Origin: Candidatus Scatocola faecipullorum | GTDB taxonomy: Bacteria; Pseudomonadota; Alphaproteobacteria; RF32; CAG-239 | Length of the DNA: 64,000 nucleotides | Assembly: GCA_018714685.1 (NCBI GenBank) | Contig: DVNC01000021.1 | Location: 12,693 to 76,692, forward strand | Direction: 5' to 3' | Shown here: positions 1 through 64,000 of the stretch, in pieces | Layout of the letters: every line of letters begins with the position of its first letter | How positions within the stretch are numbered: position 1 is the first letter of the stretch | Program-made: the position numbers and the translations under genes | Notes under the pieces: model-generated | Told to the model about the DNA's origin: nothing | Seen by the model: the letters and a program-made list of their open reading frames with translations, nothing else | Databases searched by the model: none

Positions 1-1161
1 AAGCAGCCGGAAAGCGCCGTTAATCCCGAGATAGCCGTCGGGATTGGTTATTGTTTCATTCAAATCGGCACCGGATTTTTTAGACAATGCAGCCGACAAA
101 GCCACCGCATCATATCCCATTGAATAAAGGCTGCTGGGACGCTCACCGAAGAGATTGGCATATTTGTTGGCAAAATAGCTGCCGTGAGAACGGGAAAGTG
201 CCGGATACCAGCTTCCGCGAAGTGCGGATTCCCGGTTGAGCGGCGTATTTTCCCAAACAGACGTACCGATGAACTTAACCTGCGGGGCATAAACGTCATA
301 ATAGCCGAACATTGCCACCGCCGCTTTTAAACCGGCACCGCTTTCGGGAATCAGCACCGTGTCAAAATCGACGTCACCGAGCGTATCGGTTTTATTCAAG
401 CGGGCCAGAACTTTGGCGGCGTTGGCATCACCGGCATTAACCTTGGCTTTAAGACTGTTTTTCAGGTTTTGCAGGCGGCCGGTGCGGGCATTATAGTCTG
501 ACATTTGTTTGGAGATATCGGAAAAATCCGTGGTTCCGGGGGTATAAAAGCCGATGCGGGTAATTTTTACACCGTTTTTCTGGGCGGATTTAACCGCGGC
601 ACGGGCAACGGCAACACCGGTTTTATTATCGGGAATCAGCAGAGCAAAACGCGAACGTCCGTGATTGGCCGCGTAGGTCATTATGCGGTCAACCTGTTCG
701 TCAACCATCAGTCCGAGCGTATAAATTCCGGGCTGCAGAACATTTGAACCGGTGTTGAAGGCAATAACCGGAACATTGCGTGAGCGGGCTTCTTCGGAAA
801 TGGCCTGAACCGAACTGCTTTTCAGCGGGCCGATCAACAGGCGGCTGTTTTGGTTCAGCGCATTAACGGCGGCAACCTGAGCTCCCTCGGGCGTTCCTTT
901 GGTATCGTAATATTGCAGGATAAGGTTAGGCTCGTTGACATCTTCGAGCGCCAGCATGGTGGCGTTTTTCAGTCCGTTTCCCTGTTTGGCGGCATTTCCG
1001 CTCAGCGGCAGCAGCACACCGACCCGAAAAGTTCCGTCATTGCCGAGGGTGACCTCACTGATTTCGGTGCTGGATCCTTCGGCCCCGCCCTGGGTGACAA
1101 CTGTACTTTGGCAGCCGGCCAGAGCCAGAAAACCAAACAGAAAACTTATTTTTTTTAACAC
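1..1161 (-). CDS. Partial (C-terminus off window) periplasmic-binding-protein type 1 family lipoprotein, LpoA/LppC-like penicillin-binding-protein activator
   Basis: Hand translation of the minus strand from GTG at 1161 gives VLKKISFLFGFLALAGCQ... The LALAGC lipobox is followed by a leucine-binding-protein-like sequence (GVLLPLSG...IGPL.S..V). The frame stays open to position 1. Divergent from rsmI-yraN, as lpoA (yraM) is in E. coli. Not in the ORF track because it runs off the window. Confidence 0.5.
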   Translation of the reverse strand, partial: MLKKISFLFGFLALAGCQSTVVTQGGAEGSSTEISEVTLGNDGTFRVGVLLPLSGNAAKQGNGLKNATMLALEDVNEPNLILQYYDTKGTPEGAQVAAVNALNQNSRLLIGPLKSSSVQAISEEARSRNVPVIAFNTGSNVLQPGIYTLGLMVDEQVDRIMTYAANHGRSRFALLIPDNKTGVAVARAAVKSAQKNGVKITRIGFYTPGTTDFSDISKQMSDYNARTGRLQNLKNSLKAKVNAGDANAAKVLARLNKTDTLGDVDFDTVLIPESGAGLKAAVAMFGYYDVYAPQVKFIGTSVWENTPLNRESALRGSWYPALSRSHGSYFANKYANLFGERPSSLYSMGYDAVALSAALSKKSGADLNETITNPDGYLGINGAFRLL

Positions 1162-1236
1162 TTGCTTTTTATCCCAAAATAGAAAATCATATAACCTGAA
1201 ACTAGCTTAAAATTTATTGAATGTAAAGCAAAGATA

Positions 1237-2073
1237 ATGAAAAACGGATTATATGTCGTCGCAACCCCTATCGGCAATCTGGCCGATATTTCCGGCCGGG
1301 CGCTTGAAGTTTTGGCACAGGCTGACGTTATTGCCTGCGAAGATACCCGGGTGACCCGCAAATTGTTCGGCCTGTTGAATCTCAGTGCGGCCAAACCTTT
1401 TATTACCTATCAGGACCATAATGAAGAACAGCAGGCACAAAACCTGATTAACCTGATTCAGGAAGGAAAATCGCTGGCTCTGGTCAGCGATGCAGGTTCT
1501 CCCCTGATTTCCGACCCCGGTTATAAGCTCATCCGCAAATGCCGCGAGCAGCAGATAACCGTCCGGACCGTGCCGGGCTGCTGTGCGGTTATTTCCGCAT
1601 TGCAGCTTTCGGGACTGCCGACCAACCGTTTTATGTTTGCCGGTTTCATTCCCAATAAAGATAAAGCCCGCAGCGATCTTTTCAATGAGTTAAAAAGTAT
1701 TAATTCAACCCTGGTATTTTATGAAACGGCACCCCGGCTCATCAAAAGCCTGACGGTTGCTCAAGAGTTTTTCGGACAGCGGGAAATAGCCGTTGCACGG
1801 GAAATCACCAAGCTCTACGAAGAGTGCGTTAACGGAACAGCGGCCGAACTGGCAGCTCATTTTGAAGCGAATCCGCCCAAAGGAGAAATTGTTTTGATGG
1901 TTTCTCCGCCTCCGGAAAATGACAATCAACCGGTTAATCTGGAAGAACTGTTACGGCATCACCTGGCAGAAAAGCCGCTGAAAACCGCGGTTAAAGAGCT
2001 GGTTGAAGAATATAATCTGAACAAAAACGATGTGTATGCGCTGGCGCTGAAGATAAAGAATGAAAGCAAATAA
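1237..2073 (+). CDS. rsmI: 16S rRNA (cytidine1402-2'-O)-methyltransferase RsmI
   Basis: N-terminal LYVVATPIGNLADIS and EDTR motifs of the tetrapyrrole-methylase-like RsmI family; 278 aa. Confidence 0.9.
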   Translation: MKNGLYVVATPIGNLADISGRALEVLAQADVIACEDTRVTRKLFGLLNLSAAKPFITYQDHNEEQQAQNLINLIQEGKSLALVSDAGSPLISDPGYKLIRKCREQQITVRTVPGCCAVISALQLSGLPTNRFMFAGFIPNKDKARSDLFNELKSINSTLVFYETAPRLIKSLTVAQEFFGQREIAVAREITKLYEECVNGTAAELAAHFEANPPKGEIVLMVSPPPENDNQPVNLEELLRHHLAEKPLKTAVKELVEEYNLNKNDVYALALKIKNESK

Positions 2074-2410
2074 CGGCGGAAAAGCGGCGGAATTTCTGGC
2101 CCGCCTTTATCTCAGATGCAAAGGCTACCATATTATTGCCGCAAATGTCATTACTGGAAAAGGAACCAATGCCGGCGAGATTGATATTATTGCCCGACGG
2201 AGAAAACTCATTATTTTTGCAGAAGTAAAAAAACGCCGGACAATTGAAAAGGCTGCATATGCCATTTCTGCGCGACAGAAAGAGAGAATCAGACGCGGCG
2301 CCGAGACTTTTATCGCACGGCACCCGCAATATGCCGGTTTTCAATTTCGATTTGACGCCGTTTTAATCCGTTTCCCTTTTTCCGTCAGGCATTTGGAAAA
2401 CGTCTGGTAA
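2060..2410 (+). CDS. yraN: YraN/UPF0102 family endonuclease-like protein
   Basis: About 116 aa with the GEIDIIA...FVEVK core of UPF0102. Overlaps the rsmI stop, the same arrangement as yraL-yraN in enterobacteria. Confidence 0.8.
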   Translation: MKANNGGKAAEFLARLYLRCKGYHIIAANVITGKGTNAGEIDIIARRRKLIIFAEVKKRRTIEKAAYAISARQKERIRRGAETFIARHPQYAGFQFRFDAVLIRFPFSVRHLENVW

Positions 2411-2621
2411 ATCCGAAATCGGTTTTTCGGGTGAAAAATTACAACCTGAAAGATATAAATAAAAATATTCCAAAAAAGTATAAACAAGCACAGGAGCGGT
2501 TTAACGCTCTATTTTGTTACCTTTGCACCATTCTTTTCTTTTTTAACTTCAAGTTGTTTCCTTATTAAATTAAAATATGTAATTATATTATTCTACATAT
2601 CTTACCATTAAGAAGGATGTT

Positions 2622-3089
2622 ATGATGATTGTGACAAGTTCGGCGATTAAAAACGGTTATTTTGATGACAAATACGGCAAAAGAGGAAACGATACGGAAA
2701 AAAAGGTTCCGCTGCTTTCTTTTCCTTTTGAAATAGCTGAAGAACCGGAGGGAACGGTTTCTTATGCCTGGATTCTGGAAGACGAAGATGCCGTACCGGT
2801 GGCGGGATTTTCCTGGATACACTGGATGGCGGCCAATGTTCGCAAAAAATTTATACCCGAAGACTTCAGCCGCCAAAACAAAGATGCTATTCAGGGCGAA
2901 AACAGCTGGGGACTTATCGGTTACGGCGGAATGACACCGCCGAACACGACACACCGCTATGATTTGCACGTTTATGCGCTGGATACGACATTGGAGTTGC
3001 AACAGGGATTTTCAATCGAAGACCTGTACCGGGCAATGGGCGAACATATTCTTGACAGCTTTACTCTGAGCGGAAAATATACCTGCTGA
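2622..3089 (+). CDS. YbhB/YbcL (PEBP/Raf-kinase-inhibitor-like) family protein
   Basis: Conserved PEBP motifs (…WIHWMAANV…HRYDLHVYALD). Confidence 0.8.
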   Translation: MMIVTSSAIKNGYFDDKYGKRGNDTEKKVPLLSFPFEIAEEPEGTVSYAWILEDEDAVPVAGFSWIHWMAANVRKKFIPEDFSRQNKDAIQGENSWGLIGYGGMTPPNTTHRYDLHVYALDTTLELQQGFSIEDLYRAMGEHILDSFTLSGKYTC

Positions 3090-3094
3090 AAGGC

Positions 3095-3856
3095 TTAATC
3101 GAGACTGTTTTCAATCAGACGGTCAAGATTATCCCGTTCATGGACGTTATAACCGTCAAAATTCTCTTCGATTTTGGCGGCTTTTTTCTTGTTCGCCGCT
3201 TTCGACTTAACTTGCGGCTGAGCCAGTTTTTCAAACAAGTCTTCATTACCTTTTGACGGGGTTTCCTTTTCTTCTTCCGCATCGAAGGCTTTGTCTTTTT
3301 CGGCGGTGTTGTCATCTTTTTCATCACTCTTGCCGCCGACTTCTTTGGCTTTATTGCGAATCGTATCCAATGTCTCCCGCGGGATAAGGTTTTCTATCGG
3401 CTGGGCAAATTCGCCGGCTAACTGAAAATAGCGCGAGTTTTTGAAAGTTTCCGGCTGACGGTCTTTGGGCATAATCCAACTGATGAGAATATTGAGCAGG
3501 ATAACCAGCAAAAAAGCGCGCATAATACCAAAAAACAATCCCAAAACCCGGTCAACCGAGCTTAATTTGCTGGAGCGCACCTTGCCGACGATGTTTCCGG
3601 TCAGCAGAATCCAGATAACCATAAACAAAATCAGAATAAAAATAGAGGTTACAACTCCGGCAATCATTCCGTTGGCGATATACTCCTTGGTTATCGGGGT
3701 GAAAACCGGCAGCAGATAGATAACGGCAGCAGAACCCAGCACCCAGCCGATAATCGACAGGACTTCCTTTATCAGACCGCGGCTGAGCGCAATCAGAGCC
3801 GACAGGCCGAGGATAATCAAAATGATGATATCAAGATTATTTAAGGGCTGAGACAT
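3095..3856 (-). CDS. cvpA: CvpA family membrane protein with charged C-terminal tail
   Basis: N-terminal LDIIILIILGLSALIALSRGLIKEVLSIIGW is typical of CvpA. Several TM helices, then a K/E-rich tail. Confidence 0.75.
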   Translation of the reverse strand: MSQPLNNLDIIILIILGLSALIALSRGLIKEVLSIIGWVLGSAAVIYLLPVFTPITKEYIANGMIAGVVTSIFILILFMVIWILLTGNIVGKVRSSKLSSVDRVLGLFFGIMRAFLLVILLNILISWIMPKDRQPETFKNSRYFQLAGEFAQPIENLIPRETLDTIRNKAKEVGGKSDEKDDNTAEKDKAFDAEEEKETPSKGNEDLFEKLAQPQVKSKAANKKKAAKIEENFDGYNVHERDNLDRLIENSLD

Positions 3857-3865
3857 TGTTTTATC

Positions 3866-5236
3866 CTAATTAAACCAATTGATTAAACGCTGGACATTGC
3901 CGATTTCATAGCAGGTCATATCCAGACTGTGTTTTTTTTCTTTGCTGTGGGTCGGCGGGGTAATTGCACTGCCGAAACCCAATTTAAATGCTTCTTTAAG
4001 GCGCGCATTCGGCTGCGAAACCGCCCGGATTTCACCCGACAGTCCGATTTCGCCGAAAATGACGGTATCCGCCGGCAAAGGCTTGTTGGTCAGCGAAGAA
4101 ATAACGGCCATAGCTACCGCCAGATCCGCCGCCGGTTCGGATATTTTCAAACCGCCGGCAATATTCAAGTAAATGTCCTGCGAGCTTAAATTCATGCCGC
4201 AGCGAGCTTCCAAAACAGCCAGAACCATGGCCAGACGGTTGGAATCCCAGCCGACGACCGCGCGTTTGGGGCTGGCATAGCTGGTGGGACTGACCAGCGC
4301 CTGAATTTCCACCAATACCGGGCGGGAACCCTCAATACCGGCAAATACGCAGGAACCGGAAATGTTTCCCTGCCGCTCGGCCAAAAACAAGGCGGAAGGG
4401 TTTTCAACTTCAACCAATCCCTGATCCTGCATTTCAAAAACACCGATTTCATCAGTCGCGCCGTAACGGTTTTTAACCGCACGCAAAATGCGAAAATGGT
4501 GGCCGCGTTCTCCTTCAAAATAAAGTACGGTATCTACCATGTGTTCAAGGACGCGCGGACCGGCGATTGCTCCCTGTTTGGTGACATGGCCGACCAGAAA
4601 GAGAGCAAATCCTTTCTTTTTGGCCAATTTAATCAATTCATAAGCGCAGGCCCGAACCTGAGAGACACTGCCCGGCGTGGATTCAACTTCTTCCAGGTAC
4701 ATCGTTTGAATGGAGTCAATAATAACCACCGCGGCATTTGATTTTTCAAGCGTGGCGATGATATCTTTCACATCGGTGGCACTGGTCAGTTTGACCGGAG
4801 ACTGTTCCAGCTGCAGGCGTTTGGCGCGGATACGCACCTGATCAATCGCTTCCTCTCCCGAAATATAGTAGCATTCGGGATGGGACGGCAAATTGGCAAT
4901 GCTGGCACAGGCCTGAAGCAACAAAGTCGATTTGCCGATGCCGGGGTCGCCGCCGACCAAAATGGCCGAACCGGGAACCAGCCCGCCGCCGCAAACACGG
5001 TCTAATTCTTTAATATTGGTAACCAGGCGGGTTAAAGCTTCCTGCGAGCCGCTGAGCGGAACAAATTCAAGCAGGCGCCCTTTTCTTTTAGGCGCAATAT
5101 TGGAGAACCCTTCTCCGCCCGATTTTTCCTCAACGATGGTATTCCATTCGCCGCAGGCATCGCATTTTCCCTGCCATTTGGGATAAACCGCTCCGCAGCT
5201 TTGACAAACAAACTCGCTTGCGCCTTTTTTAGCCAT
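3866..5236 (-). CDS. radA: DNA repair protein RadA/Sms
   Basis: C4 zinc finger (CQSCG...CDACGEW), Walker A GDPGIGKST, KNRFG-type motif VKNRYGATDEIG, and a Lon-like C-terminal domain. Confidence 0.95.
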   Translation of the reverse strand: MAKKGASEFVCQSCGAVYPKWQGKCDACGEWNTIVEEKSGGEGFSNIAPKRKGRLLEFVPLSGSQEALTRLVTNIKELDRVCGGGLVPGSAILVGGDPGIGKSTLLLQACASIANLPSHPECYYISGEEAIDQVRIRAKRLQLEQSPVKLTSATDVKDIIATLEKSNAAVVIIDSIQTMYLEEVESTPGSVSQVRACAYELIKLAKKKGFALFLVGHVTKQGAIAGPRVLEHMVDTVLYFEGERGHHFRILRAVKNRYGATDEIGVFEMQDQGLVEVENPSALFLAERQGNISGSCVFAGIEGSRPVLVEIQALVSPTSYASPKRAVVGWDSNRLAMVLAVLEARCGMNLSSQDIYLNIAGGLKISEPAADLAVAMAVISSLTNKPLPADTVIFGEIGLSGEIRAVSQPNARLKEAFKLGFGSAITPPTHSKEKKHSLDMTCYEIGNVQRLINWFN

Positions 5237-5238
5237 AA

Positions 5239-6003
5239 CTAAACCTCGACTTTAATCGGCCCCTGTGAACATCCGTTAATAAACTGGCGGACATAAGGAT
5301 TGTCGGTTTTATCCATTTCCTTGACCGTTCCCTGCCAGATGATTTTTCCCTTGTAGAGCATGGCGATTTTATCGGCAATTTTACGCGCCGAAGCCATATC
5401 GTGGGTAATTGTCAGCGCGGTGGCGCCCAAACCTTTGACCGATTCAATAATCAGATCATTGATGACGTCAGACATAATCGGGTCAAGCCCGGTGGTCGGT
5501 TCATCGAAAAAGATGATTTCCGGTTTGGTGGCAATGGCACGGGCCAAACCGACGCGCTTCTGCATACCGCCGGAAAGTTCCGACGGCGACAAATCAGCCA
5601 CGTCCGGTGCCAGTCCGACCTGACGCAAAACTCTTATCGCTTCGTTTTTAGCTTGTTTTTTCGGCATATTTTGATTTTCAATCAGGCCGAAAGCAACATT
5701 TTGCCAAACGCTCAAACTGTCAAACAAAGCACCGCCCTGAAACAGCATTCCCATTTTGGTATGCATGGCTTCAACCTGTTTGCGCGGAGCTCCGACAACT
5801 TCTTCCTCATCAACCTTGATTGAGCCGCTGTCAGCGTTGAGCAGTCCCTGAATACATTTAATCAACACTGATTTTCCGGTACCGGATCCGCCGATAACCA
5901 CCAGAGATTCCCCGCGTTTGACATCCAAATCAATGCCGTCAAGGACGACCTTTTTACCAAAAGCCTTGGAGAGATTGCGAATTTCAATCTTATTCTCGTT
6001 CAT
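5239..6003 (-). CDS. ABC transporter ATP-binding protein, MlaF-like
   Basis: Walker A GGSGTGKS, ABC signature LSGGMQKRVGLARA, Walker B IIFFDEPT. Immediately downstream of the MlaE-like permease. Confidence 0.8.
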   Translation of the reverse strand: MNENKIEIRNLSKAFGKKVVLDGIDLDVKRGESLVVIGGSGTGKSVLIKCIQGLLNADSGSIKVDEEEVVGAPRKQVEAMHTKMGMLFQGGALFDSLSVWQNVAFGLIENQNMPKKQAKNEAIRVLRQVGLAPDVADLSPSELSGGMQKRVGLARAIATKPEIIFFDEPTTGLDPIMSDVINDLIIESVKGLGATALTITHDMASARKIADKIAMLYKGKIIWQGTVKEMDKTDNPYVRQFINGCSQGPIKVEV

Positions 6004-6021
6004 TGTTATTTTTCCTCCGAA

Positions 6022-6828
6022 TTATTTGGTAAAGAACATACCGGTAATGATATAGTTGAAAATCAAAATCAGAATTGACGAAGCAACCACGGCATTGGTT
6101 GTCGCCTCGCCGACACCCTGAGCGCCGCCTTTTGACTTATAACCGTTGTAGCAGCCCATCAAAGCAATGATAAAACCGAATACGGCCCCTTTGGTGACAC
6201 CGGTAATAATATCAATAGACTGCAGTTCATTGATGGTCGAATTGATGTAGTTGGCAGGATTAAAACCAAGCTGATAAATTGAAACGACGTAACCGCCGAA
6301 AATGCCGATGACGTCACCGATTAAAACCAGCAGCGGCAAAACAATCAAACCGGCCAGCAAACGCGGAGCAACCAGATATTTGAAAGGATTGGTTGACAGA
6401 GTAACCAAAGCGTCAATCTGTTCGGTAACGCGCATGGTTCCGATTTCGGCAGCCATGGCCGCACCGATACGCCCGGCAACCATTAAACCGCAGAAAACCG
6501 GCGCCAATTCACGGGTGACGGAAATCAAAACAACCTGAGCAACCGCACTTTCGGCACCGAAGCTGGAAAAGCCCGAATAAGTCTGGAGGGCAATAACCAT
6601 ACCGGCAAAAATGGTGGTTAAAGCGACAACCGGCAATGAATAGAAACCGATATCCAAAAACTGCCGGCCGACCAGACGCAGATAAAACGGCGGCGTGACC
6701 GTGTTATATAATGACTGGGCGATAAACAGCGACAGCTGACCGAGCCGGGAGACAAAAGTCACCAGCGGTTTACCGAGTTTGCGTAAAAAATTTTCAATGA
6801 TATTTCCCAACATTGGCTTTTCTTTCAT
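6022..6828 (-). CDS. ABC transporter permease, MlaE-like (phospholipid transport)
   Basis: 268 aa polytopic membrane protein in the MlaE/YrbE family (…FYSLPVVALTTIFAGMV…), paired with the downstream ATPase. Confidence 0.75.
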   Translation of the reverse strand: MKEKPMLGNIIENFLRKLGKPLVTFVSRLGQLSLFIAQSLYNTVTPPFYLRLVGRQFLDIGFYSLPVVALTTIFAGMVIALQTYSGFSSFGAESAVAQVVLISVTRELAPVFCGLMVAGRIGAAMAAEIGTMRVTEQIDALVTLSTNPFKYLVAPRLLAGLIVLPLLVLIGDVIGIFGGYVVSIYQLGFNPANYINSTINELQSIDIITGVTKGAVFGFIIALMGCYNGYKSKGGAQGVGEATTNAVVASSILILIFNYIITGMFFTK

Positions 6829-6884
6829 GGATTAATCTAAATTTGGGCTTATCTTAAAACGTCTGCCCTTAAAAAGCAACAAGC

Positions 6885-7304
6885 TTATGAGTTTTCATCA
6901 CAAGCCAGCTTTAATTTATAAACGGCAGACATTTCAAACGGATACAGTTTGATTTTTTTGATTTTTACGCCGCAGAGTTCGGCGGTTTCCGACTGCGGCA
7001 GGCGTTCAATCGCGGCCGGGTTTTCAACCAGTTCAACCAGCAGGGAAACTTCGGTTTTCTCCTGCGGCGGAAGCTTTATTATCCCGATGCCGCGGACCTC
7101 AAGCAAACCTTTAATTTCCGCCGGACAACAGGCTATCAGTTTATTCTTTTCAAAGATAATGTCCGTTCGATCGTCGGCGACCAAAACCGCCCCCTGCCCT
7201 TTTATCATCCGCAAAGCCAAATCAGATTTTCCGCTTCCGGAAGAACCGGTCAACAATATTCCTTTTGACCCGAGAGCTATGCATGTGGCGTGAATATTAA
7301 TCAT
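6885..7304 (-). CDS. HPr kinase/phosphorylase C-terminal-domain-like protein (short alphaproteobacterial HprK)
   Basis: GILLTGSSGSGKSDLAL...LVADD...LEVRGIGII matches the HprK kinase domain. 139 aa with no N-terminal domain, as in alphaproteobacteria. Confidence 0.7.
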   Translation of the reverse strand: MINIHATCIALGSKGILLTGSSGSGKSDLALRMIKGQGAVLVADDRTDIIFEKNKLIACCPAEIKGLLEVRGIGIIKLPPQEKTEVSLLVELVENPAAIERLPQSETAELCGVKIKKIKLYPFEMSAVYKLKLACDENS

Positions 7305-7758
7305 TCCCTGCTTTCACATCATTAAAACGGGAGAGACGGCGGTTGTCGGCACAATCCAAAGTCAGCCGGCGGCCATTGTTTTCCGGCGCAATATTTATTT
7401 TCAGCGCCTGGCGGGGCAGATAGCCGCCCATTTTTTCAGGCCATTCAATCAGGCAAACACCGCCGTAGATCGCTTCTTCAATATTCAGTTCAAACACTTC
7501 TTCCGGCGATTTCAGACGGTAAAGATCATAATGGTAAATTTCAAATTCGGGTGCGTCGTAAGTTTGCAGCAGGGTAAAGGTGGGGCTGGGAACTTCTTCG
7601 GCTCCGGTTAAAGCCTGAATAAAAGCCCGGGCAAAAACTGATTTTCCCATTCCCAGTGTTCCGTATAAGGCAAACACATCGCCGCTTTGCGCTCTTGAGG
7701 CGATCTGAGCCGCCAAACGAGCCGTTGCCTCTTCGTCGGGAGAAAAAAATTCAAGCAT
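7297..7758 (-). CDS. tsaE: tRNA t6A37 threonylcarbamoyladenosine biosynthesis protein TsaE
   Basis: P-loop GTLGMGKSVFARAF and the EVPSPTFTL...YHYDLYRL motifs of YjeE/TsaE. Confidence 0.85.
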   Translation of the reverse strand: MLEFFSPDEEATARLAAQIASRAQSGDVFALYGTLGMGKSVFARAFIQALTGAEEVPSPTFTLLQTYDAPEFEIYHYDLYRLKSPEEVFELNIEEAIYGGVCLIEWPEKMGGYLPRQALKINIAPENNGRRLTLDCADNRRLSRFNDVKAGND

Positions 7759-7762
7759 TATT

Positions 7763-8761
7763 TCACAGCCCTAAAAAGTTTTCACGGCGTTTTTTGGGTT
7801 TGATTACCTTAATTTTCGGTTTTTGAGCCTGCAATGCCCGCCAATCCCAAGGTTTATAGAATTTTCCCTGCCAAAGGCCGTTGCCGTTCAGCTGCGCCTG
7901 TTGCTCATAAGGAACATAGATATCGGTATATTTTGTGTATGCTACAGCCCAACCGGCGTTAACCAATGCGGCACCGAGGTCATATTCGCCAAGTGCGCAG
8001 GTACCGACCATATTGCCTTTTTTATCCTGCTGCATAATCCGACAGTCAAGCGGATTATCGCCTATCCAGCCTTTAAGCCAGAGCGCAGCCTGGCGGCCGC
8101 AGTTGTAAGAACGTCCGGTTTTGTCGGCACAAGTCTGATTGGCTTCCGGCGCGTCAATTCCGTAAAGCTTAAAATAACGTCCCTGAATTTGCAGCGTATC
8201 GCCGTTTATAACCCGGGCAGGGCTGGTGAAAGACGGCAAAGCCTGAGGATTGAATCCCTGATCATTCCGGGCTTGCCCCGCACCGCCGAGAGAACTCATA
8301 AACTGCTGGAAAGCGTTTCCCTGTGCCGGCTGAGAAGGCTGCTGCCGCTGATAAGCATTTTCTCCGATGCCGGTATCAAAATTTTCATCAAGCGCCGGAG
8401 CATACTCGCCGTCATCAAGCATCGGCTGACCGCCGTTTTGCTGCTGAGCCGACATCATTGCCTGCTGCTGGCGGCCGAGAAAAGTCTGCAAACTTTGGCC
8501 AACGCCGCCAATGCCGTTGTTAAAAGCGCCAATGGCATATAAAATGAAGACGATAATTCCGATGACTACCAAAAATGAAGGCAGGCAGCCCATGGCACGC
8601 CATGCCATTTTGGTAAAAATGTAGAGTGCGACCAAACCGATAATCAGTCCGACAAAACCGCCACCCTGCAGAATTAAGTTGCTGCTTTGGGTGCCGCTGC
8701 CGCCGACAAGAATTAAAACCAAAGCGCCAAGACCCAGTAAAAATTTTTTAAGAAAGAGCAT
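7763..8761 (-). CDS. Membrane-anchored, Gln-rich protein with C-terminal staphylococcal-nuclease-like (thermonuclease) domain
   Basis: Two N-terminal TM helices, a Q/G-rich low-complexity linker, then a C-terminal SNase-like block (INGDTLQIQGRYFKLYGIDAPE...GWAVAY). Confidence 0.6.
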   Translation of the reverse strand: MLFLKKFLLGLGALVLILVGGSGTQSSNLILQGGGFVGLIIGLVALYIFTKMAWRAMGCLPSFLVVIGIIVFILYAIGAFNNGIGGVGQSLQTFLGRQQQAMMSAQQQNGGQPMLDDGEYAPALDENFDTGIGENAYQRQQPSQPAQGNAFQQFMSSLGGAGQARNDQGFNPQALPSFTSPARVINGDTLQIQGRYFKLYGIDAPEANQTCADKTGRSYNCGRQAALWLKGWIGDNPLDCRIMQQDKKGNMVGTCALGEYDLGAALVNAGWAVAYTKYTDIYVPYEQQAQLNGNGLWQGKFYKPWDWRALQAQKPKIKVIKPKKRRENFLGL

Positions 8762-9024
8762 CTCTACATTTCCTCTGGTTAAACCTGATGTTTATTAGAA
8801 CACATCTTCTGCAAAAAATCCATTTAATTTTTTATAACGTTTTTTGGTAAAGATATAGTTACCCGTTAAAAAAATTTACCGGCAAACCTGCTTTTTATCC
8901 TTCGTTGATTTTAAGGCCTGTTTTTTGACTCTGAAGCGTCTTTTGCCTCTGTGACGGATGTTTTATCAAAAAAAATGAAATCAGTATCTGTACGGGCAAA
9001 TTTTGAACAGTGTTTTTTTGTCTT

Positions 9025-9052
9025 GTAAAAAAAGGGCAGAAAACTGCCCTTT
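9025..9052 (-). terminator. Rho-independent terminator downstream of parB
   Basis: Stem aaagggcag / ctgcccttt with an AAAA loop. On the minus strand it is followed by a T-run. Lies 35 nt past the parB stop. Confidence 0.5.
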
Positions 9053-9088
9053 ATAAATATTTTTATTGAAAAATCAATAATTTATCAA

Positions 9089-10120
9089 TCAATCAATTAC
9101 TTTAATCGTAAATTTTCCCCCGGAAGTCGCGGATGAATCCTCCGATACCGGCATCTGATTGGTGCCGAGGTTAGGTTTTTCACCCTGACGTTTCTGCTCG
9201 AGGATATCAATAATCATATCCAGCTCGGCAGGAGAGGCGTATTGCAAAACAACTTTTCCGCCGCCTTGTTTGCTGGGAGAGATTTTGATGCGCAGTCCGA
9301 GATTCTTATTCAGGTCTTTTTCAATATCGGCCAAATCAGAATCTTTTTCTTTTTTCGGCGCTGCTTCTTTGGGGCCGCTTTTTTGTTTGGCGACCAATTC
9401 TTCAACTTGCCGCACGCTCAGGTCTTTGGCAACAATTTGCTGTGCCAAAGTTTCGGCATTTTCCAAGCCGACCAAAGCCCGGGCATGCCCTGCACTCAAT
9501 TTGCCTTCTTTTACCAGTTGCTGAACGCTTTCCGGAAGATTAAGCAAACGCAGGGTATTTGCAATATGGCTGCGCGATTTGCCGATGATCTGCGACAAAG
9601 CTTCCTGTGTGTGGGAAAATTCGTCAATCAGACGCTGCAAACCTTCAGCCTCTTCAATGGCCGAGAGATTTTCTCTCAATAAGTTTTCCACCAAGGCCAC
9701 TTCAAGGACTTCCTTATCGGAAAGATCCTTTTCAATGACGGGAACTTTATCAAGCCCGGCCAGTTTGGATGCCCGCCAACGGCGTTCACCCGCAATAATT
9801 TCAAAACCTATTCCGTCTCGGCGAACCAACAGCGGCTGCAATACACCTTTTTCTTTGATTGATTCAGCCAGAGACTGCAAAGCTTCCTGATCAAATTCCG
9901 TCCGGGGCTGAAATTTGCCCGGTTTAATCAAATCAATATCAACCAAATTGGCGGTTGCCGGAGCAGGGGCGAGGGAACTTAAATCTTCAACATTGTCCAA
10001 ATCCAAATCATCTTCCCCGAGAAGAGCGCCCAATCCGCGACCGAGACTTTTGCGTTTGTGATTGTGGCTGTCGGCGGAATCGCTGTTATTCAACATTTTA
10101 TCGATTTCATTTTCTAACAT
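9089..10120 (-). CDS. parB: Chromosome partitioning protein ParB
   Basis: ParB/Spo0J motif GERRWRA, HTH region, and synteny directly after parA. Confidence 0.9.
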   Translation of the reverse strand: MLENEIDKMLNNSDSADSHNHKRKSLGRGLGALLGEDDLDLDNVEDLSSLAPAPATANLVDIDLIKPGKFQPRTEFDQEALQSLAESIKEKGVLQPLLVRRDGIGFEIIAGERRWRASKLAGLDKVPVIEKDLSDKEVLEVALVENLLRENLSAIEEAEGLQRLIDEFSHTQEALSQIIGKSRSHIANTLRLLNLPESVQQLVKEGKLSAGHARALVGLENAETLAQQIVAKDLSVRQVEELVAKQKSGPKEAAPKKEKDSDLADIEKDLNKNLGLRIKISPSKQGGGKVVLQYASPAELDMIIDILEQKRQGEKPNLGTNQMPVSEDSSATSGGKFTIKVID

Positions 10121-10893
10121 GCCAACAATTCCTTCTCTCTTTTCAGAACTTCACCGGTCAGGCTGATATAGGCCTGAGAGCCCGGACATTTAAAATCATA
10201 AATCAAAACAGGCTTGCCGTGCGACGGCGCTTCGGAAATGCGGACATTCCGCGGAATGACGGTTTGATATACCTTTTTGCCGAAAAAGTTGCGCACGTCA
10301 TCTTCAACCATCTGGGTCAGATTGTTACGTTTGTCATACATTGTGAGGACAACACCCTGCAATTCAAGCTTCGGATTAAATTTCTTTTTAATCTGGTTGA
10401 TGTTGCGAATTAAATCGGTGATACCTTCAAGCGCCAGAAATTCACATTGCAGCGGAACGATTACGGCGTCGGCAGCAACTAACGCATTGATTGTTACCAG
10501 GCTCAAAGAAGGCGGACAGTCAATCAAAATATAATCGTAATTGACGGCATCTTTAAATAAAGCTTTTTTCAATGCAAATTCACGGTTTTCAATTTCAACC
10601 AGCTCAACTTCGGCTCCGGCCAAATCAGGTGACGACGGAACCAGAGAAAAATTCGGAATCTCCGTCCAGACAACGGCTTCAGAGATTCTTTTTTCTCCGA
10701 GCAGCACTTCATAGGAAGAGGCCATTCTTCCGCTTTTATTAATACCCATGGAAGTTGTCGCATTTCCCTGCGGATCCAGGTCAACGACCAGAACTTTCTT
10801 TCCGGCAGCAGCCATGGCTGTTGCAACATTGACCGTTGTTGTCGTTTTTCCAACACCGCCTTTGCGGTTGGCAATGGCAATAATTCTTGGCAT
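10114..10893 (-). CDS. parA: Chromosome partitioning ATPase ParA
   Basis: Deviant Walker A KGGVGKTTT. Sits in the soj/parA position next to rsmG. Confidence 0.95.
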   Translation of the reverse strand: MPRIIAIANRKGGVGKTTTTVNVATAMAAAGKKVLVVDLDPQGNATTSMGINKSGRMASSYEVLLGEKRISEAVVWTEIPNFSLVPSSPDLAGAEVELVEIENREFALKKALFKDAVNYDYILIDCPPSLSLVTINALVAADAVIVPLQCEFLALEGITDLIRNINQIKKKFNPKLELQGVVLTMYDKRNNLTQMVEDDVRNFFGKKVYQTVIPRNVRISEAPSHGKPVLIYDFKCPGSQAYISLTGEVLKREKELLAC

Positions 10894-11519
10894 TATTTAA
10901 CTCCCTTGCGTTTATTTAAATGTGTAATGATTAAGATGACGCCTTCGTCGCTTTGGCTGCTGGGAATAATCCGGCAGTCAAAATCCCAGTGTTTTTTTGC
11001 TTCAGCGATTTCTTCGGCATGTTTTTTTCCTTTGGGAAAAATACATACTGTATGAGACCCGCAAAAACGACTGGCATAATTTAACAGATTATCAAGAGCC
11101 GTCAGGGCGCGTGATGTAATAACATCAACTTTTTCGGCCGGCAGTTCTTCGATTCTCTTATTATAAATATTAACCTTGGTTCCGGTTAACTCAGCCACGT
11201 GCTTTAAATACAGTGTCTTTTTTCCAATGCTTTCTATCAGACTAACTTTTAAATACGGTGTTTTTTCCATCGCCATTATAGCCAGAACCATTCCGGGAAA
11301 TCCGGCTCCAGAGCCCAGATCGTATAAGGTTCTCGCATTAGAGGGAATGTACTGAAAAAGCTGCACTGAATCGAGAAAATGACGATTCCAGCCGTCGGCT
11401 AAAGATGATGAACTGACCAAATTAAACTTATTCTGCCATTCATTTAAAGAGGCTTCATAAGTTTTTAATTTGTCAATTGTTTCACGTGAAACATCATATG
11501 TGGTCGTATTTTTTTCCAT
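10893..11519 (-). CDS. rsmG: 16S rRNA m7G527 methyltransferase RsmG (GidB)
   Basis: SAM-binding DLGSGAGFPG motif, 208 aa, in the gidA-gidB-parA-parB neighbourhood. Carries a parS site near its 5' end. Confidence 0.9.
   Translation of the reverse strand: MEKNTTTYDVSRETIDKLKTYEASLNEWQNKFNLVSSSSLADGWNRHFLDSVQLFQYIPSNARTLYDLGSGAGFPGMVLAIMAMEKTPYLKVSLIESIGKKTLYLKHVAELTGTKVNIYNKRIEELPAEKVDVITSRALTALDNLLNYASRFCGSHTVCIFPKGKKHAEEIAEAKKHWDFDCRIIPSSQSDEGVILIITHLNKRKGVK
11478..11493. promoter_or_regulatory. parS: parS centromere site (perfect TGTTTCACGTGAAACA)
   Basis: Exact 16-bp palindrome matching the canonical parS consensus, inside the 5' end of rsmG. Confidence 0.8.
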
Positions 11520-11757
11520 AAGAAATTTATATAATTTTTACAAAAAATTTAAAACAATAAAAAGGCAGTTATAAACACCTTATTTAAATATTTTAAAATA
11601 TATTTTAAATTCAACAAATTAGAACGACAGCCTGACTCAATATATCAAGATTTTTATTTCTTTTAAATACACTGTTTGGTTATAAAAAAAACAAAAAGGC
11701 TGATAAATCTATCTGCCTGAGGAGCGGAATATTATTAAAACAGATTAAACGACAATG

Positions 11758-12384
11758 TTATTCATTTCTGATGTTCAGAAGTTGATAAATATCACAGTCA
11801 CATTTGACCTCAAAATAAAGGCGCAGATTTTCAGCACAGCTAAAATGGGTTGTTAAAAATTCTTCCTGTACCGGATACCTTTCGGCCAAAGATCGGCAAC
11901 GATACTGTAAAGAACAGTTTTTACCCCGATCATTCATCATATCTGCCAATTGCAGAAGTTTATCGTAATCATCATATTCAATGTCTGAAATATAATTTTT
12001 GCAATGTAAGATATCCTGTCGTGCCTGAGGATATAACTCAGGATTAAAATCTTTATTCAGAAAACAATGTGTAACCGAGATGCGGCCGATTTCGTCCCAA
12101 CCTTGCTTTTTCATTAACTGATAGCCGGTCCAGCCATGAAAAACATTTTCACTTTTTTCATCTTTAATGTGACCGCAATCGTGCAGCAATCCTGACAGAT
12201 AAGCCCTTTCCGAGTTTAAATACGGTGTTTGAGAAGCTATTTTAGCCGCAATGTCGGCTACTGAAAAACAATGAGCCCGAAACTCTTTTTCCCATTCCGG
12301 ACGAAAAGGGAAGGGACTGCGGTTGCGTTCGGCAATTACATATTCAAAGAAGGCTAAGGCTTCTTGTTTTGACGGCAAAGACAT
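11758..12384 (-). CDS. HDIG-domain metal-dependent phosphohydrolase (paralog 1)
   Basis: HD-superfamily motifs H...GLLHDCGHIKDE...H...D. About 208 aa. Paralogous to 12387-13010 and 46733-47470. Confidence 0.6.
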   Translation of the reverse strand: MSLPSKQEALAFFEYVIAERNRSPFPFRPEWEKEFRAHCFSVADIAAKIASQTPYLNSERAYLSGLLHDCGHIKDEKSENVFHGWTGYQLMKKQGWDEIGRISVTHCFLNKDFNPELYPQARQDILHCKNYISDIEYDDYDKLLQLADMMNDRGKNCSLQYRCRSLAERYPVQEEFLTTHFSCAENLRLYFEVKCDCDIYQLLNIRNE

Positions 12385-12386
12385 GC

Positions 12387-13010
12387 TTAATCCACTCCCA
12401 AAAGCTTATAAATATCGCAGCAGCATCTTTTATCAAAGTACTTTTTTAGTTTTAATGCTTCGCGATATTTCTTTTTTACCAGCAAAGGAGGAATTTTGTA
12501 ATTGTTGCGGATGTTAAAAATTCTTTGCTTAATATTCAGCGTTACGCCGACGGATAAACGGTCACATAATTGTATCAAACGGTCATAATCATCAAAAGGA
12601 ACTTCCTGCAACAGTTTTTTACATTTGCGCATTTCAGACGGATTATAGCCGGCATATTCCTTTAAGTTAAGTTCCTGTTCATAAAAAGTGTGGGTCAGGG
12701 ATATTCTGGCCAATTCATCATATCCCAGTTTGCGTAAATATTTATACCCCTCCAGTCCATGGAATTTATCGGACATTTCATCGTTATAAACCAGTTTGCC
12801 GAAATCATGAAATAACCCCATAATATAGGCTTTTTCACCGTCTATCTCAGGCAATCGGGAAGCAATCATCTGAGCGGCTACCGCGACCATGGCGGCGTGA
12901 ATGCGTTCTCCTTTAGAACGTCCCAGTTCGAAACGCGATGATTCCGCACAGCGTTTACGCATGGTTTCTTCATAAAGTTTTAAAGCTTGCTGCATGGTCG
13001 GCATCGTCAT
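12387..13010 (-). CDS. HDIG-domain metal-dependent phosphohydrolase (paralog 2)
   Basis: GLFHDFGKLV HD motif. Architecture and length match the adjacent paralog. Confidence 0.6.
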   Translation of the reverse strand: MTMPTMQQALKLYEETMRKRCAESSRFELGRSKGERIHAAMVAVAAQMIASRLPEIDGEKAYIMGLFHDFGKLVYNDEMSDKFHGLEGYKYLRKLGYDELARISLTHTFYEQELNLKEYAGYNPSEMRKCKKLLQEVPFDDYDRLIQLCDRLSVGVTLNIKQRIFNIRNNYKIPPLLVKKKYREALKLKKYFDKRCCCDIYKLLGVD

Positions 13011-13015
13011 GGGTT

Positions 13016-14869
13016 TTACCTTTTTACATAACTGAGCACGGCGGTAACGGCGGCAGGCGTCACTCCGGGTATTCGTGATGCTTCTCCGATTGTCGCCGGG
13101 CGGACTTTAGACAGCTTTTGTACCATCTCCCGCGATAAACCGCCGATGAGAGCATAATCAATGTCTTCTTTGATTTTAAGTTTTTCGTCTTTTTGAAATA
13201 CATCAATATCTGCCTGTTGGCGTTTCAGATAACCGGCATATTTGGCTTCAATTTCGATTGCTTCGTAAACGTCATCGGGCATTGTCTGCAATTCCGGCCA
13301 TATTTGCGTTATTGTTTCACGTGAAACACCGTCATAAGACATGACGTTAAAAGCGCTTCTTTTCGTTCCGTCACGTTTCGTCTTTACGCCGAATTTATCC
13401 AACTCGTTCGGGTTGACAATCAATTTTTCACAAAGCTGACGATAATGATTTATCTGCTCATATTTGGCTTTAAATACAGTGTATCTATTTTTCCCGACGC
13501 AACCGATTTGATAGCCCAGTTCAGTTAAACGCGCATCGGCATTATCCGCACGCAACAACAGGCGATATTCGGAGCGGGAAGTAAACATACGATAAGGTTC
13601 GTCAACGCCCTTGGTAATCAAATCGTCAATCATTACGCCGATATAGGCCTGACTGCGATCAATCACAAATTCACGCCCTTTTCCTTCGGCATACAGCGCT
13701 GCATTAACACCGGCCAACAGTCCTTGCGCGGCAGCTTCTTCATAACCGGTCGTTCCGTTTATCTGTCCTGCCAGGTAAAGACCGGGAATCTTTTTAACCG
13801 CAAGTGTTCGGTTGAGTTCCTGCGGATCAACAAAGTCATATTCAATTGCATAAGCGTAACGGAGAATTTCAACATCTTCCAGCCCTTCAATCGTATGAAT
13901 AAACTGTTCTTGAACATCTGCGGGAAGAGACGTTGAAATGCCGTTCGGATAAACAACATCAGTATTCAGACCTTCGGGTTCCAAAAAAATCTGATGACTG
14001 GTGCGGTCGGCAAATTTTACCAGTTTGTCTTCAATACTGGGACAATAGCGCGGGCCGATGCCGGTAATTAAACCGGAAAACAAAGCACATTTGGAAAAAT
14101 TATCGCGAATAATCCGATGCGTGTTTTCATTGGTATGAGTAATAAAACACTGTATCTGCGGATTGGTAATTTTTTCCGTCAGATAAGAAAAAGGCTGCGG
14201 CGGGTTATCACCGTCTTGAGAAGACAATTTTTCCCAATGAATTGTTTTGCCGTTCAGACGGGCAGGGGTACCGGTTTTTAAACGCCCGACATTCAGCCCT
14301 TTCTGTTTTAAATACGGCGTTATACCCGTACAAGTGACATCACCGATACGTCCGCCGACGGAAGTTTCATGACCGACAAACATCACGCCGTTCAAAAAAG
14401 TTCCGGAAGTAAGAACAACCGCTTTTGCGGTTATTTGTGTTCCGTCGGCCAAAATAACACCGGATATTTTTACATCATCAAAAAGCAAGCCTTCGACCGG
14501 AGCTTCTATCAGCGTCAGGCCGGATTGTTCCCGCAGCGCGGCAAGCATATATTTTTTATAAAGTTCGCGGTCAGCCTGAGCACGCGGGCCGCGGACAGCC
14601 GGACCTTTAGACTGGTTTAACATACGAAACTGTATGCCTGCCTTATCAATAACCCGTCCCATCAAACCGTCCAGCGCATCAATTTCACGTACAAGATGCC
14701 CTTTACCCAGACCGCCGATGGCCGGATTACATGACATTTCGCCTATTGTGGCAATTTTATGGGTGATCAAAGCCGTTTTGGCTCCGATACGGGCTGCTGC
14801 GGCACAAGCTTCACAACCGGCATGGCCGCCGCCGACAACAATTACATCAAACTCCTGATCCGTTTTCAT
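13016..14869 (-). CDS. mnmG: tRNA uridine-5-carboxymethylaminomethyl modification enzyme MnmG (GidA)
   Basis: FAD-binding [14 protein letters not shown], conserved GRLKTGTP and [10 protein letters not shown] blocks, 617 aa. Confidence 0.97.
13313..13328. promoter_or_regulatory. parS: parS centromere site (perfect TGTTTCACGTGAAACA)
   Basis: Second exact copy of the 16-bp parS palindrome, inside mnmG. Confidence 0.8.
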
Positions 14870-14972
14870 TTATTCAGCCTTAACATTATTTGTTCCGAAG
14901 ACGGGACAAACTTCTACTTATCGGATACTAGCATAAAAAACGTTAGCAAGCCGTTAATAGCTTCTCCCATTT

Positions 14973-14998
14973 AAAAGCGTAAAACCTGCCGCTGAAGG
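14973..14998. terminator. Putative hairpin terminator between mnmG upstream region and the hypothetical gene
   Basis: aaaacctgcc gctgaa gggcaggtttt stem-loop flanked by A/T runs. Confidence 0.35.
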
Positions 14999-15024
14999 GC
15001 AGGTTTTATAAAACGGAAGAAACT

Positions 15025-15408
15025 TCAGATTACATTGTTTCTGATGCAGAACTGCCAGAAAGTATAAATTTCACTTCGTTCTATAATATAAGGGCAGTAA
15101 ACACAGGCAGAAAAAATATCCAGGCTCCAAAGATAATTTTTATAGGGTTTCTGTTCGCCGGCATGCTGACGAAGGTAAGAAATCAGACCACTAACGGCGT
15201 GGCCCAACGCTTCCTGCTCACTGCGAAGCTTTTCATCTTCGTAGTAATAAGAGATTCCCAATTCCTCCGATTTTCTTACTAACTTGGCAAATTTTTCGTG
15301 GATTGCCTGATAATGCCCTTCCATCGGCTGTTGAAGGGCCATCTCGGTTAAAACACAGACATGCTTCTTAATCAAAAATTCAAGTCCGTCAGAATAATTT
15401 TTTTTCAT
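15025..15408 (-). CDS. Hypothetical protein (127 aa)
   Basis: ORF between mnmG and mnmE with no motif I recognise. Confidence 0.35.
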   Translation of the reverse strand: MKKNYSDGLEFLIKKHVCVLTEMALQQPMEGHYQAIHEKFAKLVRKSEELGISYYYEDEKLRSEQEALGHAVSGLISYLRQHAGEQKPYKNYLWSLDIFSACVYCPYIIERSEIYTFWQFCIRNNVI

Positions 15409-15504
15409 AATGACAAGTTTTTAGCGTTAATAATAAATGATTAAGCCGATATTACTCAATCGGGCTTTAGAAAGCAAGCATAATTTGTCAAAAAATCCGG
15501 CTAA

Positions 15505-16848
15505 TTATTTACCGATACAAAATGACCCGAAAATTTTATCGAGAATGTCATCTACCTCAATCCGTCCGGTGATTTTCCCCAAAGCGCGGGCCGCCAGGCG
15601 AACATCTTCGGCAGCCAATTCAATTTCTTTTCGCAGTGTAAAAGTTTCCAACGCTTCTACAGTTTCTTTCAAAGCTTCACGGTAACGGGCACGGGTTATC
15701 AGCAAATTTGAATTAGAGGTAAAGCGGTTTTCAATCCGTTCGGTAATGGCCTGAAGCAGCTGCTCCAATCCCTGACGAGGTTTAGCGGCTATGGTCAGAC
15801 AGCCTTCCTGTCGCAGCGAAGAAATCCTTTCTGCCGACAAGCGGTCGGTTTTATTGGCAACCAAAAGCATTTTACCGGAAATTGTTTTTTTCAGATTATC
15901 AAAGATATGAACAGTGTCTTGTGATGCATCGAACAAACATATCACAAGGTCGGCTTCGTTAATTTTATGGTAAGCAATTTCTATGCCTTTCTTTTCAATG
16001 GCATCTTCTACTTCACGCAGACCGGCAGTGTCGGTAAACATAACCGGATAACCTTTCAAATCCAGGTGAACATCAACCGCATCGCGGGTGGTTCCGGCAA
16101 TATCGGAAACGATGGCCGCTTCACGATTAACAACAGCATTCAGCAAACTTGATTTACCGGCATTCGGCGGGCCGACAATAACAACGCGAAAACCTTCGCG
16201 CAGCCTTTCGCCGATAGTGTCGCCGGACAGATGTGCTTTAATTGCTTCCTTGAGTTTAAATACAGTGTCTTCAAGTTTAAATACGGTGTCTTCCGGAATT
16301 TCTTCGTCAGGAAAATCAATATAAGCTTCCAGATGAGCCATCACGGTTAAAAGTTCTTCCCGCCAGCTTTCATAAAGGTTTTTTAAGCCGCCTTCCATCT
16401 GCCGCATGGCATATTTCTGCTGTTCAGCGGTTTCGGCATCTATCAGATCGGCTAATCCCTCGGCCTGAGTCAAATCCATTTTGCCGTTGTAAAAAGCCCG
16501 TTTGGAATATTCTCCGGGTTCAGCCATGCGGAAACCTTCCAACCGTGACAATGATGAAAGGACTCCGGAAATTACGGCTTTGGAGCCGTGAATCTGCAAT
16601 TCAACGATATCTTCCCCGGTGAACGAATGAGGCGCCTTAAAATACAGCAAAAGACACTTATCCAGTACCTGTTTCTCGGGAACAGACAACAAATCGGTAA
16701 AATAGGCATAACGGGGTTTGATGCCCGAAGGCGAAAGGCGGGTCATTTGCCCAATAATCTGAAAAGCCCGATCGCCTGATATGCGGATGACGGCGACGCC
16801 CGATTTGCCGAAAACGGTTGAGAGTGCATAAATGGTCTGATTATCCAT
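15505..16848 (-). CDS. mnmE: tRNA modification GTPase MnmE (TrmE)
   Basis: G-domain motifs GPPNAGKSSLLN, DTAGLR, NKTD, and the C-terminal ...CIGK. Contains an in-frame EDTVFKL-EDTVFKL duplication. Confidence 0.95.
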   Translation of the reverse strand: MDNQTIYALSTVFGKSGVAVIRISGDRAFQIIGQMTRLSPSGIKPRYAYFTDLLSVPEKQVLDKCLLLYFKAPHSFTGEDIVELQIHGSKAVISGVLSSLSRLEGFRMAEPGEYSKRAFYNGKMDLTQAEGLADLIDAETAEQQKYAMRQMEGGLKNLYESWREELLTVMAHLEAYIDFPDEEIPEDTVFKLEDTVFKLKEAIKAHLSGDTIGERLREGFRVVIVGPPNAGKSSLLNAVVNREAAIVSDIAGTTRDAVDVHLDLKGYPVMFTDTAGLREVEDAIEKKGIEIAYHKINEADLVICLFDASQDTVHIFDNLKKTISGKMLLVANKTDRLSAERISSLRQEGCLTIAAKPRQGLEQLLQAITERIENRFTSNSNLLITRARYREALKETVEALETFTLRKEIELAAEDVRLAARALGKITGRIEVDDILDKIFGSFCIGK

Positions 16849-17057
16849 TTTATATTCCTGTCTGTAACTTAAAACCGGCTTAAGTATAATCGGAAAAGGT
16901 AAAAATACGATAAAAAAACACTAATTTAAATAAAGGCCTAAATTCGGCTTTCAGAGAGGTTTTTTACTTTTGCTTAAGTGTTTCCCTATAAAGTAGGTAA
17001 AATTCGTTTGTGCGAGCTTCCTGCGGACTCGTTATTTTTCTACCGAAGGTGTTAATT

Positions 17058-17756
17058 ATGGATGAATGTTCTAAAAAACTGATTATCTGGGACTTTGACG
17101 GCGTGATGGCCGACACGGAAAAACTCTGGCTGGAAAACCGCCGGCAAATGATTAACGAAAAATTCGGACTTAACTGGGATTTTGATACAACCAACAAACA
17201 TTTGGGCGGAATGAGCGATAAAACCAAACGTCTGAATATGGATAAGCTGGGATTGACAACCGATGACGAATTCTGGAAAGAGAGCATGGCGCGCGATATG
17301 GCCGTAATGGCAAAGGGTTTTGAAGCAACTCCCGGAACAGAAGATATTCTCAACTGTCGAGAAATCAAACAATGTGTAGCAACCGGCGGAATTTATTCCA
17401 AAAGCGTCGAAAAGCTGAAAACAATCGGTTTTTGGGGAAAATACATTAATGATACAAATCTGTTCACTGCCGATATGGTAGAACACGGAAAACCGGAACC
17501 GGAGCTGTTTCTGCTGGCAGCGGCGAAAATGGGAGAGCTTCCCGAAACCTGCGTGGTGATAGAAGATTCTCTGGCCGGAATGACTGCCGGACTGCGTGCA
17601 GGAATGACGGTCATTGCCTATATCGGTTGTGAGATGAATAACAATCCGGAAAACATTAAAAATATCCGCGCTTTGGGAGTTAAACACATTTTCAGCACCA
17701 TGGCCGAAATTAAAGATTTTTTAGGAATATGCAAATATACGTTTGACAAAATATAG
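17058..17756 (+). CDS. HAD-superfamily hydrolase (beta-phosphoglucomutase/phosphatase-like)
   Basis: DxD motif IIWDFDGVMADTE and later HAD motifs (…GKPEPE…, IEDSLAGM). ATG at 17058 is preceded by a GAAGGTG Shine-Dalgarno sequence. The track ORF starts earlier, at 17010. Confidence 0.7.
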   Translation: MDECSKKLIIWDFDGVMADTEKLWLENRRQMINEKFGLNWDFDTTNKHLGGMSDKTKRLNMDKLGLTTDDEFWKESMARDMAVMAKGFEATPGTEDILNCREIKQCVATGGIYSKSVEKLKTIGFWGKYINDTNLFTADMVEHGKPEPELFLLAAAKMGELPETCVVIEDSLAGMTAGLRAGMTVIAYIGCEMNNNPENIKNIRALGVKHIFSTMAEIKDFLGICKYTFDKI

Positions 17757-17806
17757 CGAAAAAGGCATACTTATTCAAAATTTTATCATTTTTAAATTTT
17801 TATGTT

Positions 17807-18223
17807 ATGAAACCTGAAAAATTTATTAATCTGCTGGTCTTCTTGGTTGCGACCGGCATGTTGGTTTGGGGTATCTGCGGCAATGCCGGCTGGAAGCTCA
17901 TGGGTGCAAATCTTTTAACCGCAGTTTTCTTTATGTTTCTTTATCGTAAAGACGACAATCATCCCGGCGTTTTTTCCTTTGCCGTCAGGTATGCGGCACT
18001 GGCTTTGGCTTTTGCCAATGCAAGGATTATGACCGGAATTGCGCACGGAAATCTGCTGTTGCTGTTTGTGTTGGCTGCGGTGTATTGCCTGATTGACGCT
18101 TGTTTGCCCGTTTTGGCTTATCAATGCGGTTTTCGGTGCAGTTCCAAACCGGTTATTCCCGACAGAACGGTCATTCTGTTTGTGTTAAGCACTTTTTTAT
18201 TTGCCGCTTTAGACAAGCCGTAG
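17807..18223 (+). CDS. Hypothetical polytopic membrane protein (138 aa)
   Basis: Four hydrophobic segments and no recognisable motif. Confidence 0.35.
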   Translation: MKPEKFINLLVFLVATGMLVWGICGNAGWKLMGANLLTAVFFMFLYRKDDNHPGVFSFAVRYAALALAFANARIMTGIAHGNLLLLFVLAAVYCLIDACLPVLAYQCGFRCSSKPVIPDRTVILFVLSTFLFAALDKP

Positions 18224-18240
18224 ATACAATAATTAAACGT

Positions 18241-18268
18241 AAACCCCGGATAAAATCCGGGGTTTTGT
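18241..18268. terminator. Bidirectional rho-independent terminator (between membrane protein gene and rho)
   Basis: aaaccccgga taaaa tccggggtttt perfect hairpin with flanking T/A runs. Confidence 0.6.
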
Positions 18269-18269
18269 T

Positions 18270-19553
18270 TTAGCTGTTCATGGTATTGAAGAAATCCTGA
18301 TTGTCTTTGCTTTGTTTGAGCTTTTCAAGCAAAAACTCCATACCGTCCGTCATTCCCATCTGCATCAGCACACGGCGCAGAACCCACATTTTGGACAAGG
18401 TGGCCTTGTCAACCAGCAGTTCTTCCTTACGGGTGCCGGAGCGGGTAATATCAATCGTCGGGAAGAGGCGTTTATCGGTCAGTTTTCGATCAAGAATGAT
18501 TTCTGAGTTGCCGGTTCCTTTGAATTCTTCAAAGATAACTTCGTCCATGCGGGAACCGGTATCAATCAGAGCCGTGGCGATAATGGTCAGCGATCCGCCT
18601 TCTTCAACATTGCGGGCTGCACCGAGAATGCGTTTCGGCCGCTGGAGAGCATTTGCATCGACACCGCCGGTCAAAACCTTGCCGGAAGAAGGGATTACCG
18701 TATTGTAAGCGCGACCCAAACGGGTAATCGAATCGAGCAGAATGACAACGTCTTTTTTATTTTCAACCAGGCGTTTGGCTTTTTCAATCACCATTTCAGC
18801 TACCTGAACATGGCGCGAAGCCGGTTCATCAAAGGTAGAAGAAATTACTTCACCTTTCACCGAACGAGTCATATCGGTTACTTCCTCGGGACGTTCGTCA
18901 ATCAAAAGCACCATCAGATAGGCTTCAGGATGATTGGCGGCAATCGCATGGGCAATATTCTGCAGCATTACGGTTTTACCTGTGCGCGGCGGGGCAACAA
19001 TCAGCCCGCGCTGGCCTTTGCCCTGCGGTGAAATCAAATCAATCACGCGGCAGGTATAGTCTTTGTCGCCGCAGATAATATCAAAATTAAGCTTTTCCGT
19101 CGGGTAAAGCGGCGTCAGATTGTCAAAATTAACCCTAAGTTTTGATTTTTCGGGATCGTCAAAATTAATGGCGTTAATCTTGGTTAAGGCAAAATAACGT
19201 TCATTGTCTTTCGGACCGCGAATTTCGCCTTCAACAGTATCGCCGGTGCGCAGGCCAAATTTTTTAACCTGGGAAGGCGAAACATATATGTCATCAGGGC
19301 CGGCAAGATAGTTTGATTCGGCGGAACGGAGAAAACCGAAACCGTCCGGCATGACTTCAATTGTGCCTTCGCCGTAGATAATTTTATCGTCATCGGCGAG
19401 TTTTTTTAGAATAGCAAACATCAAATCCTGTTTGCGCATGGATGAAGCATCTTCAATCCCTAAATCTTCAGCCTGAGTTAACAACTCGGTAGGAGACTTT
19501 TGTTTGAGCTCTTTTAAATTCATGGGAACCTTAAATATGTAGGATATTGTCAA
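18270..19553 (-). CDS. rho: Transcription termination factor Rho
   Basis: N-terminal RNA-binding domain, Walker [13 protein letters not shown], 427 aa, very high conservation. Confidence 0.97.
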
Positions 19554-20033
19554 AACAGAAATAAGAACTATATGATATAGTATAAGTTTATATATGCTTT
19601 AAATCGAAAACTGTCAAATAAAGATTGGATATTTTTTCAGGGCAGATTTATGCACATTCCGACCTGCCAATTTAAAATTTAAAAAATTATGTAGTAGATT
19701 GTATATGCCTGTGACTCTTGTGGATAAATTTTGAGCCACAGAGTTATCCAGAAGTTAACAGTTTGTTAATAAAGCTGTTAACCGAAAATAAACAATCGTT
19801 AACGAATCGTTAAAACTTTTCCGGACTCAAAATGTAAACTGCAAAATTAAGTTTTTGTTAATAACTTTTTTATCCACCGGCCGGGGATGAAAAAGCTGCT
19901 TGTGCGTAAGTCAGTATATTAGATTTTACTTTATGGTGATTACTTTGTATAAATTGGAAAAAGGGCTCAGTTATACACAGGAAAAGCCTGATTTGTTGAT
20001 AAGTGAGTCAAACCTTTGATTTGAGGATTTTTT
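19554..20033. promoter_or_regulatory. Candidate chromosomal replication origin (oriC) and rho leader region
   Basis: 480-bp AT-rich intergenic region. Perfect DnaA box at 19719-19727 (tgtggataa = TTATCCACA). One-mismatch boxes at 19744-19752 (ttatccaga) and 19870-19878 (ttatccacc). Three TTAA-N7-TTAA (CtrA-box-like) motifs at 19755-19769, 19799-19813 and 19847-19861. Flanked by rho and coaE-dnaQ, as around the alphaproteobacterial Cori. Confidence 0.55.
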
Positions 20034-20618
20034 ATGAAGCTTGCAGCCATTACCGGTTCAATCGGGTGCGGAAAAACAACCCTTTCCAAAATTGTCCGCC
20101 GTCTGGGATATGTTGTTTATGATATCGACGGTTGGGTTCGCCGTTTGTATTATCAAAAGGATTTTATCAAGGTTATTGCGGCACATTTTCCGGAAGTTAT
20201 GGAAGGGGAAAAGGTCAACAAACGGAAATTGAGAAATCTGGTTTTCGGGGATAATGCCCGGTTGAAAGTTTTGGAAAGCCTGATTCATCCTTTTTTGAAG
20301 CAGACTCTGATGAATGTCCGCCGTCGAAATGCCCGCCGGGCTGATTTGTTTTTTATGGATGTTGCCCTGTTGTTCGAAATGGGCTGGGATAAATACTGCG
20401 ATTATATCGTGGTGGCTGATGTTGATTATGAGACACAAAAAATGAGAGTTATGCGGCGGGATAACATTTCAGCAGCGGATTTTGACAAGATTAACCGGAT
20501 TCAGATGGACAATGCGGCCAAAAAAGTTTTGGCCGATGTGATTATTAATACGGATAAGCCGATTAATCTGCTGAAGGTTGAGCTGCTGGCGATGATTGAA
20601 GAAATAGAGGGATGCTGA
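20034..20618 (+). CDS. coaE: Dephospho-CoA kinase
   Basis: ITGSIGCGKTT P-loop at the N-terminus, 194 aa. Confidence 0.9.
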   Translation: MKLAAITGSIGCGKTTLSKIVRRLGYVVYDIDGWVRRLYYQKDFIKVIAAHFPEVMEGEKVNKRKLRNLVFGDNARLKVLESLIHPFLKQTLMNVRRRNARRADLFFMDVALLFEMGWDKYCDYIVVADVDYETQKMRVMRRDNISAADFDKINRIQMDNAAKKVLADVIINTDKPINLLKVELLAMIEEIEGC

Positions 20619-20619
20619 G

Positions 20620-21336
20620 ATGGTCAGAGAGATTGTATTCGATACGGAAACAACGGGTTTTAATGTCAATGAAGGAGACCGTCTGGTAGAAATCGGCGCG
20701 GTGGAACTGATTAACCATATTCCGACCGGGGTTACTTACCACCAATATATAAACCCTGAGAGGGAAGTTCCGGAAGATGCTTTCAAAGTTCACGGTTTGA
20801 GTTATGATTTTTTGAAAGATTATCCGACTTTTCGCCAGGTTGCGGATGAGTGGCTTGAGTTTGTCGGTGATGCCGTTCTGGTAGCGCATAACGCTTCATT
20901 CGATATCGGCTTTTTGAACGGTCAGCTGAAAGAACTGGACAAGCCTTTGTTCACCTGGGACAGGGTTGTGGATACCCTGGAAATCGCCCGCAACCTGTTT
21001 CCCGGAGCGCGCGTTAATTTGGACGCTTTGTGCCGCCGTTACGGTATTGACAACAGTGAGCGCACGCTGCACGGGGCGCTGCTTGACGCTGATTTGCTGG
21101 CCAAGATTTATCTGGAACTGCTCGGCGGGCAGGAACCCAGTATGCTCAAGGAGGAGAAAAAGGTTTCCCGGGGAACGGTTTTTGCCGACAGTTCCGCGCA
21201 AAAGAGGGTTTTTCGCGAAGCTCGTTCCTTTCCGTTAAGCGAAGAGGAAAAGCAGCTGCATTTGGATTTTCTGGCAAATAATATCAAAGAGGCCATTTGG
21301 ACGGCAAGTGCAGAACCGGAAAAAGCCGAAGGCTGA
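20620..21336 (+). CDS. dnaQ: DNA polymerase III epsilon subunit (3'-5' exonuclease)
   Basis: Exo I motif VFDTETTG, Exo II HNASFD, Exo III HGALLDA. Confidence 0.9.
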   Translation: MVREIVFDTETTGFNVNEGDRLVEIGAVELINHIPTGVTYHQYINPEREVPEDAFKVHGLSYDFLKDYPTFRQVADEWLEFVGDAVLVAHNASFDIGFLNGQLKELDKPLFTWDRVVDTLEIARNLFPGARVNLDALCRRYGIDNSERTLHGALLDADLLAKIYLELLGGQEPSMLKEEKKVSRGTVFADSSAQKRVFREARSFPLSEEEKQLHLDFLANNIKEAIWTASAEPEKAEG

Positions 21337-21340
21337 AAAA

Positions 21341-22006
21341 ATGCCGGAAAAAGTGTTTTTGACCGTCGGACGGCACGGACGTTACAGTTACGGTGCACGC
21401 CTGCCTCTATCGGAATCCAGTATTTTGGAAGGCGTTTACCGCGGACAGGAACTGACTGCGGCGTACGGATCTTTTGATGCCGTTTACAGTTCGGATATTC
21501 CGCGGGCGAAAGCAACGGCAAACTTGCGGGCTGTCGGCGGAGATTATGCCCGGGATAAAATTGTTTACAGTCCCGAATTGACTGAGGACAGCTCTCTCGG
21601 CAGTGTGTCGCTGTTTTTGGATATTTTGGCGGCAGAAGCGTCACTGAACGGTTTCCGGCATGTTCATCTGGTGACGCATGCACCGGTTATTGAAAAGATT
21701 TTTTCCCTTTTGAGTCCGGCGATGTGTTTTGTGCCGCCCGACGGCGGTTTTACCGGGGAAATCGAAAGCTGGGAAGATTTGCGCGGACGGAAGGTGAATT
21801 TTATTCCCTGGCCGGATTATTATCCCGGATTTTCTTTATTGCTGGATTTATGGAAAGAAAATTCCGACCTTGAGGTTATCAGGCAGTATTTTGAACAATA
21901 TAAACAAACCAGCCTTGATTGGGACAAGGCCGGTTTGTTATTGGATAAAAGCTGTTATTTTAACCGGTGCGCAGCGATTGAGGACATCTATCGTCTGTTG
22001 GGCTAA
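21341..22006 (+). CDS. Histidine phosphatase (phosphoglycerate mutase-like) family protein
   Basis: RHG motif (VGRHGRYS), then the downstream catalytic H/E region. The track ORF starts at 21308, overlapping dnaQ. ATG at 21341, just after the dnaQ stop, is more plausible. Confidence 0.65.
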   Translation: MPEKVFLTVGRHGRYSYGARLPLSESSILEGVYRGQELTAAYGSFDAVYSSDIPRAKATANLRAVGGDYARDKIVYSPELTEDSSLGSVSLFLDILAAEASLNGFRHVHLVTHAPVIEKIFSLLSPAMCFVPPDGGFTGEIESWEDLRGRKVNFIPWPDYYPGFSLLLDLWKENSDLEVIRQYFEQYKQTSLDWDKAGLLLDKSCYFNRCAAIEDIYRLLG

Positions 22007-22641
22007 ATTCTTTTGTCGGCGGAGTGGCAGAAGGAGGAAACGGGACAATTCGGACAATCCGGTTTTTGTGCTTTGCAGATGTAGCGTCCGAAAAGCACCA
22101 GCCAGTGGTTGGCGTTCTTTTTGTAATTATCGGGAAGCACTTTCAGCAGATCCTTTTCAACTTCCAGCGGATTTTTGCCATCGCTCATGTTCAGGCGGTG
22201 GGATATGCGCATAACATGAGTGTCAACGGCCAAAGTCGGTTCATTGAACCAGACGTTTAAAACAACATTGGCGGTTTTACGGCCAACGCCGGCCAGGTTT
22301 TCCAATGCTTCGCGGTTATGCGGTACTTCGCCCTGATATTTTTCCGTCAGTTCTTTGCTGAGGGCGATGATGTTTTTGGCTTTGTTGTTATATAAACCGA
22401 TGGTTTTAATGTAGTGTTTCAGTTTATCCAGGCCCAGGGCTGCCATTTTTTGCGGCGTGTCGGCGATTTTGAACAATTCTTCGGTTGCCCGATTAACGCC
22501 TTTGTCCGTACTTTGCGCCGACAAAACAACAGCGACCAGCAAGGTGTAAGCATTGCTGTAATTTAATTCGCAGCGGGGATTGGGATCTTTTTGATTAAAA
22601 ATATCCATTATTTCGAGAATTTCGGCTTGGGGACGAATCAT
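22003..22641 (-). CDS. nth: Endonuclease III
   Basis: HhH-GPD motif (LPGVGRKTANVVL) and the C-terminal 4Fe-4S cluster C-x6-C-x2-C-x5-C. Confidence 0.92.
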   Translation of the reverse strand: MIRPQAEILEIMDIFNQKDPNPRCELNYSNAYTLLVAVVLSAQSTDKGVNRATEELFKIADTPQKMAALGLDKLKHYIKTIGLYNNKAKNIIALSKELTEKYQGEVPHNREALENLAGVGRKTANVVLNVWFNEPTLAVDTHVMRISHRLNMSDGKNPLEVEKDLLKVLPDNYKKNANHWLVLFGRYICKAQKPDCPNCPVSSFCHSADKRI

Positions 22642-23714
22642 GCTTTTACTCCTCCGGCACCGGCAGCTTTTGGAGCGTTAGCATCTAACGGCCAACGCGG
22701 GCGCGGTTTGAAATCCAAATCATTGGTAAAACCCCGGCGGAATCTTTCCAATCCGGCCCAGGCTATCATAACGCCGTTGTCGGTACAGAATTTTATCGGC
22801 GGCGCTGCAAAGGCAAGGCCGTGCCTGTCAGCCAGCAGACGAAGCTGTTCGCGCAAATAAGTGTTGGCGGCAACTCCGCCGGAAACGACCAGATCTTTGC
22901 CTTGCGGAAAATTTGTTTTAAAATATTTAATTGCCCTTTCCAATTTGCGAACCAGGCAGTCGGCAGCGGCAGTCTGGAATGCGGCACAGATGTCGGCTGC
23001 TTCTCTTTTGCGCATAATTGCATGTTCAATTTTTCCGTCCGGGGAATAAGATTCAATAATTTTGCGGACGGCGGTTTTTAAACCGGAGAAAGACAAATTG
23101 CAGTCGCCCGAATTTTGCAGCGGGCGTGGAAGAATGAAACGTTCGGGGTTGCCGACCGAAGCCATTTTTTCAATCATCGGGCCGCCGGGATAACCGAGAT
23201 TCAGCATTTTGGCGACTTTATCAAAAGCTTCGCCCGCCGCGTCGTCAATTGTGGTGCCGAGACGTTCAAAATCGCCGACGTCTTTAACTATCAGAATTTG
23301 ACAGTGTCCGCCGGAAACCAAAAGCAGCAGATAAGGGTAAACAACGTCTTCGCTGAGGCGGGCGCAGAGTGCATGGCCTTCCAGATGATTGACGGCAATG
23401 AAAGGTTTGTTGAGGGCAAGTGCCAGAGCTTTGGCTGCCATAACGCCGACAACCACGCCGCCGATGAGTCCGGGACCCGACGAAGCGGCAATCGCATCCA
23501 AATCTTCCAATCGGATACCGGCTTTGCTGACGCAGCTTTCAATGATTTCATCAATATGGTCAAGATGTGAACGGGCTGCTATTTCAGGCACGACACCGCC
23601 GAAAACTTTGTGTTCTTCCTGAGAAAGCAGACTTTGTCCGAGAATTTCCCTTTTTTCGTTGACGACAGCGGCTGCCGTTTCATCGCAGCTGCTTTCAATT
23701 CCCAATACCAACAT
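22638..23714 (-). CDS. tsaD: tRNA N6-adenosine threonylcarbamoyltransferase TsaD
   Basis: LGIESSCDETAAAV N-terminus, SGGVAAN, 358 aa. Confidence 0.95.
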   Translation of the reverse strand: MLVLGIESSCDETAAAVVNEKREILGQSLLSQEEHKVFGGVVPEIAARSHLDHIDEIIESCVSKAGIRLEDLDAIAASSGPGLIGGVVVGVMAAKALALALNKPFIAVNHLEGHALCARLSEDVVYPYLLLLVSGGHCQILIVKDVGDFERLGTTIDDAAGEAFDKVAKMLNLGYPGGPMIEKMASVGNPERFILPRPLQNSGDCNLSFSGLKTAVRKIIESYSPDGKIEHAIMRKREAADICAAFQTAAADCLVRKLERAIKYFKTNFPQGKDLVVSGGVAANTYLREQLRLLADRHGLAFAAPPIKFCTDNGVMIAWAGLERFRRGFTNDLDFKPRPRWPLDANAPKAAGAGGVKA

Positions 23715-23807
23715 TTTTATTATCCGTTTTTATTTATTGCAGTTTTTTTTAAATTATATACACTATAAAAAGTTTATTGCCAAGAATTATCACAAGAGGA
23801 TTATAAA

Positions 23808-24836
23808 ATGGTCAAAAGTGTTGAAAACAAGCCGGTTGAGGTTTCAAAAAGCCAGATTGCCGCCACAGCCAAAAAAGCGATGCTCAGAATTGTTTTCTGG
23901 GTGCTTTTCCTGGGGATTTTATACGGATTATGGCTGAATCCGCAGATTATTACCAATATGGTCAAGTTTATTTCAATGCAGACGGCCACAGAGGAATCCC
24001 AAGAAGAAAATACGGTCCAGGAAGATGAATTTTATCGGCGGATGAATGTGCTGCAAAACCAGATTAACCAGCTGCAAAATCAAATCAGCTCTTTGCCGGA
24101 GGGAAGCAGTGCTACGGTTGATTTAAGCCGTTTTGACAGCAAATTGGAGGCGATAGAAAAGCAAAATCTCAACGTGATTGATTCCAAGGCGGACGTGGCA
24201 ACGGTTTTGGGGATTATTACCCGGTTGGACAAGATTGAAGAGCGGTTGGATACTTTGGCCAAAATCAGCGATGACGGTGCTTTGGTTCTGACGGCGACGA
24301 TGATGGTTAAGGAAAGTTCGGAAAACGGCACCAATTTTGCTTATGAGGCGGAAATTTTGCAGCAACTGGCCAAAAACGATACGGCCATTCAAGGCGATGT
24401 GGAAACGATTTCGCGTTATGCGCGGGAGGGCGTCAAGTCGCAGAACAGTCTGATTAACGAGTTTAAGAAAATTTACCGTCGTTTGGCAAAAGTTCAAACC
24501 AAGCAGGATTTGGAAGGCAAGAACTGGAAAGAGGTTTTGAATATTAAATTTAACGAAGTGGTCAAAGTCAAAAGAGTCAATGACGTTCTTTCTCCGCAGA
24601 ACGAAGCCGAAAACGAAAACAATTTCAAAAAAATAAACGAAGAAGTTAAAAACGGAAATCTGCAGCAGGCTTTGGACGGGCTGCACCAGCTTGACAGTTC
24701 ATTTATTGTCAACGACCCGGCTATGCAAAAGTGGATGGCAGAGGTTCAGGCACGCATTAATTTCAATCAGGCGATAGCCAATATTTCGGCACATTCACTG
24801 GCTTTGATGAAAGTGAACAGCATTAAAAGCAATTAA
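23808..24836 (+). CDS. Hypothetical membrane-anchored coiled-coil protein (342 aa)
   Basis: One N-terminal TM helix, then long heptad-like Q/E/K-rich sequence. No catalytic motif. Confidence 0.4.
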   Translation: MVKSVENKPVEVSKSQIAATAKKAMLRIVFWVLFLGILYGLWLNPQIITNMVKFISMQTATEESQEENTVQEDEFYRRMNVLQNQINQLQNQISSLPEGSSATVDLSRFDSKLEAIEKQNLNVIDSKADVATVLGIITRLDKIEERLDTLAKISDDGALVLTATMMVKESSENGTNFAYEAEILQQLAKNDTAIQGDVETISRYAREGVKSQNSLINEFKKIYRRLAKVQTKQDLEGKNWKEVLNIKFNEVVKVKRVNDVLSPQNEAENENNFKKINEEVKNGNLQQALDGLHQLDSSFIVNDPAMQKWMAEVQARINFNQAIANISAHSLALMKVNSIKSN

Positions 24837-24850
24837 CTTGCGAGGCAGGC

Positions 24851-26248
24851 ATGACTAACGAAGAATTAAAGAAAATCTGGTCAGAAAAATTTGCGGTTGT
24901 TCCGCAGGTTTTGGAAAATATGAAACAGGTTCAGGCGGCGGCAACGGCATTTAACACCAATGTAGACGCAGTGGTTAAAATCAGCGGCGCGAAAATTGCC
25001 GAGCTGGCGGCTGGTTTGGGAATGGATTTGGCCGAGCTGGAAGATGTGCGGCAGACTAAGCTGGATTCAGGCAAAGACGTGGTTAAAGGCATTTTCAAAT
25101 GTTTTACCAAAGGGATTGCCGAAGAATGGCTGACCGAAGACAAACAAGTTTATGACTGGATGGTAAACAATCTGGGGTATGACCGTCTGCAAATGGGCGG
25201 TCAGGGCGGAATTGTGGCCAATGTTCTGGCGGTTACCGGCGTCAACAAAGTCTATGCCCATGCCAATTCTCTGCCGAAGTTACAGGCCCAACAGTTTTTA
25301 GAATTGGACAATTTGGTTTCTTTTGATGAAAAAGGGGCCGAAAAACCGGCTTATCTGATTAACCGGGAAGTTGACATTCCTTTGATACACTGGATTATCG
25401 AATTTGACCGGAATGATACGGTGCATATCGGCGGCAAAGATTTCAAATGTCCGAAATCGAACCGTTTTATTGCCACGTATGATCCGTTAAATCTGCATTT
25501 GGTTATGGATCGTCATTTTATTGATGCAACCGGCCGCCGCAAAATGGATTATGTGGTTTTATCCGGTTTTCATGCTCTGACGGAACACAACGACGGCGTA
25601 CGCCTGCAGGAAGGCGCTTTACCGATTATTGAAAACTGGAAAAAGCAGGGAGATATCGTTCATTTGGAGATTGCCTCCACGCAGGATATTGCGGTGCGCA
25701 AGTCGATTATCAAATCGATTGCCCCGATTGTGGATTCAATCGGCATTAACGAGCGTGAAGCTATTGACATTTTGGAGGTTTCCGGATGTGAAAAACAGGC
25801 GGAAGCCTGCAATGCACGGACAAACAGCGTTAATATGTTTGAAGCATTGATGTTGATAAAGAAAATTATCAAAGCGCCGCGCATTCAACTGCATATGTTC
25901 GGTTTGTATATGACGCTGCAGGATAAAGGCTTTAAAATTACACCGGAAGCCAATTTGCGCGGAATGATGCTGGCTGCGACCGTTGCCGCCAGCAAAGCCG
26001 GCACCGGAAACATTAACAAAAAAGAAAATCTGCTGTGGGCTCACGGCGAGCAGGTTTCTGATGTGGGATTAAAAGAATTGTCTGATTTGGCTAACCATTT
26101 GCACAAACCGGAGTTAACGGAAACCGGCATTACCGAGGTTGACGGTTTTGATTTGATAGCCCTGCCGACTATTTTGGTAGAAAAACCGCTGACGCTGGTA
26201 GGCATGGGTGATACGATTTCATCGCTTTCACTGATAGGTTCAAGGTAA
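24851..26248 (+). CDS. ADP-dependent sugar kinase family protein (ADP-glucokinase/ADP-phosphofructokinase-like, ribokinase superfamily)
   Basis: ADP_PFK_GK-type motifs: NTNVDAV near the N-terminus, MGGQGGIVANVLA, HLEIAS, VDSIGINEREA, and the C-terminal GXGD catalytic motif VGMGDTISS. Confidence 0.65.
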   Translation: MTNEELKKIWSEKFAVVPQVLENMKQVQAAATAFNTNVDAVVKISGAKIAELAAGLGMDLAELEDVRQTKLDSGKDVVKGIFKCFTKGIAEEWLTEDKQVYDWMVNNLGYDRLQMGGQGGIVANVLAVTGVNKVYAHANSLPKLQAQQFLELDNLVSFDEKGAEKPAYLINREVDIPLIHWIIEFDRNDTVHIGGKDFKCPKSNRFIATYDPLNLHLVMDRHFIDATGRRKMDYVVLSGFHALTEHNDGVRLQEGALPIIENWKKQGDIVHLEIASTQDIAVRKSIIKSIAPIVDSIGINEREAIDILEVSGCEKQAEACNARTNSVNMFEALMLIKKIIKAPRIQLHMFGLYMTLQDKGFKITPEANLRGMMLAATVAASKAGTGNINKKENLLWAHGEQVSDVGLKELSDLANHLHKPELTETGITEVDGFDLIALPTILVEKPLTLVGMGDTISSLSLIGSR

Positions 26249-26333
26249 TCATCGTCTTTTTTGAGGTTTCAGGAGAGATTTTATATAAACCTATCGGGAA
26301 ACCGAATCAGCAGAGAATGTTTCTCCAGACACA

Positions 26334-26362
26334 AAAAAACCGCTGTTTAAGCGGTTTTTTTG
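26334..26362. terminator. Bidirectional terminator between ADP-kinase gene and aroK
   Basis: aaaaaaaccgc tgttta agcggttttttt hairpin with A/T tracts. Confidence 0.55.
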
Positions 26363-26895
26363 GATGAAAGAAAATTGTCAATGGCGTCAATAACGCGGAG
26401 AACCGTGTTATCAACCTGTTCTTCTCTGGTTTCGACCACAATATCTGCTTCGGAATAATAGGGATATTCTTCACTGATATATTTTTCGAGTTTGTTTTTG
26501 AGGTGGGAATCGTCACCTTCGAGAAAAGGGCGGTGTTTGCGTCCGGCGGTGCGGTTATACAAAACGTCAACATCGGCTTTCAGCCAGACGGTTATTGCAT
26601 GAATTTTTGCCAGTTCGCGGGTTTGTTCGGCAACAAAAGAACCGCCGCCGGAAGCCAGAACACAGGGTGCTCCCTGCAGCAGACGTTTCATAACCCGTTT
26701 TTCGCCGGCACGATATTCTTCTTCACCGAAACATTTCAGCACATCGACTAATGATAAACCGGCTGCTTTCTCAATTTCCTGGTCGCCGTCGACAAAAGGC
26801 AGATTGAGCTTTTTGGCCAATCTTTTTCCGACGCTGGTTTTACCGCTGCCCATCAGGCCGACCAGCAATATTATTTTATCAATTTTTTTTATCAT
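26347..26895 (-). CDS. aroK: Shikimate kinase
   Basis: Walker A LVGLMGSGKTSVGKRLA, 182 aa. Confidence 0.85.
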   Translation of the reverse strand: MIKKIDKIILLVGLMGSGKTSVGKRLAKKLNLPFVDGDQEIEKAAGLSLVDVLKCFGEEEYRAGEKRVMKRLLQGAPCVLASGGGSFVAEQTRELAKIHAITVWLKADVDVLYNRTAGRKHRPFLEGDDSHLKNKLEKYISEEYPYYSEADIVVETREEQVDNTVLRVIDAIDNFLSSKKTA

Positions 26896-26986
26896 AACCT
26901 ATTTTTTAATTCTTCTTTCAAGTTTATTATGCTAGATAATATAAAGACTTGAAATTTTATCAACATTTTTTTTAAGGTTATAGCTT

Positions 26987-27130
26987 ATGAGACAGAAAAA
27001 ATCAAATTTAATCTATTATGTTATCGGAATCGTTGTTTTGGCAGGTGTCTTGTTTGTTGCCTCACAGGAAGTTCCGGTTAAGGTCGAGCAGGTGGAACAG
27101 CCGCTGGAAAACAGTTTTCTGAACAAATAG
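26987..27130 (+). CDS. Possible small membrane protein (47 aa) upstream of the xer gene
   Basis: ATG...TAG ORF read by hand: MRQKKSNLIYYVIGIVVLAGVLFVASQEVPVKVEQVEQPLENSFLNK. One TM helix and a weak Shine-Dalgarno sequence. Not in the track because it is under 60 aa. Confidence 0.25.
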   Translation: MRQKKSNLIYYVIGIVVLAGVLFVASQEVPVKVEQVEQPLENSFLNK

Positions 27131-27138
27131 GCTGTACG

Positions 27139-28044
27139 ATGGGCAATGAGGCCGTTAATCGATTTTTGGAGATGATGTCCGCAGAAAGGGGCGCCTCAGC
27201 CAATACGCTGGAAGCTTATGGGCGTGATGTTGAAGAATTTCTGACATTTTGCGGAGGCATGGCGTTGAAGGAAATCAGCCGCGATGACGTTGGTGATTTT
27301 GTTCAATATCTCGGCCGGGAGGGGCGGTCGCCGAAGACGGTGGCGCGGAAGCTCTCGGCGGTGCGGGAATTTTTCAAATTTCTATATACCGAAAAAGACA
27401 TTAAAGACAATCCGGCGGCGGATGTTCTGACACCAAAGCAGGAAAAACCTCTGCCCAAATTTCTGTCGGAAGATGAAATCAAACGGCTGATTGCCGCGGC
27501 AAAAGAAAGTTCCGGGCCGAAGGGCAGGCAGATGACAGCCATGCTGGAGCTGATGTATGCCAGCGGCCTGCGGGTTTCAGAGCTGGTTTCTTTACCGGAA
27601 AACTGCATTAATTTTGACCGGAGACAGGTTTTCGTACGCGGCAAAGGCAGTAAGGAAAGGGTTGTTCCGGTGGCTCCGGCGGCCATTCAGGCCGTTTTTG
27701 ACTATCTTGAACAGCGGGATTGTTTTATTCGTGAAGGGCGGCGTTCCATCTGGCTGTTTCCCTCCAAAAGTTCCCGCAGCGGACATATCAGCAGAGATAC
27801 TTTTTTTAAGCGCCTTAAAGAACTGGCTGTCAAAGCCGGTATTTATCCTTCCCGGGTGACGCCTCACGTTTTAAGACATTCTTTTGCGACGCATTTGCTT
27901 AACCACAACGCCGATTTGCGTTCGGTGCAGAAAATGCTCGGGCATGAAAGCATCAACACGACAGAGATTTATACCCATATTTTATCGGATAAGCTTTTGG
28001 AAACCGTTCAAAAATTGCACCCTTTGGCCGGCAAACATTCTTAA
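27139..28044 (+). CDS. Tyrosine recombinase XerC/XerD family (XerD-like)
   Basis: Catalytic R...HxxR...Y signature (RHSFATHLL, LGHESINTTEIYTH). Size and organisation fit chromosome-dimer-resolution Xer recombinases. Confidence 0.85.
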   Translation: MGNEAVNRFLEMMSAERGASANTLEAYGRDVEEFLTFCGGMALKEISRDDVGDFVQYLGREGRSPKTVARKLSAVREFFKFLYTEKDIKDNPAADVLTPKQEKPLPKFLSEDEIKRLIAAAKESSGPKGRQMTAMLELMYASGLRVSELVSLPENCINFDRRQVFVRGKGSKERVVPVAPAAIQAVFDYLEQRDCFIREGRRSIWLFPSKSSRSGHISRDTFFKRLKELAVKAGIYPSRVTPHVLRHSFATHLLNHNADLRSVQKMLGHESINTTEIYTHILSDKLLETVQKLHPLAGKHS

Positions 28045-28138
28045 GTTGATTTCCTTTCTGAAAGGGTTTATAGTGCAACTATAGGTAAACTTAAAAGAAA
28101 ATGCCGCCTATCTGGCAAAGTTTGGTGAGAAGGAGTGT

Positions 28139-28612
28139 ATGATGGCCGGAAAAGTAAATAAAAGAGGACGAATGCCCGACGGGACACCTAATCCGGTGGA
28201 TGTGCATGTCGGAAAGAAAATTTTTACAAGACGGATTGAGCTGGGTTTATCAATGGAGAAACTGGCGTCTTCCGTCGGATTGACCTTTCAGCAGGTTCAG
28301 AAATACGAGAGAGGGATGAACCGGGTCAGCGCCAGCCGTTTGTTTGACTTCAGCAAAGTTTTAGGTGTGCCGATTAATTATTTTTTCTCAGATTTGGATA
28401 ATATGACGGAGCAAAACAGTCATAGTTTGTTCTGCCGTCAGCCGGGGCAAGGGGAAGAAGATGATTTTGATGATCCGCTTTGCCGTGAAGAAAGCCGCGT
28501 TTTGGCAGCCGCTTATTATAAAATTGCCGACCGGAGTATTGCGAAGACTCTGTTTGAGCTGATGAAGGCGCTCAGCCGGCCCAATGAAAGAACGATCGAA
28601 AAGCAAGATTAA
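28139..28612 (+). CDS. XRE-family HTH transcriptional regulator
   Basis: HTH_XRE core ([41 protein letters not shown]) with an acidic C-terminal extension. Confidence 0.7.
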   Translation: [157 protein letters not shown]

Positions 28613-28623
28613 TCAGTATAATA

Positions 28624-28657
28624 AAAAAGGGCGGCGAAATGCCGTCCTTTTTTTTGC
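28624..28657. terminator. Hairpin terminator between XRE gene and convergent hypothetical gene
   Basis: aagggcggc gaaat gccgtcctt stem (one G-U pair) followed by a T8 run. Confidence 0.5.
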
Positions 28658-28669
28658 AGACTGCAGTAT

Positions 28670-29548
28670 TTATTTTTTCTGCAGTTTAGTCTTTTTGGCA
28701 GAAACAAAAGCGTCAACGATATTGCTGACGGTTGTTTCGGGTTTGACCCAGTCAAACCTTGCCGGAAGATGAACGTCCAACTGGTCTTCAGTCCACCAAA
28801 TGGGCAAATCCCAGTCGTTTTCGCCCTGGAAGCCGGGGTTTTTGCATTCGTAAACCAGTTTTTTTCCGAAAGCTTCAAGTTCGGCATCCGAAAGATTTTC
28901 CCAGCCGCAGTTCAGGGCATAAGCCTTCAGAACTTCAATGCGGAAAATGTCCAGATAGGCCTGGATATATTCAGGCGCGGCCTTGAAGATTTTGCAGCGG
29001 ATGTCGTGAATTTTCTGCGAGCCGACGGTGAAGTAGTCGATGATGTCGTTGTAGGTGGTTCCTTCTCCGAGATACTGCATCGGCGTGCGGCAGTCAGCAA
29101 GAATTTGGCGGCCGGTGATTTCTTCGCACATTTCACAGATGCGAATCGCCAGACAGCGGGTGATTTCTTTGCTTTCGATTGAACTCGGAAGCAGTTTCTG
29201 CATGCTGGCACCGGTTTCCTTTTCCCAAAGCTGTATCAGACGTTTGCGGCTGACTTCAACCTTAACGGCCTTGGTGTCGGCGTAATAATTTGCCAAGTCG
29301 TCAAACGTCAGCAAGTCCGGAAACTTCAGAAAAACGCGGAAGCTTTTGTTGCTGGAACAAAATTCCTTTACGGTTCGGCAAAGTTTTTCAATCTTTGTTC
29401 CGGGAAGAGAAGATACCGGTTTGCTCAAAATGTCGGCAAGGGCTGCGGTTCTTTCTTCAACATTCATTTGCTGTAAGTCACTCTTGTCTGCAGTTACAAA
29501 ATCGCTGATGAACTGCATTACTACTGGCAGGGAATTTTTCTTTTCCAT
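28670..29548 (-). CDS. Hypothetical protein (292 aa), no recognisable domain
   Basis: Long clean ORF, Cys-containing, with no signal peptide. Confidence 0.45.
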   Translation of the reverse strand: MEKKNSLPVVMQFISDFVTADKSDLQQMNVEERTAALADILSKPVSSLPGTKIEKLCRTVKEFCSSNKSFRVFLKFPDLLTFDDLANYYADTKAVKVEVSRKRLIQLWEKETGASMQKLLPSSIESKEITRCLAIRICEMCEEITGRQILADCRTPMQYLGEGTTYNDIIDYFTVGSQKIHDIRCKIFKAAPEYIQAYLDIFRIEVLKAYALNCGWENLSDAELEAFGKKLVYECKNPGFQGENDWDLPIWWTEDQLDVHLPARFDWVKPETTVSNIVDAFVSAKKTKLQKK

Positions 29549-29699
29549 GACTAATAATTTTTTTAAAAATTTAACATAAAAAGGATAAATCTTTTATTTT
29601 TGTAGCATGAGTTTTTTTAATTGGCAAGGATAAATAAGAAAATTTTTGACAAAAAAATGGCAGCACGATGAAGTGCCGCCGTTAAAGAAGAATCAGGTT

Positions 29700-30203
29700 T
29701 CAAGAACCGGCAATCAAAGCAATCAGATTTCCGACACTGCCGTTTGCGATCAAATTCGGCGGGGTCTTAAAATCAAATGTTTTTTCAAGCCAGCAGAGAG
29801 TTGTCAGATATGAGTTTTTCTGTTTTCCGCAGACGGGAAGGGTCAATTCCCGCAGGCTCATATTGTCGCTGATCAGTTCCGGAGGACATTCGAGAAGATC
29901 AGCCAGGTAATGTCTTACGGTTTGGGCACTGGGGCGCGGGGCCAGTATTTCGGCCCGGAGCAATGCCGTTTCTTCCGGTTTGCCGCTGAGCAGGCGGGCG
30001 ATGGTTCCGATGCTGACATTGTTCCAGTTCCAGGCATATCTGCTGCGGGGACTGAATTCAGTGCGGAAACATCTTTCAGAAATGCTTCTGACAATCGATT
30101 TTAAAAAATTAATTTCGATTTTTCCGTCATTTAAACGGACGTTTTCAATGTTTTTTAATTGGGTCTTTCTGCTGAAGACGCCAATGATCTGCTTGTAGTT
30201 CAT
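29700..30203 (-). CDS. Hypothetical protein (167 aa), no recognisable domain
   Basis: Clean ORF adjacent to and co-oriented with 28670-29548. Confidence 0.4.
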   Translation of the reverse strand: MNYKQIIGVFSRKTQLKNIENVRLNDGKIEINFLKSIVRSISERCFRTEFSPRSRYAWNWNNVSIGTIARLLSGKPEETALLRAEILAPRPSAQTVRHYLADLLECPPELISDNMSLRELTLPVCGKQKNSYLTTLCWLEKTFDFKTPPNLIANGSVGNLIALIAGS

Positions 30204-30284
30204 AATTTCGGGATTTAAAATAATAGATTTATAGGTAATCTTATAATCTATTTTTTATTCTTTTTCAACAAAATTTTGACAAAA

Positions 30285-31139
30285 CTATTTTTCGTCAGCA
30301 AGTGCGAGAAATTGTTGAGGAGTTAGTTCTTCGGCACGGGCAGTGAGGGGAATGTTCAAACGGGCGCATTTTTCTTCCAAGCCGGCAATGCTTTTCAGGC
30401 TTTGGCGAATCATTTTGCGGCGTTGTCCAAAGGCCAGTGTTGTCAGTTTTTCGACTTTGGCGATTTGTTCGACGGTCAGCGTGTTTTCCAGCGGCCGAAA
30501 AAGCAACACGGATGACCAGATTTTCGGAGCCGGGGTGAAACAGCAGGGGTTAAGGTCCAGCAAATGATCTATTCGGCATTGAAGCTGGCTTAAAACCGAT
30601 ATTCTGCCATAGTCTTTGGTTTTTATCGGTGCCGTGATTCTTTCGGCAACCTCTTTTTGGAACATCAGTGTCAAGCTGTCATAGGCATTGATGTTTTTAA
30701 GCCAGCCGACCAGCAGCGGTACGGAAATGTTATAAGGCAGATTGCTGATGATATGGCGCGGAGCGGGAGCAAGAACGGAAAAATCGGTCTGCATAGCGTC
30801 ACCGTTGATAATATGAAGAATGTCGCCGGTTTTTTCTTTGATTTCATTCATAATGGCAATGCAGCGCTCGTCCATTTCAACGACGGTTAAGCTTTTCGGT
30901 TCGGCAGCCAAAACAGCCCGGGTCAGCCCGCCGGGACCGGGACCGACTTCAAAAACATTAGCGCCGGAAAAATCCTTTTTGTTTTGTTTTTGCAGTGAGA
31001 GATTAATAATTTTGTCGGTAATGTTCTGATCAAGAAGAAAGTTCTGTCCCAAAGCTTTTTTGGCCATCAGGCCATGTGCTTCGACGGTCAGGCGCAGCGA
31101 CGGGAGTGCGGCTATTTTGACAAACATTTGTTCGGTCAT
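30285..31139 (-). CDS. rsmA: 16S rRNA (adenine1518/1519-N6)-dimethyltransferase RsmA/KsgA
   Basis: LGQNFLLD N-terminal motif, SAM-binding VFEVGPGPGGLT, NLPYNIS. Confidence 0.92.
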   Translation of the reverse strand: MTEQMFVKIAALPSLRLTVEAHGLMAKKALGQNFLLDQNITDKIINLSLQKQNKKDFSGANVFEVGPGPGGLTRAVLAAEPKSLTVVEMDERCIAIMNEIKEKTGDILHIINGDAMQTDFSVLAPAPRHIISNLPYNISVPLLVGWLKNINAYDSLTLMFQKEVAERITAPIKTKDYGRISVLSQLQCRIDHLLDLNPCCFTPAPKIWSSVLLFRPLENTLTVEQIAKVEKLTTLAFGQRRKMIRQSLKSIAGLEEKCARLNIPLTARAEELTPQQFLALADEK

Positions 31140-31141
31140 CG

Positions 31142-32215
31142 TCAGTTTCTCAATTCGATAACCGCGCGCTGGCGGACATTATGGAGGTGTTTGGCGGAGA
31201 TTTCTTCCATTTTTTTGTTTTCCATGAACTTTTTCATTTCTTCTTTGGAAGGGAGTTTGGGTTTGTCCCTTTTGGGGTTATAGACCTGCACCAGTTTAAG
31301 AATGTAAAATTCGTTGCCGATTTGTATCGGGTCGGAGACCTCGCCTTCTTTCATGGCGAGGACTTTGTTATCCAGCGGTTCAGCCAGCTGGCCCTTGTTC
31401 AGCCAGCCGAGATTGCCGCCGTTGGATGCGCTGGGGCTTTCGGAAAACTGGGCAGCGTATAACTCAAAACGCGGATCTCTGCGCAAATTGGCAACCAAAT
31501 CGTCGAGATTCTTGGCGTTTTCTTTTTTGATGACGATTTCGGAAACCATATATTTCGGGGTCATCATATCTTTGGCAGACTGGTTAATGCTTTCTTCAAT
31601 TTCCTTATCGGTTATGTTTCCGGCAGCCATGAGCTGGCGGCGGATAACGCGAATCCATGCCAGGTCGGATTTCATCTGCTCACGGAAGACTTTCATGCTG
31701 ACGCCTTCTTTGGCCAGCAGCGATTTGAGCTGTCCGGCGGGAATTTTGTTGTTTTGTTCAAAATTTTGTATGGAAGCATCGATTTCTTTGTCACTGATTT
31801 CGATTCCCTGACGTTCGGCTTCCTGAAGTTTCAGTTTTTCATCGATTGCCGATTGAATAACCTTGGCGATAATCATTTTTTTGGTTTCGGCGTTAAAGGG
31901 TATCCTTGTGTTCATCACAAAGGCTTTAGCCCTTTCTTCAATATCCGTCGAAGAAATCATTTCACCGTTGACAACGGCTATGATTTTAACATCTCCGGGA
32001 CCGAACAGGCGAATCGGTTCACTTGGCGGCGTTTGCGGTTTTGGCAGAGGCTGCGGTTCCTGAAAAAGGTCTGATTCCGGCTGTGTTTCGGTTTCGGCCG
32101 GGTTTTGGAAAACGACGGAATTGCGCGTTTCTTTGCCGCTGTCGGCGGCAAATTGGGCTAAAGCGGATTGAGCGATGATAGTCAGACTTAATATTGCAAA
32201 CAGCAGTCTTGTCAT
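31142..32215 (-). CDS. surA: Periplasmic chaperone/peptidyl-prolyl isomerase SurA-like
   Basis: Signal peptide and an N-terminal SurA chaperone-like region. One PpiC-type rotamase block (GGNLGWLNKGQL...EFYILKL). Sits between lptD and ksgA, as in the E. coli lptD-surA-(pdxA)-ksgA cluster. Confidence 0.7.
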   Translation of the reverse strand: MTRLLFAILSLTIIAQSALAQFAADSGKETRNSVVFQNPAETETQPESDLFQEPQPLPKPQTPPSEPIRLFGPGDVKIIAVVNGEMISSTDIEERAKAFVMNTRIPFNAETKKMIIAKVIQSAIDEKLKLQEAERQGIEISDKEIDASIQNFEQNNKIPAGQLKSLLAKEGVSMKVFREQMKSDLAWIRVIRRQLMAAGNITDKEIEESINQSAKDMMTPKYMVSEIVIKKENAKNLDDLVANLRRDPRFELYAAQFSESPSASNGGNLGWLNKGQLAEPLDNKVLAMKEGEVSDPIQIGNEFYILKLVQVYNPKRDKPKLPSKEEMKKFMENKKMEEISAKHLHNVRQRAVIELRN

Positions 32216-32234
32216 TTGTGTTCTCCTGTAGCGG

Positions 32235-34544
32235 TTATTTTGAACCCACGCCGCCTAATGTTTTCAGATAGAGCGAAACGGTGAATTCATAGTCGTTTTC
32301 GTCTTCGGGGTCGGTTGAATCGTAGCGGTGCAGATTGCCGACAACTTTGATGCATTCGTCTTCATAGGCCAGCGAACCTCCGTGTTCCAGCGAGCCGCCG
32401 CCTTTGGTCAAATCCTGACGGTTGTAAATGCTGATTGTCCAGTCACGGGTCAGGCGGGAGCCGACTGCCAGGTATAATTCTTTGCGTTCGCTGATGTTTT
32501 CTGCCAGAGTTGCTTCATTTCCCTGCAGGTAAATGTAGGAAACATAAGTGTGGAGGATGTCGGGGCCGATGCGGGCGGCCAGTTCGCTGTATTTCATTTC
32601 CAAATCGTCTTTGTCAAAACGGAAACGGTAGTTCATGTCCAGATATTGGTTCGGGTTGGCATAGATACGACCGACATAGTCACTGAAACGCCAGTTTTCA
32701 TCATCACTGGGAGCAAAACCTTCTTTATTGCTGAATTTGTAGCTTTGAGCGATGAATGCCTGGGTGCGTCCCATAACAGTTCCGTAAGAACTCCAGTTGA
32801 TACCGTAACTGATGCGGCTGCCGGTATCGTTGCGGTCGTAGCCGGCATAGCGGTCGATATCAAGGACGTTGGTGTCGTCGAGTTCGGAGTTTTGGCTGTC
32901 TTCATTGGGAATCTTGTCTATTTTATTGCCGCCGTTAGGAGCCGCAACGGCAACGATTACCGGCTCGACAATATGGCGGGAGGTTTCGGTGGCACGAACA
33001 AACGGCATTTTCCATTCCAAACCCAATTGCGGGAAGACACGTCCGACTTCGCCGGTGAATTTTTCTTTGTCGGGGTTGGTATAATTGTCAACATAATACA
33101 AATCTGATTTTACCGAAGCAACCAAACGGTATTTTTCGCCGTAAGGGCTGGTGTAAGGCAAATTCCATGAATTTATCATGGACAGTCTTTGCGAACTGAC
33201 ATCCTGATCCCGCATTACGGAGGCAAAATCGAAAGTGTTTTTGAAGTAAGCACCGTGGCTTCCGGGTTCGCTGATGTTTTCATAAGTGATTAACGGAATG
33301 GCATACGGTTTGTCGTATTTGCGGCGCTGAAACTCCTGGCTGTCAAGCACACGGAGGTCATAACTGATGAGTTTGTAGTAATAAGCTTCGATGGCGGCAT
33401 AATTGCGGTTGTCAAATCCCTGCAGTTTGGCGCTTGAGGTTAACCAGGCATCTTCTTTTTTGGGCAGGGAGAGGTCTTTCAGATATAAAGAATCCGAAAC
33501 ATAGTTTAAATCCAAATCGGAAACCCAATAATCATTGAGTTCGTAACGGGATTTGACATATAAGTTGCCGCGGGTTTCGTCGTCGTCCTGATCCCGCATA
33601 ATCGACCCCTGCGTTGTTAAATAGCCGCGTTCAAAATAGCGGCGATAGGTGCCGTTCATAATCAGTCCGTGATTGGTGCTGATATAAGGAGCGAGGGTCA
33701 AATCTTCATGCGGTGAAATGTCCCAAAAATATTTGGGCTGCAAATAAGCGTCAAGATAGCTGCTGGAACCGAACCCGGGAATCAAAAATCCCGATCGCCG
33801 CGAGACGTTCGGATCCGGATGTGATAAAAACGGAGTATAGAAAACCGGAAAACCTTTGATTTCAAGTACGGCATCTTTGTAATAGACGTTTTGGCTTTCG
33901 GCATCATGTTTGATTTTGCGGGCTTTGAGCTGCCAGAGCGGATTGGGTTTGGCGGTGCAGACGTCACAGGGGGAATAAACCGCGTTGTTCATAATTTTGT
34001 TTTTGTTGCTCATGGTTCTGACGCGGCGGGCGGCGATGCGGCTTTCATCTTTCATGATGATTTTGATATTTTCCATTTCGCCCTGAGACATTTGGTTGGT
34101 TAAAACCACATAATCAGAAAAAACAACGTTGTTTTCGGCGTCTATCATGCGGACGTTGCCGATGGCGGTAACAACATCGTCACGTTGGTTGTAAACCACT
34201 TTGTCCGCATTCAGCGTCAATCCTTCGCGGATAATGTTAACATCGCCGATAGCCGTAATCGTATCCAGATTTCGGTTGTTTTCCATTTCATTGGCGCTGA
34301 AGTAGATTTCCTTGGTTTGTTTTTGTACCGGCATCGGCGTCATGAAATTGGTGATGTTGGGATTTTGTTCCAGTTCGCCGTAGGGTTTGGGGGAGACTTT
34401 GCTGTATTTTGTTCCGGGGACGGTTTCTTTCAGATCGGCAGCCCAAACCGCTCCGGAGCTGAGTATGCTTCCGGCCAGCAGCAGGATATGTAAGAGACCT
34501 GGTTTAGTCATCCATAAGTTCTCCGGGTTTTTTACGATGGACAA
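32235..34544 (-). CDS. lptD: LPS-assembly outer membrane protein LptD
   Basis: 769 aa, signal peptide, N-terminal OstA-like region and a large beta-barrel domain. Adjacent to surA and lptG. Confidence 0.88.
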   Translation of the reverse strand: MSIVKNPENLWMTKPGLLHILLLAGSILSSGAVWAADLKETVPGTKYSKVSPKPYGELEQNPNITNFMTPMPVQKQTKEIYFSANEMENNRNLDTITAIGDVNIIREGLTLNADKVVYNQRDDVVTAIGNVRMIDAENNVVFSDYVVLTNQMSQGEMENIKIIMKDESRIAARRVRTMSNKNKIMNNAVYSPCDVCTAKPNPLWQLKARKIKHDAESQNVYYKDAVLEIKGFPVFYTPFLSHPDPNVSRRSGFLIPGFGSSSYLDAYLQPKYFWDISPHEDLTLAPYISTNHGLIMNGTYRRYFERGYLTTQGSIMRDQDDDETRGNLYVKSRYELNDYWVSDLDLNYVSDSLYLKDLSLPKKEDAWLTSSAKLQGFDNRNYAAIEAYYYKLISYDLRVLDSQEFQRRKYDKPYAIPLITYENISEPGSHGAYFKNTFDFASVMRDQDVSSQRLSMINSWNLPYTSPYGEKYRLVASVKSDLYYVDNYTNPDKEKFTGEVGRVFPQLGLEWKMPFVRATETSRHIVEPVIVAVAAPNGGNKIDKIPNEDSQNSELDDTNVLDIDRYAGYDRNDTGSRISYGINWSSYGTVMGRTQAFIAQSYKFSNKEGFAPSDDENWRFSDYVGRIYANPNQYLDMNYRFRFDKDDLEMKYSELAARIGPDILHTYVSYIYLQGNEATLAENISERKELYLAVGSRLTRDWTISIYNRQDLTKGGGSLEHGGSLAYEDECIKVVGNLHRYDSTDPEDENDYEFTVSLYLKTLGGVGSK

Positions 34545-35631
34545 AGAATGCCGGATTATAGAACAAAAGGAGATAAATGCAAGCCGTCAGAGGCAATATA
34601 AAGTTCAGGTAAAGCAAGGGAAGCCAATAAAGATGTTTAGCCGCCAGATTGCCGAATATGAGGTCGCAGGCCTGAACCGCAACCATGGAAATGATAGACA
34701 TTGAAATGATTTTGTTTTGTCCGCGGCGGTTAAAGTTGCCGACCAGCAGCCCGGTGCAGGCCATCAGGGCAAAGACCAGATTGTAAAGAGGGGTCAGGAT
34801 GCGTTTGTTTCCTTCAACAATATAGCGGTTGACTTCCGCCGGAGTCAGGCTGGGATCGCTGCGGGCGTTCAGCAATTCCCAAAGTGTTTTTTCCCGGGCG
34901 CCGGTTTCTTTTTCCTTGGTTTTGTTTTGACTGCCGAAATCTACCGAATAACGGTCAAAAGAGAGAGAAGAGAACTGTCCGCTTTTCTTGTTGATTTCCT
35001 GACGGACGCCGTTAACCATAATCAGGCGGGGGCCCTTGTCGGTGTAAACAATGCGTCCCTTTTCGGCGGAGATGCTCATTTTGCTGTCCGGGTCACGTTC
35101 GTCGTTGACAAGAATGCCGGAGACCGATCCGTCTTTTTCATGGGTGGTGATGAATACGGTCAGATTATATTGGAGCGTGGTGAATTCGCCTTCCCGGAAC
35201 ATCAGGTGGGAGACGTCATTTTTGACTTCCCATTCCAGTTCGTTAAAAGCTTTTTCGGCGGCGGGAATGATGATATTGTTGGTATAGATGTTAAAAAAAG
35301 ACATGAAAATGCCGACATAAATTGCCGGTTTGGCTCCGGCCCAGGGGCTGATGCCGGCGGCTTTCATGACAACCAGTTCCCGGTCGGAAAGCATACGGTT
35401 GTACACGAACAATATTGCCACAAACAGGGCTATCGGCGAAAGAATGACAAATATGCGGGGCATCAGCAAAGAGGTCATTTTGACGAACAAAATAACCGGA
35501 AGCCCCTTATTGGTAACCAGTTCCACAAAACGCAGCGATTGGGTCAGCCAGATGATGGACATCAGCGAGAACGTCACCAACAGAAAGCCAATCATAATTT
35601 GGGTTACTATATATTTGTTTAGTTTTTTCAT
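34504..35631 (-). CDS. LPS export ABC permease, LptF/LptG family (position suggests LptG)
   Basis: YjgP/YjgQ permease family topology. Sits directly upstream of lptD. Confidence 0.75.
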   Translation of the reverse strand: MKKLNKYIVTQIMIGFLLVTFSLMSIIWLTQSLRFVELVTNKGLPVILFVKMTSLLMPRIFVILSPIALFVAILFVYNRMLSDRELVVMKAAGISPWAGAKPAIYVGIFMSFFNIYTNNIIIPAAEKAFNELEWEVKNDVSHLMFREGEFTTLQYNLTVFITTHEKDGSVSGILVNDERDPDSKMSISAEKGRIVYTDKGPRLIMVNGVRQEINKKSGQFSSLSFDRYSVDFGSQNKTKEKETGAREKTLWELLNARSDPSLTPAEVNRYIVEGNKRILTPLYNLVFALMACTGLLVGNFNRRGQNKIISMSIISMVAVQACDLIFGNLAAKHLYWLPLLYLNFILPLTACIYLLLFYNPAFFVHRKKPGELMDD

Positions 35632-35748
35632 TAAATTTTCTAGCTAGCTTTATCGAGGCGATTATATCCAATTTTATTAGAAATGGAATCATTATTTTGC
35701 ATATATTGCAAAATATATGAAGATTTGGTAAGCGGAAGATGGTTTTGA

Positions 35749-35991
35749 TTATTGGAAACGTTTAAATAACTTGCTCAGAAAGTCAAAAGGGTTGAAGCCG
35801 ATAGCATCGGCAATTTCCAGAAACTCAATCAAATCAAGGCGCCGGACGCCTTTTTCATATTTGGCAACGTAGGGCTGAGACTGTTCCAGTTTTTGGGCCA
35901 GCAGAGTTTGAGTCAATCCGGCTCTTTTACGTTCTTCAATCAGCAGTTTTAAAAAAATCCGGTACTCTGTGGTAAAAACCGATTTAGTCAT
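35749..35991 (-). CDS. Small XRE/Cro-like HTH transcriptional regulator (80 aa)
   Basis: HTH_XRE motif RKRAGLTQTLLAQKLEQSQPYVAKYEKGVRRLDL. Divergent from the AT-rich two-gene islet. Confidence 0.7.
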   Translation of the reverse strand: MTKSVFTTEYRIFLKLLIEERKRAGLTQTLLAQKLEQSQPYVAKYEKGVRRLDLIEFLEIADAIGFNPFDFLSKLFKRFQ

Positions 35992-36159
35992 GATGGAAAA
36001 TCCTAAAAAAATTATCAGGATCTAAATTAAGTCAATCTTATATTTATGCGAAAATCGTATATTACTTATATAAGATTTATATATTCTTATAGGTGTTTAT
36101 TCTGTAATATATATTTTAAAAGTTGTAAATGGTTTTTTTGTGATTTAAAGATTGTGGCA

Positions 36160-36651
36160 ATGTCTGATTTATTCAATTACAAATTTAGAAAGGACAGTAT
36201 TATGAGGGGATTAAATCAATCTGCAGAAAAGACTTCTGTAACTGGAGATTTTACACGTCAGAACTTATTGGAGGAAACAAAAGACGCTTGGAATCAGATA
36301 ACCGGTGCCGTGGGGGATATGTCTGAAGAATATTGGCAGATGAAAAAGCATGGTTATGTAAATCTTGATGATTATCATCATTGTAAAGCTAATTACAAAG
36401 CAACGCAAAGAGGAAAATGGGGAGAGCGTACGGCAGAAGTTTTGGGTAATGAAAAGGAGTTGTTTGATTATTATTTTAATAGGGGATATAAAGGGTTAAG
36501 TAAAGATGCAGCAGAAGCAGACATGAAGCATGATTTAGATATTAATAGAATCGGCCGTGACCGCGCTAAAAATTATAATTATGCCTCTCCACAAGAAGCT
36601 TGTGCTGATTTCCGTGAGTATAATAAAAGTTTCCCCCAAAAATATTGGTGA
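36160..36651 (+). CDS. Serum-amyloid-A (SAA)-like domain protein
   Basis: The C-terminal ~105 aa align by eye to vertebrate SAA. [33 protein letters not shown] matches [55 protein letters not shown] matches GGVWAAEAISDARENIQRFFGHG. The FPQKYW ending matches LPEKY. Visibly AT-rich. The track start at 36046 reads through the promoter. Likely starts are ATG 36160 or ATG 36202 (AGGA Shine-Dalgarno). Confidence 0.5.
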   Translation: [163 protein letters not shown]

Positions 36652-36656
36652 TTAGA

Positions 36657-37070
36657 ATGAAAAGATTTTTAAATATTTTGCGTTACGTTTTTTGGTTGTT
36701 GGTTATTATTCCGCCGATGTTGTTTTGGGCGATGGTGATTGGTTATGTCTTTGATGAGGTCGGGGATTGTGCCGAAAACGGGAAAGTTTGGGATTATAAT
36801 GAAAAACGCTGCCGAGATGACTGTTTGACGTGGAATGAAGTTAATGGTTGTATTTATATGGATGAGGAATACAGAAGATTATTTAGGGCTTGTGCAGATA
36901 AAACGGCGGATTGTGACCGGGAAAAATTAGATTTGTTAGATAAAGAGCTTTGCAAAAAATATAATGCGCCCTTAAATTTGAAATACGGTTACTGTGATTT
37001 TGGTTTTGAAGTAAAAGATTGCTTCAAATTAGAAGGTGAATGGGAATATCCTGAAATATGTTATCAGTAA
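36657..37070 (+). CDS. Small Cys-rich membrane-anchored protein (approx. 137 aa, 12 Cys in the ectodomain)
   Basis: ATG at 36657 follows a GGTGA Shine-Dalgarno sequence that overlaps the upstream stop. N-terminal TM or signal anchor (FWLLVIIPPMLFWAMVIGYVF), then a cysteine-rich acidic domain. AT-rich like its neighbour. Confidence 0.45.
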   Translation: MKRFLNILRYVFWLLVIIPPMLFWAMVIGYVFDEVGDCAENGKVWDYNEKRCRDDCLTWNEVNGCIYMDEEYRRLFRACADKTADCDREKLDLLDKELCKKYNAPLNLKYGYCDFGFEVKDCFKLEGEWEYPEICYQ

Positions 37071-37261
37071 AAAATCTATTTAAGTTAGCTGTTGTGATTT
37101 TTATTTTGTGGCAGCGAATTGCGGAAAGTTAAGCGGAAGTTGGGAGTATCCGGCCAGTTGTTTGACGGAGGATTAATGAAAAGTTTTTTGACATTCCGAA
37201 ACGTTGATGATTGTGTAAAAGGAGTAAAGATTACGACTGTATCGGAAGATAACTGATTAGT

Positions 37262-37304
37262 AACACAATACCCCTCTGAAGTAAATTCAGAGGGGTATTG
37301 TGTT
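37262..37304. terminator. Bidirectional rho-independent terminator shared by the islet and fabG
   Basis: Perfect 19-bp stem aacacaatacccctctgaa / ttcagaggggtattgtgtt with a 5-nt loop. Confidence 0.6.
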
Positions 37305-37319
37305 AAATTGCCGGAGCAA

Positions 37320-38057
37320 TTAGATCATAGCCATACCGCCGTTGATATTAATGGTTTGGCCGGTAATGTATTGAGCTTCATCAGAAGCCAAGAAAGCAAC
37401 AACGTTAGCGATGTCCTGAGCTTCGCCGAGTTTGCCTTCGGGGATTTTTGCCAGCAAAGCAGCTTTTACATCTTCAGGCAGAACATCGGTCATCGGGGTA
37501 CGAATAAAGCCCGGTGCGATGGAGTTGACGGTAATACCGCGGGAACCGACTTCCTGAGCCAGACATTTGTTCATGGCAATCATACCGGCTTTGGAAGCGG
37601 AATAGTTAGCCTGTCCGGCGTTACCGGTAACACCGACGACGGAAGCAATGCCGATGATGCGGCCGAAACGGCGTTTCATCATGCCGCGGACGGCAGCTTT
37701 AGCTAATTTGAAACCGGCGGACAGGTTAACGTCCAAAACCAGCTGCCAATCTTCATCGCTCATACGGATAAACAGATTGTCGCGGGTTAAGCCGGCATTG
37801 TTTACCAGAATATCGATACGGCCGAGTTTTTCTTCAACCTGAGCAACCAGATTTTTAACATCTTCCGGGTTAGTCAGGTTAGCGGTGAAGACTTCAACGC
37901 GGTCGCCCAGTTCGGCTTTCAGTTTTTCCATCGGTTCAGCACGCATGTCGGTCAGAGCCAGTGTGGCACCCTGTTTGTGCAGAGTGCGGGCAATTTTATC
38001 ACCCAAACCGCCGGCGGCACCGGTGATGAGAGCTACTTTGTCATGTAATTCAAACAT
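37320..38057 (-). CDS. fabG: 3-oxoacyl-[ACP] reductase FabG
   Basis: SDR signature: TGAAGGLG NAD(P)-binding motif, catalytic YSASKAG, 245 aa. Adjacent to fabD. Confidence 0.95.
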   Translation of the reverse strand: MFELHDKVALITGAAGGLGDKIARTLHKQGATLALTDMRAEPMEKLKAELGDRVEVFTANLTNPEDVKNLVAQVEEKLGRIDILVNNAGLTRDNLFIRMSDEDWQLVLDVNLSAGFKLAKAAVRGMMKRRFGRIIGIASVVGVTGNAGQANYSASKAGMIAMNKCLAQEVGSRGITVNSIAPGFIRTPMTDVLPEDVKAALLAKIPEGKLGEAQDIANVVAFLASDEAQYITGQTININGGMAMI

Positions 38058-38082
38058 AAATAAGTTCCTTTTGTTGTTCGAG

Positions 38083-39027
38083 TTATAAATCTTTTGCCAG
38101 AGCCTCGATTTCGGCGACGGAGCCGACCGAGACGGCGTTTATTTCTTTATGGCTGCGCTTAATAATTCCCGAGAGAACTTTGCCGGCGCCGAGTTCAACA
38201 ACGTCGGTGACGCCCTGATCAGCCATATAATTGACGCTTTCACGCCAGCGGACCGACCCGGTTACCTGTTCAATCAGATGTTTGACAATTTCTTTTTCAT
38301 CGCTGATAGCCGTTGCCAAAACGTTGGCAATGAGCGGAATTTCAGCTTTATGAGCTTCGACTTCTGCCAGAGCTTTAGCCATAACTTCAGCCGCAGGCTG
38401 CATCAGAGGACTGTGGAAAGGTGCGCTGACCGGAAGTTTGATACAGCGCTTGGCTCCGAATTCAGAGGCAATTTCAACGGCTTTGTCGATGGCGGCCATA
38501 TGTCCGGAAAGGACGACCTGGCCGTCAGCATTGTCATTGGCGGCAACACAAAGGTTGTTATCGTCAGCGCAGGCTTCAGCCAAAGCCTGGACATCCTGAT
38601 AAGAAACGCCAATCACAGCAGCCATGCCGCCGACCCCGACCGGGACGGCCTGTTGCATAGCTTCACCGCGGGTCCGCAACAGTTTTGCGGTATCGCGCAG
38701 AGAGAAGACGCCGGCAGCGCAAGCAGCCGAATATTCACCCAAAGAATGTCCGGCGACAAAGCTGGCTTTGTCTTTCAGTTTGATTCCGAAATCTTTTTCC
38801 AATACGCGAACGACGGCCATGGAATTGGCCATAAGGGCAGGCTGGGCATTGGCGGTGAGCGTCAGCTCGTGTTCCGGCCCTTCAACCATCAATTTGAACA
38901 AATCCTGAGAAACAGCGTCGTTGACTTCTTGAAATACGTCCCGTGCCGACTGAAAATTATCGGCAAGTTCTTTCCCCATGCCGACAAATTGTGAACCCTG
39001 GCCGGGGAATACAAAGGTATATTTCAT
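38083..39027 (-). CDS. fabD: Malonyl-CoA:ACP transacylase FabD
   Basis: FPGQGSQ N-terminus, active-site GHSLGEYSA, 314 aa. Confidence 0.95.
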   Translation of the reverse strand: MKYTFVFPGQGSQFVGMGKELADNFQSARDVFQEVNDAVSQDLFKLMVEGPEHELTLTANAQPALMANSMAVVRVLEKDFGIKLKDKASFVAGHSLGEYSAACAAGVFSLRDTAKLLRTRGEAMQQAVPVGVGGMAAVIGVSYQDVQALAEACADDNNLCVAANDNADGQVVLSGHMAAIDKAVEIASEFGAKRCIKLPVSAPFHSPLMQPAAEVMAKALAEVEAHKAEIPLIANVLATAISDEKEIVKHLIEQVTGSVRWRESVNYMADQGVTDVVELGAGKVLSGIIKRSHKEINAVSVGSVAEIEALAKDL

Positions 39028-39175
39028 CTAAAAAACCTCTATTTGTTATTCATATGTACTGTTCAGGTTTAGCGTTTTTGTGCAAAAAGTCAAGTTTTAA
39101 TCCGCGGTTAGTCAGAGGTTTGCGGCAGCGGGGATTTTTGCAAAATTAATAATCTGTTGATGATTTCTGACTATA

Positions 39176-41536
39176 ATGGGCTTAATTTTGGATAAACAGG
39201 TGAGAAAAATGGCTAAAAAGAAAACCAAAAAACAAAAATCTTTAATGCGGCGGCTGATTGAACGCTTGGGCGGGCTGATTCTTATTTTAATTTTTATTGC
39301 GGTTTTTGCCGCCGTGGCGGGTTATCATCCTCAGGATCCCGGTGCCAATGCCGCAGGGGTGCTGCCGGTGCGTAACTATCTTGGTTATCCGGGAGCTTAT
39401 CTTGCCGATTGTGTTTTAAAGAGTTTTGGTTTGGCTTTGCCGGTATTTCTACTGGCTTTTCCGGTTTGGGGCTATACGCTGCTGCGGCAAAAAGAATTTT
39501 TGCATCCGTACAGCCGGACGGCGGCCTGGATTTTGGGAGTTAATTTTTTTGCCGCATTTCTGGCCTTGCTTCCTTCGTGGATGGGCGCTTTCGAAATGGG
39601 CGGATTTATGGGAAAATTTTTAAGCCGCCATTTGATGAGTTTTATCAGCATTATTTATAAATACGGTTATGCGCAGGTATGGGTTGGGGCCATTTTGCTG
39701 TTGCTGGCCTGGCTCGCTTTTGATTATGTTATGGGAATTACTTATAAAACCTGGTGGAAAGGTATCCGTACCGCGGCATTGGCGGTTTGGAAGGTTCTGA
39801 AGGCTTTCAAATCAGCTTTTGCGCTGATGTTCAGTTTCCGCAAGCGTCCGTATTTGCCGGAAGAGGCGGACAAACCGGCCAAGAAAAGCCGCAAAGCGGG
39901 TAAAGCCAAAGCGAAAGCTGAAGAAGAACGGATTGAACCGGGATTTGGCGAACGTCAGATTGCGGCGCGGGAGGAAAAACCGGCGGACAAAGCGCCGCTT
40001 CGCAAGGAAAAGAATATGCCGAAAGGAGATGTTTCGGATGACGGTTATCAACGTCCGAGCGTTGATTTGCTGAAACGTCCGAAAGACAAGGGCGGTAACA
40101 ATGTCAGCAAAGAAGAGCTGGACAATATTGCCCGGGAATTGGAAAGCGTGTTGCAGGAGTTCGGCGTCAACGGCAAAATCGTGAAGGTTCGTCCGGGACC
40201 GGTGGTTACGTTATATGAGCTTGAACCGGCGCCGGGAACCAAGTCGGCCCGGGTTATCGGTTTGGCCGATGATATTGCCCGTTCGATGTCGGTGATTTCG
40301 GTTCGTATTGCGGTGGTTCCGGGCTGCAATACCATCGGTATTGAATTGCCGAACAAAAACCGTGAAACGGTTTGGCTGCGCGATTTGTTTGAAGATCCGG
40401 ATTTTATGAATTCCAAAAATGAGCTGAACGTTGTTTTGGGCAAAGACATCGGCGGCAAAGATGTGTATGCCGATTTGAGCAAAATGCCGCACTTGCTGGT
40501 TGCCGGTACGACCGGTTCCGGTAAATCCGTGGGGGTCAATTCAATGATTTTATCATTGTTGTTCCGTATGCGTCCGGAAGAATGCAAATTGATTATGATT
40601 GACCCGAAAATGCTTGAATTTTCAATGTATAACGGGATTCCGCATCTGTTGACTCCGGTTATTACCGACCCGGCCAAGGCGGTTATCGGTTTGAAATGGG
40701 CGGTTAAGGAGATGGAAGACCGCTATCGGGCAATGGCGCAGCTGAATGTGCGCAATATTGCCGGCTATAACCAAAAACTGGCCGAGCTGCGGGCCAGCGG
40801 AAAATCGGTTAAGCGAACGGTTCAAACCGGATTTGACAGCGAAACCGGCAAACCTATCTATGAAGAGCAGGAGCTGGATTTGACTCCGTTGCCTTATATT
40901 GTGATTGTGGTGGATGAAATGGCCGACTTGATGCTGGTGGCCGGCAAAGAAGTCGAGGCGGCTATTCAGCGTTTGGCCCAAATGGCACGTGCGGCCGGGC
41001 TGCATCTGATTATGTCAACCCAGCGTCCGTCGGTTGACGTTATTACCGGTACGATTAAGGCCAATTTCCCGACCCGCATTTCTTTTCAGGTTACTTCCAA
41101 AATCGACAGCCGCACCATTCTCGGTGAGCAGGGGGCCGAGCAGCTGCTGGGCAAAGGCGATATGCTTTATATGCCGGCCGGTTTGCGCCCGATCCGTATT
41201 CACGGAGCTTTTGCCAGCGATGCCGAGATAGAGGGCGTGGTTGAGTTTATCAAGTCGCAGAAGGCGCCGGAATATGTTGAAGGGGTTACCGCAGGAGAAC
41301 TGAATGAAAAGGACAGCGGTGCAGTCTTTGACAAAGGCGATTTCGGCGGCGGAGGCGAAGAAGACCTTTACGCTCAGGCGGTGGCGATTGTTCAGCAGGA
41401 CAAGAAAGCGTCAACCAGCTATATTCAGCGTAAGCTGCGTATCGGTTATAACCGGGCGGCTTCATTAATTGACCGTATGGAGCAGGAAGGGTTGATATCG
41501 GCGGCTGATCATGTGGGACGCCGTGAAGTTCTTTAA
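39176..41536 (+). CDS. ftsK: DNA translocase FtsK
   Basis: N-terminal TM segments, Pro/Lys-rich linker, motor domain with Walker A GTTGSGKS and Walker B IVIVVDE, C-terminal gamma winged-helix. Confidence 0.95.
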   Translation: MGLILDKQVRKMAKKKTKKQKSLMRRLIERLGGLILILIFIAVFAAVAGYHPQDPGANAAGVLPVRNYLGYPGAYLADCVLKSFGLALPVFLLAFPVWGYTLLRQKEFLHPYSRTAAWILGVNFFAAFLALLPSWMGAFEMGGFMGKFLSRHLMSFISIIYKYGYAQVWVGAILLLLAWLAFDYVMGITYKTWWKGIRTAALAVWKVLKAFKSAFALMFSFRKRPYLPEEADKPAKKSRKAGKAKAKAEEERIEPGFGERQIAAREEKPADKAPLRKEKNMPKGDVSDDGYQRPSVDLLKRPKDKGGNNVSKEELDNIARELESVLQEFGVNGKIVKVRPGPVVTLYELEPAPGTKSARVIGLADDIARSMSVISVRIAVVPGCNTIGIELPNKNRETVWLRDLFEDPDFMNSKNELNVVLGKDIGGKDVYADLSKMPHLLVAGTTGSGKSVGVNSMILSLLFRMRPEECKLIMIDPKMLEFSMYNGIPHLLTPVITDPAKAVIGLKWAVKEMEDRYRAMAQLNVRNIAGYNQKLAELRASGKSVKRTVQTGFDSETGKPIYEEQELDLTPLPYIVIVVDEMADLMLVAGKEVEAAIQRLAQMARAAGLHLIMSTQRPSVDVITGTIKANFPTRISFQVTSKIDSRTILGEQGAEQLLGKGDMLYMPAGLRPIRIHGAFASDAEIEGVVEFIKSQKAPEYVEGVTAGELNEKDSGAVFDKGDFGGGGEEDLYAQAVAIVQQDKKASTSYIQRKLRIGYNRAASLIDRMEQEGLISAADHVGRREVL

Positions 41537-41691
41537 TTAAAAGCTGTCGGACTTCCGCATAAGCGGGATTTGTTAATTCTTGCAGAAGAGTTTCCAGTTC
41601 TTGCAAGTGACAATAAGAACTATGGCGAATTTCAAACACGCGGGTATAAAAAAGCCCCGTTTGAACGGGGCTGTGAACGGGCTTTGCAGGA

Positions 41692-42270
41692 TTATTTTCC
41701 GCCTTTGGTAACAACGACCATGGCTTCCCGCAGAATACGGTCGTTCAGCATATAGCCGGTTTGCAATTCGGCAATGATTGTGCCGTTGGGTTTTTCTTTG
41801 TCTTCGACTTCCTGAATGACCTGATGAAAGTTCGGATCAAAAACGGTGTCCATAATTTCCATTTTTTTGATGCCGAATTTGTTAAAGACTTTGGTGAGTT
41901 CGTTTTCGGTCAGTTCAACACCTTTACGCAGCGCTTCGCAGTTTTCGGAATTGTCTTTGCCGATGGCGTCGATGGCGCGGTGCAGATTGTCGGCAACGGT
42001 CAACAGATCTTTGGCAAAAGACGAAATGGCATATTTGTTGTTTTTTTCAATTTCCTGAGCGCAGCGTTTTTTGGTGTTTTCGGCATCAGCGTAAGCGCGC
42101 AGAAATTCTTCTTTCAGCTGGCGGTTTTCGGCTTGGAGTTTTTCGATTTCGTCATCAGCTGCAGCGGTTTTTGCTTCCTCTTCCTCAGCGGCGATTTCTT
42201 CTTCTGCCTCGGTAATATCTTCGTTCAAATTTTCTTTATCGGGGGCGGGTTCTTTTTTGAACTTTTTCAT
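41692..42270 (-). CDS. grpE: Nucleotide exchange factor GrpE
   Basis: Acidic N-terminus, coiled coil, and a C-terminal GrpE block (…RKRCAQEIEK…VIQEVE…). Confidence 0.9.
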   Translation of the reverse strand: MKKFKKEPAPDKENLNEDITEAEEEIAAEEEEAKTAAADDEIEKLQAENRQLKEEFLRAYADAENTKKRCAQEIEKNNKYAISSFAKDLLTVADNLHRAIDAIGKDNSENCEALRKGVELTENELTKVFNKFGIKKMEIMDTVFDPNFHQVIQEVEDKEKPNGTIIAELQTGYMLNDRILREAMVVVTKGGK

Positions 42271-42439
42271 TATTTTTCCTCTTTAAATTTTTTTAGAAAG
42301 CATGTATATATAGAGGAAATTTAGTAACTAAAGTATAACAAGTCAAGAGTAATAACAGTTTAATTTTAAATCTGGATTTTTTGGCTGACTGCGTTACAAT
42401 TAGATTAATTATTTTTCTTGATGAAGAGAGTTAACAGAT

Positions 42440-44479
42440 ATGAATGCCAATGCCGTGAATTTTGATGTGCAAAATCAGCTAAGACCACTACCAAAAGCCT
42501 TTAATAAAAAGAAATTTGTTCTCTCTTATAATGTTGTCAACAATCCCATTCTCTCCGAAATTCAGAACCTTTCCAAAAAACAATGTCTAGGAAAAAATCC
42601 CTGGCCGGAAATTCAAAAAATCAATTCATGGATGATTTCGGCCGAAACCGCCACTTTTATGAAGTGGGGCGGTTTAGGAATGATCGCATCCGAGCTGCCG
42701 GAAGTTTTTAACCATGTTTTCGGCAAAAACGGCGAGCAGCTTTCAGTGGTTACCCCGATGTATCTGGGAGACACCAAAAAGAAAAAAGCGGCTTTTGAAG
42801 GCGATGTTTATACCGGTACCGAAAACAAGAAAATCCAGCTGAAGAAAATCAGGGTTATCACGGTTCCGTTTGCCGCCGACCGGCCGGCACTGCATAAGTT
42901 TAAAGTAACGGTTTATACCGGCGTTTTCAATAATACGAATTATATTTTTCTGGCCAATGACCGCTTTTTTTCAATCAATCCGCATCCGGACAATCCGTCG
43001 GCCCAGGACGGCTGTTATGTGATGAACGAGTTCGGAATTAACGAAGTTGAACGTTTTGCTTTCTTTTCCAAAGCGGTTTATGAGCTGCTGAAAGAAATTT
43101 TTGAAGGAAAAATTAAGGACATTTCCCGGCCCAATGTTTTGATTGCCAATGACTGGCACAGCGGTGCGCTGTCCGGCCTGACCAAGTATTTTACCAAAGC
43201 GCAGATTGAAGCGCAGCGGATGAGTCCGGAGCTGGCGGAGAAAATGAAGGCATTGCCGATTGTGCATGTCGCGCATCATTTGGGTTATCAGGGGTGGGAT
43301 TATGACAATACTTCCCGCATTTTGAATTCGCTTTATGAAAACACGGCAACGTTGGTGTTCAAAAATGCCAAAGCGATTAAGAACAGCAATCCCCGGGCAA
43401 CAAATACTCTGATTGTGAGCGACTGTTATAATCAGGCTTCCTGCAATTTTCATCTGGCAGACAGGGTGGTAACCGTTTCCAAAAACTATATGGAAGAAGT
43501 TTCCAAGGAATTGGGGTTTGGTTTTGATTTTCGCGATATTTTGAAAATACGCAAAGATCACCGCAATTTCTTCGGGATTGTCAACGGTTATGAAAAAAAG
43601 CTCATTTCGCCGAACAAAGAAAAAATTGAGGGGCTGAACACTTATTTTCAGGGATTTGATTTTCGGGTTTTTGATGAAAACAGTCTTGAGGCCAAAAACC
43701 ATAATAAAGCCGAATTCATCAAGTTGATTTCCAAAATTGCTGCGGATCCCGATTATAAGAAATCAGTCATTCCCCTGATAGACATTTATAAATTTGAGGA
43801 TATTTCCCAGTCAGTCAAAAATCCGGCGGAGACGCCGATTTTTTGCGCAACCAGCCGTCTGGTCGAACAAAAAGGCTATGATATTGCGGCGCAGGCAATT
43901 TTGAAGTTGATTCACGAATTTGACGATTTCAAAAAGGAACTGCCGATTTTTGTGATGGGCGGCGCCGGCGATGATACGAATTTTGCTATTTTGACGCATC
44001 TGAAAGACAAGATATCCCAAATTAATCCCAAAGCGGGAGAACGTATATTTGTCTTTCGCGGTTATCGGGACCAGTTTGCCTATGCGGTTCAATTGGCTTC
44101 GGATTTTTATCTGATGCCCTGCCGCTTTGAGCCCTGCGGTCTGACCCAAATGGAAGCCATGGCAAAAGGCGCTCTGCCGGTGGCAATGTCAACGGGCGGG
44201 CTGGTCGATACGGTTGACGACGGCGTCAACGGTTTCCGTACCGAGGTTTTCTTTACCGAAGGACGGCGGGTTTACGGCAATAATCTGACAGCCAAACGCC
44301 TGAAGAACAATGTCAACGCTTATGCCGAAACTCTGCAAAAAGTTTTGGATACGTTTTATAATAATCCGCAAACAATTACCGAAATGAAAAAAAATGCCAT
44401 GATTAAGAACTTTGGCTGGGACGTGGAAGACGGGTCGCTGTATAAGTATTACAATCTGCTGCGTTTCGGTCATCTGTAA
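42440..44479 (+). CDS. Glycogen/starch (alpha-glucan) synthase-like glycosyltransferase, GT5/GT-B fold, unusually long (679 aa)
   Basis: N-terminal K-x-GGL motif (FMKWGGLGM) and the C-terminal GT-B catalytic region with EPCGLTQMEA...GGLVDTV (E-x7-E). Roughly 200 aa longer than a typical bacterial GlgA. Confidence 0.65.
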   Translation: MNANAVNFDVQNQLRPLPKAFNKKKFVLSYNVVNNPILSEIQNLSKKQCLGKNPWPEIQKINSWMISAETATFMKWGGLGMIASELPEVFNHVFGKNGEQLSVVTPMYLGDTKKKKAAFEGDVYTGTENKKIQLKKIRVITVPFAADRPALHKFKVTVYTGVFNNTNYIFLANDRFFSINPHPDNPSAQDGCYVMNEFGINEVERFAFFSKAVYELLKEIFEGKIKDISRPNVLIANDWHSGALSGLTKYFTKAQIEAQRMSPELAEKMKALPIVHVAHHLGYQGWDYDNTSRILNSLYENTATLVFKNAKAIKNSNPRATNTLIVSDCYNQASCNFHLADRVVTVSKNYMEEVSKELGFGFDFRDILKIRKDHRNFFGIVNGYEKKLISPNKEKIEGLNTYFQGFDFRVFDENSLEAKNHNKAEFIKLISKIAADPDYKKSVIPLIDIYKFEDISQSVKNPAETPIFCATSRLVEQKGYDIAAQAILKLIHEFDDFKKELPIFVMGGAGDDTNFAILTHLKDKISQINPKAGERIFVFRGYRDQFAYAVQLASDFYLMPCRFEPCGLTQMEAMAKGALPVAMSTGGLVDTVDDGVNGFRTEVFFTEGRRVYGNNLTAKRLKNNVNAYAETLQKVLDTFYNNPQTITEMKKNAMIKNFGWDVEDGSLYKYYNLLRFGHL

Positions 44480-44535
44480 AAATTTGTCTGGCCGGCAACC
44501 GGAGCAATATAAATTTATAACTGAAAAGAGAGATA

Positions 44536-45249
44536 ATGATGAGACATTCCGGACGTGAAAATGATGAAATCCGTCAGATTGAGATTATTCCGAATTTTAA
44601 TCCTTATGCCGAGGGTTCCTGTTTGATTAAGTGCGGCAACACGCATGTGGTTTGCACCGTGAGCATGGAAGAAAAAGTTCCGGCCTGGCTGAGGGGGCAA
44701 AACCGGGGCTGGATTACTGCCGAGTATGGTATGCTGCCGCGGGCAACGCAAGTCAGAGTTCCCCGTGAACTGAAAAAGCCTTCCGGCAGGACACAGGAAA
44801 TTCAGCGCCTTATCGGGCGTTCTTTGCGTGCGGTGGTTGATTTGACCAAAATGAAAGACATTTCCTTGTGTGTGGATTGTGATGTAATTCAGGCCGACGG
44901 AGGAACCCGGACAGCATCGATTACCGGGGGGTTCGTTGCTTTGTCGCTGGCAATGGATAAGCTTTTGGCGATGAAAAAAATTAAGGAAAATCCGATAAAA
45001 GAGCATGTTGCAGCGGTTTCCTGCGCCATTCACGAAGGCTGCAAAGTGGCCGATGTTGATTATATCGAAGATTCCAATGCGCAGGCGGATATGAATTTTG
45101 TGCTGACCGAAAGCGGCAAAATTGTTGAAATTCAGGGAACGGCCGAAGGAAACCCGTTTGAAGAATCCGATTTTAACGAGCTTCTTTCTTTGGCCCGGAA
45201 GGGAATTCGGGAGCTGATTGCCAAGCAGCATGAAGCTTTGGGGAAATAA
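44536..45249 (+). CDS. rph: Ribonuclease PH
   Basis: GR(x)GRE-like region and the DCDVIQADGGTRTASITG motif, 237 aa. Confidence 0.95.
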   Translation: MMRHSGRENDEIRQIEIIPNFNPYAEGSCLIKCGNTHVVCTVSMEEKVPAWLRGQNRGWITAEYGMLPRATQVRVPRELKKPSGRTQEIQRLIGRSLRAVVDLTKMKDISLCVDCDVIQADGGTRTASITGGFVALSLAMDKLLAMKKIKENPIKEHVAAVSCAIHEGCKVADVDYIEDSNAQADMNFVLTESGKIVEIQGTAEGNPFEESDFNELLSLARKGIRELIAKQHEALGK

Positions 45250-45340
45250 CAGTTCTTTACAAACGAAAAGTTTCTGATATTTTGAAGGTGAGAAAACCAT
45301 TATTAAAATATTAGATGTCAAATTAAAAAGAGCAGAAGTT

Positions 45341-45952
45341 ATGGAAATCAAAAAATTAGTGATTGCTTCGCACAATCAGGGAAAAGTCGGTGAAATCCGT
45401 GAAATGCTGATGCCTTACGGGGTGGAAGTGGTTTCGGCGGGGGAACTTGGTTTGCCTGATGTTGAAGAAACGGCGACGACTTTTGAAGGAAATGCCAGGC
45501 TGAAAGCCTGTGCTTTGGCCAAACTATCGGGACTGCCTTGTCTGGCGGACGATTCCGGTTTGTGTGTCGATGCACTGGACGGGCGGCCGGGAGTTTTTAC
45601 CGCACGTTATGCGCCGAACCGCGATTTTGACAAGGGCATGGATAAACTTTTGGCGGAACTGAAAGATGTTTTGGCAAAAAATTCTTCCCGCGGGCGCAAG
45701 GCTCATTTTTCTTGTTGTCTGGCGCTGGCTTTGCCCGAGAATCCGGAAGGAGCGGCTGTTTTCAAAGGTTTTGTTGACGGGAAAATTGCCGAAGCCAAAG
45801 CCGGCAGCAACGGTTTCGGCTTTGATGCGGTTTTTGTTCCCGATGAGGGAGACGGCCGAACTTTTGCCCAGATGGAGGCGGCGGAAAAAGATAAAATATC
45901 GCACCGCGGCCGGGCTTTGGAAAAATTTGTTAAAGAAATTTTTGCCAATTAG
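45341..45952 (+). CDS. rdgB: Non-canonical purine NTP pyrophosphatase RdgB (Ham1 family)
   Basis: ASHNQGK N-terminus, FEGNA, SHRGRA motifs. The rph-rdgB-hemW neighbourhood is conserved. Confidence 0.9.
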   Translation: MEIKKLVIASHNQGKVGEIREMLMPYGVEVVSAGELGLPDVEETATTFEGNARLKACALAKLSGLPCLADDSGLCVDALDGRPGVFTARYAPNRDFDKGMDKLLAELKDVLAKNSSRGRKAHFSCCLALALPENPEGAAVFKGFVDGKIAEAKAGSNGFGFDAVFVPDEGDGRTFAQMEAAEKDKISHRGRALEKFVKEIFAN

Positions 45953-46011
45953 GCGTAAAAAGCAAGGAGAGCGGGAACGCTCTCCGTTTTTATTTTAAAG
46001 GAAGAAGTGAG

Positions 46012-46740
46012 ATGACCAAAATTACGCAAGCTTTTATTTTGGCTGCCGGACGAGGAAAAAGAATGTTGCAGCTGACGGACGACAGACCCAAACCGTTGGT
46101 CGAAGTTGCCGGAAAAAGTCTGATAGATTACAATATTCGCCGTTTGGCCGATGCCGGGATAAAAGACTGTGTGGTTAATTTGTGTTACAAGGGCGATATG
46201 ATTAAAGCTCATCTGGCCGGCAACAGGGAACTGAATTTTATTTTTTCGGAAGAGGAAGAAGCCTTGGAAACCGGCGGCGGAATTAAACATGCTTTGCCGA
46301 AAATGAAGCGTGAGCCGTTTGTGGTTGTGAACAGTGACGCGCTGTGGACCGAAGCCGAGGGCGGAAATTTGATAAAAGAAATGACGGATGCCTGGGATGA
46401 TGACAAATATGACATTATGCTGATGCTGCTGCCCTTGGAAAATTCTTATCATACGATGGCAAACGGCGATTATGACATTGATGCCGAGGGCTATCCGGTT
46501 CGGCGGCGCAGCAAAGAGGTTCATGCGGCTTATTTATACGGCGGGGTTTTGATTGTGCATCCGCGGGTGTTTGACAATGAACCGGAAGGCCGTTACTGGC
46601 TGATAGATATTTTTGACCGGTTAGAAAAAGCTCACCGTTTGGGATATTATCTGCATAAGGGCAAATGGTTTCATGTCGGAACGCCGGAATCGACCAAGGT
46701 TGCCGAAGATTATTTCAGTCAGAATCCGCTGTTTAAATAA
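46012..46740 (+). CDS. Sugar-1-phosphate nucleotidyltransferase (MurU-like)
   Basis: AFILAAGRGKRM...PKPLV nucleotidyltransferase N-terminus. Position upstream of addB matches the alphaproteobacterial tsaE/amgK/murU-addB-addA-trx cluster. Confidence 0.7.
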   Translation: MTKITQAFILAAGRGKRMLQLTDDRPKPLVEVAGKSLIDYNIRRLADAGIKDCVVNLCYKGDMIKAHLAGNRELNFIFSEEEEALETGGGIKHALPKMKREPFVVVNSDALWTEAEGGNLIKEMTDAWDDDKYDIMLMLLPLENSYHTMANGDYDIDAEGYPVRRRSKEVHAAYLYGGVLIVHPRVFDNEPEGRYWLIDIFDRLEKAHRLGYYLHKGKWFHVGTPESTKVAEDYFSQNPLFK

Positions 46741-47470
46741 TTGAGCGTTTGCGGGCGTTGATGAGGTTCGGTGCCGGCGGCAGAATAAGAAAGACGGCAC
46801 GGTCATCGGATTTGTGCGCGTGTTTGTGCATATTAAACGTGTCGGCAACAATCTGCTCCACGTCAAGATTATATTTGCGGTTAAAATAATCGCGCAGGTT
46901 AAACGCCTTGTCTTCGTAAGACAGGTTTTTGATGTGATAGAACTGTTTGTTCTTGTCCAGTCGCTGGCGGATGCTGAGAATTTCTTTGCCGCGGGAGAAC
47001 AGGTCGGCCAGCTGAATCAGGCGGTCATAATCGTTGTAGCGGACTTTTTTGAGAAAACCGCGGGCAAAGGCAAAAGATTTTTCATCATAAGTGGGGAAGT
47101 CTTCGGCTTTAATGTCCGGGTCGATAAAATTATGGGTAATGCAAATCGGCGCGGCATCGGGAAAACCGATTTTACGCAGGTAATTGTAGCCTTCAATACT
47201 GTGCGGAACTTTGGTGACGGTTTCGTCTTTAATTCGTCCAATGTCGTGCAGAAGCCCGAGAACATAAGCAATGTCGGGGTTGAGCTTTCCGGTTTGGCGG
47301 GCGATGTTCTCGGCAATTTTGGCAACGTTAAACACATGGATTCCGTGTTCAAAGATAATCCGCTGGTTGGAACCGTGGTAAATCCGTTCCTGCAAATAGC
47401 CGTTGGCAATCCTGACCGCGGTAATGCGCGAAGGCAGGTAAGCCTTTTCATAGTTGTTTACTGCTGACAT
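46733..47470 (-). CDS. HDIG-domain metal-dependent phosphohydrolase (paralog 3, 245 aa)
   Basis: GLLHDIGRIKDE HD motif. Same family as the two genes between rsmG and mnmG. Confidence 0.6.
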   Translation of the reverse strand: MSAVNNYEKAYLPSRITAVRIANGYLQERIYHGSNQRIIFEHGIHVFNVAKIAENIARQTGKLNPDIAYVLGLLHDIGRIKDETVTKVPHSIEGYNYLRKIGFPDAAPICITHNFIDPDIKAEDFPTYDEKSFAFARGFLKKVRYNDYDRLIQLADLFSRGKEILSIRQRLDKNKQFYHIKNLSYEDKAFNLRDYFNRKYNLDVEQIVADTFNMHKHAHKSDDRAVFLILPPAPNLINARKRSII

Positions 47471-47608
47471 GTCTTTCCGTATTTTGATGATTTTTGTCTT
47501 TCATAACATTTTTCGGCCGAGAAGACAACCCCTAAAAACGTTTCTGCTAACAAATAAAAGGGTGAGGTTTTTGTTGACTATTAAACTGGCTGTTTTAAAC
47601 TCTCAGCC

Positions 47609-50488
47609 ATGACTGATAAAATTTACAATATTCCGGCGGGTTGTGCCTTTGCCGAAGTTCTGGCCGGGCATTTTCTGAGAGAGTACCACGGCCGGGAACT
47701 GGAGCTGACGGATGTTCTTTTTCTGCTGCCGAACCGCCGGGCGGTTAAGGCGCTGAAAGACGCTTTTGTGCGTTTGCAAGGGCTGGCGCCGACACTGCTG
47801 CCGCAGATGCTGCCTATCGGCGACGTGGAAGAAGACGAGCTGTTTCTGACCGGATTTGACCAGTCTTCCGCTTTGGCAACGCTGGCACCGGCTATCAGCC
47901 GGGCGGAGAGGCTGTTGCTGTTCACCAAAATCATTATGGCCAAACCGATAGAGTACGGTATTGAAAAACTGGCGGCGAATCAGGCCTGCTATCTGGCGCA
48001 GGAACTGGCTAATCTGATTGATACGGTTCACAATCAGGGCCTTTCGTTTGACCGGCTGACAGATTTGGTGCCGGAAGAATATGCCGTTCATTGGCAGGAA
48101 ACGCTCAAATTTTTGCAGATTATTACCGAATATTGGCCGCAGATTTTGGCCGAACGGCAATTGATTGACGCCAGTGACCGTCGTAACCGTCTGCTGCGGG
48201 CGCAGATTGATTTGTGGCGGCAGAATCCGCCGGTCAAACGAATTGTCGCAGCCGGAACGACGGCTGCCTTTCCGCTGATGAAAGAACTGGTTAAAACGGT
48301 GCTTAGTCTGGAAAAAGGAGAGCTTTATCTGGCGGGAATCGACAAGTTTCTGGAAGACGAGGCCTGGGAAAAAATTGATGAGACGCATCCGCAGCACGAA
48401 TTGAAAGAACTGTTGGATTATCTGACAGTTCGACGGGAAGATATTCCCGATTTGCAGGCACCGGAAAATTTCGGCCGGGAAGTTTTAATCAGCGAGGTTA
48501 TGCGTCCGGCGGCCACTACCGAAAAATGGCGGGATATTGCCGGTAAGAAAATCAGGCATGAGGCGGCGGACGGTATAACGCTGGTTAACTGTGCCGATAT
48601 GCGGGAGGAAGCTCTGACCATTGCTCTGTTGCTGCGAGAGGCGGTTGAAACGCCGGAAAAAACGGCGGCATTGGTTACCGGGGACAGAAATCTGGCGCGG
48701 CGGGTGGCTGCCGAATTGGAACGCTGGAACCTGAAAGTGGATGATTCTGCCGGTAAGCCGCTGGCCTTGACACCGCTGGGCATTTTTCTGCGGCTGACGG
48801 TTCAGGCTTGTGAAGAAGAGTTTCGTCCGGTTGCTTTTCTGAGTTTGCTCAAACATCCGCTGACCTGTTTGGGAGAAGACGGGTTTCTGGTGCGCAAAGC
48901 GGCCCGCGAGTATGAAAAGAAAGTTTTGCGCAGCGGCAAAGAGGATGAAACCCTGACCGCTTTTGTCCTGCGGTTTAAAGAGGCCATGCGTGATTTGGCG
49001 GAAGCTTTGCGGCAGCCGGCGGTTGATTTTAAGAATTTATTGGCGCTGCATATTAAAACGGCGGAAGTTTTGGCTGCGGTTCCGGGGAAAGACGGAGCTC
49101 AGGTTTTGTGGAAAGGCGATGCCGGAGAAGCAGCTGCCGCTTTTATTGCCGATTTGTATGCCGAAGCCGGCGTTTTGGGAGAGATCAGCGGTGGTGAATA
49201 TCGCGGTTTGCTGGAGGCATTGATGGCCGGGGTAACGGTTCGTCCGAAATACGGCACCCATCCGCGCCTGAGCATTTTGGGGCCGATAGAAGCCCGTCTG
49301 GTGCATTTTGACCGGGTTATTATCGGCGAAGTGAATGAAAATATCTGGCCGCAGGCCGTAACGGCCGATCCCTGGATGTCGCGGCCGATGAAGCGGGAGT
49401 TCGGTTTTCCTCTGCCGGAGCGGACGGTCGGGGTCGGGGCTTATGATTTCAGTCAGCTGCTGGCGAATGAAGAGGTTTATCTGACCCGGGCGGAAAGAGT
49501 GGCGGGGACGCCGATGGTCAAGTCCCGCTGGTGGATGCGTTTGGAAACGGTTCTGAAGGCGCTGAATATTCCGATTGAAAATTTGGAAGATGTTGTTTTT
49601 CGCAGCTGGGCGAGATTTCTTGACCGCAGCGAGACGTTTACCCGTTTGCTGCCGCCGGCGCCGAAACCTCCGGTGAGCGCCCGGCCGCGGGAGTTGTCGG
49701 CCAGTGCGGTGGAATACTGGATGCGTGACCCGTATATTATTTTTGCCAAATACATTTTGCGGCTGAAAAAGCTGGACGATTTGGAACAAGAAGTTACCTT
49801 TGCCGATTACGGTACGATTATCCATGCGGTTTTAGAGCAGTTTAACCGCAAATATAACCGTCAGTTTCCGCCAAATGCCAAGGAAGAACTGCTGGCTTTG
49901 GGACGGGCTTATTTTGCGGAAAACGAAATTGCCGCCGAAACCAGAGCTTTCTGGTGGCCTCATTTTGAAAAGACGGTTGACTGGCTGGTTACGGCGGAAA
50001 ACGATTATCGTCCGTCGGTCCGTGAAGTGCATAACGAGGTTCAGGGGCGTTTCCGTTTTGAAGCGCCGGCCGGTCCTTTTACCATTACGGCCAAAGCCGA
50101 CCGGGTAGATGAAACTGCCGACGGGCGGATTAATATCATTGATTATAAAACCGGAGAAGCTCGCAGTCCGAAAGAAGTGCGCGCCGGTTATGCGCCGCAG
50201 TTGCCGATAGAAGCTTTGATTGCCCGGGAAGGCGGTTTTGACGGTATTCCGGCGAAAGAGGTTGCCGCCCTGATTTATTGGCAGCTCGGGCGCAAAGAAA
50301 CGCGGTTGGACGAAGAGGTGGACGATATTTTGAACACCAATTTGAAAAATCTGCGGGAGCTGGCGACATTATTTGATTTTCCCGATACCGCCTATATCAG
50401 TAAGCCCAATCCGCGTTATGCGCCGAAATATTCGGATTATGAACAGTTGGCGAGGGTAAAGGAGTGGTCCGTTGTTGAGGAAGAATAG
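47609..50488 (+). CDS. addB: Double-strand break repair protein AddB (alphaproteobacterial type)
   Basis: 959 aa, C-terminal PD-(D/E)xK nuclease motif (ADRVDE...INIIDYKTGE), immediately upstream of addA. Confidence 0.85.
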   Translation: MTDKIYNIPAGCAFAEVLAGHFLREYHGRELELTDVLFLLPNRRAVKALKDAFVRLQGLAPTLLPQMLPIGDVEEDELFLTGFDQSSALATLAPAISRAERLLLFTKIIMAKPIEYGIEKLAANQACYLAQELANLIDTVHNQGLSFDRLTDLVPEEYAVHWQETLKFLQIITEYWPQILAERQLIDASDRRNRLLRAQIDLWRQNPPVKRIVAAGTTAAFPLMKELVKTVLSLEKGELYLAGIDKFLEDEAWEKIDETHPQHELKELLDYLTVRREDIPDLQAPENFGREVLISEVMRPAATTEKWRDIAGKKIRHEAADGITLVNCADMREEALTIALLLREAVETPEKTAALVTGDRNLARRVAAELERWNLKVDDSAGKPLALTPLGIFLRLTVQACEEEFRPVAFLSLLKHPLTCLGEDGFLVRKAAREYEKKVLRSGKEDETLTAFVLRFKEAMRDLAEALRQPAVDFKNLLALHIKTAEVLAAVPGKDGAQVLWKGDAGEAAAAFIADLYAEAGVLGEISGGEYRGLLEALMAGVTVRPKYGTHPRLSILGPIEARLVHFDRVIIGEVNENIWPQAVTADPWMSRPMKREFGFPLPERTVGVGAYDFSQLLANEEVYLTRAERVAGTPMVKSRWWMRLETVLKALNIPIENLEDVVFRSWARFLDRSETFTRLLPPAPKPPVSARPRELSASAVEYWMRDPYIIFAKYILRLKKLDDLEQEVTFADYGTIIHAVLEQFNRKYNRQFPPNAKEELLALGRAYFAENEIAAETRAFWWPHFEKTVDWLVTAENDYRPSVREVHNEVQGRFRFEAPAGPFTITAKADRVDETADGRINIIDYKTGEARSPKEVRAGYAPQLPIEALIAREGGFDGIPAKEVAALIYWQLGRKETRLDEEVDDILNTNLKNLRELATLFDFPDTAYISKPNPRYAPKYSDYEQLARVKEWSVVEEE

Positions 50489-50596
50489 TTTTATTGAAGA
50501 CCCGGAGACATTATCCGGTGCTCAAATGCTCACATACTGCTATGTCCGCTCCGCTTCTGTGCTCCGTGTGGTTTCACTTCAATTTCAGGAGTTGTT

Positions 50597-53500
50597 ATGA
50601 TGAACGGCGAAGATATTTCCGCGGCACGAAAAGAGCGGGGAAAATTAGCGACCGCGCAGCAGCGGCGGGCGGCGAATCCGCTTAAATCCGTCTGGGTGGA
50701 AGCATCGGCGGGAACCGGCAAAACCAAGGTGTTGTCTGACAGGGTTCTGCGGTTGCTGCTGAGCGGCGTAGCGCCGTCAAAAATTCTTTGTTTGACCTAT
50801 ACCAAAGCGGCGGCGGTGGAAATGAGCTCACGCATTGCCGGGCGGCTCAGCCGCTGGGCAGTTGCTGATGACGAAACACTTCATAAAGAGCTTTCAGCAT
50901 TGTTGGGAAATCTGCCGGACAGCCGGGAAGCATATATAAAACTGGAAGCGACGGCAAGGCAGTTGTTTGCAGTTTTGCTGGATACGCCGGGAGGAATGAA
51001 AATTCAGACCATACACAGTTTTTGTCAGGAAATTTTAAAAAGATTTCCTTTAGAGGCAAGAATTTCGCCGTATTTTGAGGTGATGGACGACCGCACGGCT
51101 TCCGAGGCTTTGGCAGATATTCAGAAAAAACTGTTGCAAAAAATTGAAGATGAACCGGAGAGTGCAGTCGGGCAGGCTTTGGCTTTTCTGACCCGGCAGG
51201 TGAGCGAATTCAAATTTCCCCAGATTATGGAGACAATTGCCGCTAACCGGAACAAAATCAGCAAACTTTTATCGGCGTATCCCGACGAGTTGGCTCTGCG
51301 GGCTGCCTTGGCAGCACGGCTGGAAGTTAATCCGGATGACAGCGAATCGTCTTTGCGGCAACGATATATGGCCGGTCTTAACCGGACTGATTTGAAAGAG
51401 CTGCGTGAGGCCTGGTTTAAAGGGACTGCAACCGATGTTAAAAATGCAGAGGTTTTGGCCGGACTGGCGGAGAGAGAGTTTCCGGCGGAGGAGTTTGAAA
51501 CTTTTCAAAAGCTGTTTTTAACCAAGGAAGGAAAACCCAAAGCCAAGGCCGGCAGCAAAGGAGCCCTGGCCGCCTGTCCGCGGCTGGAGGAGATTTTTTA
51601 CCGCGAAGCGGAAAATTTGTCGGAGTTGGAAAGCAAAGCTGCCGGTCTGCGGGTTTTTGCTTCGACGGCGGCGGTTCTGAGTTTGGCGGAGGAACTTATC
51701 GGCGGTTATAACCGTTATAAAAAAATCCATTCCAAAATGGATTATGAAGATTTGATTGTTTTAACCAGAGATTTGTTGGAAAACAAAAGCGTGGCCGATT
51801 GGGTGCTTTATAAGCTGGACGGCGGTATTGATCATGTGTTGATTGACGAAGCACAAGACACTTCGCCCAACCAATGGGCAATTGTCAAAGCGGTGACGGA
51901 GGAGTTTTTTAACGGATTGGGGGCCGCGGACAAAGTACGGACGGTTTTTGCCGTGGGTGACCGCAAACAGTCGATTTACAGTTTTCAGGGGGCCGATCCG
52001 CGGGAATTTGAAAATATGCGGCGGTATTTTGCGGCAAAGGCTTCTAATTTTGATGAAGTGAAACTTGAAGTTTCTTTCCGTTCAACGGCAACGGTGCTGG
52101 ACAGCGTGAATACGGTTTTTGGCGATGAGTATGCCAAGCAGGGCGTGGTTCTGGAAGGTGAAGACATAACGCATATTCCGTTTCGTCTGGGAGACGGCGG
52201 ACGGGTGGAACTCTGGCCGCTGGTCGAGCCGCAGGAAGGCGAAAATCCCGATATGTGGCGGCCGCCGGTGGAGCGCGTGCCGGGGGAATCGACCTCATCG
52301 CGACTGGCCAAGATGATTGCCGCCAAAATTAAAGAGCAGGTCTCGCGCGGGGATATTCTGGTTTCGCAGAACCGGTCGGTGCGCTACCGCGACTATATGA
52401 TTTTGGTGCAGCGGCGCAACAGCTTTGTTGAGGAGATGGTGCGTGAATGCAAAAACGTCGGAGTTAACGTTTCGGGGGTGGATAAAATCAGGCTGCTGGA
52501 ACAAATTGCGGTGCAGGATTTGGTGGCACTGGGCCAGTTTCTGCTGTTGCCGACCGATGATTTGACCTTGGCGACGGTTTTGAAATCGCCGTTGTTCGGT
52601 TTGAATGACGATGATTTGTTTGTGCTATGTTATAATCGCGGCGGGGTTTCGGTTTGGACCAGACTGTGCGATAACCCGGATTACCGCCGGACGTATCTGC
52701 AACTGCGGGAACTGTTGGATATGGCGGATTATGTACGTCCGTTTGAGCTATACGGCTATGTGCTCAACAAGCAGGGCGGCCGTAAGAAATTTGTCGAGCG
52801 TATGGGGCTGGAGGTTGAAGACGGGCTGGACGAGTTTGTTAATTTGACGCTGGCTTATGAGCAGGAACATATACCGAGTTTGCAGGGGTTTGTGCAGTGG
52901 ATTGCCGGCGACGAGGTCGAAATAAAGCGCGAGCTGGAGCAAAGCGAGGCCGATGCGGTGCGGATTATGACGGTTCACGGTTCCAAAGGTTTGCAGGCAC
53001 CGATAGTTATTCTGCCGGATACGGTGCGAATGGTAAATGTGCGGAAAGAAAGCGGCCTGTTGTGGGATGATTTGTTTTATTATCCGCTTTCTTCGGGGGA
53101 TTATGACAAGAACTGCAACCGGATTAAAGACGAAGAAATTATCCGTGCCAATGAGGAATATAAGCGGCTGTTGTATGTGGCTTTGACCCGTGCGGAAGAT
53201 CGGCTTTGTATTTGCGGTTACCGTAAAGGAACAGCAGTTAAAGACGAATCATGGTACGGTATTTGCAAACGCAGTCTGTCGGCTATCGGGCAGACGGACG
53301 AAACTGAAAAAGTTGTGTACGAAACGCCGCAGGAACTGGATGTTGCCGCGGTACAGACAGGTGTTACCAAAGAACTGACACGGCCGGATTTTCCGTGGCT
53401 GACGCAGCCGGCCGCAGAAGAAAATCCTCTGGCAAAACCTTATACGCCGTCGCGGCCGGATGAAGATGACAACGATGTGGCTCTGGTGTCTCCCATCGGC

Positions 53501-53980
53501 GAAGACGGTTCAAACCGTTACCGCCGCGGACGGATTATTCATAAGCTGCTTCAGTTTATGCCGGATGTTCATTCTGCCGATAAGGCGCAGATTATTGATG
53601 AGTTTTTACGGAAAAATGCGCCGGAACTGACGTCGGCGCAGGCCGGGCGAATCCGCGAAGAGGTTTTGACGCTGCTGAATAATCCGCAATTCGGTTCGTT
53701 GTTCGGTCCGGGATCGAAGGCTGAAGTTCCGGTTATCGGCGAGGCGGACGGCAAAATTATTTCCGCGCAGGTTGACCGTTTGGTGGTGACGGAAAACAAG
53801 GTTATGATTGTTGATTTTAAAACGAATCGACCGGCCGCCAAAACGCCGGCTGACGTGCCTCCGGTTTATGTCAAACAGCTGCGGGCCTACCGGGACTTGC
53901 TGGCTCGCATTTATCCGGCAAAACAAGTGCAAAGCTATATCTTGTGGACGGATACGGCGCAGATTATGCAGATTGAGTGA
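50597..53980 (+). CDS. addA: Double-strand break repair helicase/nuclease AddA
   Basis: UvrD-like helicase motifs (ASAGTGKTKVL, DEAQDTSP, VGDRKQSIY, TVHGSKGL) and a C-terminal nuclease domain, 1127 aa. Confidence 0.9.
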   Translation: MMNGEDISAARKERGKLATAQQRRAANPLKSVWVEASAGTGKTKVLSDRVLRLLLSGVAPSKILCLTYTKAAAVEMSSRIAGRLSRWAVADDETLHKELSALLGNLPDSREAYIKLEATARQLFAVLLDTPGGMKIQTIHSFCQEILKRFPLEARISPYFEVMDDRTASEALADIQKKLLQKIEDEPESAVGQALAFLTRQVSEFKFPQIMETIAANRNKISKLLSAYPDELALRAALAARLEVNPDDSESSLRQRYMAGLNRTDLKELREAWFKGTATDVKNAEVLAGLAEREFPAEEFETFQKLFLTKEGKPKAKAGSKGALAACPRLEEIFYREAENLSELESKAAGLRVFASTAAVLSLAEELIGGYNRYKKIHSKMDYEDLIVLTRDLLENKSVADWVLYKLDGGIDHVLIDEAQDTSPNQWAIVKAVTEEFFNGLGAADKVRTVFAVGDRKQSIYSFQGADPREFENMRRYFAAKASNFDEVKLEVSFRSTATVLDSVNTVFGDEYAKQGVVLEGEDITHIPFRLGDGGRVELWPLVEPQEGENPDMWRPPVERVPGESTSSRLAKMIAAKIKEQVSRGDILVSQNRSVRYRDYMILVQRRNSFVEEMVRECKNVGVNVSGVDKIRLLEQIAVQDLVALGQFLLLPTDDLTLATVLKSPLFGLNDDDLFVLCYNRGGVSVWTRLCDNPDYRRTYLQLRELLDMADYVRPFELYGYVLNKQGGRKKFVERMGLEVEDGLDEFVNLTLAYEQEHIPSLQGFVQWIAGDEVEIKRELEQSEADAVRIMTVHGSKGLQAPIVILPDTVRMVNVRKESGLLWDDLFYYPLSSGDYDKNCNRIKDEEIIRANEEYKRLLYVALTRAEDRLCICGYRKGTAVKDESWYGICKRSLSAIGQTDETEKVVYETPQELDVAAVQTGVTKELTRPDFPWLTQPAAEENPLAKPYTPSRPDEDDNDVALVSPIGEDGSNRYRRGRIIHKLLQFMPDVHSADKAQIIDEFLRKNAPELTSAQAGRIREEVLTLLNNPQFGSLFGPGSKAEVPVIGEADGKIISAQVDRLVVTENKVMIVDFKTNRPAAKTPADVPPVYVKQLRAYRDLLARIYPAKQVQSYILWTDTAQIMQIE

Positions 53981-54072
53981 GTTTTTTAGATAATAAGTCT
54001 TTAATAAATAAAAATTTCAATTATATTAGATACATCTGATGACACTTATTTATAATTAGGAAAGGAAAAGCT

Positions 54073-54387
54073 ATGAAACAAATTTCGGACAGCCAGTTTG
54101 AAACTGAAGTACTAAAAGCCAACGGTTTGGTTCTGGTGGATTTTTGGGCGGAATGGTGCGGCCCCTGCCGTCAGCTCGGCCCGATTTTGGAAGAAGTTTC
54201 CAAAGAGATGGGAGACAAAGTCGAAATCTGCAAAATGAATGTCGATGAATCTCCGAACACGGCTGCCCAATATGGTATTCGCAGTATTCCGACTATGTTC
54301 CTGTTTAAAGACGGCAAGCAGATTGACACCAAAGTCGGTTTGAATTCTCAGGCTTCTTTGGTCAGCTGGCTGAATTCCCATCTGTAA
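54073..54387 (+). CDS. trxA: Thioredoxin
   Basis: WAEWCGPCR active site, 104 aa. Confidence 0.92.
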   Translation: MKQISDSQFETEVLKANGLVLVDFWAEWCGPCRQLGPILEEVSKEMGDKVEICKMNVDESPNTAAQYGIRSIPTMFLFKDGKQIDTKVGLNSQASLVSWLNSHL

Positions 54388-54402
54388 GCCGAACGGCTTT
54401 CA

Positions 54403-54436
54403 AAGCGCCCGTGTCAGAACAGGGCGCTTTTTTTAT
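54403..54436 (+). terminator. Rho-independent terminator after trxA
   Basis: aagcgccc...gggcgctt hairpin followed by a T7 run. Confidence 0.6.
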
Positions 54437-54495
54437 GCCTGTTCCCTTTAATTGTTTCTGTCGGAGCATATATAGGCCGGGTAGGAGAATATTCA

Positions 54496-55398
54496 ATGCT
54501 TTGGATTATCGACGGCCTGATTTACGGTTTTTTTACGGCGTTATATACGCTGGTGAACCAGCATTATAAGTTTAACGGTTATTTGCTGGGAATCTGGCGC
54601 GGGTTCGGAATATCTTTTTTCTTTCTGCCGTTTTTGTTTTTTCTGCCGGTTCCCGATGATGCTTATTATTATTTTCTGCTGATTTTTCAAGGTTTTTTAA
54701 TCGGCGTATATGATTCACATCTGTTTTTTGCTTCGGCAGATTACGGAGCGGGGCCGACTTCCCGGGTTATGGCTTTGTCGGCGCTGATTACAACGATTTT
54801 CTGGTGGTTTTTGACCCCGCATTTGTTTTGGGGTTTATTGCAGAACGCAACGGTGTTTATGAGCCTAATCTTAGTTTTGTTCGGGTTTACGGTGAGCTAT
54901 TGGCAAATGGTGCAGTCGCCGGTTTCCAAAGCGTTGGTTTGGTATATGTTTCCGGTTGTTTTTGCTTTTGCGGGAATGAGCATTATTACCAAAGAAATTG
55001 CCCTGCACGGTTCAAACGCCTGGCAGGGTGTGGCCTATTATCTGACCGTGGCAACGTTTGTCAGCGGCTGTTATAACAGTTATTGGTATGCCAAAACGGT
55101 TAAACCCGGTTTAAAGGGCTTTTTCAAAAACGTTTTTGAATGGAAACTGGTTAAGGCCGGTTTGTATGTCGTCAGTTTCAGTTGGGCTCTGATTACGGCC
55201 AAAACACTGGCTTTGCGGATTGCTCCCAATCCGGGATATGTGATTGCTTTGCTGCTGACGTCGCCGATTTTTGTTTTTGTGCTGAACAGGTATCGTAAAG
55301 TTCCGGACAATATTTCGGTTAAGGCCGGTTTTTCGATGATTTTTTTTCTTTTTCTGCTTTTGCTGCTGGTGAACGGTAATTACGGAGTGATTGACTAA
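54496..55398 (+). CDS. Hypothetical polytopic inner-membrane protein (300 aa)
   Basis: About 9 hydrophobic helices and no catalytic motif. Confidence 0.4.
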   Translation: MLWIIDGLIYGFFTALYTLVNQHYKFNGYLLGIWRGFGISFFFLPFLFFLPVPDDAYYYFLLIFQGFLIGVYDSHLFFASADYGAGPTSRVMALSALITTIFWWFLTPHLFWGLLQNATVFMSLILVLFGFTVSYWQMVQSPVSKALVWYMFPVVFAFAGMSIITKEIALHGSNAWQGVAYYLTVATFVSGCYNSYWYAKTVKPGLKGFFKNVFEWKLVKAGLYVVSFSWALITAKTLALRIAPNPGYVIALLLTSPIFVFVLNRYRKVPDNISVKAGFSMIFFLFLLLLLVNGNYGVID

Positions 55399-57041
55399 CG
55401 GCAGAGTTCTTCGATGATTTTGTTGAGAAGCAAAAAACCCCGGTTGGCGGCGCGCAGGCTGTGCTTGTCTTCAAACAGAAGTTTTTGCCGGATTAAGCTT
55501 TGTCTGGCTTTGTCATTGACAAAGCCGGTCAGTTCCAATCCGCATTGGCGGCGGAAGTTTTCTTTGTTGATTCCTTCACGGATGCGCAATCCCATAATAA
55601 TCAATTCTTCCGCCCGTTCCTGCGGGGTCAGTTCTTCCAGTTGCCGATGGTGGGTCGAGGCATAAATTTTATCGGTTGTTTTGATGCGTCCGTGGGCGGC
55701 GGGGCCAATCCCGAGATAGTTTTGTCCGCGCCAATAGGCCAGATTATGGATTGATTCATAACCGGGGTGGGCAAAGTTGGAAACTTCATATTGCGGATAG
55801 CCTTTTGTTGCCAAAAATTCCTGTGTCAGCGCATAGAGTTCGGCTGCCGGTTCATCATCCATCGGTTTGATGCCTTTGCGGGCAAAAAAGGTGCCTTCTT
55901 CGATGGTCAGTTGGTAGAGCGAGAGATGTTTCAGGCCGAGTTCGCTTATCTGGTTCAGTTCTTGTTTCCAGGCTTCCGCGGTTTGTCCGGGCCGGGCGTA
56001 AATCAGGTCGGCAGAGTGGTTGTCAAACAGCCGTGTTACTTCGTCAACGGCGTGGAGTGCCCGGCTTAAATTATGGGTTCGTCCGAGGAATTTAAGGTCT
56101 TTGTCGTTCAAAGCCTGAATGCCTAAAGACAGACGGTTGATGCCGGCCAGTCGGAGGTCGGCAAAGAGGTTGGGGCGATTGGTGTTGGGGTTCGCTTCAA
56201 GTGAAATTTCCACCTGTTTTGTTGTCGGCCAGAGTTTGAAAATATGATTAATTACTTTTTCAATGTACTGCGGTTCAATCAATGAGGGCGTGCCGCCGCC
56301 GAAAAAAATACTCTGGACGGTTTGTTTGGCCGTCAGGTCGTGATACCAGTTTAAGTCGTCCAGATAACCGTCAATAATTTGTTTTTGATCAACATGCTTG
56401 TCAACTTTGCTGAAAAAATCGCAATAGGGGCATTTGCTTAAGCAGTAGGGCCAGTGAATGTAAACAGACAGGGGAACAATGATTTTATTGGTCTTCTGCA
56501 GGCGTCTTCCGGTGCTCGCGTCCTCACGTACGTCTGTGTACGCTGCGGTTCTGCGCTCCGTGGAGCCACCAGCATAAGCCTCACTAAAATCATTGTTGAA
56601 AAAAGCATTGGTCTTCTGCGGGTGTCTTCCGGTGCTCGCGTCTTCATGTAATTCCCGTGAGGCATAATTCTCTTCTAACCTCCCCTTAATATTAAGGGGA
56701 GGAACGGTAGGGATTAAGTTTGTTATTTGTGAAAGACAGCCTTCAATATTTTCCAGAATATCATTATTCCAAAAGCGAAGAATTTTACAACCGCGTTTTT
56801 TTATATAATTATCGCGAATATCATCCTGATGATTATCATTATGTTGCCCGCCGTTAATTTCAATTATTAATTTGAGCGAAGCACAATAAAAATCGACAAT
56901 ATATTTGTTATCAAAAACATATTGTCTTTGAAAACGTACTCCTAATTGTCGTTTGCGCAGTTTTTGCCATAACAATTTTTCAGCATTTGTTTGGTTGCTG
57001 CGCAATTGACGGGAGTAAGTTATCAGTTGCTTTTCCATCAC
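55395..57041 (-). CDS. hemW: Radical-SAM heme chaperone HemW (HemN-like) with N-terminal DUF559 endonuclease-like extension
   Basis: C-terminal ~360 aa match HemW/YggW ([20 protein letters not shown] radical-SAM CxxxCxxC, GGGTPS). N-terminal ~125 aa is a complete DUF559 domain (…[18 protein letters not shown]…IVDFYC…IIEINGGQH…), joined to HemW by a repeat-containing linker. Confidence 0.8.
56488..56700. repeat. Intragenic direct repeats (2 x 43 nt) and a 24-nt perfect palindrome in the hemW 5' extension
   Basis: ttggtcttctgcaggcgtcttccggtgctcgcgtcctcacgta at 56488-56530 and ttggtcttctgcgggtgtcttccggtgctcgcgtcttcatgta at 56608-56650. Each unit translates as EDASTGRxxQKTN. Palindrome cctccccttaatattaaggggagg at about 56679-56702. 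Confidence 0.7.
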
Positions 57042-58348
57042 AGAATAAATTTGGACAAGTCGCTGGCTTCCGTGTATTTGGCAAGCTTTTCCTCAACCAT
57101 GGCGGCGGTGATGACGGCCATTTCGCCGCTGCGGTCGGAAGCGCTGAAGCTGATGTCTTCCAGCAGTATTTCCAGAACCGTGTGCAGCCGGCGGGCGCCG
57201 ATGTTTTCGACGTTTTCGTTGATGATGACGGCCATATCGGCAATTTTTTCAATGGCTTCGGGTTCAAATTCCAAGTCAAAATTCTCGGTCTTCATCAGGG
57301 CAACATATTGCTCAATCAGATTGGCTTCCGGTTCGGTGAGAATTTTGACGAAGTCTTCGTGAGTGAGGGCTTTCAGTTCAACCCGAATGGGCAGCCGTCC
57401 CTGCAATTCCGGCAGCAGGTCGGAAGGTTTTGACAAGTGAAAGGCGCCGGAACAAATAAACAGGATATGGTCGGTTCTGACCATACCGTATTTGGTGGCG
57501 ACAGTGGTGCCCTCAATTAACGGCAACAGGTCGCGCTGAACGCCTTCGCGGGAGATGTCGCTGCCGCGGCGGTCGTCTTTGCCGGATATCTTGTCGATTT
57601 CGTCAATGAAGACGATACCGTCGTTTTCAACCGCTTTAATGGCTTCGCGGGTGATGAGGTCATTGTCGAGCAGTTTGTCGCTTTCTTCTTCCATCAGCAC
57701 TTTATACGCATCGCCGACGGTCATTTTCTTGGTTTTGTATTTGTCACCGAAAGGTTTGCCGATTAAGTCGCCCAGGCTTATCATTCCCATTTGGGCACCG
57801 GGCATGCCGGGAATGTCAATGGTCGGCATGGAGGTGTTGCCGTTGTCGAGAACGCTGATTTCAATTTCTTTATCGTTAAGCTGGTTTTCCCGCAGCAGTT
57901 TGCGGAACTTTTGTCTGGTTTCCTCTCCGGCATTGACGCCGACTAATGCTTCCAGCACGCGTTCTTCGGCGGCAATTTCCGCTTTGGCGGCAACGCTTTT
58001 GCGCATTTCTTCTTTGGTGGTGTGCAGCGCATTTTCCAACAGATCGCGGATGATGGATTCAACGTCACGGCCAACATAGCCGATTTCTGTAAATTTGGTA
58101 GCTTCCACTTTGATAAAAGGCGCTTTGGCCAGTTTGGCCAGGCGGCGGGAAATTTCGGTTTTGCCGACCCCGGTGGGGCCAACCATTAAAATGTTTTTGG
58201 GAACGATTTCTTCCTTTAATCGGTCGGGAAGCTGCATACGGCGCCAACGGTTGCGCAGGGCAACGGCAACGGCTTTTTTGGCTTCACATTGGCCGACAAT
58301 AAAGCGGTCAAGTTCGGATACGATTTCGCGGGGGCTGAATACGGCCAT
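57038..58348 (-). CDS. hslU: ATP-dependent protease ATPase subunit HslU
   Basis: MTPREIV-like N-terminus, Walker A GPTGVGKT, 436 aa. Downstream of hslV. Confidence 0.95.
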
Positions 58349-58349
58349 T

Positions 58350-58874
58350 TTAATCTACCTTTTCTATAATGACGTTATGGTTGGTATAGACATCAATGTC
58401 ACCGGCTATTTTAAGCGCTTTGCGGGCAATTTCCTCAAGACTCAGTCCGTCGATGTCGTAGAGCGCTTTGGCTGCGGCCATGGCAAAATTTCCGCCGCTG
58501 CCGATGCCGATGATGCCGTCATCGGGTTCCATAACTTCACCGGTGCCGGAAATGACCAGCGAAACGTCTTTGTCGGCCACTATCATATAAGCCTGCAGCT
58601 GGCGGAGGTATTTGTCCATACGCCAGTCTTTGGCCAACTCGACGGCGGCACGTTTCAGCTGGTTGGCGTGTTTTTCCAATTTGCCTTCAAGGCGTTCGAT
58701 GAGTGTGATGCCGTCGGCGGCGGCGCCGGCGAAACCGGCAATGATTTTGCCGTTGCCGATACGGCGGACTTTAACCGATTTTGATTTAAAAACGATTGAT
58801 TCTCCCAAAGTGGCCTGACCGTCGCCGGCCATGACAACTTCATTTCCCTTGCGGACGCATAAAATGGTGGTCAT
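58350..58874 (-). CDS. hslV: ATP-dependent protease subunit HslV
   Basis: N-terminal Thr after Met (MTTIL), GDGQ, GSGG motifs, 174 aa. Confidence 0.95.
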
Positions 58875-58940
58875 GAGTTTTCCTTAACAGTGAATCATAT
58901 TGCTTATAATTTAGGTAAAAGATTTGCCGATTGCAAGGCT

Positions 58941-58978
58941 AAAAAAGGCCCCGCCTGTTTTGGGCGGGGCTTTTTTTT
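58941..58978. terminator. Bidirectional rho-independent terminator overlapping the stop of the large secreted-protein gene
   Basis: aaaaaaggccccgcc tgttttg ggcggggcctttttttt. Confidence 0.6.
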
Positions 58979-61664
58979 ACTTACGTCCTTTCTTATCCAT
59001 CGGTTTGGGTTCTTTTGAACCGGTAAAACCGTCAATGGCAGTGGACACCGGTTTAATGACGGCCATCGGTACTTTCGGCGCCTTGTTTTCCTGTCCGCAG
59101 ATTTCAAGACCGACGGAATTGATGGCGGTAGTGATCGGAATAAAGAGATCAGGACCGTCTTCAAACTTTTTGCCGGCGTGGGACATGCCGTTGATGGTGC
59201 CATGTTCGTCAATCAGCGCGCCGCCGACGGTTACCGTCTGGACGAAAGTGTCAACGATAATCTCGGCGCCTTTTTCGTCGGAATAGCGGTAGCCGCTGAC
59301 TTTGCCGTTGTTGTCAAGGTAGCCTTCGCCGCCTTCGCTGTCTTCCAGCAGGCCGAGAGCCATATAGCCGCCGGTACCGATTTCCGGCAGTTCAAGGTTC
59401 AGCGACAGCGGCGTGAATTGAGTCTTTTCATCCAGCAGAATCAGGGCCGTATTCTTTTTGATGTTGATACGGACGGCCCGGCCGGAGAGTTCGACGCCGT
59501 TAATGGTCTTAAGGCGGTAACGGTTGTTGTCTTTGACAATCAAATCGGCCGAAGTGAGAACAAACTGATCGGAAATTAACAATCCGGCGCCTTTCATGCC
59601 GTTAGCGTTGGTGACGCCGACAACGGAAGCGCGGACTTTGTAAATGTTTTCCGGTGTCAGTTTGTCGTAAGGTCCGCGGTTAACGACGCAAAGCTGGTTG
59701 CGTTCAATCATATCCTGGGTTTCTTCCGGCGGAATATCAAGCGCAGTCCAAGATTGTCCGTCGGTTTCGACTGCACCGCCGAAGTCAATGACGCCGCCGT
59801 CTTCTTCAACGAAATTGCCGCTTTCCTCGAAACCGCCGCTTTCTTCAATATAAAGGTCGGATTCCGGCTGGCAGTAAGGCTGTTCGATAAAGTCTTCAAC
59901 CATAATCTCCTGTTCTTCTTCAAGAGCGCAGGAAGGTTTGGTTCCGAACAGGTCATCAAAGATTGACGGTTCACAGCCGCGGTTTTCTTTGTGAAGGAAC
60001 GGTACCGGCGACGGGGAGCAGCTGCGGTCTTCCTCATGCAGAAATTCAAACATGGAGGGTTCGCAGAAGTTTCCGTCTTCACAGGCATATTCTTCTTCGT
60101 AATTTCCTTCTTCGACGGTAATCTGTTCGCCGCACTGCGGGTTGCCGTCGGCGTCAAGCGGGCAGAAATCGGGGGGTGTTCCGCTGTCTTCCGCTCCGCC
60201 GCTGAGTTCAATCGCGTTGCCGAATTCGTCAAACTGAACCGTACGGTTTTCGGCTTTGGCCGCCGCATCGGCAATTTCGGCTTCCCGGGCATTCAGGCTG
60301 CCGCCCATATCAATCGTATCGCCGCTTTCTTCGACAGGGGTCACTTCGGCGACGGCGACTTCGGTATCGGAATAATCCTGTGCCGGCTGGTCGAGGATTA
60401 ACGTCTGATTGTCCTGGGCATATTGTCCGTTGCCGGCCGAACCGCCCAGTTCTTCAATGGAGCCGCTGCAGTCAGGATTGTCTGCCGGGCAGATTGACAG
60501 CAGTTCGGGTTCGGTTTGCGCCGTGCACATTTGCCCGTCAGCTGCCGTGCCGCCGTTTTCCTGCAGCGGGCAAAGCGTTTGGGCCTGTTTGATTTCAGGC
60601 TGATATTGGCATTTGACCGGGTCGTTCATGCGTTCCATGGCGATAAGCGCCTGTTTTTGAGCCTCTAAATCTTCCGGGGTTTGACGAACGGCCAACTGAT
60701 CTTCAAAGCCGGGAAGCTGGCGCAGATTGTCAACGGCATCGGCAAAAGCCCGTTCGATTAAAATCATTTCGGCATTGTATTCTCCGTCGGGAACCTCGGA
60801 ATAGCCGTTGGATTCCCCTTTCCAGAGAACGTTAGATTTACTGAGGTCCATTAAACGCCAAGTGACGGTCATCTGTGCGGATCCGGTGCGCAGATTGGCT
60901 TTTTCGGCGTCTTTCCAGTCATATTCGTCGCAGAGGTTCATAAAGTAATCGGTGATTTCGGCCGTCAGTACATATTCCGGCAGCGGTTTGTTGACGCCTG
61001 AAAGGCAAACGTCGTTGGGAATTTTGACAATATTGTAGCAGTCGCTGACCTTGTCTTCAAAAATACGGATAAATTCCATATCTTTTTGAATAATGCGTCC
61101 CTCATTTAAAACGGCATGACGCTGGTCGCGCCGGCAGCCGAAGATGCGGAAACGATAATTGCCGAGCCGGCGCGAATAAGTGCGGTCACGGCCTTTTTTG
61201 ATACGGAAATCCACCCATTCCAGCTGGAGAGGGGCAAAATCGCCGCAGCGGTGGTGTATGGTTTGGAAAATGTCTTCTTCCAAGGTAATGTAGTTTTTGA
61301 TATGCGGACGGGGTTTAACCGGTTTGGGCTGATCGCCGCAGTCTTCGCAGGGAAGTTTGATTCTCTTGCAGGTTTGCGGTCCGAACATGGCGCCGCCGCA
61401 AGTGCGCCGGGTGCAGTCGTTGTCGCCGAATATGGGGCCTTCGTTAAATTTGCGGTTGCTTTTGGCTTTTGTCCTGGGCTGAAAATTGTTGTTAAAAACG
61501 GCGCGAGTTCCCTGTGAGCGCGGGGTGACGCGTTCCAGGTTGCGTTCAATCTGGCGGCTGATGATTTTGACTTCTCCGGTGTCGTCCGCCGCGGCGGGCA
61601 GGCTTAAACCGGCAGCAAAGACGGCTGAGAAAAGTAAAAACGGCGCAGATTTTAAAATTTTCAT
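58977..61664 (-). CDS. Large secreted acidic Cys-rich protein (895 aa) with C-terminal degenerate trypsin-like (S1) domain
   Basis: Sec signal peptide (MKILKSAPFLLFSAVFAAGLSLPAAA). Long D/E/C-rich central region. The C-terminal domain resembles chymotrypsin-fold peptidases, but TSADLI stands where the TNAHV catalytic His block would be, and VTVGGALID where GNSGGPL would be, so His and Ser appear absent. Confidence 0.55.
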   Translation of the reverse strand: MKILKSAPFLLFSAVFAAGLSLPAAADDTGEVKIISRQIERNLERVTPRSQGTRAVFNNNFQPRTKAKSNRKFNEGPIFGDNDCTRRTCGGAMFGPQTCKRIKLPCEDCGDQPKPVKPRPHIKNYITLEEDIFQTIHHRCGDFAPLQLEWVDFRIKKGRDRTYSRRLGNYRFRIFGCRRDQRHAVLNEGRIIQKDMEFIRIFEDKVSDCYNIVKIPNDVCLSGVNKPLPEYVLTAEITDYFMNLCDEYDWKDAEKANLRTGSAQMTVTWRLMDLSKSNVLWKGESNGYSEVPDGEYNAEMILIERAFADAVDNLRQLPGFEDQLAVRQTPEDLEAQKQALIAMERMNDPVKCQYQPEIKQAQTLCPLQENGGTAADGQMCTAQTEPELLSICPADNPDCSGSIEELGGSAGNGQYAQDNQTLILDQPAQDYSDTEVAVAEVTPVEESGDTIDMGGSLNAREAEIADAAAKAENRTVQFDEFGNAIELSGGAEDSGTPPDFCPLDADGNPQCGEQITVEEGNYEEEYACEDGNFCEPSMFEFLHEEDRSCSPSPVPFLHKENRGCEPSIFDDLFGTKPSCALEEEQEIMVEDFIEQPYCQPESDLYIEESGGFEESGNFVEEDGGVIDFGGAVETDGQSWTALDIPPEETQDMIERNQLCVVNRGPYDKLTPENIYKVRASVVGVTNANGMKGAGLLISDQFVLTSADLIVKDNNRYRLKTINGVELSGRAVRINIKKNTALILLDEKTQFTPLSLNLELPEIGTGGYMALGLLEDSEGGEGYLDNNGKVSGYRYSDEKGAEIIVDTFVQTVTVGGALIDEHGTINGMSHAGKKFEDGPDLFIPITTAINSVGLEICGQENKAPKVPMAVIKPVSTAIDGFTGSKEPKPMDKKGRK

Positions 61665-61676
61665 CTGTAAGGGCTC

Positions 61677-63203
61677 CTAAATTGTTTTGGCAGGCAGCTT
61701 ACGACGGTAAGACAAAGCCTCGGCGATGTGTATTTTAAGAACATTTACGCTACTTTGCAAGTCCGCAATCGTTCTTGCTAACCGTAAAGTGCGGTGATAG
61801 GCTCGGGCCGAGAGCTGATTTTTGTGGGCGAAGTTGATTAAAAGTTCTTCCGCATCTTTGTCAAGGCGGGTAACTTCTTCAAGCAGCCGGCCGCGGAGCT
61901 GTGCATTGGTGCTGAGCTGCGGCTCGTCAAGTTCGATGAAACGTTGTTTTTGAATTTCGCGGGCTCGAATGACTCTCTCTCTGATTGCTGCCGAACTTTC
62001 GCCGGTTTTGACGGCGGCCATTTCCCAAGGGCTGACGGCCGGAACTTCAATATGGATGTCTATACGATCAAGCAAAGGACCGGAAAGCCGGGACTGATAT
62101 TCTTCGGCGCATTTGGGCGCCCGGCTGCATTCGAGGGCCGGATTGCCGAGGTTGCCGCAGCGGCAGGGGTTCATGGCGGCAATCAGCTGAAATTTGGCGG
62201 GATAAACTGTGTGGGCATTGACGCGCGAAATAGTTATATAGCCGTTTTCCAGCGGCTGGCGCAGGGCTTCCAACGCGGTGCGGCTGAATTCTGGCAGTTC
62301 ATCCAGAAACAAGACGCCGTTGTGTGCGAGAGAAATTTCTCCGGGGGCTGCTTTGCGACCGCCGCCGACCAAAGCCGGAGTGGAGGCGGAATGATGCGGG
62401 TCGCGATACGGGCGGCTGAAACAAAGTTTGCCGTCTTTCAATTCGCCGGCAACGGAATGAATCATACTGGTTTCAAGCGCTTCTTCGGCAGTCAGCGGCG
62501 GCAGAATGGAAGGCAGACGGGCGGCCAGCATGGATTTTCCGGCACCGGGCGGGCCTATCATCAGCAGGTTATGTCCGCCCGCGGCTGCGATTTCCAAAGC
62601 CCGCTTGGCGCTTTCCTGTCCTTTGACGTCACTCATGTCGAGAGGCGTTTCGACGGGCATTTGCTTTTCGGCTTGCGGAAAAGGCAGGGTTTGCTGCCCC
62701 TTGAAGTGGTTAATCAGGCTCAACAGACTGTCGGCCGCAAGAATATCTTTCAAGCCGGACCAGACGGCTTCCGGTCCGCAGGCAGCCGGGCAAATCAGTC
62801 CTTTTTCGGCGGCATTGGCGTGAATGGCCACCGGCAGAATGCCGTTAACGGGAATAATCGAGCCGTCCAGCCCGAGTTCACCGAGGGCAACATAACCGGC
62901 AAGCTCTTCTTGGGGAATGATACCCATGCCGGCCAATAGGCCCAGGGCGACCGGCAGGTCGAAATGGGAACCCTCTTTAAGCAAATCGGCAGGGGCAAGA
63001 TTAATGGTGATGCGTTTGGCAGGAAGGCTGAGGCCCAATGCCTGCAAAGCAGCGCGGACGCGTTCGCGGCTTTCGGCCACGGCTTTGTCGGGCAGGCCGA
63101 CAATGGTAAATGCCGGCAGGCCTGAAGCTATCTGAACCTGAAGATCAACGTCCAGAATTTCCAGACCGTTAAAGGCGACCGTGTTTATTCTTGACTGCAT
63201 CAA
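61677..63203 (-). CDS. YifB/ComM family Mg-chelatase-like AAA+ ATPase
   Basis: N-terminal Lon-protease-like domain, Walker A GPPGAGKSMLA, C-terminal ChlI-type domain, 508 aa. Confidence 0.9.
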   Translation of the reverse strand: MMQSRINTVAFNGLEILDVDLQVQIASGLPAFTIVGLPDKAVAESRERVRAALQALGLSLPAKRITINLAPADLLKEGSHFDLPVALGLLAGMGIIPQEELAGYVALGELGLDGSIIPVNGILPVAIHANAAEKGLICPAACGPEAVWSGLKDILAADSLLSLINHFKGQQTLPFPQAEKQMPVETPLDMSDVKGQESAKRALEIAAAGGHNLLMIGPPGAGKSMLAARLPSILPPLTAEEALETSMIHSVAGELKDGKLCFSRPYRDPHHSASTPALVGGGRKAAPGEISLAHNGVLFLDELPEFSRTALEALRQPLENGYITISRVNAHTVYPAKFQLIAAMNPCRCGNLGNPALECSRAPKCAEEYQSRLSGPLLDRIDIHIEVPAVSPWEMAAVKTGESSAAIRERVIRAREIQKQRFIELDEPQLSTNAQLRGRLLEEVTRLDKDAEELLINFAHKNQLSARAYHRTLRLARTIADLQSSVNVLKIHIAEALSYRRKLPAKTI

Positions 63204-63224
63204 ATCCTCTTCAGTCGCGGCCGT

Positions 63225-63560
63225 TTACCAGCGGGGGGTTATTTCCCCGGGGCGCCAACGGCGGGTGGGATAGGTTCCGGTTTTGAGAAAATCGTAATTT
63301 GCCGTTTTGTAAGGAATATCTTCAAAACGGACATATCCTTTGCTTTCAAACAGTTTGGCGCAGGTTTCGGCGGGTTCGTATTTGGTGGAATAGCATTTGA
63401 CGATAACCCGGGTGAAAGGCTGCTGCAGGTTAATCTGGGTTTCCTCGTTGGCGTAGCTGAACCGCTTGGGCATGAGAGGGTTCTCGGCCTTTTCGGGGAA
63501 AGTGCAGGCGCTGACAGCGGCAGCACAGAGCAGGGCAATTGAGGTTTTGAAAATTTTCAT
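63225..63560 (-). CDS. Small lipoprotein (111 aa)
   Basis: Signal peptide with the lipobox AVSAC. Confidence 0.45.
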   Translation of the reverse strand: MKIFKTSIALLCAAAVSACTFPEKAENPLMPKRFSYANEETQINLQQPFTRVIVKCYSTKYEPAETCAKLFESKGYVRFEDIPYKTANYDFLKTGTYPTRRWRPGEITPRW

Positions 63561-63750
63561 TTTTCCGGTTTCCGTTGATTTTATAGACGTAATTTAGCCC
63601 GAAAAGATTAATTTATATTTAAATAATGCTTGAAATTTAAAGGATTTGTTATATAGTACCGCTCGTCCCTTGCCGGTACCGCGGTATCGGCTATACATAA
63701 CCCGGCCGAAAATTTCGGCCATTTGTTGAGAATCCATAAGGAGATAATTT

Positions 63751-64000
63751 ATGGCTAATTATGAAAGCGTGCTGATTGCACGTCAGGATCTCGGTGCCTC
63801 TCAAGTAAGCAATATCGTTTCTGACTTGAGCGATATTATCAAGAAAGAAGGCGGCGAGGTTGTTCGCGTTGATAACTGGGGATTGAAAAACCTGGCTTAC
63901 CGCATCAAGAAAAACCGCAAAGGTCACTACGTTGTTATGAACATTGCCGCTCCGGCCAATGCTATTGCCGAATTCGAAAGAATTATGCGTTTCAACGAAG
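63751..64000 (+). CDS. rpsF: 30S ribosomal protein S6 (partial, continues beyond window)
   Basis: AAGGAG Shine-Dalgarno sequence at 63738-63743, then ATG at 63751. Translation MANYESVLIARQDLGASQVSNIVSDL...WGLKNLAYRIKKNRKGHYVVMN is typical of S6. Not in the track because it has no in-window stop. Confidence 0.85.
   Translation, partial: MANYESVLIARQDLGASQVSNIVSDLSDIIKKEGGEVVRVDNWGLKNLAYRIKKNRKGHYVVMNIAAPANAIAEFERIMRFNE

What the first reader, a model, noticed from the sequence alone, without database searches (positions are those of the whole stretch)
55395..57041. hemW carries an in-frame N-terminal DUF559 endonuclease-like domain plus a linker built from direct repeats and a palindrome
The HemW radical-SAM core has no Met near its usual start (…[15 protein letters not shown]). 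The ORF instead continues upstream through a ~60-aa linker into a complete DUF559 domain. The linker holds two 43-nt direct repeats, each encoding EDASTGR(H/R)xQKTN, spaced 120 nt apart, plus a perfect 24-nt palindrome. This pattern resembles in-frame insertion of a small selfish or palindromic element, like RPE-type insertions in Rickettsia. It would create either a chimeric DUF559-HemW protein or a disrupted start.
Basis: seen in the sequence. Interest (0 to 1): 0.6.

Follow-up and report, generated by a model that had tools for sequence, protein, structure and literature searches.

The report
Rickettsia-type palindromic repeat fuses DUF559 to HemW
In this gut alphaproteobacterium the heme chaperone gene hemW is read as one protein with an endonuclease-like DUF559 domain, joined by a disordered tether that is a relative of the "Rickettsia palindromic element" RPE1, a repeat so far described only in Rickettsia.

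Summary
The ORF 55395..57038(-) encodes 547 aa: DUF559, an ~80-aa linker, then HemW. There is no in-frame ATG/GTG/TTG for 171 codons upstream of the HemW core.

The linker is an RPE1-family palindromic element array. It holds one full 123-nt hairpin unit, an internally deleted unit, and a 24-nt palindrome. The window unit scores 30.0-30.7 bits against NCBIfam TIGR01045 (cutoff 30). Orthologous units in related species score 42-71 bits.

Other copies sit in truA (98% identical) and in the addB-addA spacer (window 50474-50602). Related species carry 1-3 units at the same hslU|hemW junction. One has an empty site.

Hairpin arms covary (17 of 32 pairs compensatory). The 54-nt core is 89-96% identical between species whose hemW third codon positions are 37-50% identical.

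The DUF559 fusion occurs in three species, with dN/dS 0.08-0.14. Within this species the linker varies in unit number, and a common allele deletes DUF559. AlphaFold2 predicts a disordered linker.

Verdict: a genuine chimeric gene built on a tolerated selfish palindromic element. It is a new variant of a known kind, in an unexpected host.

The parts
55395..57038 (-). Complete fusion CDS (547 aa from the ATG at 57038; stop at 55395-55397): DUF559 - RPE1-derived linker - HemW
   Evidence: identical 547-aa protein annotated as HemW of Candidatus Scatocola faecipullorum
57036..57040 (-). TGATG overlap: the hslU stop (TGA 57040-57038) shares its A with the fusion ATG (57038-57036). This is a translational-coupling arrangement.
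   Evidence: same layout in L084 and L086
56715..57026 (-). DUF559 endonuclease-like domain (Pfam residues 6-109). AT-rich (GC 0.32 against 0.49-0.52 in the flanks). This allele has N where relatives and PDB 3HRL have D in E-x-D-G-G-Q-H.
56679..56702 (.). Perfect 24-nt palindrome CCTCCCCTTAATATTAAGGGGAGG, read as PPLNIKGR. It is nt-identical in three species and extended to 44 nt in one. Its left half resembles the canonical RPE1 right arm (inference).
56607..56678 (-). Degenerate first RPE1 unit with its centre deleted. The right half (56607-56650) is the upstream 44-nt direct repeat. The orthologous unit is intact in the P0177 species.
56598..56606 (-). 9-nt spacer GCTTTTTTC between units. 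It contains the T6 run at which frameshift variant P0122 differs.
56475..56597 (-). Full RPE1-family unit: 123-nt imperfect hairpin with 13-nt terminal inverted repeats AACAATGATTTTA/TAAAATCATTGTT. It encodes [41 protein letters not shown] and contains the invariant 54-nt core.
   Evidence: CM 137.7 bits
55398..56474 (-). HemW proper ([11 protein letters not shown]... to the end). The radical-SAM CxxxCxxC motif is at 56421-56444.
   Evidence: pLDDT >90
50474..50602 (-). Third, degenerate RPE1-family copy in the addB (47609-50488) / addA (50597-53980) spacer, antisense to both genes. Orthologous copies lie in the same spacer in L071 and L067.
   Evidence: (84.4 bits, E 7e-20)
57038..58874 (-). 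hslV (58350-58874) and hslU (57038-58348), the upstream cistrons of the same operon. No terminator-like site lies between them and the fusion gene.

Best explanation
What it is. A palindromic element of the RPE1 family entered the short spacer between hslU and hemW in an ancestor of this gut alphaproteobacterial clade. RPE1 is the family first described as selfish DNA inside Rickettsia genes. The unit is a ~123-nt imperfect hairpin with an invariant 54-nt core.

How it became coding. The element has no stop codon in the hemW frame. Where the native hemW ATG was lost, translation has to begin upstream. One to three tandem units then became a disordered N-terminal extension of HemW.

The DUF559 fusion. 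In the Scatocola lineage an AT-rich DUF559 endonuclease-like ORF sits in frame between the hslU stop and this array. Its ATG overlaps the hslU stop.

The product. The window gene is translated, coupled to hslU, as one 547-aa protein: a folded DUF559 domain, an ~80-aa RPE1-derived flexible tether, and a normal radical-SAM HemW.

Ongoing variation. The tandem structure keeps rearranging. Recombination between the 44-nt repeats adds or removes 120-nt units. A 6-nt microhomology (ATGCTG) deletion removes DUF559 in many strains.

Shown: domain content, element family, hairpin, other copies, empty site, orthologous arrays, alleles, selection ratios, predicted disorder.

Inferred: that the whole ORF is translated, the order of events, and that the element is tolerated rather than useful.
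For: Architecture. Domains and the lack of internal starts. The ATG/stop overlap.

RPE1 membership. TIGR01045 is the only NCBIfam family hit by the linker. Scores are 30.0-30.7 bits for the window unit, 42.6 for L060, 71.3 for L076, 50 for P0124. 18 of 28 distinct HemW N-termini of the clade hit it.

Hairpin. Fold z = -6. In 12 copies, 89.5% of cells are paired against 33-41% when partners are slid. 17 of 32 pairs have compensatory changes, and 0 of 500 shuffles reach this.

Dispersal. The truA copy is 121/123 identical. TruA cluster members and HemW hits report the same longest-contig lengths, 302,859 and 377,549, which suggests one genome but was not confirmed. The addB-addA spacer copy is in the window and in two other species.

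Insertion. Empty site in L088: hslU TAA, 12 nt, ATG hemW, same synteny.

Orthologous arrays. Species with 57-67% HemW identity carry arrays at the same junction.

Fusion conserved and selected. P0177 and P0178 species share the layout. DUF559 dN/dS is 0.08-0.14 against HemW 0.07-0.13.

Alleles. Palindrome-to-hemW distances of 84, 204 and 324 nt, and a DUF559 deletion (7 of about 30 scan-derived hemW loci (L012-L077); P0187 cluster has 429 members).

hemW is functional. Within the species pN/pS is 0.25, with intact motifs.

Structure. AlphaFold2 gives HemW pLDDT >90 and linker residues 110-186 pLDDT 21-30 with no secondary structure.

Literature. RPEs are 100-150 bp hairpins inserted in frame in Rickettsia genes, retained in orthologs and tolerated in active enzymes (PMC3767692, PMC2229807, PMC10969869).
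Against: No expression or protein data exist for this uncultured organism. Translation of the full ORF is therefore inferred.

The window unit only just reaches the TIGR01045 cutoff, and only model positions 14-33 of 48 align.

No Rickettsia RPE1 DNA could be obtained for a nucleotide-level comparison.

The core is far more conserved than neutral decay of an immobile selfish element predicts: 89-96% against 37-50% at hemW third positions. A non-coding copy keeps it too. That argues for some nucleotide-level constraint.

Only three loci were found, so this is not a high-copy repeat. No target-site duplication or transposase was identified.

The common DUF559 deletion allele sits awkwardly with the strong between-species purifying selection on DUF559.
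Confidence: 0.72

Rival explanations
1. The hairpin is a host-beneficial cis element, not selfish DNA. It would be a structured RNA or a protein-bound DNA hairpin placed at intercistronic junctions (hslU|hemW, addB|addA). There it could set relative expression or mRNA stability. Its being translated would be incidental.
For: The core is invariant while the arms covary. Core nt identity is 89-96% against 37-50% at hemW third positions. The core is kept in a non-coding copy (L067) and when read in another frame (species X). The element sits at the same three loci in several species. Two of the three loci are spacers inside operons.
Against: S. faecipullorum strains carry alleles without any hairpin (84-nt allele, 5 loci) and with variable unit number. 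Clade members with an empty site or a plain terminator do without it. The truA copy lies inside a coding region. G.T (15) and A.C (14) cells in variable stem pairs are balanced, so no single RNA strand is favoured. There is no Rfam match. Template-switch correction of quasi-palindromes can keep arms complementary without selection (established knowledge).
Confidence: 0.15
2. HemW is made on its own. Either a non-canonical internal start is used (for example ATC/ATT in AAT AAA ATC ATT GTT), or the fusion is cleaved in the linker. DUF559 and HemW would then act as separate proteins.
For: The linker is predicted disordered, which could make it accessible to proteases. In some relatives the native ATG survives 9-11 codons before the core, inside the right arm (L010, P0158, P0164). 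The deletion allele shows HemW works without the DUF559 domain.
Against: In the window no ATG/GTG/TTG lies within 171 codons upstream, and no Shine-Dalgarno motif precedes KIIV. In L071 the only in-frame start is 97 codons upstream. The frame has stayed open through all units and alleles in all species examined.
Confidence: 0.08
3. DUF559 is only a decaying passenger. It would be kept solely because it now carries the start codon for hemW.
For: The deletion allele keeps just DUF559 codons 1-19. The window allele has N62 at the conserved D. Within the species pN/pS is 0.56 against 0.25 for HemW.
Against: Between three species DUF559 dN/dS is 0.08-0.14 and amino-acid identity is 82%, as constrained as HemW itself. 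A mere spacer would approach 1.
Confidence: 0.04
4. Artefact or pseudogene: either a misassembly across repeats or a hemW with a destroyed start.
For: Repeat-induced chimeric contigs do exist (L039 at 1.5x coverage, L011).
Against: The same 547-aa ORF appears in more than 120 variants from independent assemblies, on contigs up to 552 kb. The same layout occurs in three species. hemW is under purifying selection.
Confidence: 0.01

Closest known systems
Rickettsia palindromic element RPE1 (NCBIfam TIGR01045; Ogata et al. 2000, 2002, as summarised in PMC3767692, PMC2229807, PMC10969869)
   Same: Both are ~100-150-nt imperfect hairpins with terminal inverted repeats. Both are open in frame and inserted inside conserved genes without breaking them, as well as in spacers. 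Both are retained at the same sites in orthologs of related species, and the encoded segment is tolerated. The peptide matches the RPE1 model above its curated cutoff.
   Different: The host is a gut Rhodospirillales-affiliated alphaproteobacterium, not Rickettsia. Only three loci were found, against tens in Rickettsia. Units form in-frame tandem arrays that vary in number between strains. The array sits at the extreme 5' end and has taken over the gene's start. It bridges a domain fusion. The window unit matches only the central 20 positions of the 48-position model, because its arms have diverged.
Wolbachia palindromic elements (WPE; Ogata, Suhre and Claverie 2005, cited in PMC3767692)
   Same: They are protein-coding palindromic repeats in a non-Rickettsia alphaproteobacterium.
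   Different: WPEs are linked to RPE-4/6/7 rather than RPE1 (PMC3767692), and Wolbachia is still in the Rickettsiales.
Bacterial MITEs and REP-type intercistronic hairpins (ERIC, Correia, REP)
   Same: They are small hairpin repeats, found both intergenic and occasionally fused in frame. Their location between cistrons of an operon resembles the hslU|hemW and addB|addA positions.
   Different: MITEs keep a specific terminal inverted-repeat sequence and target-site duplications. Here the arms drift freely while the centre is invariant, and no duplication or cognate transposase was seen.
Stand-alone DUF559 proteins (PF04480; PDB 3HRL; E. coli YcjD-type)
   Same: The ~105-aa endonuclease-like domain is the same (109 bits; 3HRL E 1e-17).
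   Different: DUF559 homologs on plasmid and chromid records are annotated as DUF559 or endonuclease domain-containing proteins, and the matches span ~290-320 nt, i.e. only the ~100-aa domain. Here the domain has no stop codon and continues into HemW. This window allele carries N at the conserved D.

Membership tests
RPE1 palindromic element (TIGR01045) | The translation matches the RPE1 profile at or above the curated cutoff (30 bits) | tested here: met
   The window 41-aa unit scores 30.0 and the 63-aa stretch 30.7, which is borderline. The whole protein scores 25. Orthologous units score: L060 42.6 (model positions 11-44 of 48), L076 71.3, P0124 50, L071 35.5. 18 of 28 clade N-termini hit at E<=1e-3, and no other family is hit.
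RPE1 palindromic element (TIGR01045) | A 100-150 bp palindromic unit folding into a long stem-loop with terminal inverted repeats | tested here: met
   The unit is 123 nt with 13-nt perfect termini. Fold z = -6. The hairpin is conserved with 17 of 32 compensatory pairs.
RPE1 palindromic element (TIGR01045) | Repeated at several loci of one genome, both in frame within genes and in intergenic DNA | tested here: met
   hemW, truA (121/123 identical) and the addB-addA spacer. Copy number appears low: a CM scan of the 64-kb window finds only two loci. The whole genome was not available.
RPE1 palindromic element (TIGR01045) | Evidence of insertion: orthologs without the element | tested here: met
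   In L088 the hslU stop is followed by 12 nt and then the hemW ATG, in identical synteny. L089 also has no element. HemW of L001 starts MSLEPLAVYIHW.
RPE1 palindromic element (TIGR01045) | Nucleotide-level homology to Rickettsia RPE1 copies | not testable with these tools
   No Rickettsia genome sequence could be reached. Plasmid, PDB and short-peptide searches gave nothing.
RPE1 palindromic element (TIGR01045) | Restricted to the genus Rickettsia, as the family was named and described | tested here: not met
   The host is Candidatus Scatocola faecipullorum, placed in Rhodospirillales by NCBI.
MITE (generic) | Target-site duplication and a related autonomous transposase | tested here: inconclusive
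   No duplication is visible at unit borders. The filled and empty sites come from species too diverged to compare base by base. No transposase search was made.
DUF559 (PF04480) | Pfam profile above the gathering score, covering the whole domain | tested here: met
   109.2 bits against 20.6, profile positions 3-107 of 109. PDB 3HRL E 1e-17.
DUF559 (PF04480) | Conserved acidic residue of the E-x-D-G-G-Q-H motif | tested here: not met
   The window has E-I-N-G-G-Q-H. 3HRL, the P0001 allele, P0177 and P0178 all have D. 11 of 26 sampled S. faecipullorum sequences have D.
HemW (TIGR00539) | Equivalog score above the cutoff, a CxxxCxxC radical-SAM motif and a HemN_C domain | tested here: met
   274.1 bits against 205.4. 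CLSKCPYC lies at 56421-56444. HemN_C E 6e-11. The model has pLDDT >90.

The most novel reading that the evidence does not exclude
The RPE1 core may not be junk. It would be a functional nucleic-acid module: a protein-recognised hairpin or structured RNA, shared by Rickettsia and an unrelated gut alphaproteobacterial clade. It would be maintained by selection at intercistronic junctions (hslU|hemW, addB|addA). RPE1 elements would then be a conserved regulatory or recombination signal that has been misread as selfish DNA for 25 years.
Probability: 0.15. Interest if true: 0.85.

Novelty: new variant of a known kind. Interest (0 to 1): 0.6.

Why it matters
RPEs are the textbook case of selfish DNA living inside protein-coding genes. 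The papers held here describe them only from Rickettsia, with related elements in Wolbachia.

This locus shows an RPE1-family element in free-living gut Alphaproteobacteria. It sits at orthologous sites across species whose HemW proteins are only ~60% identical.

The locus also shows three stages of how such an element can remodel a gene:
- Insertion into an intercistronic spacer, with an empty site still seen in one species.
- Absorption into the downstream ORF as a disordered N-terminal extension once the native start is lost.
- Use as the tether of a new two-domain protein (DUF559-HemW) that is kept under purifying selection in three species.

The contrast between an invariant 54-nt core and freely covarying arms makes an old question directly testable. 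Are RPE hairpins maintained by selection, or by palindrome-correcting mutation?

Practically, the repeat causes chimeric metagenome contigs and inconsistent start-codon calls for hemW in this clade.

Tried and rejected
Searches that led nowhere:
- The genome-contig scan with the HemW part returned no close relative and not the source genome. Only a 45%-identical HemW (L001) was found.
- Tandem Repeats Finder reports nothing, because 1.36 copies fall below its threshold.
- Rfam gives no meaningful match.
- A 41-aa RPE1-like peptide query against the 5.8-billion protein set failed for lack of shared words.
- Searches for RPE1-like peptides in PDB and plasmids found nothing.
- The two viral-contig pattern hits are chance matches, with no CM hit.
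- Ogata et al. 2002 (PMC186582) is not held. No Rickettsia RPE1 sequence could be compared.
- About 21 of the 66 metagenome pattern hits are chance matches in unrelated genes such as thiolase.

Ideas considered and dropped:
- An RNA thermometer or Shine-Dalgarno-sequestering hairpin. Left arms often contain an AAGGAGG-like motif. However, an in-frame start downstream of it exists only in species X and L060, and the stems (-45 to -60 kcal/mol) are too stable.
- Programmed frameshifting at the 24-nt palindrome to release DUF559 alone. The +1-frame stop is not conserved (8, 57 and 37 codons downstream in the three species). The -1-frame TAA is merely part of the palindrome, and I saw no slippery heptamer upstream.
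- DUF559 as a neutral passenger. This was my reading after the deletion allele and N62. It was overturned by the between-species dN/dS of about 0.1.
- An internal promoter creating a HemW-only transcript. Promoter-like sites are at chance level, and no start codon would follow.
- Contigs L011 and L039, which join truA and hemW. I treat these as repeat-induced assembly chimeras, not rearrangements.
Full report
OBSERVATION

The minus-strand ORF 55395..57041 is real. It starts with GTG-ATG, and public proteins start at the ATG (57038), giving 547 aa.

- Domains: Pfam finds DUF559 at residues 6-109 (109 bits), Radical_SAM at 194-362 and HemN_C at 471-538. NCBIfam gives HemW TIGR00539 at 274 bits, cutoff 205.
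- Repeats: the direct repeat is 44 nt (56487-56530 and 56607-56650, 91%, spacing 120). The perfect 24-nt palindrome is at 56679-56702. Neither occurs in shuffled sequence.
- Start codons: there is no in-frame ATG, GTG or TTG for 171 codons upstream of YIHWP.
- Operon context: the fusion ATG shares one base with the hslU stop (TGATG). No terminator-like site separates hslV-hslU from it.
- Source: the organism is Candidatus Scatocola faecipullorum, an uncultured gut alphaproteobacterium that NCBI places in Rhodospirillales. More than 120 near-identical copies of the protein come from independent assemblies, so this is not an assembly artefact.

WHAT THE LINKER IS

The two 44-nt repeats are the right halves of 1.36 tandem copies of a 120-nt unit.

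A 587-aa allele (P0001) has exactly one more 40-aa unit, in the same synteny, on 17 contigs.

NCBIfam flagged residues 159-178 as TIGR01045, the Rickettsia palindromic element RPE1. Scores against the cutoff of 30 bits:

| Sequence | TIGR01045 bits |
|---|---|
| Window unit, isolated | 30.0-30.7 |
| L071 | 35.5 |
| L060 (model positions 11-44 of 48) | 42.6 |
| P0124 | 50 |
| L076 | 71.3 |

Of 28 distinct HemW N-terminal regions collected from the clade, 18 hit TIGR01045 at E <= 1e-3. No other family is hit.

OTHER COPIES AND THE EMPTY SITE

A profile search of 1.84 billion representative proteins with the 85-aa linker found only five clusters:
- the protein itself;
- a frameshifted fragment (P0122);
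- a HemW N-terminus from another species with two units and its own ATG;
- two TruA fragments carrying the same unit in frame.

One metagenome scan for the core 19-mer gave 66 loci, of which about 45 are real. From these and from nhmmer/CM searches:

- truA. S. faecipullorum truA carries the unit just before the VxGAGRTDAGVHA strand. It is 121/123 identical to the hemW unit. TruA cluster members and HemW hits list the same longest-contig lengths, 302,859 and 377,549. This suggests one genome, but the two look-ups did not return those contigs.
- addB-addA spacer. A third, degenerate copy lies in the window at 50474-50602(-), in the spacer between addB and addA (84 bits). Orthologous copies lie in the same spacer in two other species.
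- hslU|hemW arrays. At least five other species, with HemW only 57-67% identical to this one, carry 1.4-3 tandem units at the same junction.
- Empty site. One relative with identical synteny has hslU TAA, 12 nt, then ATG hemW (L088). Another has a plain terminator and no element (L089).
- Native start. In some species the native ATG survives inside the right arm (PQ-M-TFYQGFGIY against M-AFYQGFGIY in the empty site). In others, including this window and L071, it is gone and the only start lies upstream of the units.

This is the series expected for insertion into the intercistronic spacer followed by absorption into the ORF.

STRUCTURE AND CONSERVATION OF THE ELEMENT

In an alignment of 12 copies the hairpin is kept:
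- 89.5% of cells are paired, against 33-41% when partners are slid.
- 17 of 32 pairs have changes on both sides.
- 0 of 500 shuffles reach any measure.

The arms differ almost completely between species, but a central 54 nt is nearly invariant. It is 89-96% identical between species whose hemW third codon positions are 37-50% identical.

The core is kept in a non-coding copy (L067). In species X its left half is read in another frame. The constraint is therefore on nucleotides, not on the peptide.

G.T and A.C cells in variable stem pairs are balanced (15 against 14). That gives no sign that one RNA strand is the selected molecule. It fits DNA-level maintenance of a palindrome, for instance by template-switch correction (established knowledge).

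There is no Rfam match. No copies were found on plasmids or viral contigs.

THE DUF559 MODULE

I first read DUF559 as a passenger, for four reasons:
- More distant relatives lack it.
- It is AT-rich: GC 0.32 against about 0.5 in the flanks.
- 7 of about 30 scan-derived hemW loci (L012-L077) carry a deletion. It joins DUF559 codon 19 to the middle of the unit at a 6-nt microhomology, ATGCTG. The corresponding protein cluster P0187 has 429 members.
- The window allele has N at the conserved D of E-x-D-G-G-Q-H, compared with PDB 3HRL and the other alleles.

A later search overturned the simple version of this reading. Two other species (P0177, P0178) have the same hslV-hslU-DUF559-RPE-HemW layout. 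Between the three species:

| Region | dN/dS | aa identity |
|---|---|---|
| DUF559 | 0.08-0.14 | 82% |
| HemW | 0.07-0.13 | 74-84% |
| hslU | 0.02 | 94-96% |

Synonymous divergence (dS) across these comparisons is 0.7-2.2. The domain is thus a selected part of a fusion that predates these species, yet it is dispensable in many strains of one of them. That pattern is usual for accessory genes.

The P0177 species has an intact first unit where the window has an internally deleted one. The upstream '44-nt repeat' is therefore the remnant of a second full unit.

The 24-nt palindrome is nucleotide-identical in all three species. In one of them it is a 44-nt perfect palindrome. Its left half resembles the canonical RPE1 right arm (CTTCCCCTTAAAAC in L060 and L076). 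I take it to be an old unit junction, but that is inference.

PROTEIN MODEL

AlphaFold2 was run on a 40-sequence alignment:
- HemW: pLDDT above 90.
- DUF559: an alpha/beta domain at pLDDT 50-75. Only five DUF559-bearing rows were available, one of them with just the first 19 residues.
- Residues 110-186: pLDDT 21-30, with no secondary structure.

The RPE1-derived segment behaves as a flexible tether. This agrees with what is reported for RPE inserts in Rickettsia proteins (PMC2229807, PMC3767692).

MECHANISM AND RIVALS

Most likely (0.72): one 547-aa protein is made by translation coupled to hslU. It consists of a DUF559 domain, an RPE1-derived tether and a normal HemW. The element is a tolerated selfish palindrome whose tandem structure keeps generating length alleles.

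The main rival (0.15) is that the hairpin is a useful cis element at operon junctions. The core conservation supports it. The hairpin-less alleles, the empty sites and the intragenic truA copy argue against it.

An internal non-canonical start or cleavage in the linker (0.08) cannot be excluded without protein data.

COMPARISON AND NOVELTY

In anatomy and in profile membership this is an RPE1-family element. It fails only the host criterion and could not be compared at DNA level.

In the papers held here, RPEs are described from Rickettsia, with related WPEs in Wolbachia (PMC3767692, PMC2229807, PMC10969869). A search for RPE1 terms found only Rickettsia work.

New features here:
- the host clade;
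- in-frame tandem arrays that vary between strains;
- takeover of a gene's start;
- use of the array as the tether of a conserved domain fusion.

I rate this a new variant of a known kind, with interest 0.6.

Noticed in passing
window 50474-50602 (-): A degenerate RPE1-family hairpin lies in the 108-nt spacer between addB (47609-50488) and addA (50597-53980), antisense to both. The same spacer holds a copy in two other species (L071 2288-2419, L067 3418-3549).
   Followed up: yes
window 56438-56665 (-): A 75-aa alternative-frame ORF starts at an ATG 13 nt after the palindrome's GGGGAGG, runs through both units and ends inside hemW. P0122 (199 aa) is a database protein that switches into this frame at the T6 run of the 9-nt spacer (56598-56606). 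This could be a sequencing error or a slippage variant that would switch hemW off.
   Followed up: partly
L011 (1278-1625) and L039: Two short, low-coverage metagenome contigs join truA and hemW through the shared repeat: hslU-DUF559(1-19)-unit-truA in L011, and truA 5' end-unit-hemW in L039. They are probably assembly chimeras. This repeat is a hazard for binning and gene calling in this species.
   Followed up: partly
L009 813-880: In another species the truA copy is followed by a short deletion and frameshift just before the catalytic RTDAGVHA motif, so truA is called as two genes. This is either a pseudogene or an error in a single contig.
   Followed up: no
window 56650-57100: The DUF559 segment has GC 0.32-0.35 between neighbours at 0.49-0.54. 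The same 0.32 is kept in two other species whose flanking genes differ in GC (0.39-0.52).
   Followed up: yes
L084 around 3330-3375 (P0178 species): The 24-nt palindrome of the window is a 44-nt perfect palindrome here: CCCCTCCTCTCCTCCCCTTAAT|ATTAAGGGGAGGAGAGGAGGGG. It lies inside the coding sequence. That is unusually long for a stable perfect palindrome in a bacterial gene.
   Followed up: partly
L010 4339-4902: In the species of GCA_030536665.1 an unrelated 187-aa ORF on the opposite strand lies between hslU and the RPE1-extended hemW. The hslU-hemW junction seems prone to acquiring foreign genes.
   Followed up: no
HemW homologs P0152-P0195: Gene callers disagree on hemW starts in this clade, with lengths from 361 to 510 aa. 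Whether the RPE1 units are included depends on the start chosen. Some 364-aa calls start at the native ATG.
   Followed up: partly
window 55395-55398: The hemW stop overlaps by 4 nt the stop of the convergent 300-aa membrane-protein ORF (54496-55398, + strand).
   Followed up: no

Follow-up and report, generated by a model that had tools for sequence, protein, structure and literature searches.

The 895-residue protein encoded directly upstream of hslV-hslU in the window (the whole 64-kb stretch of DNA analysed here) ends in an HtrA-like domain that is almost certainly a catalytically dead pseudoprotease. Its closest active homologs are two-domain proteases found at the same chromosomal position, and the dead form is conserved across a clade of its own. 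Judging from its sequence, the protein probably now acts as a structural or binding protein, and an envelope-resident, non-enzymatic role is the reading that we favor, with somewhat better than even confidence.

The gene and its product

The open frame singled out in a preliminary description of this DNA is a real gene, and the features reported for it proved accurate. It is followed directly 3' of its stop codon by a terminator graded as strong. More than 120 near-identical copies of the frame occur in gut metagenomes and MAGs, and single 90%-identity clusters are present on up to 558 contigs. Strain variants of the protein carry tandem duplications, all in frame. Its neighbors in the window are addAB, hemW, hslVU, and comM, and no paralog was found within the 64 kb. 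The features of the gene and its product are as follows.

58977..61664, minus strand: complete coding sequence, 895 aa plus TAA stop, start ATG
61674..61677, minus strand: ribosome-binding site GGAG, 9 nt before the ATG, overlapping the TAG stop of comM
58948..58970, minus strand: intrinsic terminator, 8-bp all-GC stem, 7-nt loop, CTTTTTT T-run
61587..61664, minus strand: predicted Sec signal peptide of SPase-I type, aa 1-26, read from the sequence
61248..61586, minus strand: basic, Cys-bearing N-terminal segment, aa 27-139 (pLDDT <60)
60570..61247, minus strand: conserved N-domain with a putative CsgG/LptE/PelC/HpaA-like alpha/beta fold, aa 140-365 (model pLDDT >90)
59730..60569, minus strand: acidic, Cys-bearing linker, predicted disordered, aa 366-645 (pLDDT <50 for most of aa 372-631)
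60291..60335, minus strand: linker motif copy 1, VEESGDTIDMGGSLN, aa 444-458
60192..60233, minus strand: linker motif copy 2, degenerate, FDEFGNAIELSGGA, aa 478-491
59928..60065, minus strand: three tandem 15-aa C-[ES]-P-S repeats, aa 534-579, lineage-specific
59769..59849, minus strand: linker motif copies 3 and 4, IEESGGFEESGNFVEEDGGVIDFGGAV, aa 606-632
59085..59729, minus strand: catalytically dead S1C/HtrA-like domain, aa 646-860, from alignments, model, and Foldseek
59544..59546, minus strand: Asp707 codon at the catalytic His position (LTSADL against LTNxHV), from alignments
59451..59453, minus strand: Asn738 codon at the catalytic Asp position (KKNTALI against RDVALV), from alignments
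59214..59234, minus strand: VTVGGAL block, aa 811-817, replacing GNSGGPL, from alignments
58980..59084, minus strand: conserved tail, aa 861-895, ending KEPKPMDKKGRK-COOH

The signal peptide, MKILKSAPFLLFSAVFAAGLSLPAAA/DD, shows the basic n-region, 17-residue hydrophobic core, and A-A-A cleavage motif expected from the earlier reading of a Sec signal. No lipobox Cys could be read in the protein, the first Cys not occurring before residue 84. There are 25 Cys residues in all, with 10 in aa 27-345, 14 in aa 346-660, and one in the tail.

A catalytically dead HtrA-like domain

By sequence, the trypsin-like signature of the C-terminal domain is weak. Pfam Trypsin_2 (PF13365) matches aa 692-827 at E 5.5e-4 and 21.1 bits, below the gathering score of 27.6; the sequence match to HtrA1 in the PDB reaches only about E 0.45; and the dead-clade profile alone, searched by sequence against solved structures, reached none. 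The assignment is nevertheless firmly established by profile comparison, an AlphaFold2 model, and Foldseek. Aligned with the active subfamily by hhalign, the dead clade matches over 393 columns spanning both domains (probability 100%, E 3.5e-49). The model has a pLDDT of ~95 across aa 650-860, more than one third of the whole protein being modelled at low confidence, and the modelled domain matches DegP, DegS, DegQ, HtrA1, MucD, and the RsgI9 S1C domain in the PDB at E 9e-10 to 1e-8 with probability 1.0, the top match being RsgI9 (PDB 7sjy, E 8.9e-10). The DegP-like fold that had been assigned to the last ~250 residues therefore stands, with its extent revised to a domain of ~215 residues and a conserved tail of 35.

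Two blocks previously read as degenerate, TSADLI and VTVGGALID, do sit at the catalytic His and Ser positions (His replaced by Asp707, Ser by Val813). Three independent alignments put Asp707, Asn738, and Val813 in the columns of the His, Asp, and nucleophile Ser, and Val811 in that of the oxyanion-hole Gly. No alignment made to check the pseudoprotease claim contains an intact His-Asp-Ser triad at shifted positions, and the Foldseek check gave a clear structural likeness to S1 peptidases. The replacement residues are themselves conserved across the clade, as LTSADL, KNxAL, and T[VIL]GGxLID; since T704, S705, A706, and D707 are near-invariant, the old His loop is evidently under constraint. C659 and C856 are invariant in the dead clade, and a 25-sequence clade alignment contains no invariant or near-invariant His or Lys in this domain. 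Searches of Pfam and NCBIfam found no PDZ domain in the protein, in which only 35 residues follow the protease-like domain, and the active relatives lack one too.

The protein thus shares with HtrA, DegP, DegS, and DegQ (MEROPS S1C; Trypsin_2, PF13365) a chymotrypsin-like fold and predicted export to the envelope, and homology to them is clear through active relatives of ~450 aa. It differs from them in lacking the triad, the oxyanion-hole Gly, and PDZ domains, with G-N-S-G-G-P reading V-T-V-G-G-A, and in adding a CsgG/LptE-like N-domain, a long repeat linker, and a conserved basic tail.

Origin from an active two-domain protease

A phmmer search returned 434 cluster representatives at E <= 1e-3, many of them ~450-aa proteins in which both domains lie side by side. 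These relatives match Trypsin_2 at about E 1e-31 and retain intact TNxHV, RDVAL, and GNSGGPL blocks. They share both modules with the 895-aa protein, in the same order and with homology over the full length; C177, C245, W269, and an AFADA motif are common to the whole two-domain family. At least 42 of 64 active relatives carry a lipobox, and the parent family, as its sequences read, is an unnamed group of two-domain envelope lipoprotein proteases with a CsgG/LptE-like N-domain followed by an S1C domain. One dead sub-clade also has a lipobox. Because most other dead-clade members lack a lipid anchor, outer-membrane attachment of the 895-aa protein is conjectural.

The 41 dead-triad sequences form a monophyletic group that includes no member with an intact triad. 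In the triad columns, basal members carry S-D-L, K-D-L, or G-D-L, having retained the catalytic Asp and lost the His and Ser. Relatives are encoded in 256 GTDB species genomes, and almost all of the best 80 come from gut or rumen Alphaproteobacteria that have not been cultured. Conservation is strong in both domains, the 25-sequence alignment having ~48 invariant columns. Since the inactivated site has been kept throughout a monophyletic clade, retention in a non-catalytic role can reasonably be inferred; the earlier suggestion of a pseudoprotease used as a binding module is borne out as to a predicted exported protein with a dead S1C domain, and its binding role would fit such retention.

Gene order points to the same origin. 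Active relatives (P0192, P0181, and P0177) are arranged hisB <- / -> protease -> hslV -> hslU, and the 895-aa gene and its closer relatives are arranged comM -> X -> hslV -> hslU; the gene lies directly upstream of hslV-hslU in the window and in about 35 of 80 related loci. The dead gene thus lies where relatives encode the active enzyme, and no spare duplicated copy of the latter came to light. Identity among loci is 40-78% for the 895-aa family, 55-86% for comM, and 78-96% for hslV. The tight, conserved linkage to comM, a cytoplasmic protein, stands without explanation under an envelope reading.

Features gained with the loss of catalysis

Beyond the protease-like domain, the preliminary description had missed the CsgG/LptE-like N-domain, a clade-wide linker motif, N-terminal Cys repeats, and a K-x-R-K tail. 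Its account of ~300 N-terminal residues with scattered Cys was right as to the Cys; the folded N-domain spans only aa ~140-365, and aa 27-139 form a low-confidence, basic Cys-repeat segment. This segment holds a CEDC motif and two copies of G-[SP]-[ILM]-F-x(2-6)-C, GPIFGDNDC (aa 76) and GAMFGPQTC (aa 91). Across 108 clade proteins this repeat was counted 255 times, whereas shuffled sequences gave 3.3 +/- 1.7.

The N-domain aligns with that of the active relatives in profile-profile comparison, and its C177 and C245 are near-invariant throughout the two-domain family. Foldseek matched its model in the PDB to CsgG (E 3e-6) and to XCC0632 (DUF330), Cj1090c, LptE, and PelC (E 1e-5 to 1e-3), all with modest scores. 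The fold of aa 140-365 may be of the type found in the outer-membrane lipoproteins CsgG, LptE, PelC, HpaA, and DUF330, and the active relatives are likewise lipoproteins by prediction. However, Pfam gave zero matches over aa 27-650 even at E <= 10 and no match on the N-domain of the relatives at E <= 0.01, so that a sequence-level family match is missing, as is a lipobox in the 895-aa protein itself; neither ring formation nor membrane insertion is indicated.

The D/E-rich region of ~300 residues noted earlier was confirmed, with 23.5% D+E, 2.9% K+R, and a net charge of -63 over aa 353-658. Within the dead clade the linker is net-negative and varies from 31 to 636 aa; this ~20-fold range argues against a role as a fixed-length spacer. 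It carries a repeated motif, hydrophobic-hydrophobic-E-(D/N)-S-G, with 188 copies against 1.9 +/- 1.3 in shuffles, which is absent from the active relatives. The C-x-E/D repeat originally described corresponds to three tandem 15-aa units, CEPSMFEFLHEEDRS / CSPSPVPFLHKENRG / CEPSIFDDLFGTKPS-C, with Cys at 534, 549, 564, and 579. This C-[ES]-P-S repeat is restricted to the closest relatives (P0121, L001, and L006), and it is the other motif that is clade-wide.

The tail has the clade consensus K-A-P-E-x-M-x-x-K-E-R-K, with P(-10) in 99%, R(-2) in 91%, and K(-1) in 99% of 106 clade proteins; the 895-aa protein ends ...D-K-K-G-R-K. A terminal Lys is found in 99% of the core clade and in 5 of 8 basal dead members, compared to 7% of active relatives. 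Like the Lpp box of Braun's lipoprotein and OutB, the tail is a charged C-terminal extension, here of a putatively periplasm-exposed protein, in which a basic residue precedes Lys-COOH. The full ending of E. coli Lpp is ...K-Y-R-K, compared to ...K-E/D-R-K in the dead clade. Residue -3 is thus acidic in the dead-clade tail and aromatic in Lpp, and the upstream K-A-P-E-x-M motif has no counterpart in Lpp. To our knowledge, Lpp-type tethering through a C-terminal Lys is documented only in Gammaproteobacteria; Lpp and OutB are gammaproteobacterial, whereas the clade proteins are alphaproteobacterial and resemble them at the level of sequence. E. coli Lpp ends in Arg-Lys; OutB needs its Lys-terminated Lpp box for attachment to peptidoglycan, and such a box suffices to attach OutB and even a periplasmic reporter (bioRxiv 10.1101/2024.09.03.610988). 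A search of ~1 Mb of neighborhood DNA from related loci for the YkuD motif of L,D-transpeptidases found none. Tethering of the 895-aa protein to peptidoglycan through its terminal Lys is possible by analogy, though we regard it as doubtful.

Alternative functions

A protein of this composition could instead cross the outer membrane and act as a surface or secreted adhesin, a calcium-binding protein, or an effector, as first proposed, using its repeats and dead domain as binding modules on targets in the host, in mucus, or on other cells. The lineage is host-associated, acidic residues and Cys are abundant, the repeat arrays are hypervariable in number and length, strain variants show in-frame tandem duplications, and the family evolves faster than its neighbors comM and hslV. 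We consider such a function unlikely nonetheless. Pfam and NCBIfam gave no adhesin match and no beta-barrel, autotransporter, T1SS/RTX, T9SS, or sortase-type signal, and the genes that surround it (addAB, hemW, hslVU, and comM) include none for secretion. The linker motif is unlike the GGxGxD nonapeptide of RTX proteins: GGxGxDxUx repeats, a T1SS signal, and T1SS neighbors were all absent by Pfam, motif consensus, and the housekeeping character of the neighborhood. Its ancestors, moreover, appear to have been ordinary periplasm-facing envelope lipoproteins, and the gene sits at the same conserved housekeeping position as the active enzyme. Alternatively, the protein might, without catalysis of its own, regulate or assist an active envelope protease, pairing with an HtrA-type enzyme encoded at another site in the genome or presenting substrates to it. 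HtrA-family domains oligomerise, and the residues of the old active site are conserved after their replacement. There is also an alphaproteobacterial precedent in MamO, which promotes MamE-dependent proteolysis (PMC4794232). A partner protease is absent, however, from the window and from all 80 related loci, the dead gene stands at the position of the active enzyme rather than being a duplicate kept beside one, and the repeat linker and terminal Lys would be left unexplained; this function, too, seems improbable to us.

It is very hard to maintain that the domain is still an active hydrolase with non-canonical residues, such as the near-invariant Ser705 and Asp707. The constancy of T704 through D707 would suit such an enzyme, but Ser705 lies on the His loop and not on the nucleophile loop, where Val, Leu, or Ile stands in for the nucleophile and Val for the oxyanion-hole Gly. 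The domain lacks an invariant or near-invariant His or Lys, and the basal members differ at the triad columns. The opposite extreme, a decaying relic that has lost its function and is drifting, would account for the lost triad, the fast overall rate of change, and the variable middle region. We give it almost no credence: 78 of the 80 best loci yielded open frames that cover both domains, the family extends over 256 species genomes, and both domains keep their invariant columns. New conserved motifs have been gained rather than lost, and the ribosome-binding site and terminator are intact. The conservation pattern already effectively refutes a relic.

Comparison with known pseudoproteases

MamO is an HtrA-type pseudoprotease of the magnetosome in magnetotactic Alphaproteobacteria, repurposed for binding, with a degenerate triad, a non-Gly residue at the oxyanion-hole position, and a surface di-histidine metal-binding site (PMC4794232). 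The 895-aa protein resembles it in the first and second of these active-site features, in its non-catalytic retention, and in its alphaproteobacterial host. Unlike MamO, which arose beside redundant active proteases and works with MamE, it is encoded at the active enzyme's site with no partner seen nearby; the two architectures are entirely different, and no magnetosome genes were seen near the 895-aa gene. RsgI9 of Clostridium thermocellum is described as having a protease-like S1C domain that binds cellulose (PDB 7sjy; PMC12203970). RsgI9 is an anti-sigma factor anchored in the membrane of its Gram-positive host and has an NTF2-like partner domain, whereas the 895-aa protein has neither a transmembrane segment nor an anti-sigma module.

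A proposed history and role

We hypothesize that the active enzyme itself went dead at its original chromosomal site beside hslVU, in an uncultured lineage of gut and rumen Alphaproteobacteria, with His, Asp, Ser, and the oxyanion-hole Gly giving way to Asp, Asn, Val, and Val. The dead lineage would have mostly lost its lipid anchor while gaining N-terminal Cys repeats, a variable, net-negative, motif-bearing linker, and a basic tail ending R-K-COOH. The 895-aa protein would then stay in the periplasm in a structural or binding capacity, with both folded domains kept under constraint as interaction modules. The old active-site cleft might serve as a groove that binds a peptide or ligand, the CsgG/LptE-like domain might make contact with some component of the outer membrane, and the repeat linker might connect the folded domains in a flexible, multivalent, polyanionic way. 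L,D-transpeptidases, for their part, may cross-link the terminal Lys to peptidoglycan, as happens with Braun's lipoprotein and OutB.

More speculatively, and at rather long odds, bacteria without Braun's lipoprotein could have turned a retired protease into this protein as a covalent envelope tether of a new kind. L,D-transpeptidases would fix its invariant terminal Lys to peptidoglycan, while the CsgG/LptE-like domain, together with the Cys-repeat N-terminus, would grip a component of the outer membrane. Binding of the dead protease groove and the hydrophobic-hydrophobic-E-(D/N)-S-G motifs, either to each other or to a partner, would make for an adjustable, multivalent link from the outer membrane to the cell wall.

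Implications

Pseudoenzymes derived from bacterial HtrA proteases are known, as in MamO and RsgI9, but are still few. Inactivation in place, with no spare copy seen, makes this clade a clean natural experiment in the repurposing of an envelope protease, of which the basal members that kept the Asp and lost the His and Ser are a part. The ~450-aa lipoprotein proteases adjoining hslVU, from which it descends, form an uncharacterised parent family. The dead-protease protein is common across a gut and rumen lineage of Alphaproteobacteria, all uncultured, and its loss of catalysis coincides with the gain of three features: the linker motif, the Cys repeats, and an Lpp-like C-terminus. Should the terminal Lys prove to be joined to peptidoglycan by a cross-link, tethering by a C-terminal Lys would reach past the Gammaproteobacteria and to a protein that is not a lipoprotein, a wider possibility that the OutB study explicitly raises (bioRxiv 10.1101/2024.09.03.610988).

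Domain organization of the encoded protein

58977-61664, reverse strand: coding sequence of the 895-aa query protein, read as an ORF with a TAA stop

The N-terminus of the query protein reads as a typical signal for signal peptidase I (MKILK, a hydrophobic core and PAAA/DD), with no lipobox, and the TAA stop of its gene is followed by a hairpin with an 8-bp all-GC stem and a T-run. The preliminary description of a cysteine-rich protein with an acidic region and C-x-E/D motifs matches the composition of the query, which has 25 Cys in total, a basic segment at aa 27-130 (pI 9.5), and a region at aa 353-658 that comprises 23.5% D+E and 2.9% K+R, for a net charge of -63. The motif quoted there corresponds to three 15-residue tandem units, each starting with C-[ES]-P-S. 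Tandem Repeats Finder identified no DNA-level tandem repeats in the gene; in nucleotide sequence the protein repeats have diverged too far. The sole NCBIfam match, to CxxC_Se_CxxC (E 0.021; 15 bits against a cut-off of 40), was considered spurious.

Structure prediction with AlphaFold2, using a 99-sequence alignment, yielded two confident domains at aa ~140-365 and aa ~650-860 (each with pLDDT >90), with low confidence for aa 18-125 and aa 372-631. Modelled separately, aa 60-420 matched CsgG structurally (E 3e-6) and, at E 1e-5 to 1e-3 and modest TM-scores, also HpaA, XCC0632 (DUF330), Cj1090c, LptE, PelC and FlgT. No Pfam match was found for this N-terminal module in the relatives of 410-480 aa.

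A catalytically dead S1C/HtrA-type domain

The trypsin-like signal of the C-terminal domain is weak by sequence alone: the query scores 21.1 bits against Pfam Trypsin_2 (gathering score 27.6) and matches HtrA1 among PDB sequences at E ~0.45, and a profile of the query and its dead-triad relatives (the dead clade) retrieved nothing from PDB sequences at E <= 1e-3. Foldseek searches with the modelled domain recovered S1C protease domains at E ~1e-9, with the S1C domain of RsgI9 as the top match, followed by HtrA1, Rv3671c, MucD and DegP/Q/S. In the HtrA1 alignment, the two blocks previously proposed as degenerate catalytic motifs coincide exactly with the positions of the catalytic His and Ser, and an Asn of the query stands opposite the catalytic Asp.

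Searched exhaustively at E <= 1e-3, 1.84 billion cluster representatives yielded 434 relatives, in which the conserved modules correspond to aa ~140-345 and aa ~655-860 of the query. Many are proteins of 410-480 aa in which the two modules adjoin and the acidic insert is absent. These shorter relatives match Trypsin_2 at E ~1e-31, have only partial NCBIfam matches to DegP, DegS or MarP, all far under cut-off, and contain no PDZ domain. An alignment of 111 C-terminal domains split cleanly into two groups, with the short proteins carrying the catalytic blocks TNxHV, RDVAL and GNSGGPL, and the query and its closer relatives carrying LTSADL, KNxAL and T[VIL]GGxLID. Profile-profile comparison of the dead-clade and active-subfamily alignments (probability 100%, E 3.5e-49, 393 columns) covered both domains, placed the acidic insert between them, and recovered the same three triad substitutions together with replacement of the oxyanion-hole Gly by Val. 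The query domain is unable to use the serine-protease mechanism, since the nucleophile, general base, charge-relay Asp and oxyanion-hole Gly are all absent.

The active subfamily is large and occurs in cultured Rhodospirillales (Shumkonia, Telmatospirillum, Dongia and Magnetovibrio) and in one Desulfobacterota species, where the annotation of its members goes no further than "S1C family serine protease" or the like. For ten relatives, cluster look-ups returned generic names only, and a literature search for a CsgG-like and trypsin-like lipoprotein returned no papers.

Evolutionary loss of catalysis and host range

In a neighbour-joining tree of C-terminal domains, all 41 dead-triad sequences form one clade with no intact-triad members inside, which points to one main loss of catalysis in the family. 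Basal members of the clade (P0159 and P0160, both S-D-L, and P0150, P0151 and P0169) keep the Asp and have neither His nor Ser, suggesting that the latter two were lost first. Elsewhere in the tree, independent triad losses occur in three short lipoproteins of the otherwise active subfamily, P0229, P0239 and P0240 (~460-620 aa), whose triad columns read G-G-A, R-D-L and D-N-A; the Asp/Asn pair of P0240 is the same as that of the query clade and was reached independently.

A scan of GTDB species genomes with the dead-clade alignment identified relatives in 256 of them. Among the best 80, nearly all belong to uncultured Alphaproteobacteria of the gut or rumen, under the labels Azospirillum sp., Azospirillaceae, Candidatus Scatocola or CAG:495. 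A few relatives were assigned to Lactobacillaceae, Bacteroidaceae or Lachnospiraceae bins, which we interpret as misbinning. Human and chicken gut assemblies supplied the near-identical copies of the query, and variation among 117 such copies within the species has no clear regional bias. A literature search on the host lineage returned nothing mechanistic.

Genomic position

61677-63203, reverse strand: comM/yifB-like AAA+ gene
63225-63560, reverse strand: 111-aa lipoprotein gene with lipobox VSAC, no Pfam match

In three active relatives (P0192, P0181 and P0177, on contigs L081-L086), the gene for the ~450-aa protease is followed in the same orientation by hslV and hslU and is preceded by divergently transcribed hisB and, beyond it, hisH. 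Given that this order is shared by three unrelated alphaproteobacterial contigs, the protease family has a conserved position beside the HslUV protease genes. The query gene is also directly upstream of hslV-hslU, as are its homologues in about 35 of 80 related loci; the dead gene thus occupies the slot of the active enzyme.

Upstream, the lipoprotein gene, comM and the query homologue follow one another in 76 of the 80 loci, with the upstream sequence cut off or undetected in the other four. In the window the genes of this run are tightly spaced, 21 nt and 12 nt apart, and a GGAG 9 nt 5' of the query ATG overlaps the TAG stop of comM. Such stable linkage of a cytoplasmic ComM-type protein with two envelope proteins is puzzling. 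Across related loci the query gene evolves faster, at 40-78% identity, than comM (55-86%) or hslV (78-96%). No paralogue of the query was found within the 64-kb window, and an active copy may have moved elsewhere in the genome.

The downstream side (hslVU and hemW) is often rearranged in related loci, and includes the following features in the window:

55395-57041, reverse strand: hemW-like radical-SAM gene, a single 548-aa ORF with an N-terminal DUF559 domain (E 1e-31)
54496-55398, forward strand: 300-aa ORF, no Pfam match at E <= 1e-5

Between the DUF559 and hemW-like parts lie about 60 residues with a 16-nt inverted repeat and a 44-nt direct repeat (56487-56530 and 56607-56650; 91% identical, 120 nt apart), an arrangement that may reflect either a genuine fusion or the insertion of a small element. 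The 300-aa ORF adjoins hemW in several related loci, at 66-80% identity. More broadly, GC skew turns from negative (about 4 to 16 kb) to positive (16 kb onward), with a cumulative minimum near 14-16 kb, as would be expected close to a replication origin. Neither tRNA genes nor Rfam matches were found anywhere in the 64 kb.

Features gained in the dead clade

A lipobox is present in at least 42 of 64 active relatives, whereas dead-clade members mostly carry a signal peptidase I signal, with one sub-clade as the exception. Their N-terminal segment is 81-376 aa long and usually basic, with 5-29 Cys; CxxC motifs occur in 95 of 108 proteins. The repeat G-[SP]-[ILM]-F-x(2-6)-C is found there in 255 copies in 108 proteins (3.3 +/- 1.7 in shuffles), two of them in the query.

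The linker between the domains is unalignable and ranges from 31 to 636 aa, and is net-negative in all 25 aligned dead-clade members. It carries a motif, [IVLMF][IVLMFDET]-E-[NDEST]-[SGC]-G, with 188 copies in 106 proteins against 1.9 +/- 1.3 in shuffled sequences (maximum 9); one example is the peptide IIEDSGVVSSGSG. Many species have it in tandem arrays that repeat every 21-44 aa around the core (I/V)(V/I)-E-(D/N/T)-S-G-x-x-S-S-G-x-G, and the query retains degenerate copies at aa 444-458, 478-491 and 606-632. In 29,359 residues of active relatives the motif occurs a single time, and it is missing from the other ORFs of the window. No library searched recognised this repeat: matches of the arrays from loci L024 and L034 to NifU-like (E 5e-4) and DUF2175 (E 2e-3) entries of Pfam/PDB were under threshold and probably compositional, and the L024 array had zero matches at E <= 1e-3 in the large homology search. 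An RTX-like reading of the G-G-containing motifs was rejected, as consensus and spacing differ.

Three proteins from other assemblies (P0001, P0002 and P0003; 1036-1057 aa) are otherwise near-identical to the query and owe their extra length to in-frame tandem duplications of 141-162 aa inside the linker (window about 59769-60335). The junctions differ, each lying at a copy of the E-x-(S/G)-G...GG motif, which looks like unequal recombination between repeats, though each comes from a single contig and may be an assembly artefact.

The third feature is a 35-residue tail ending in K-A-P-E-x-M-x-x-K-E-R-K-COOH, with P(-10) and K(-1) conserved at 99%, R(-2) at 91% and M(-7) at 87%. A terminal Lys occurs in only 7% of 175 active relatives, whose tails are not conserved, and in five of eight basal dead members, whose tails are otherwise different. 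PEP-CTERM or sortase-type sorting was rejected, as no hydrophobic segment follows the K-A-P-E motif. Both folded domains and all three new motifs are under constraint.

Possible role in the periplasm

The query protein would be exported by Sec and probably remains periplasmic, like its lipoprotein ancestors, because it has no recognisable signal for further transport. It is most likely a binding or structural element there. Both MamO (PMC4794232) and the S1C domain of RsgI9 (PMC12203970) are precedents for such a role. A fixed-distance spacer is argued against by the 20-fold range in linker length. Among the new features, the terminal K-x-R-K is the most suggestive. E. coli Lpp has an Arg-Lys end, and L,D-transpeptidases cross-link its last residue to peptidoglycan. 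According to the OutB study, a C-terminal box of this kind, placed where a charged extension ends, is both required and enough for tethering, even of a periplasmic reporter; one terminal Lys will do, and the study proposes the same attachment for further periplasmic proteins (bioRxiv 10.1101/2024.09.03.610988). A regular-expression search for YkuD L,D-transpeptidase motifs found none in the window and related loci, one neighbourhood being uninformative for the genome. To our knowledge, Lpp-type C-terminal tethering is documented only in Gammaproteobacteria. Tethering of the query to peptidoglycan through its terminal Lys would fit the data, and we advance it tentatively, as a possibility on the doubtful side.

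Other readings are less probable. The surface adhesin, calcium-binding protein or effector envisaged in the preliminary description would suit the fast evolution and repeat variability, but both a secretion signal and a supporting gene context are absent, making this unlikely. We regard as similarly improbable a MamO-like role as co-factor of an active protease, the partner protease of which was not seen. Residual non-canonical catalysis is very unlikely, and across the clade alignment the C-terminal domain offers no other invariant His or Lys. Least probable of all is a decaying relic, which the conservation pattern effectively excludes.

HtrA-type pseudoproteases are already known in bacteria. 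What is new here is the architecture, combining a CsgG/LptE-like domain, a repeat linker, a dead S1C domain and an Lpp-like tail, together with three gained motifs and an apparent loss of catalysis in place, where the active enzyme sits.
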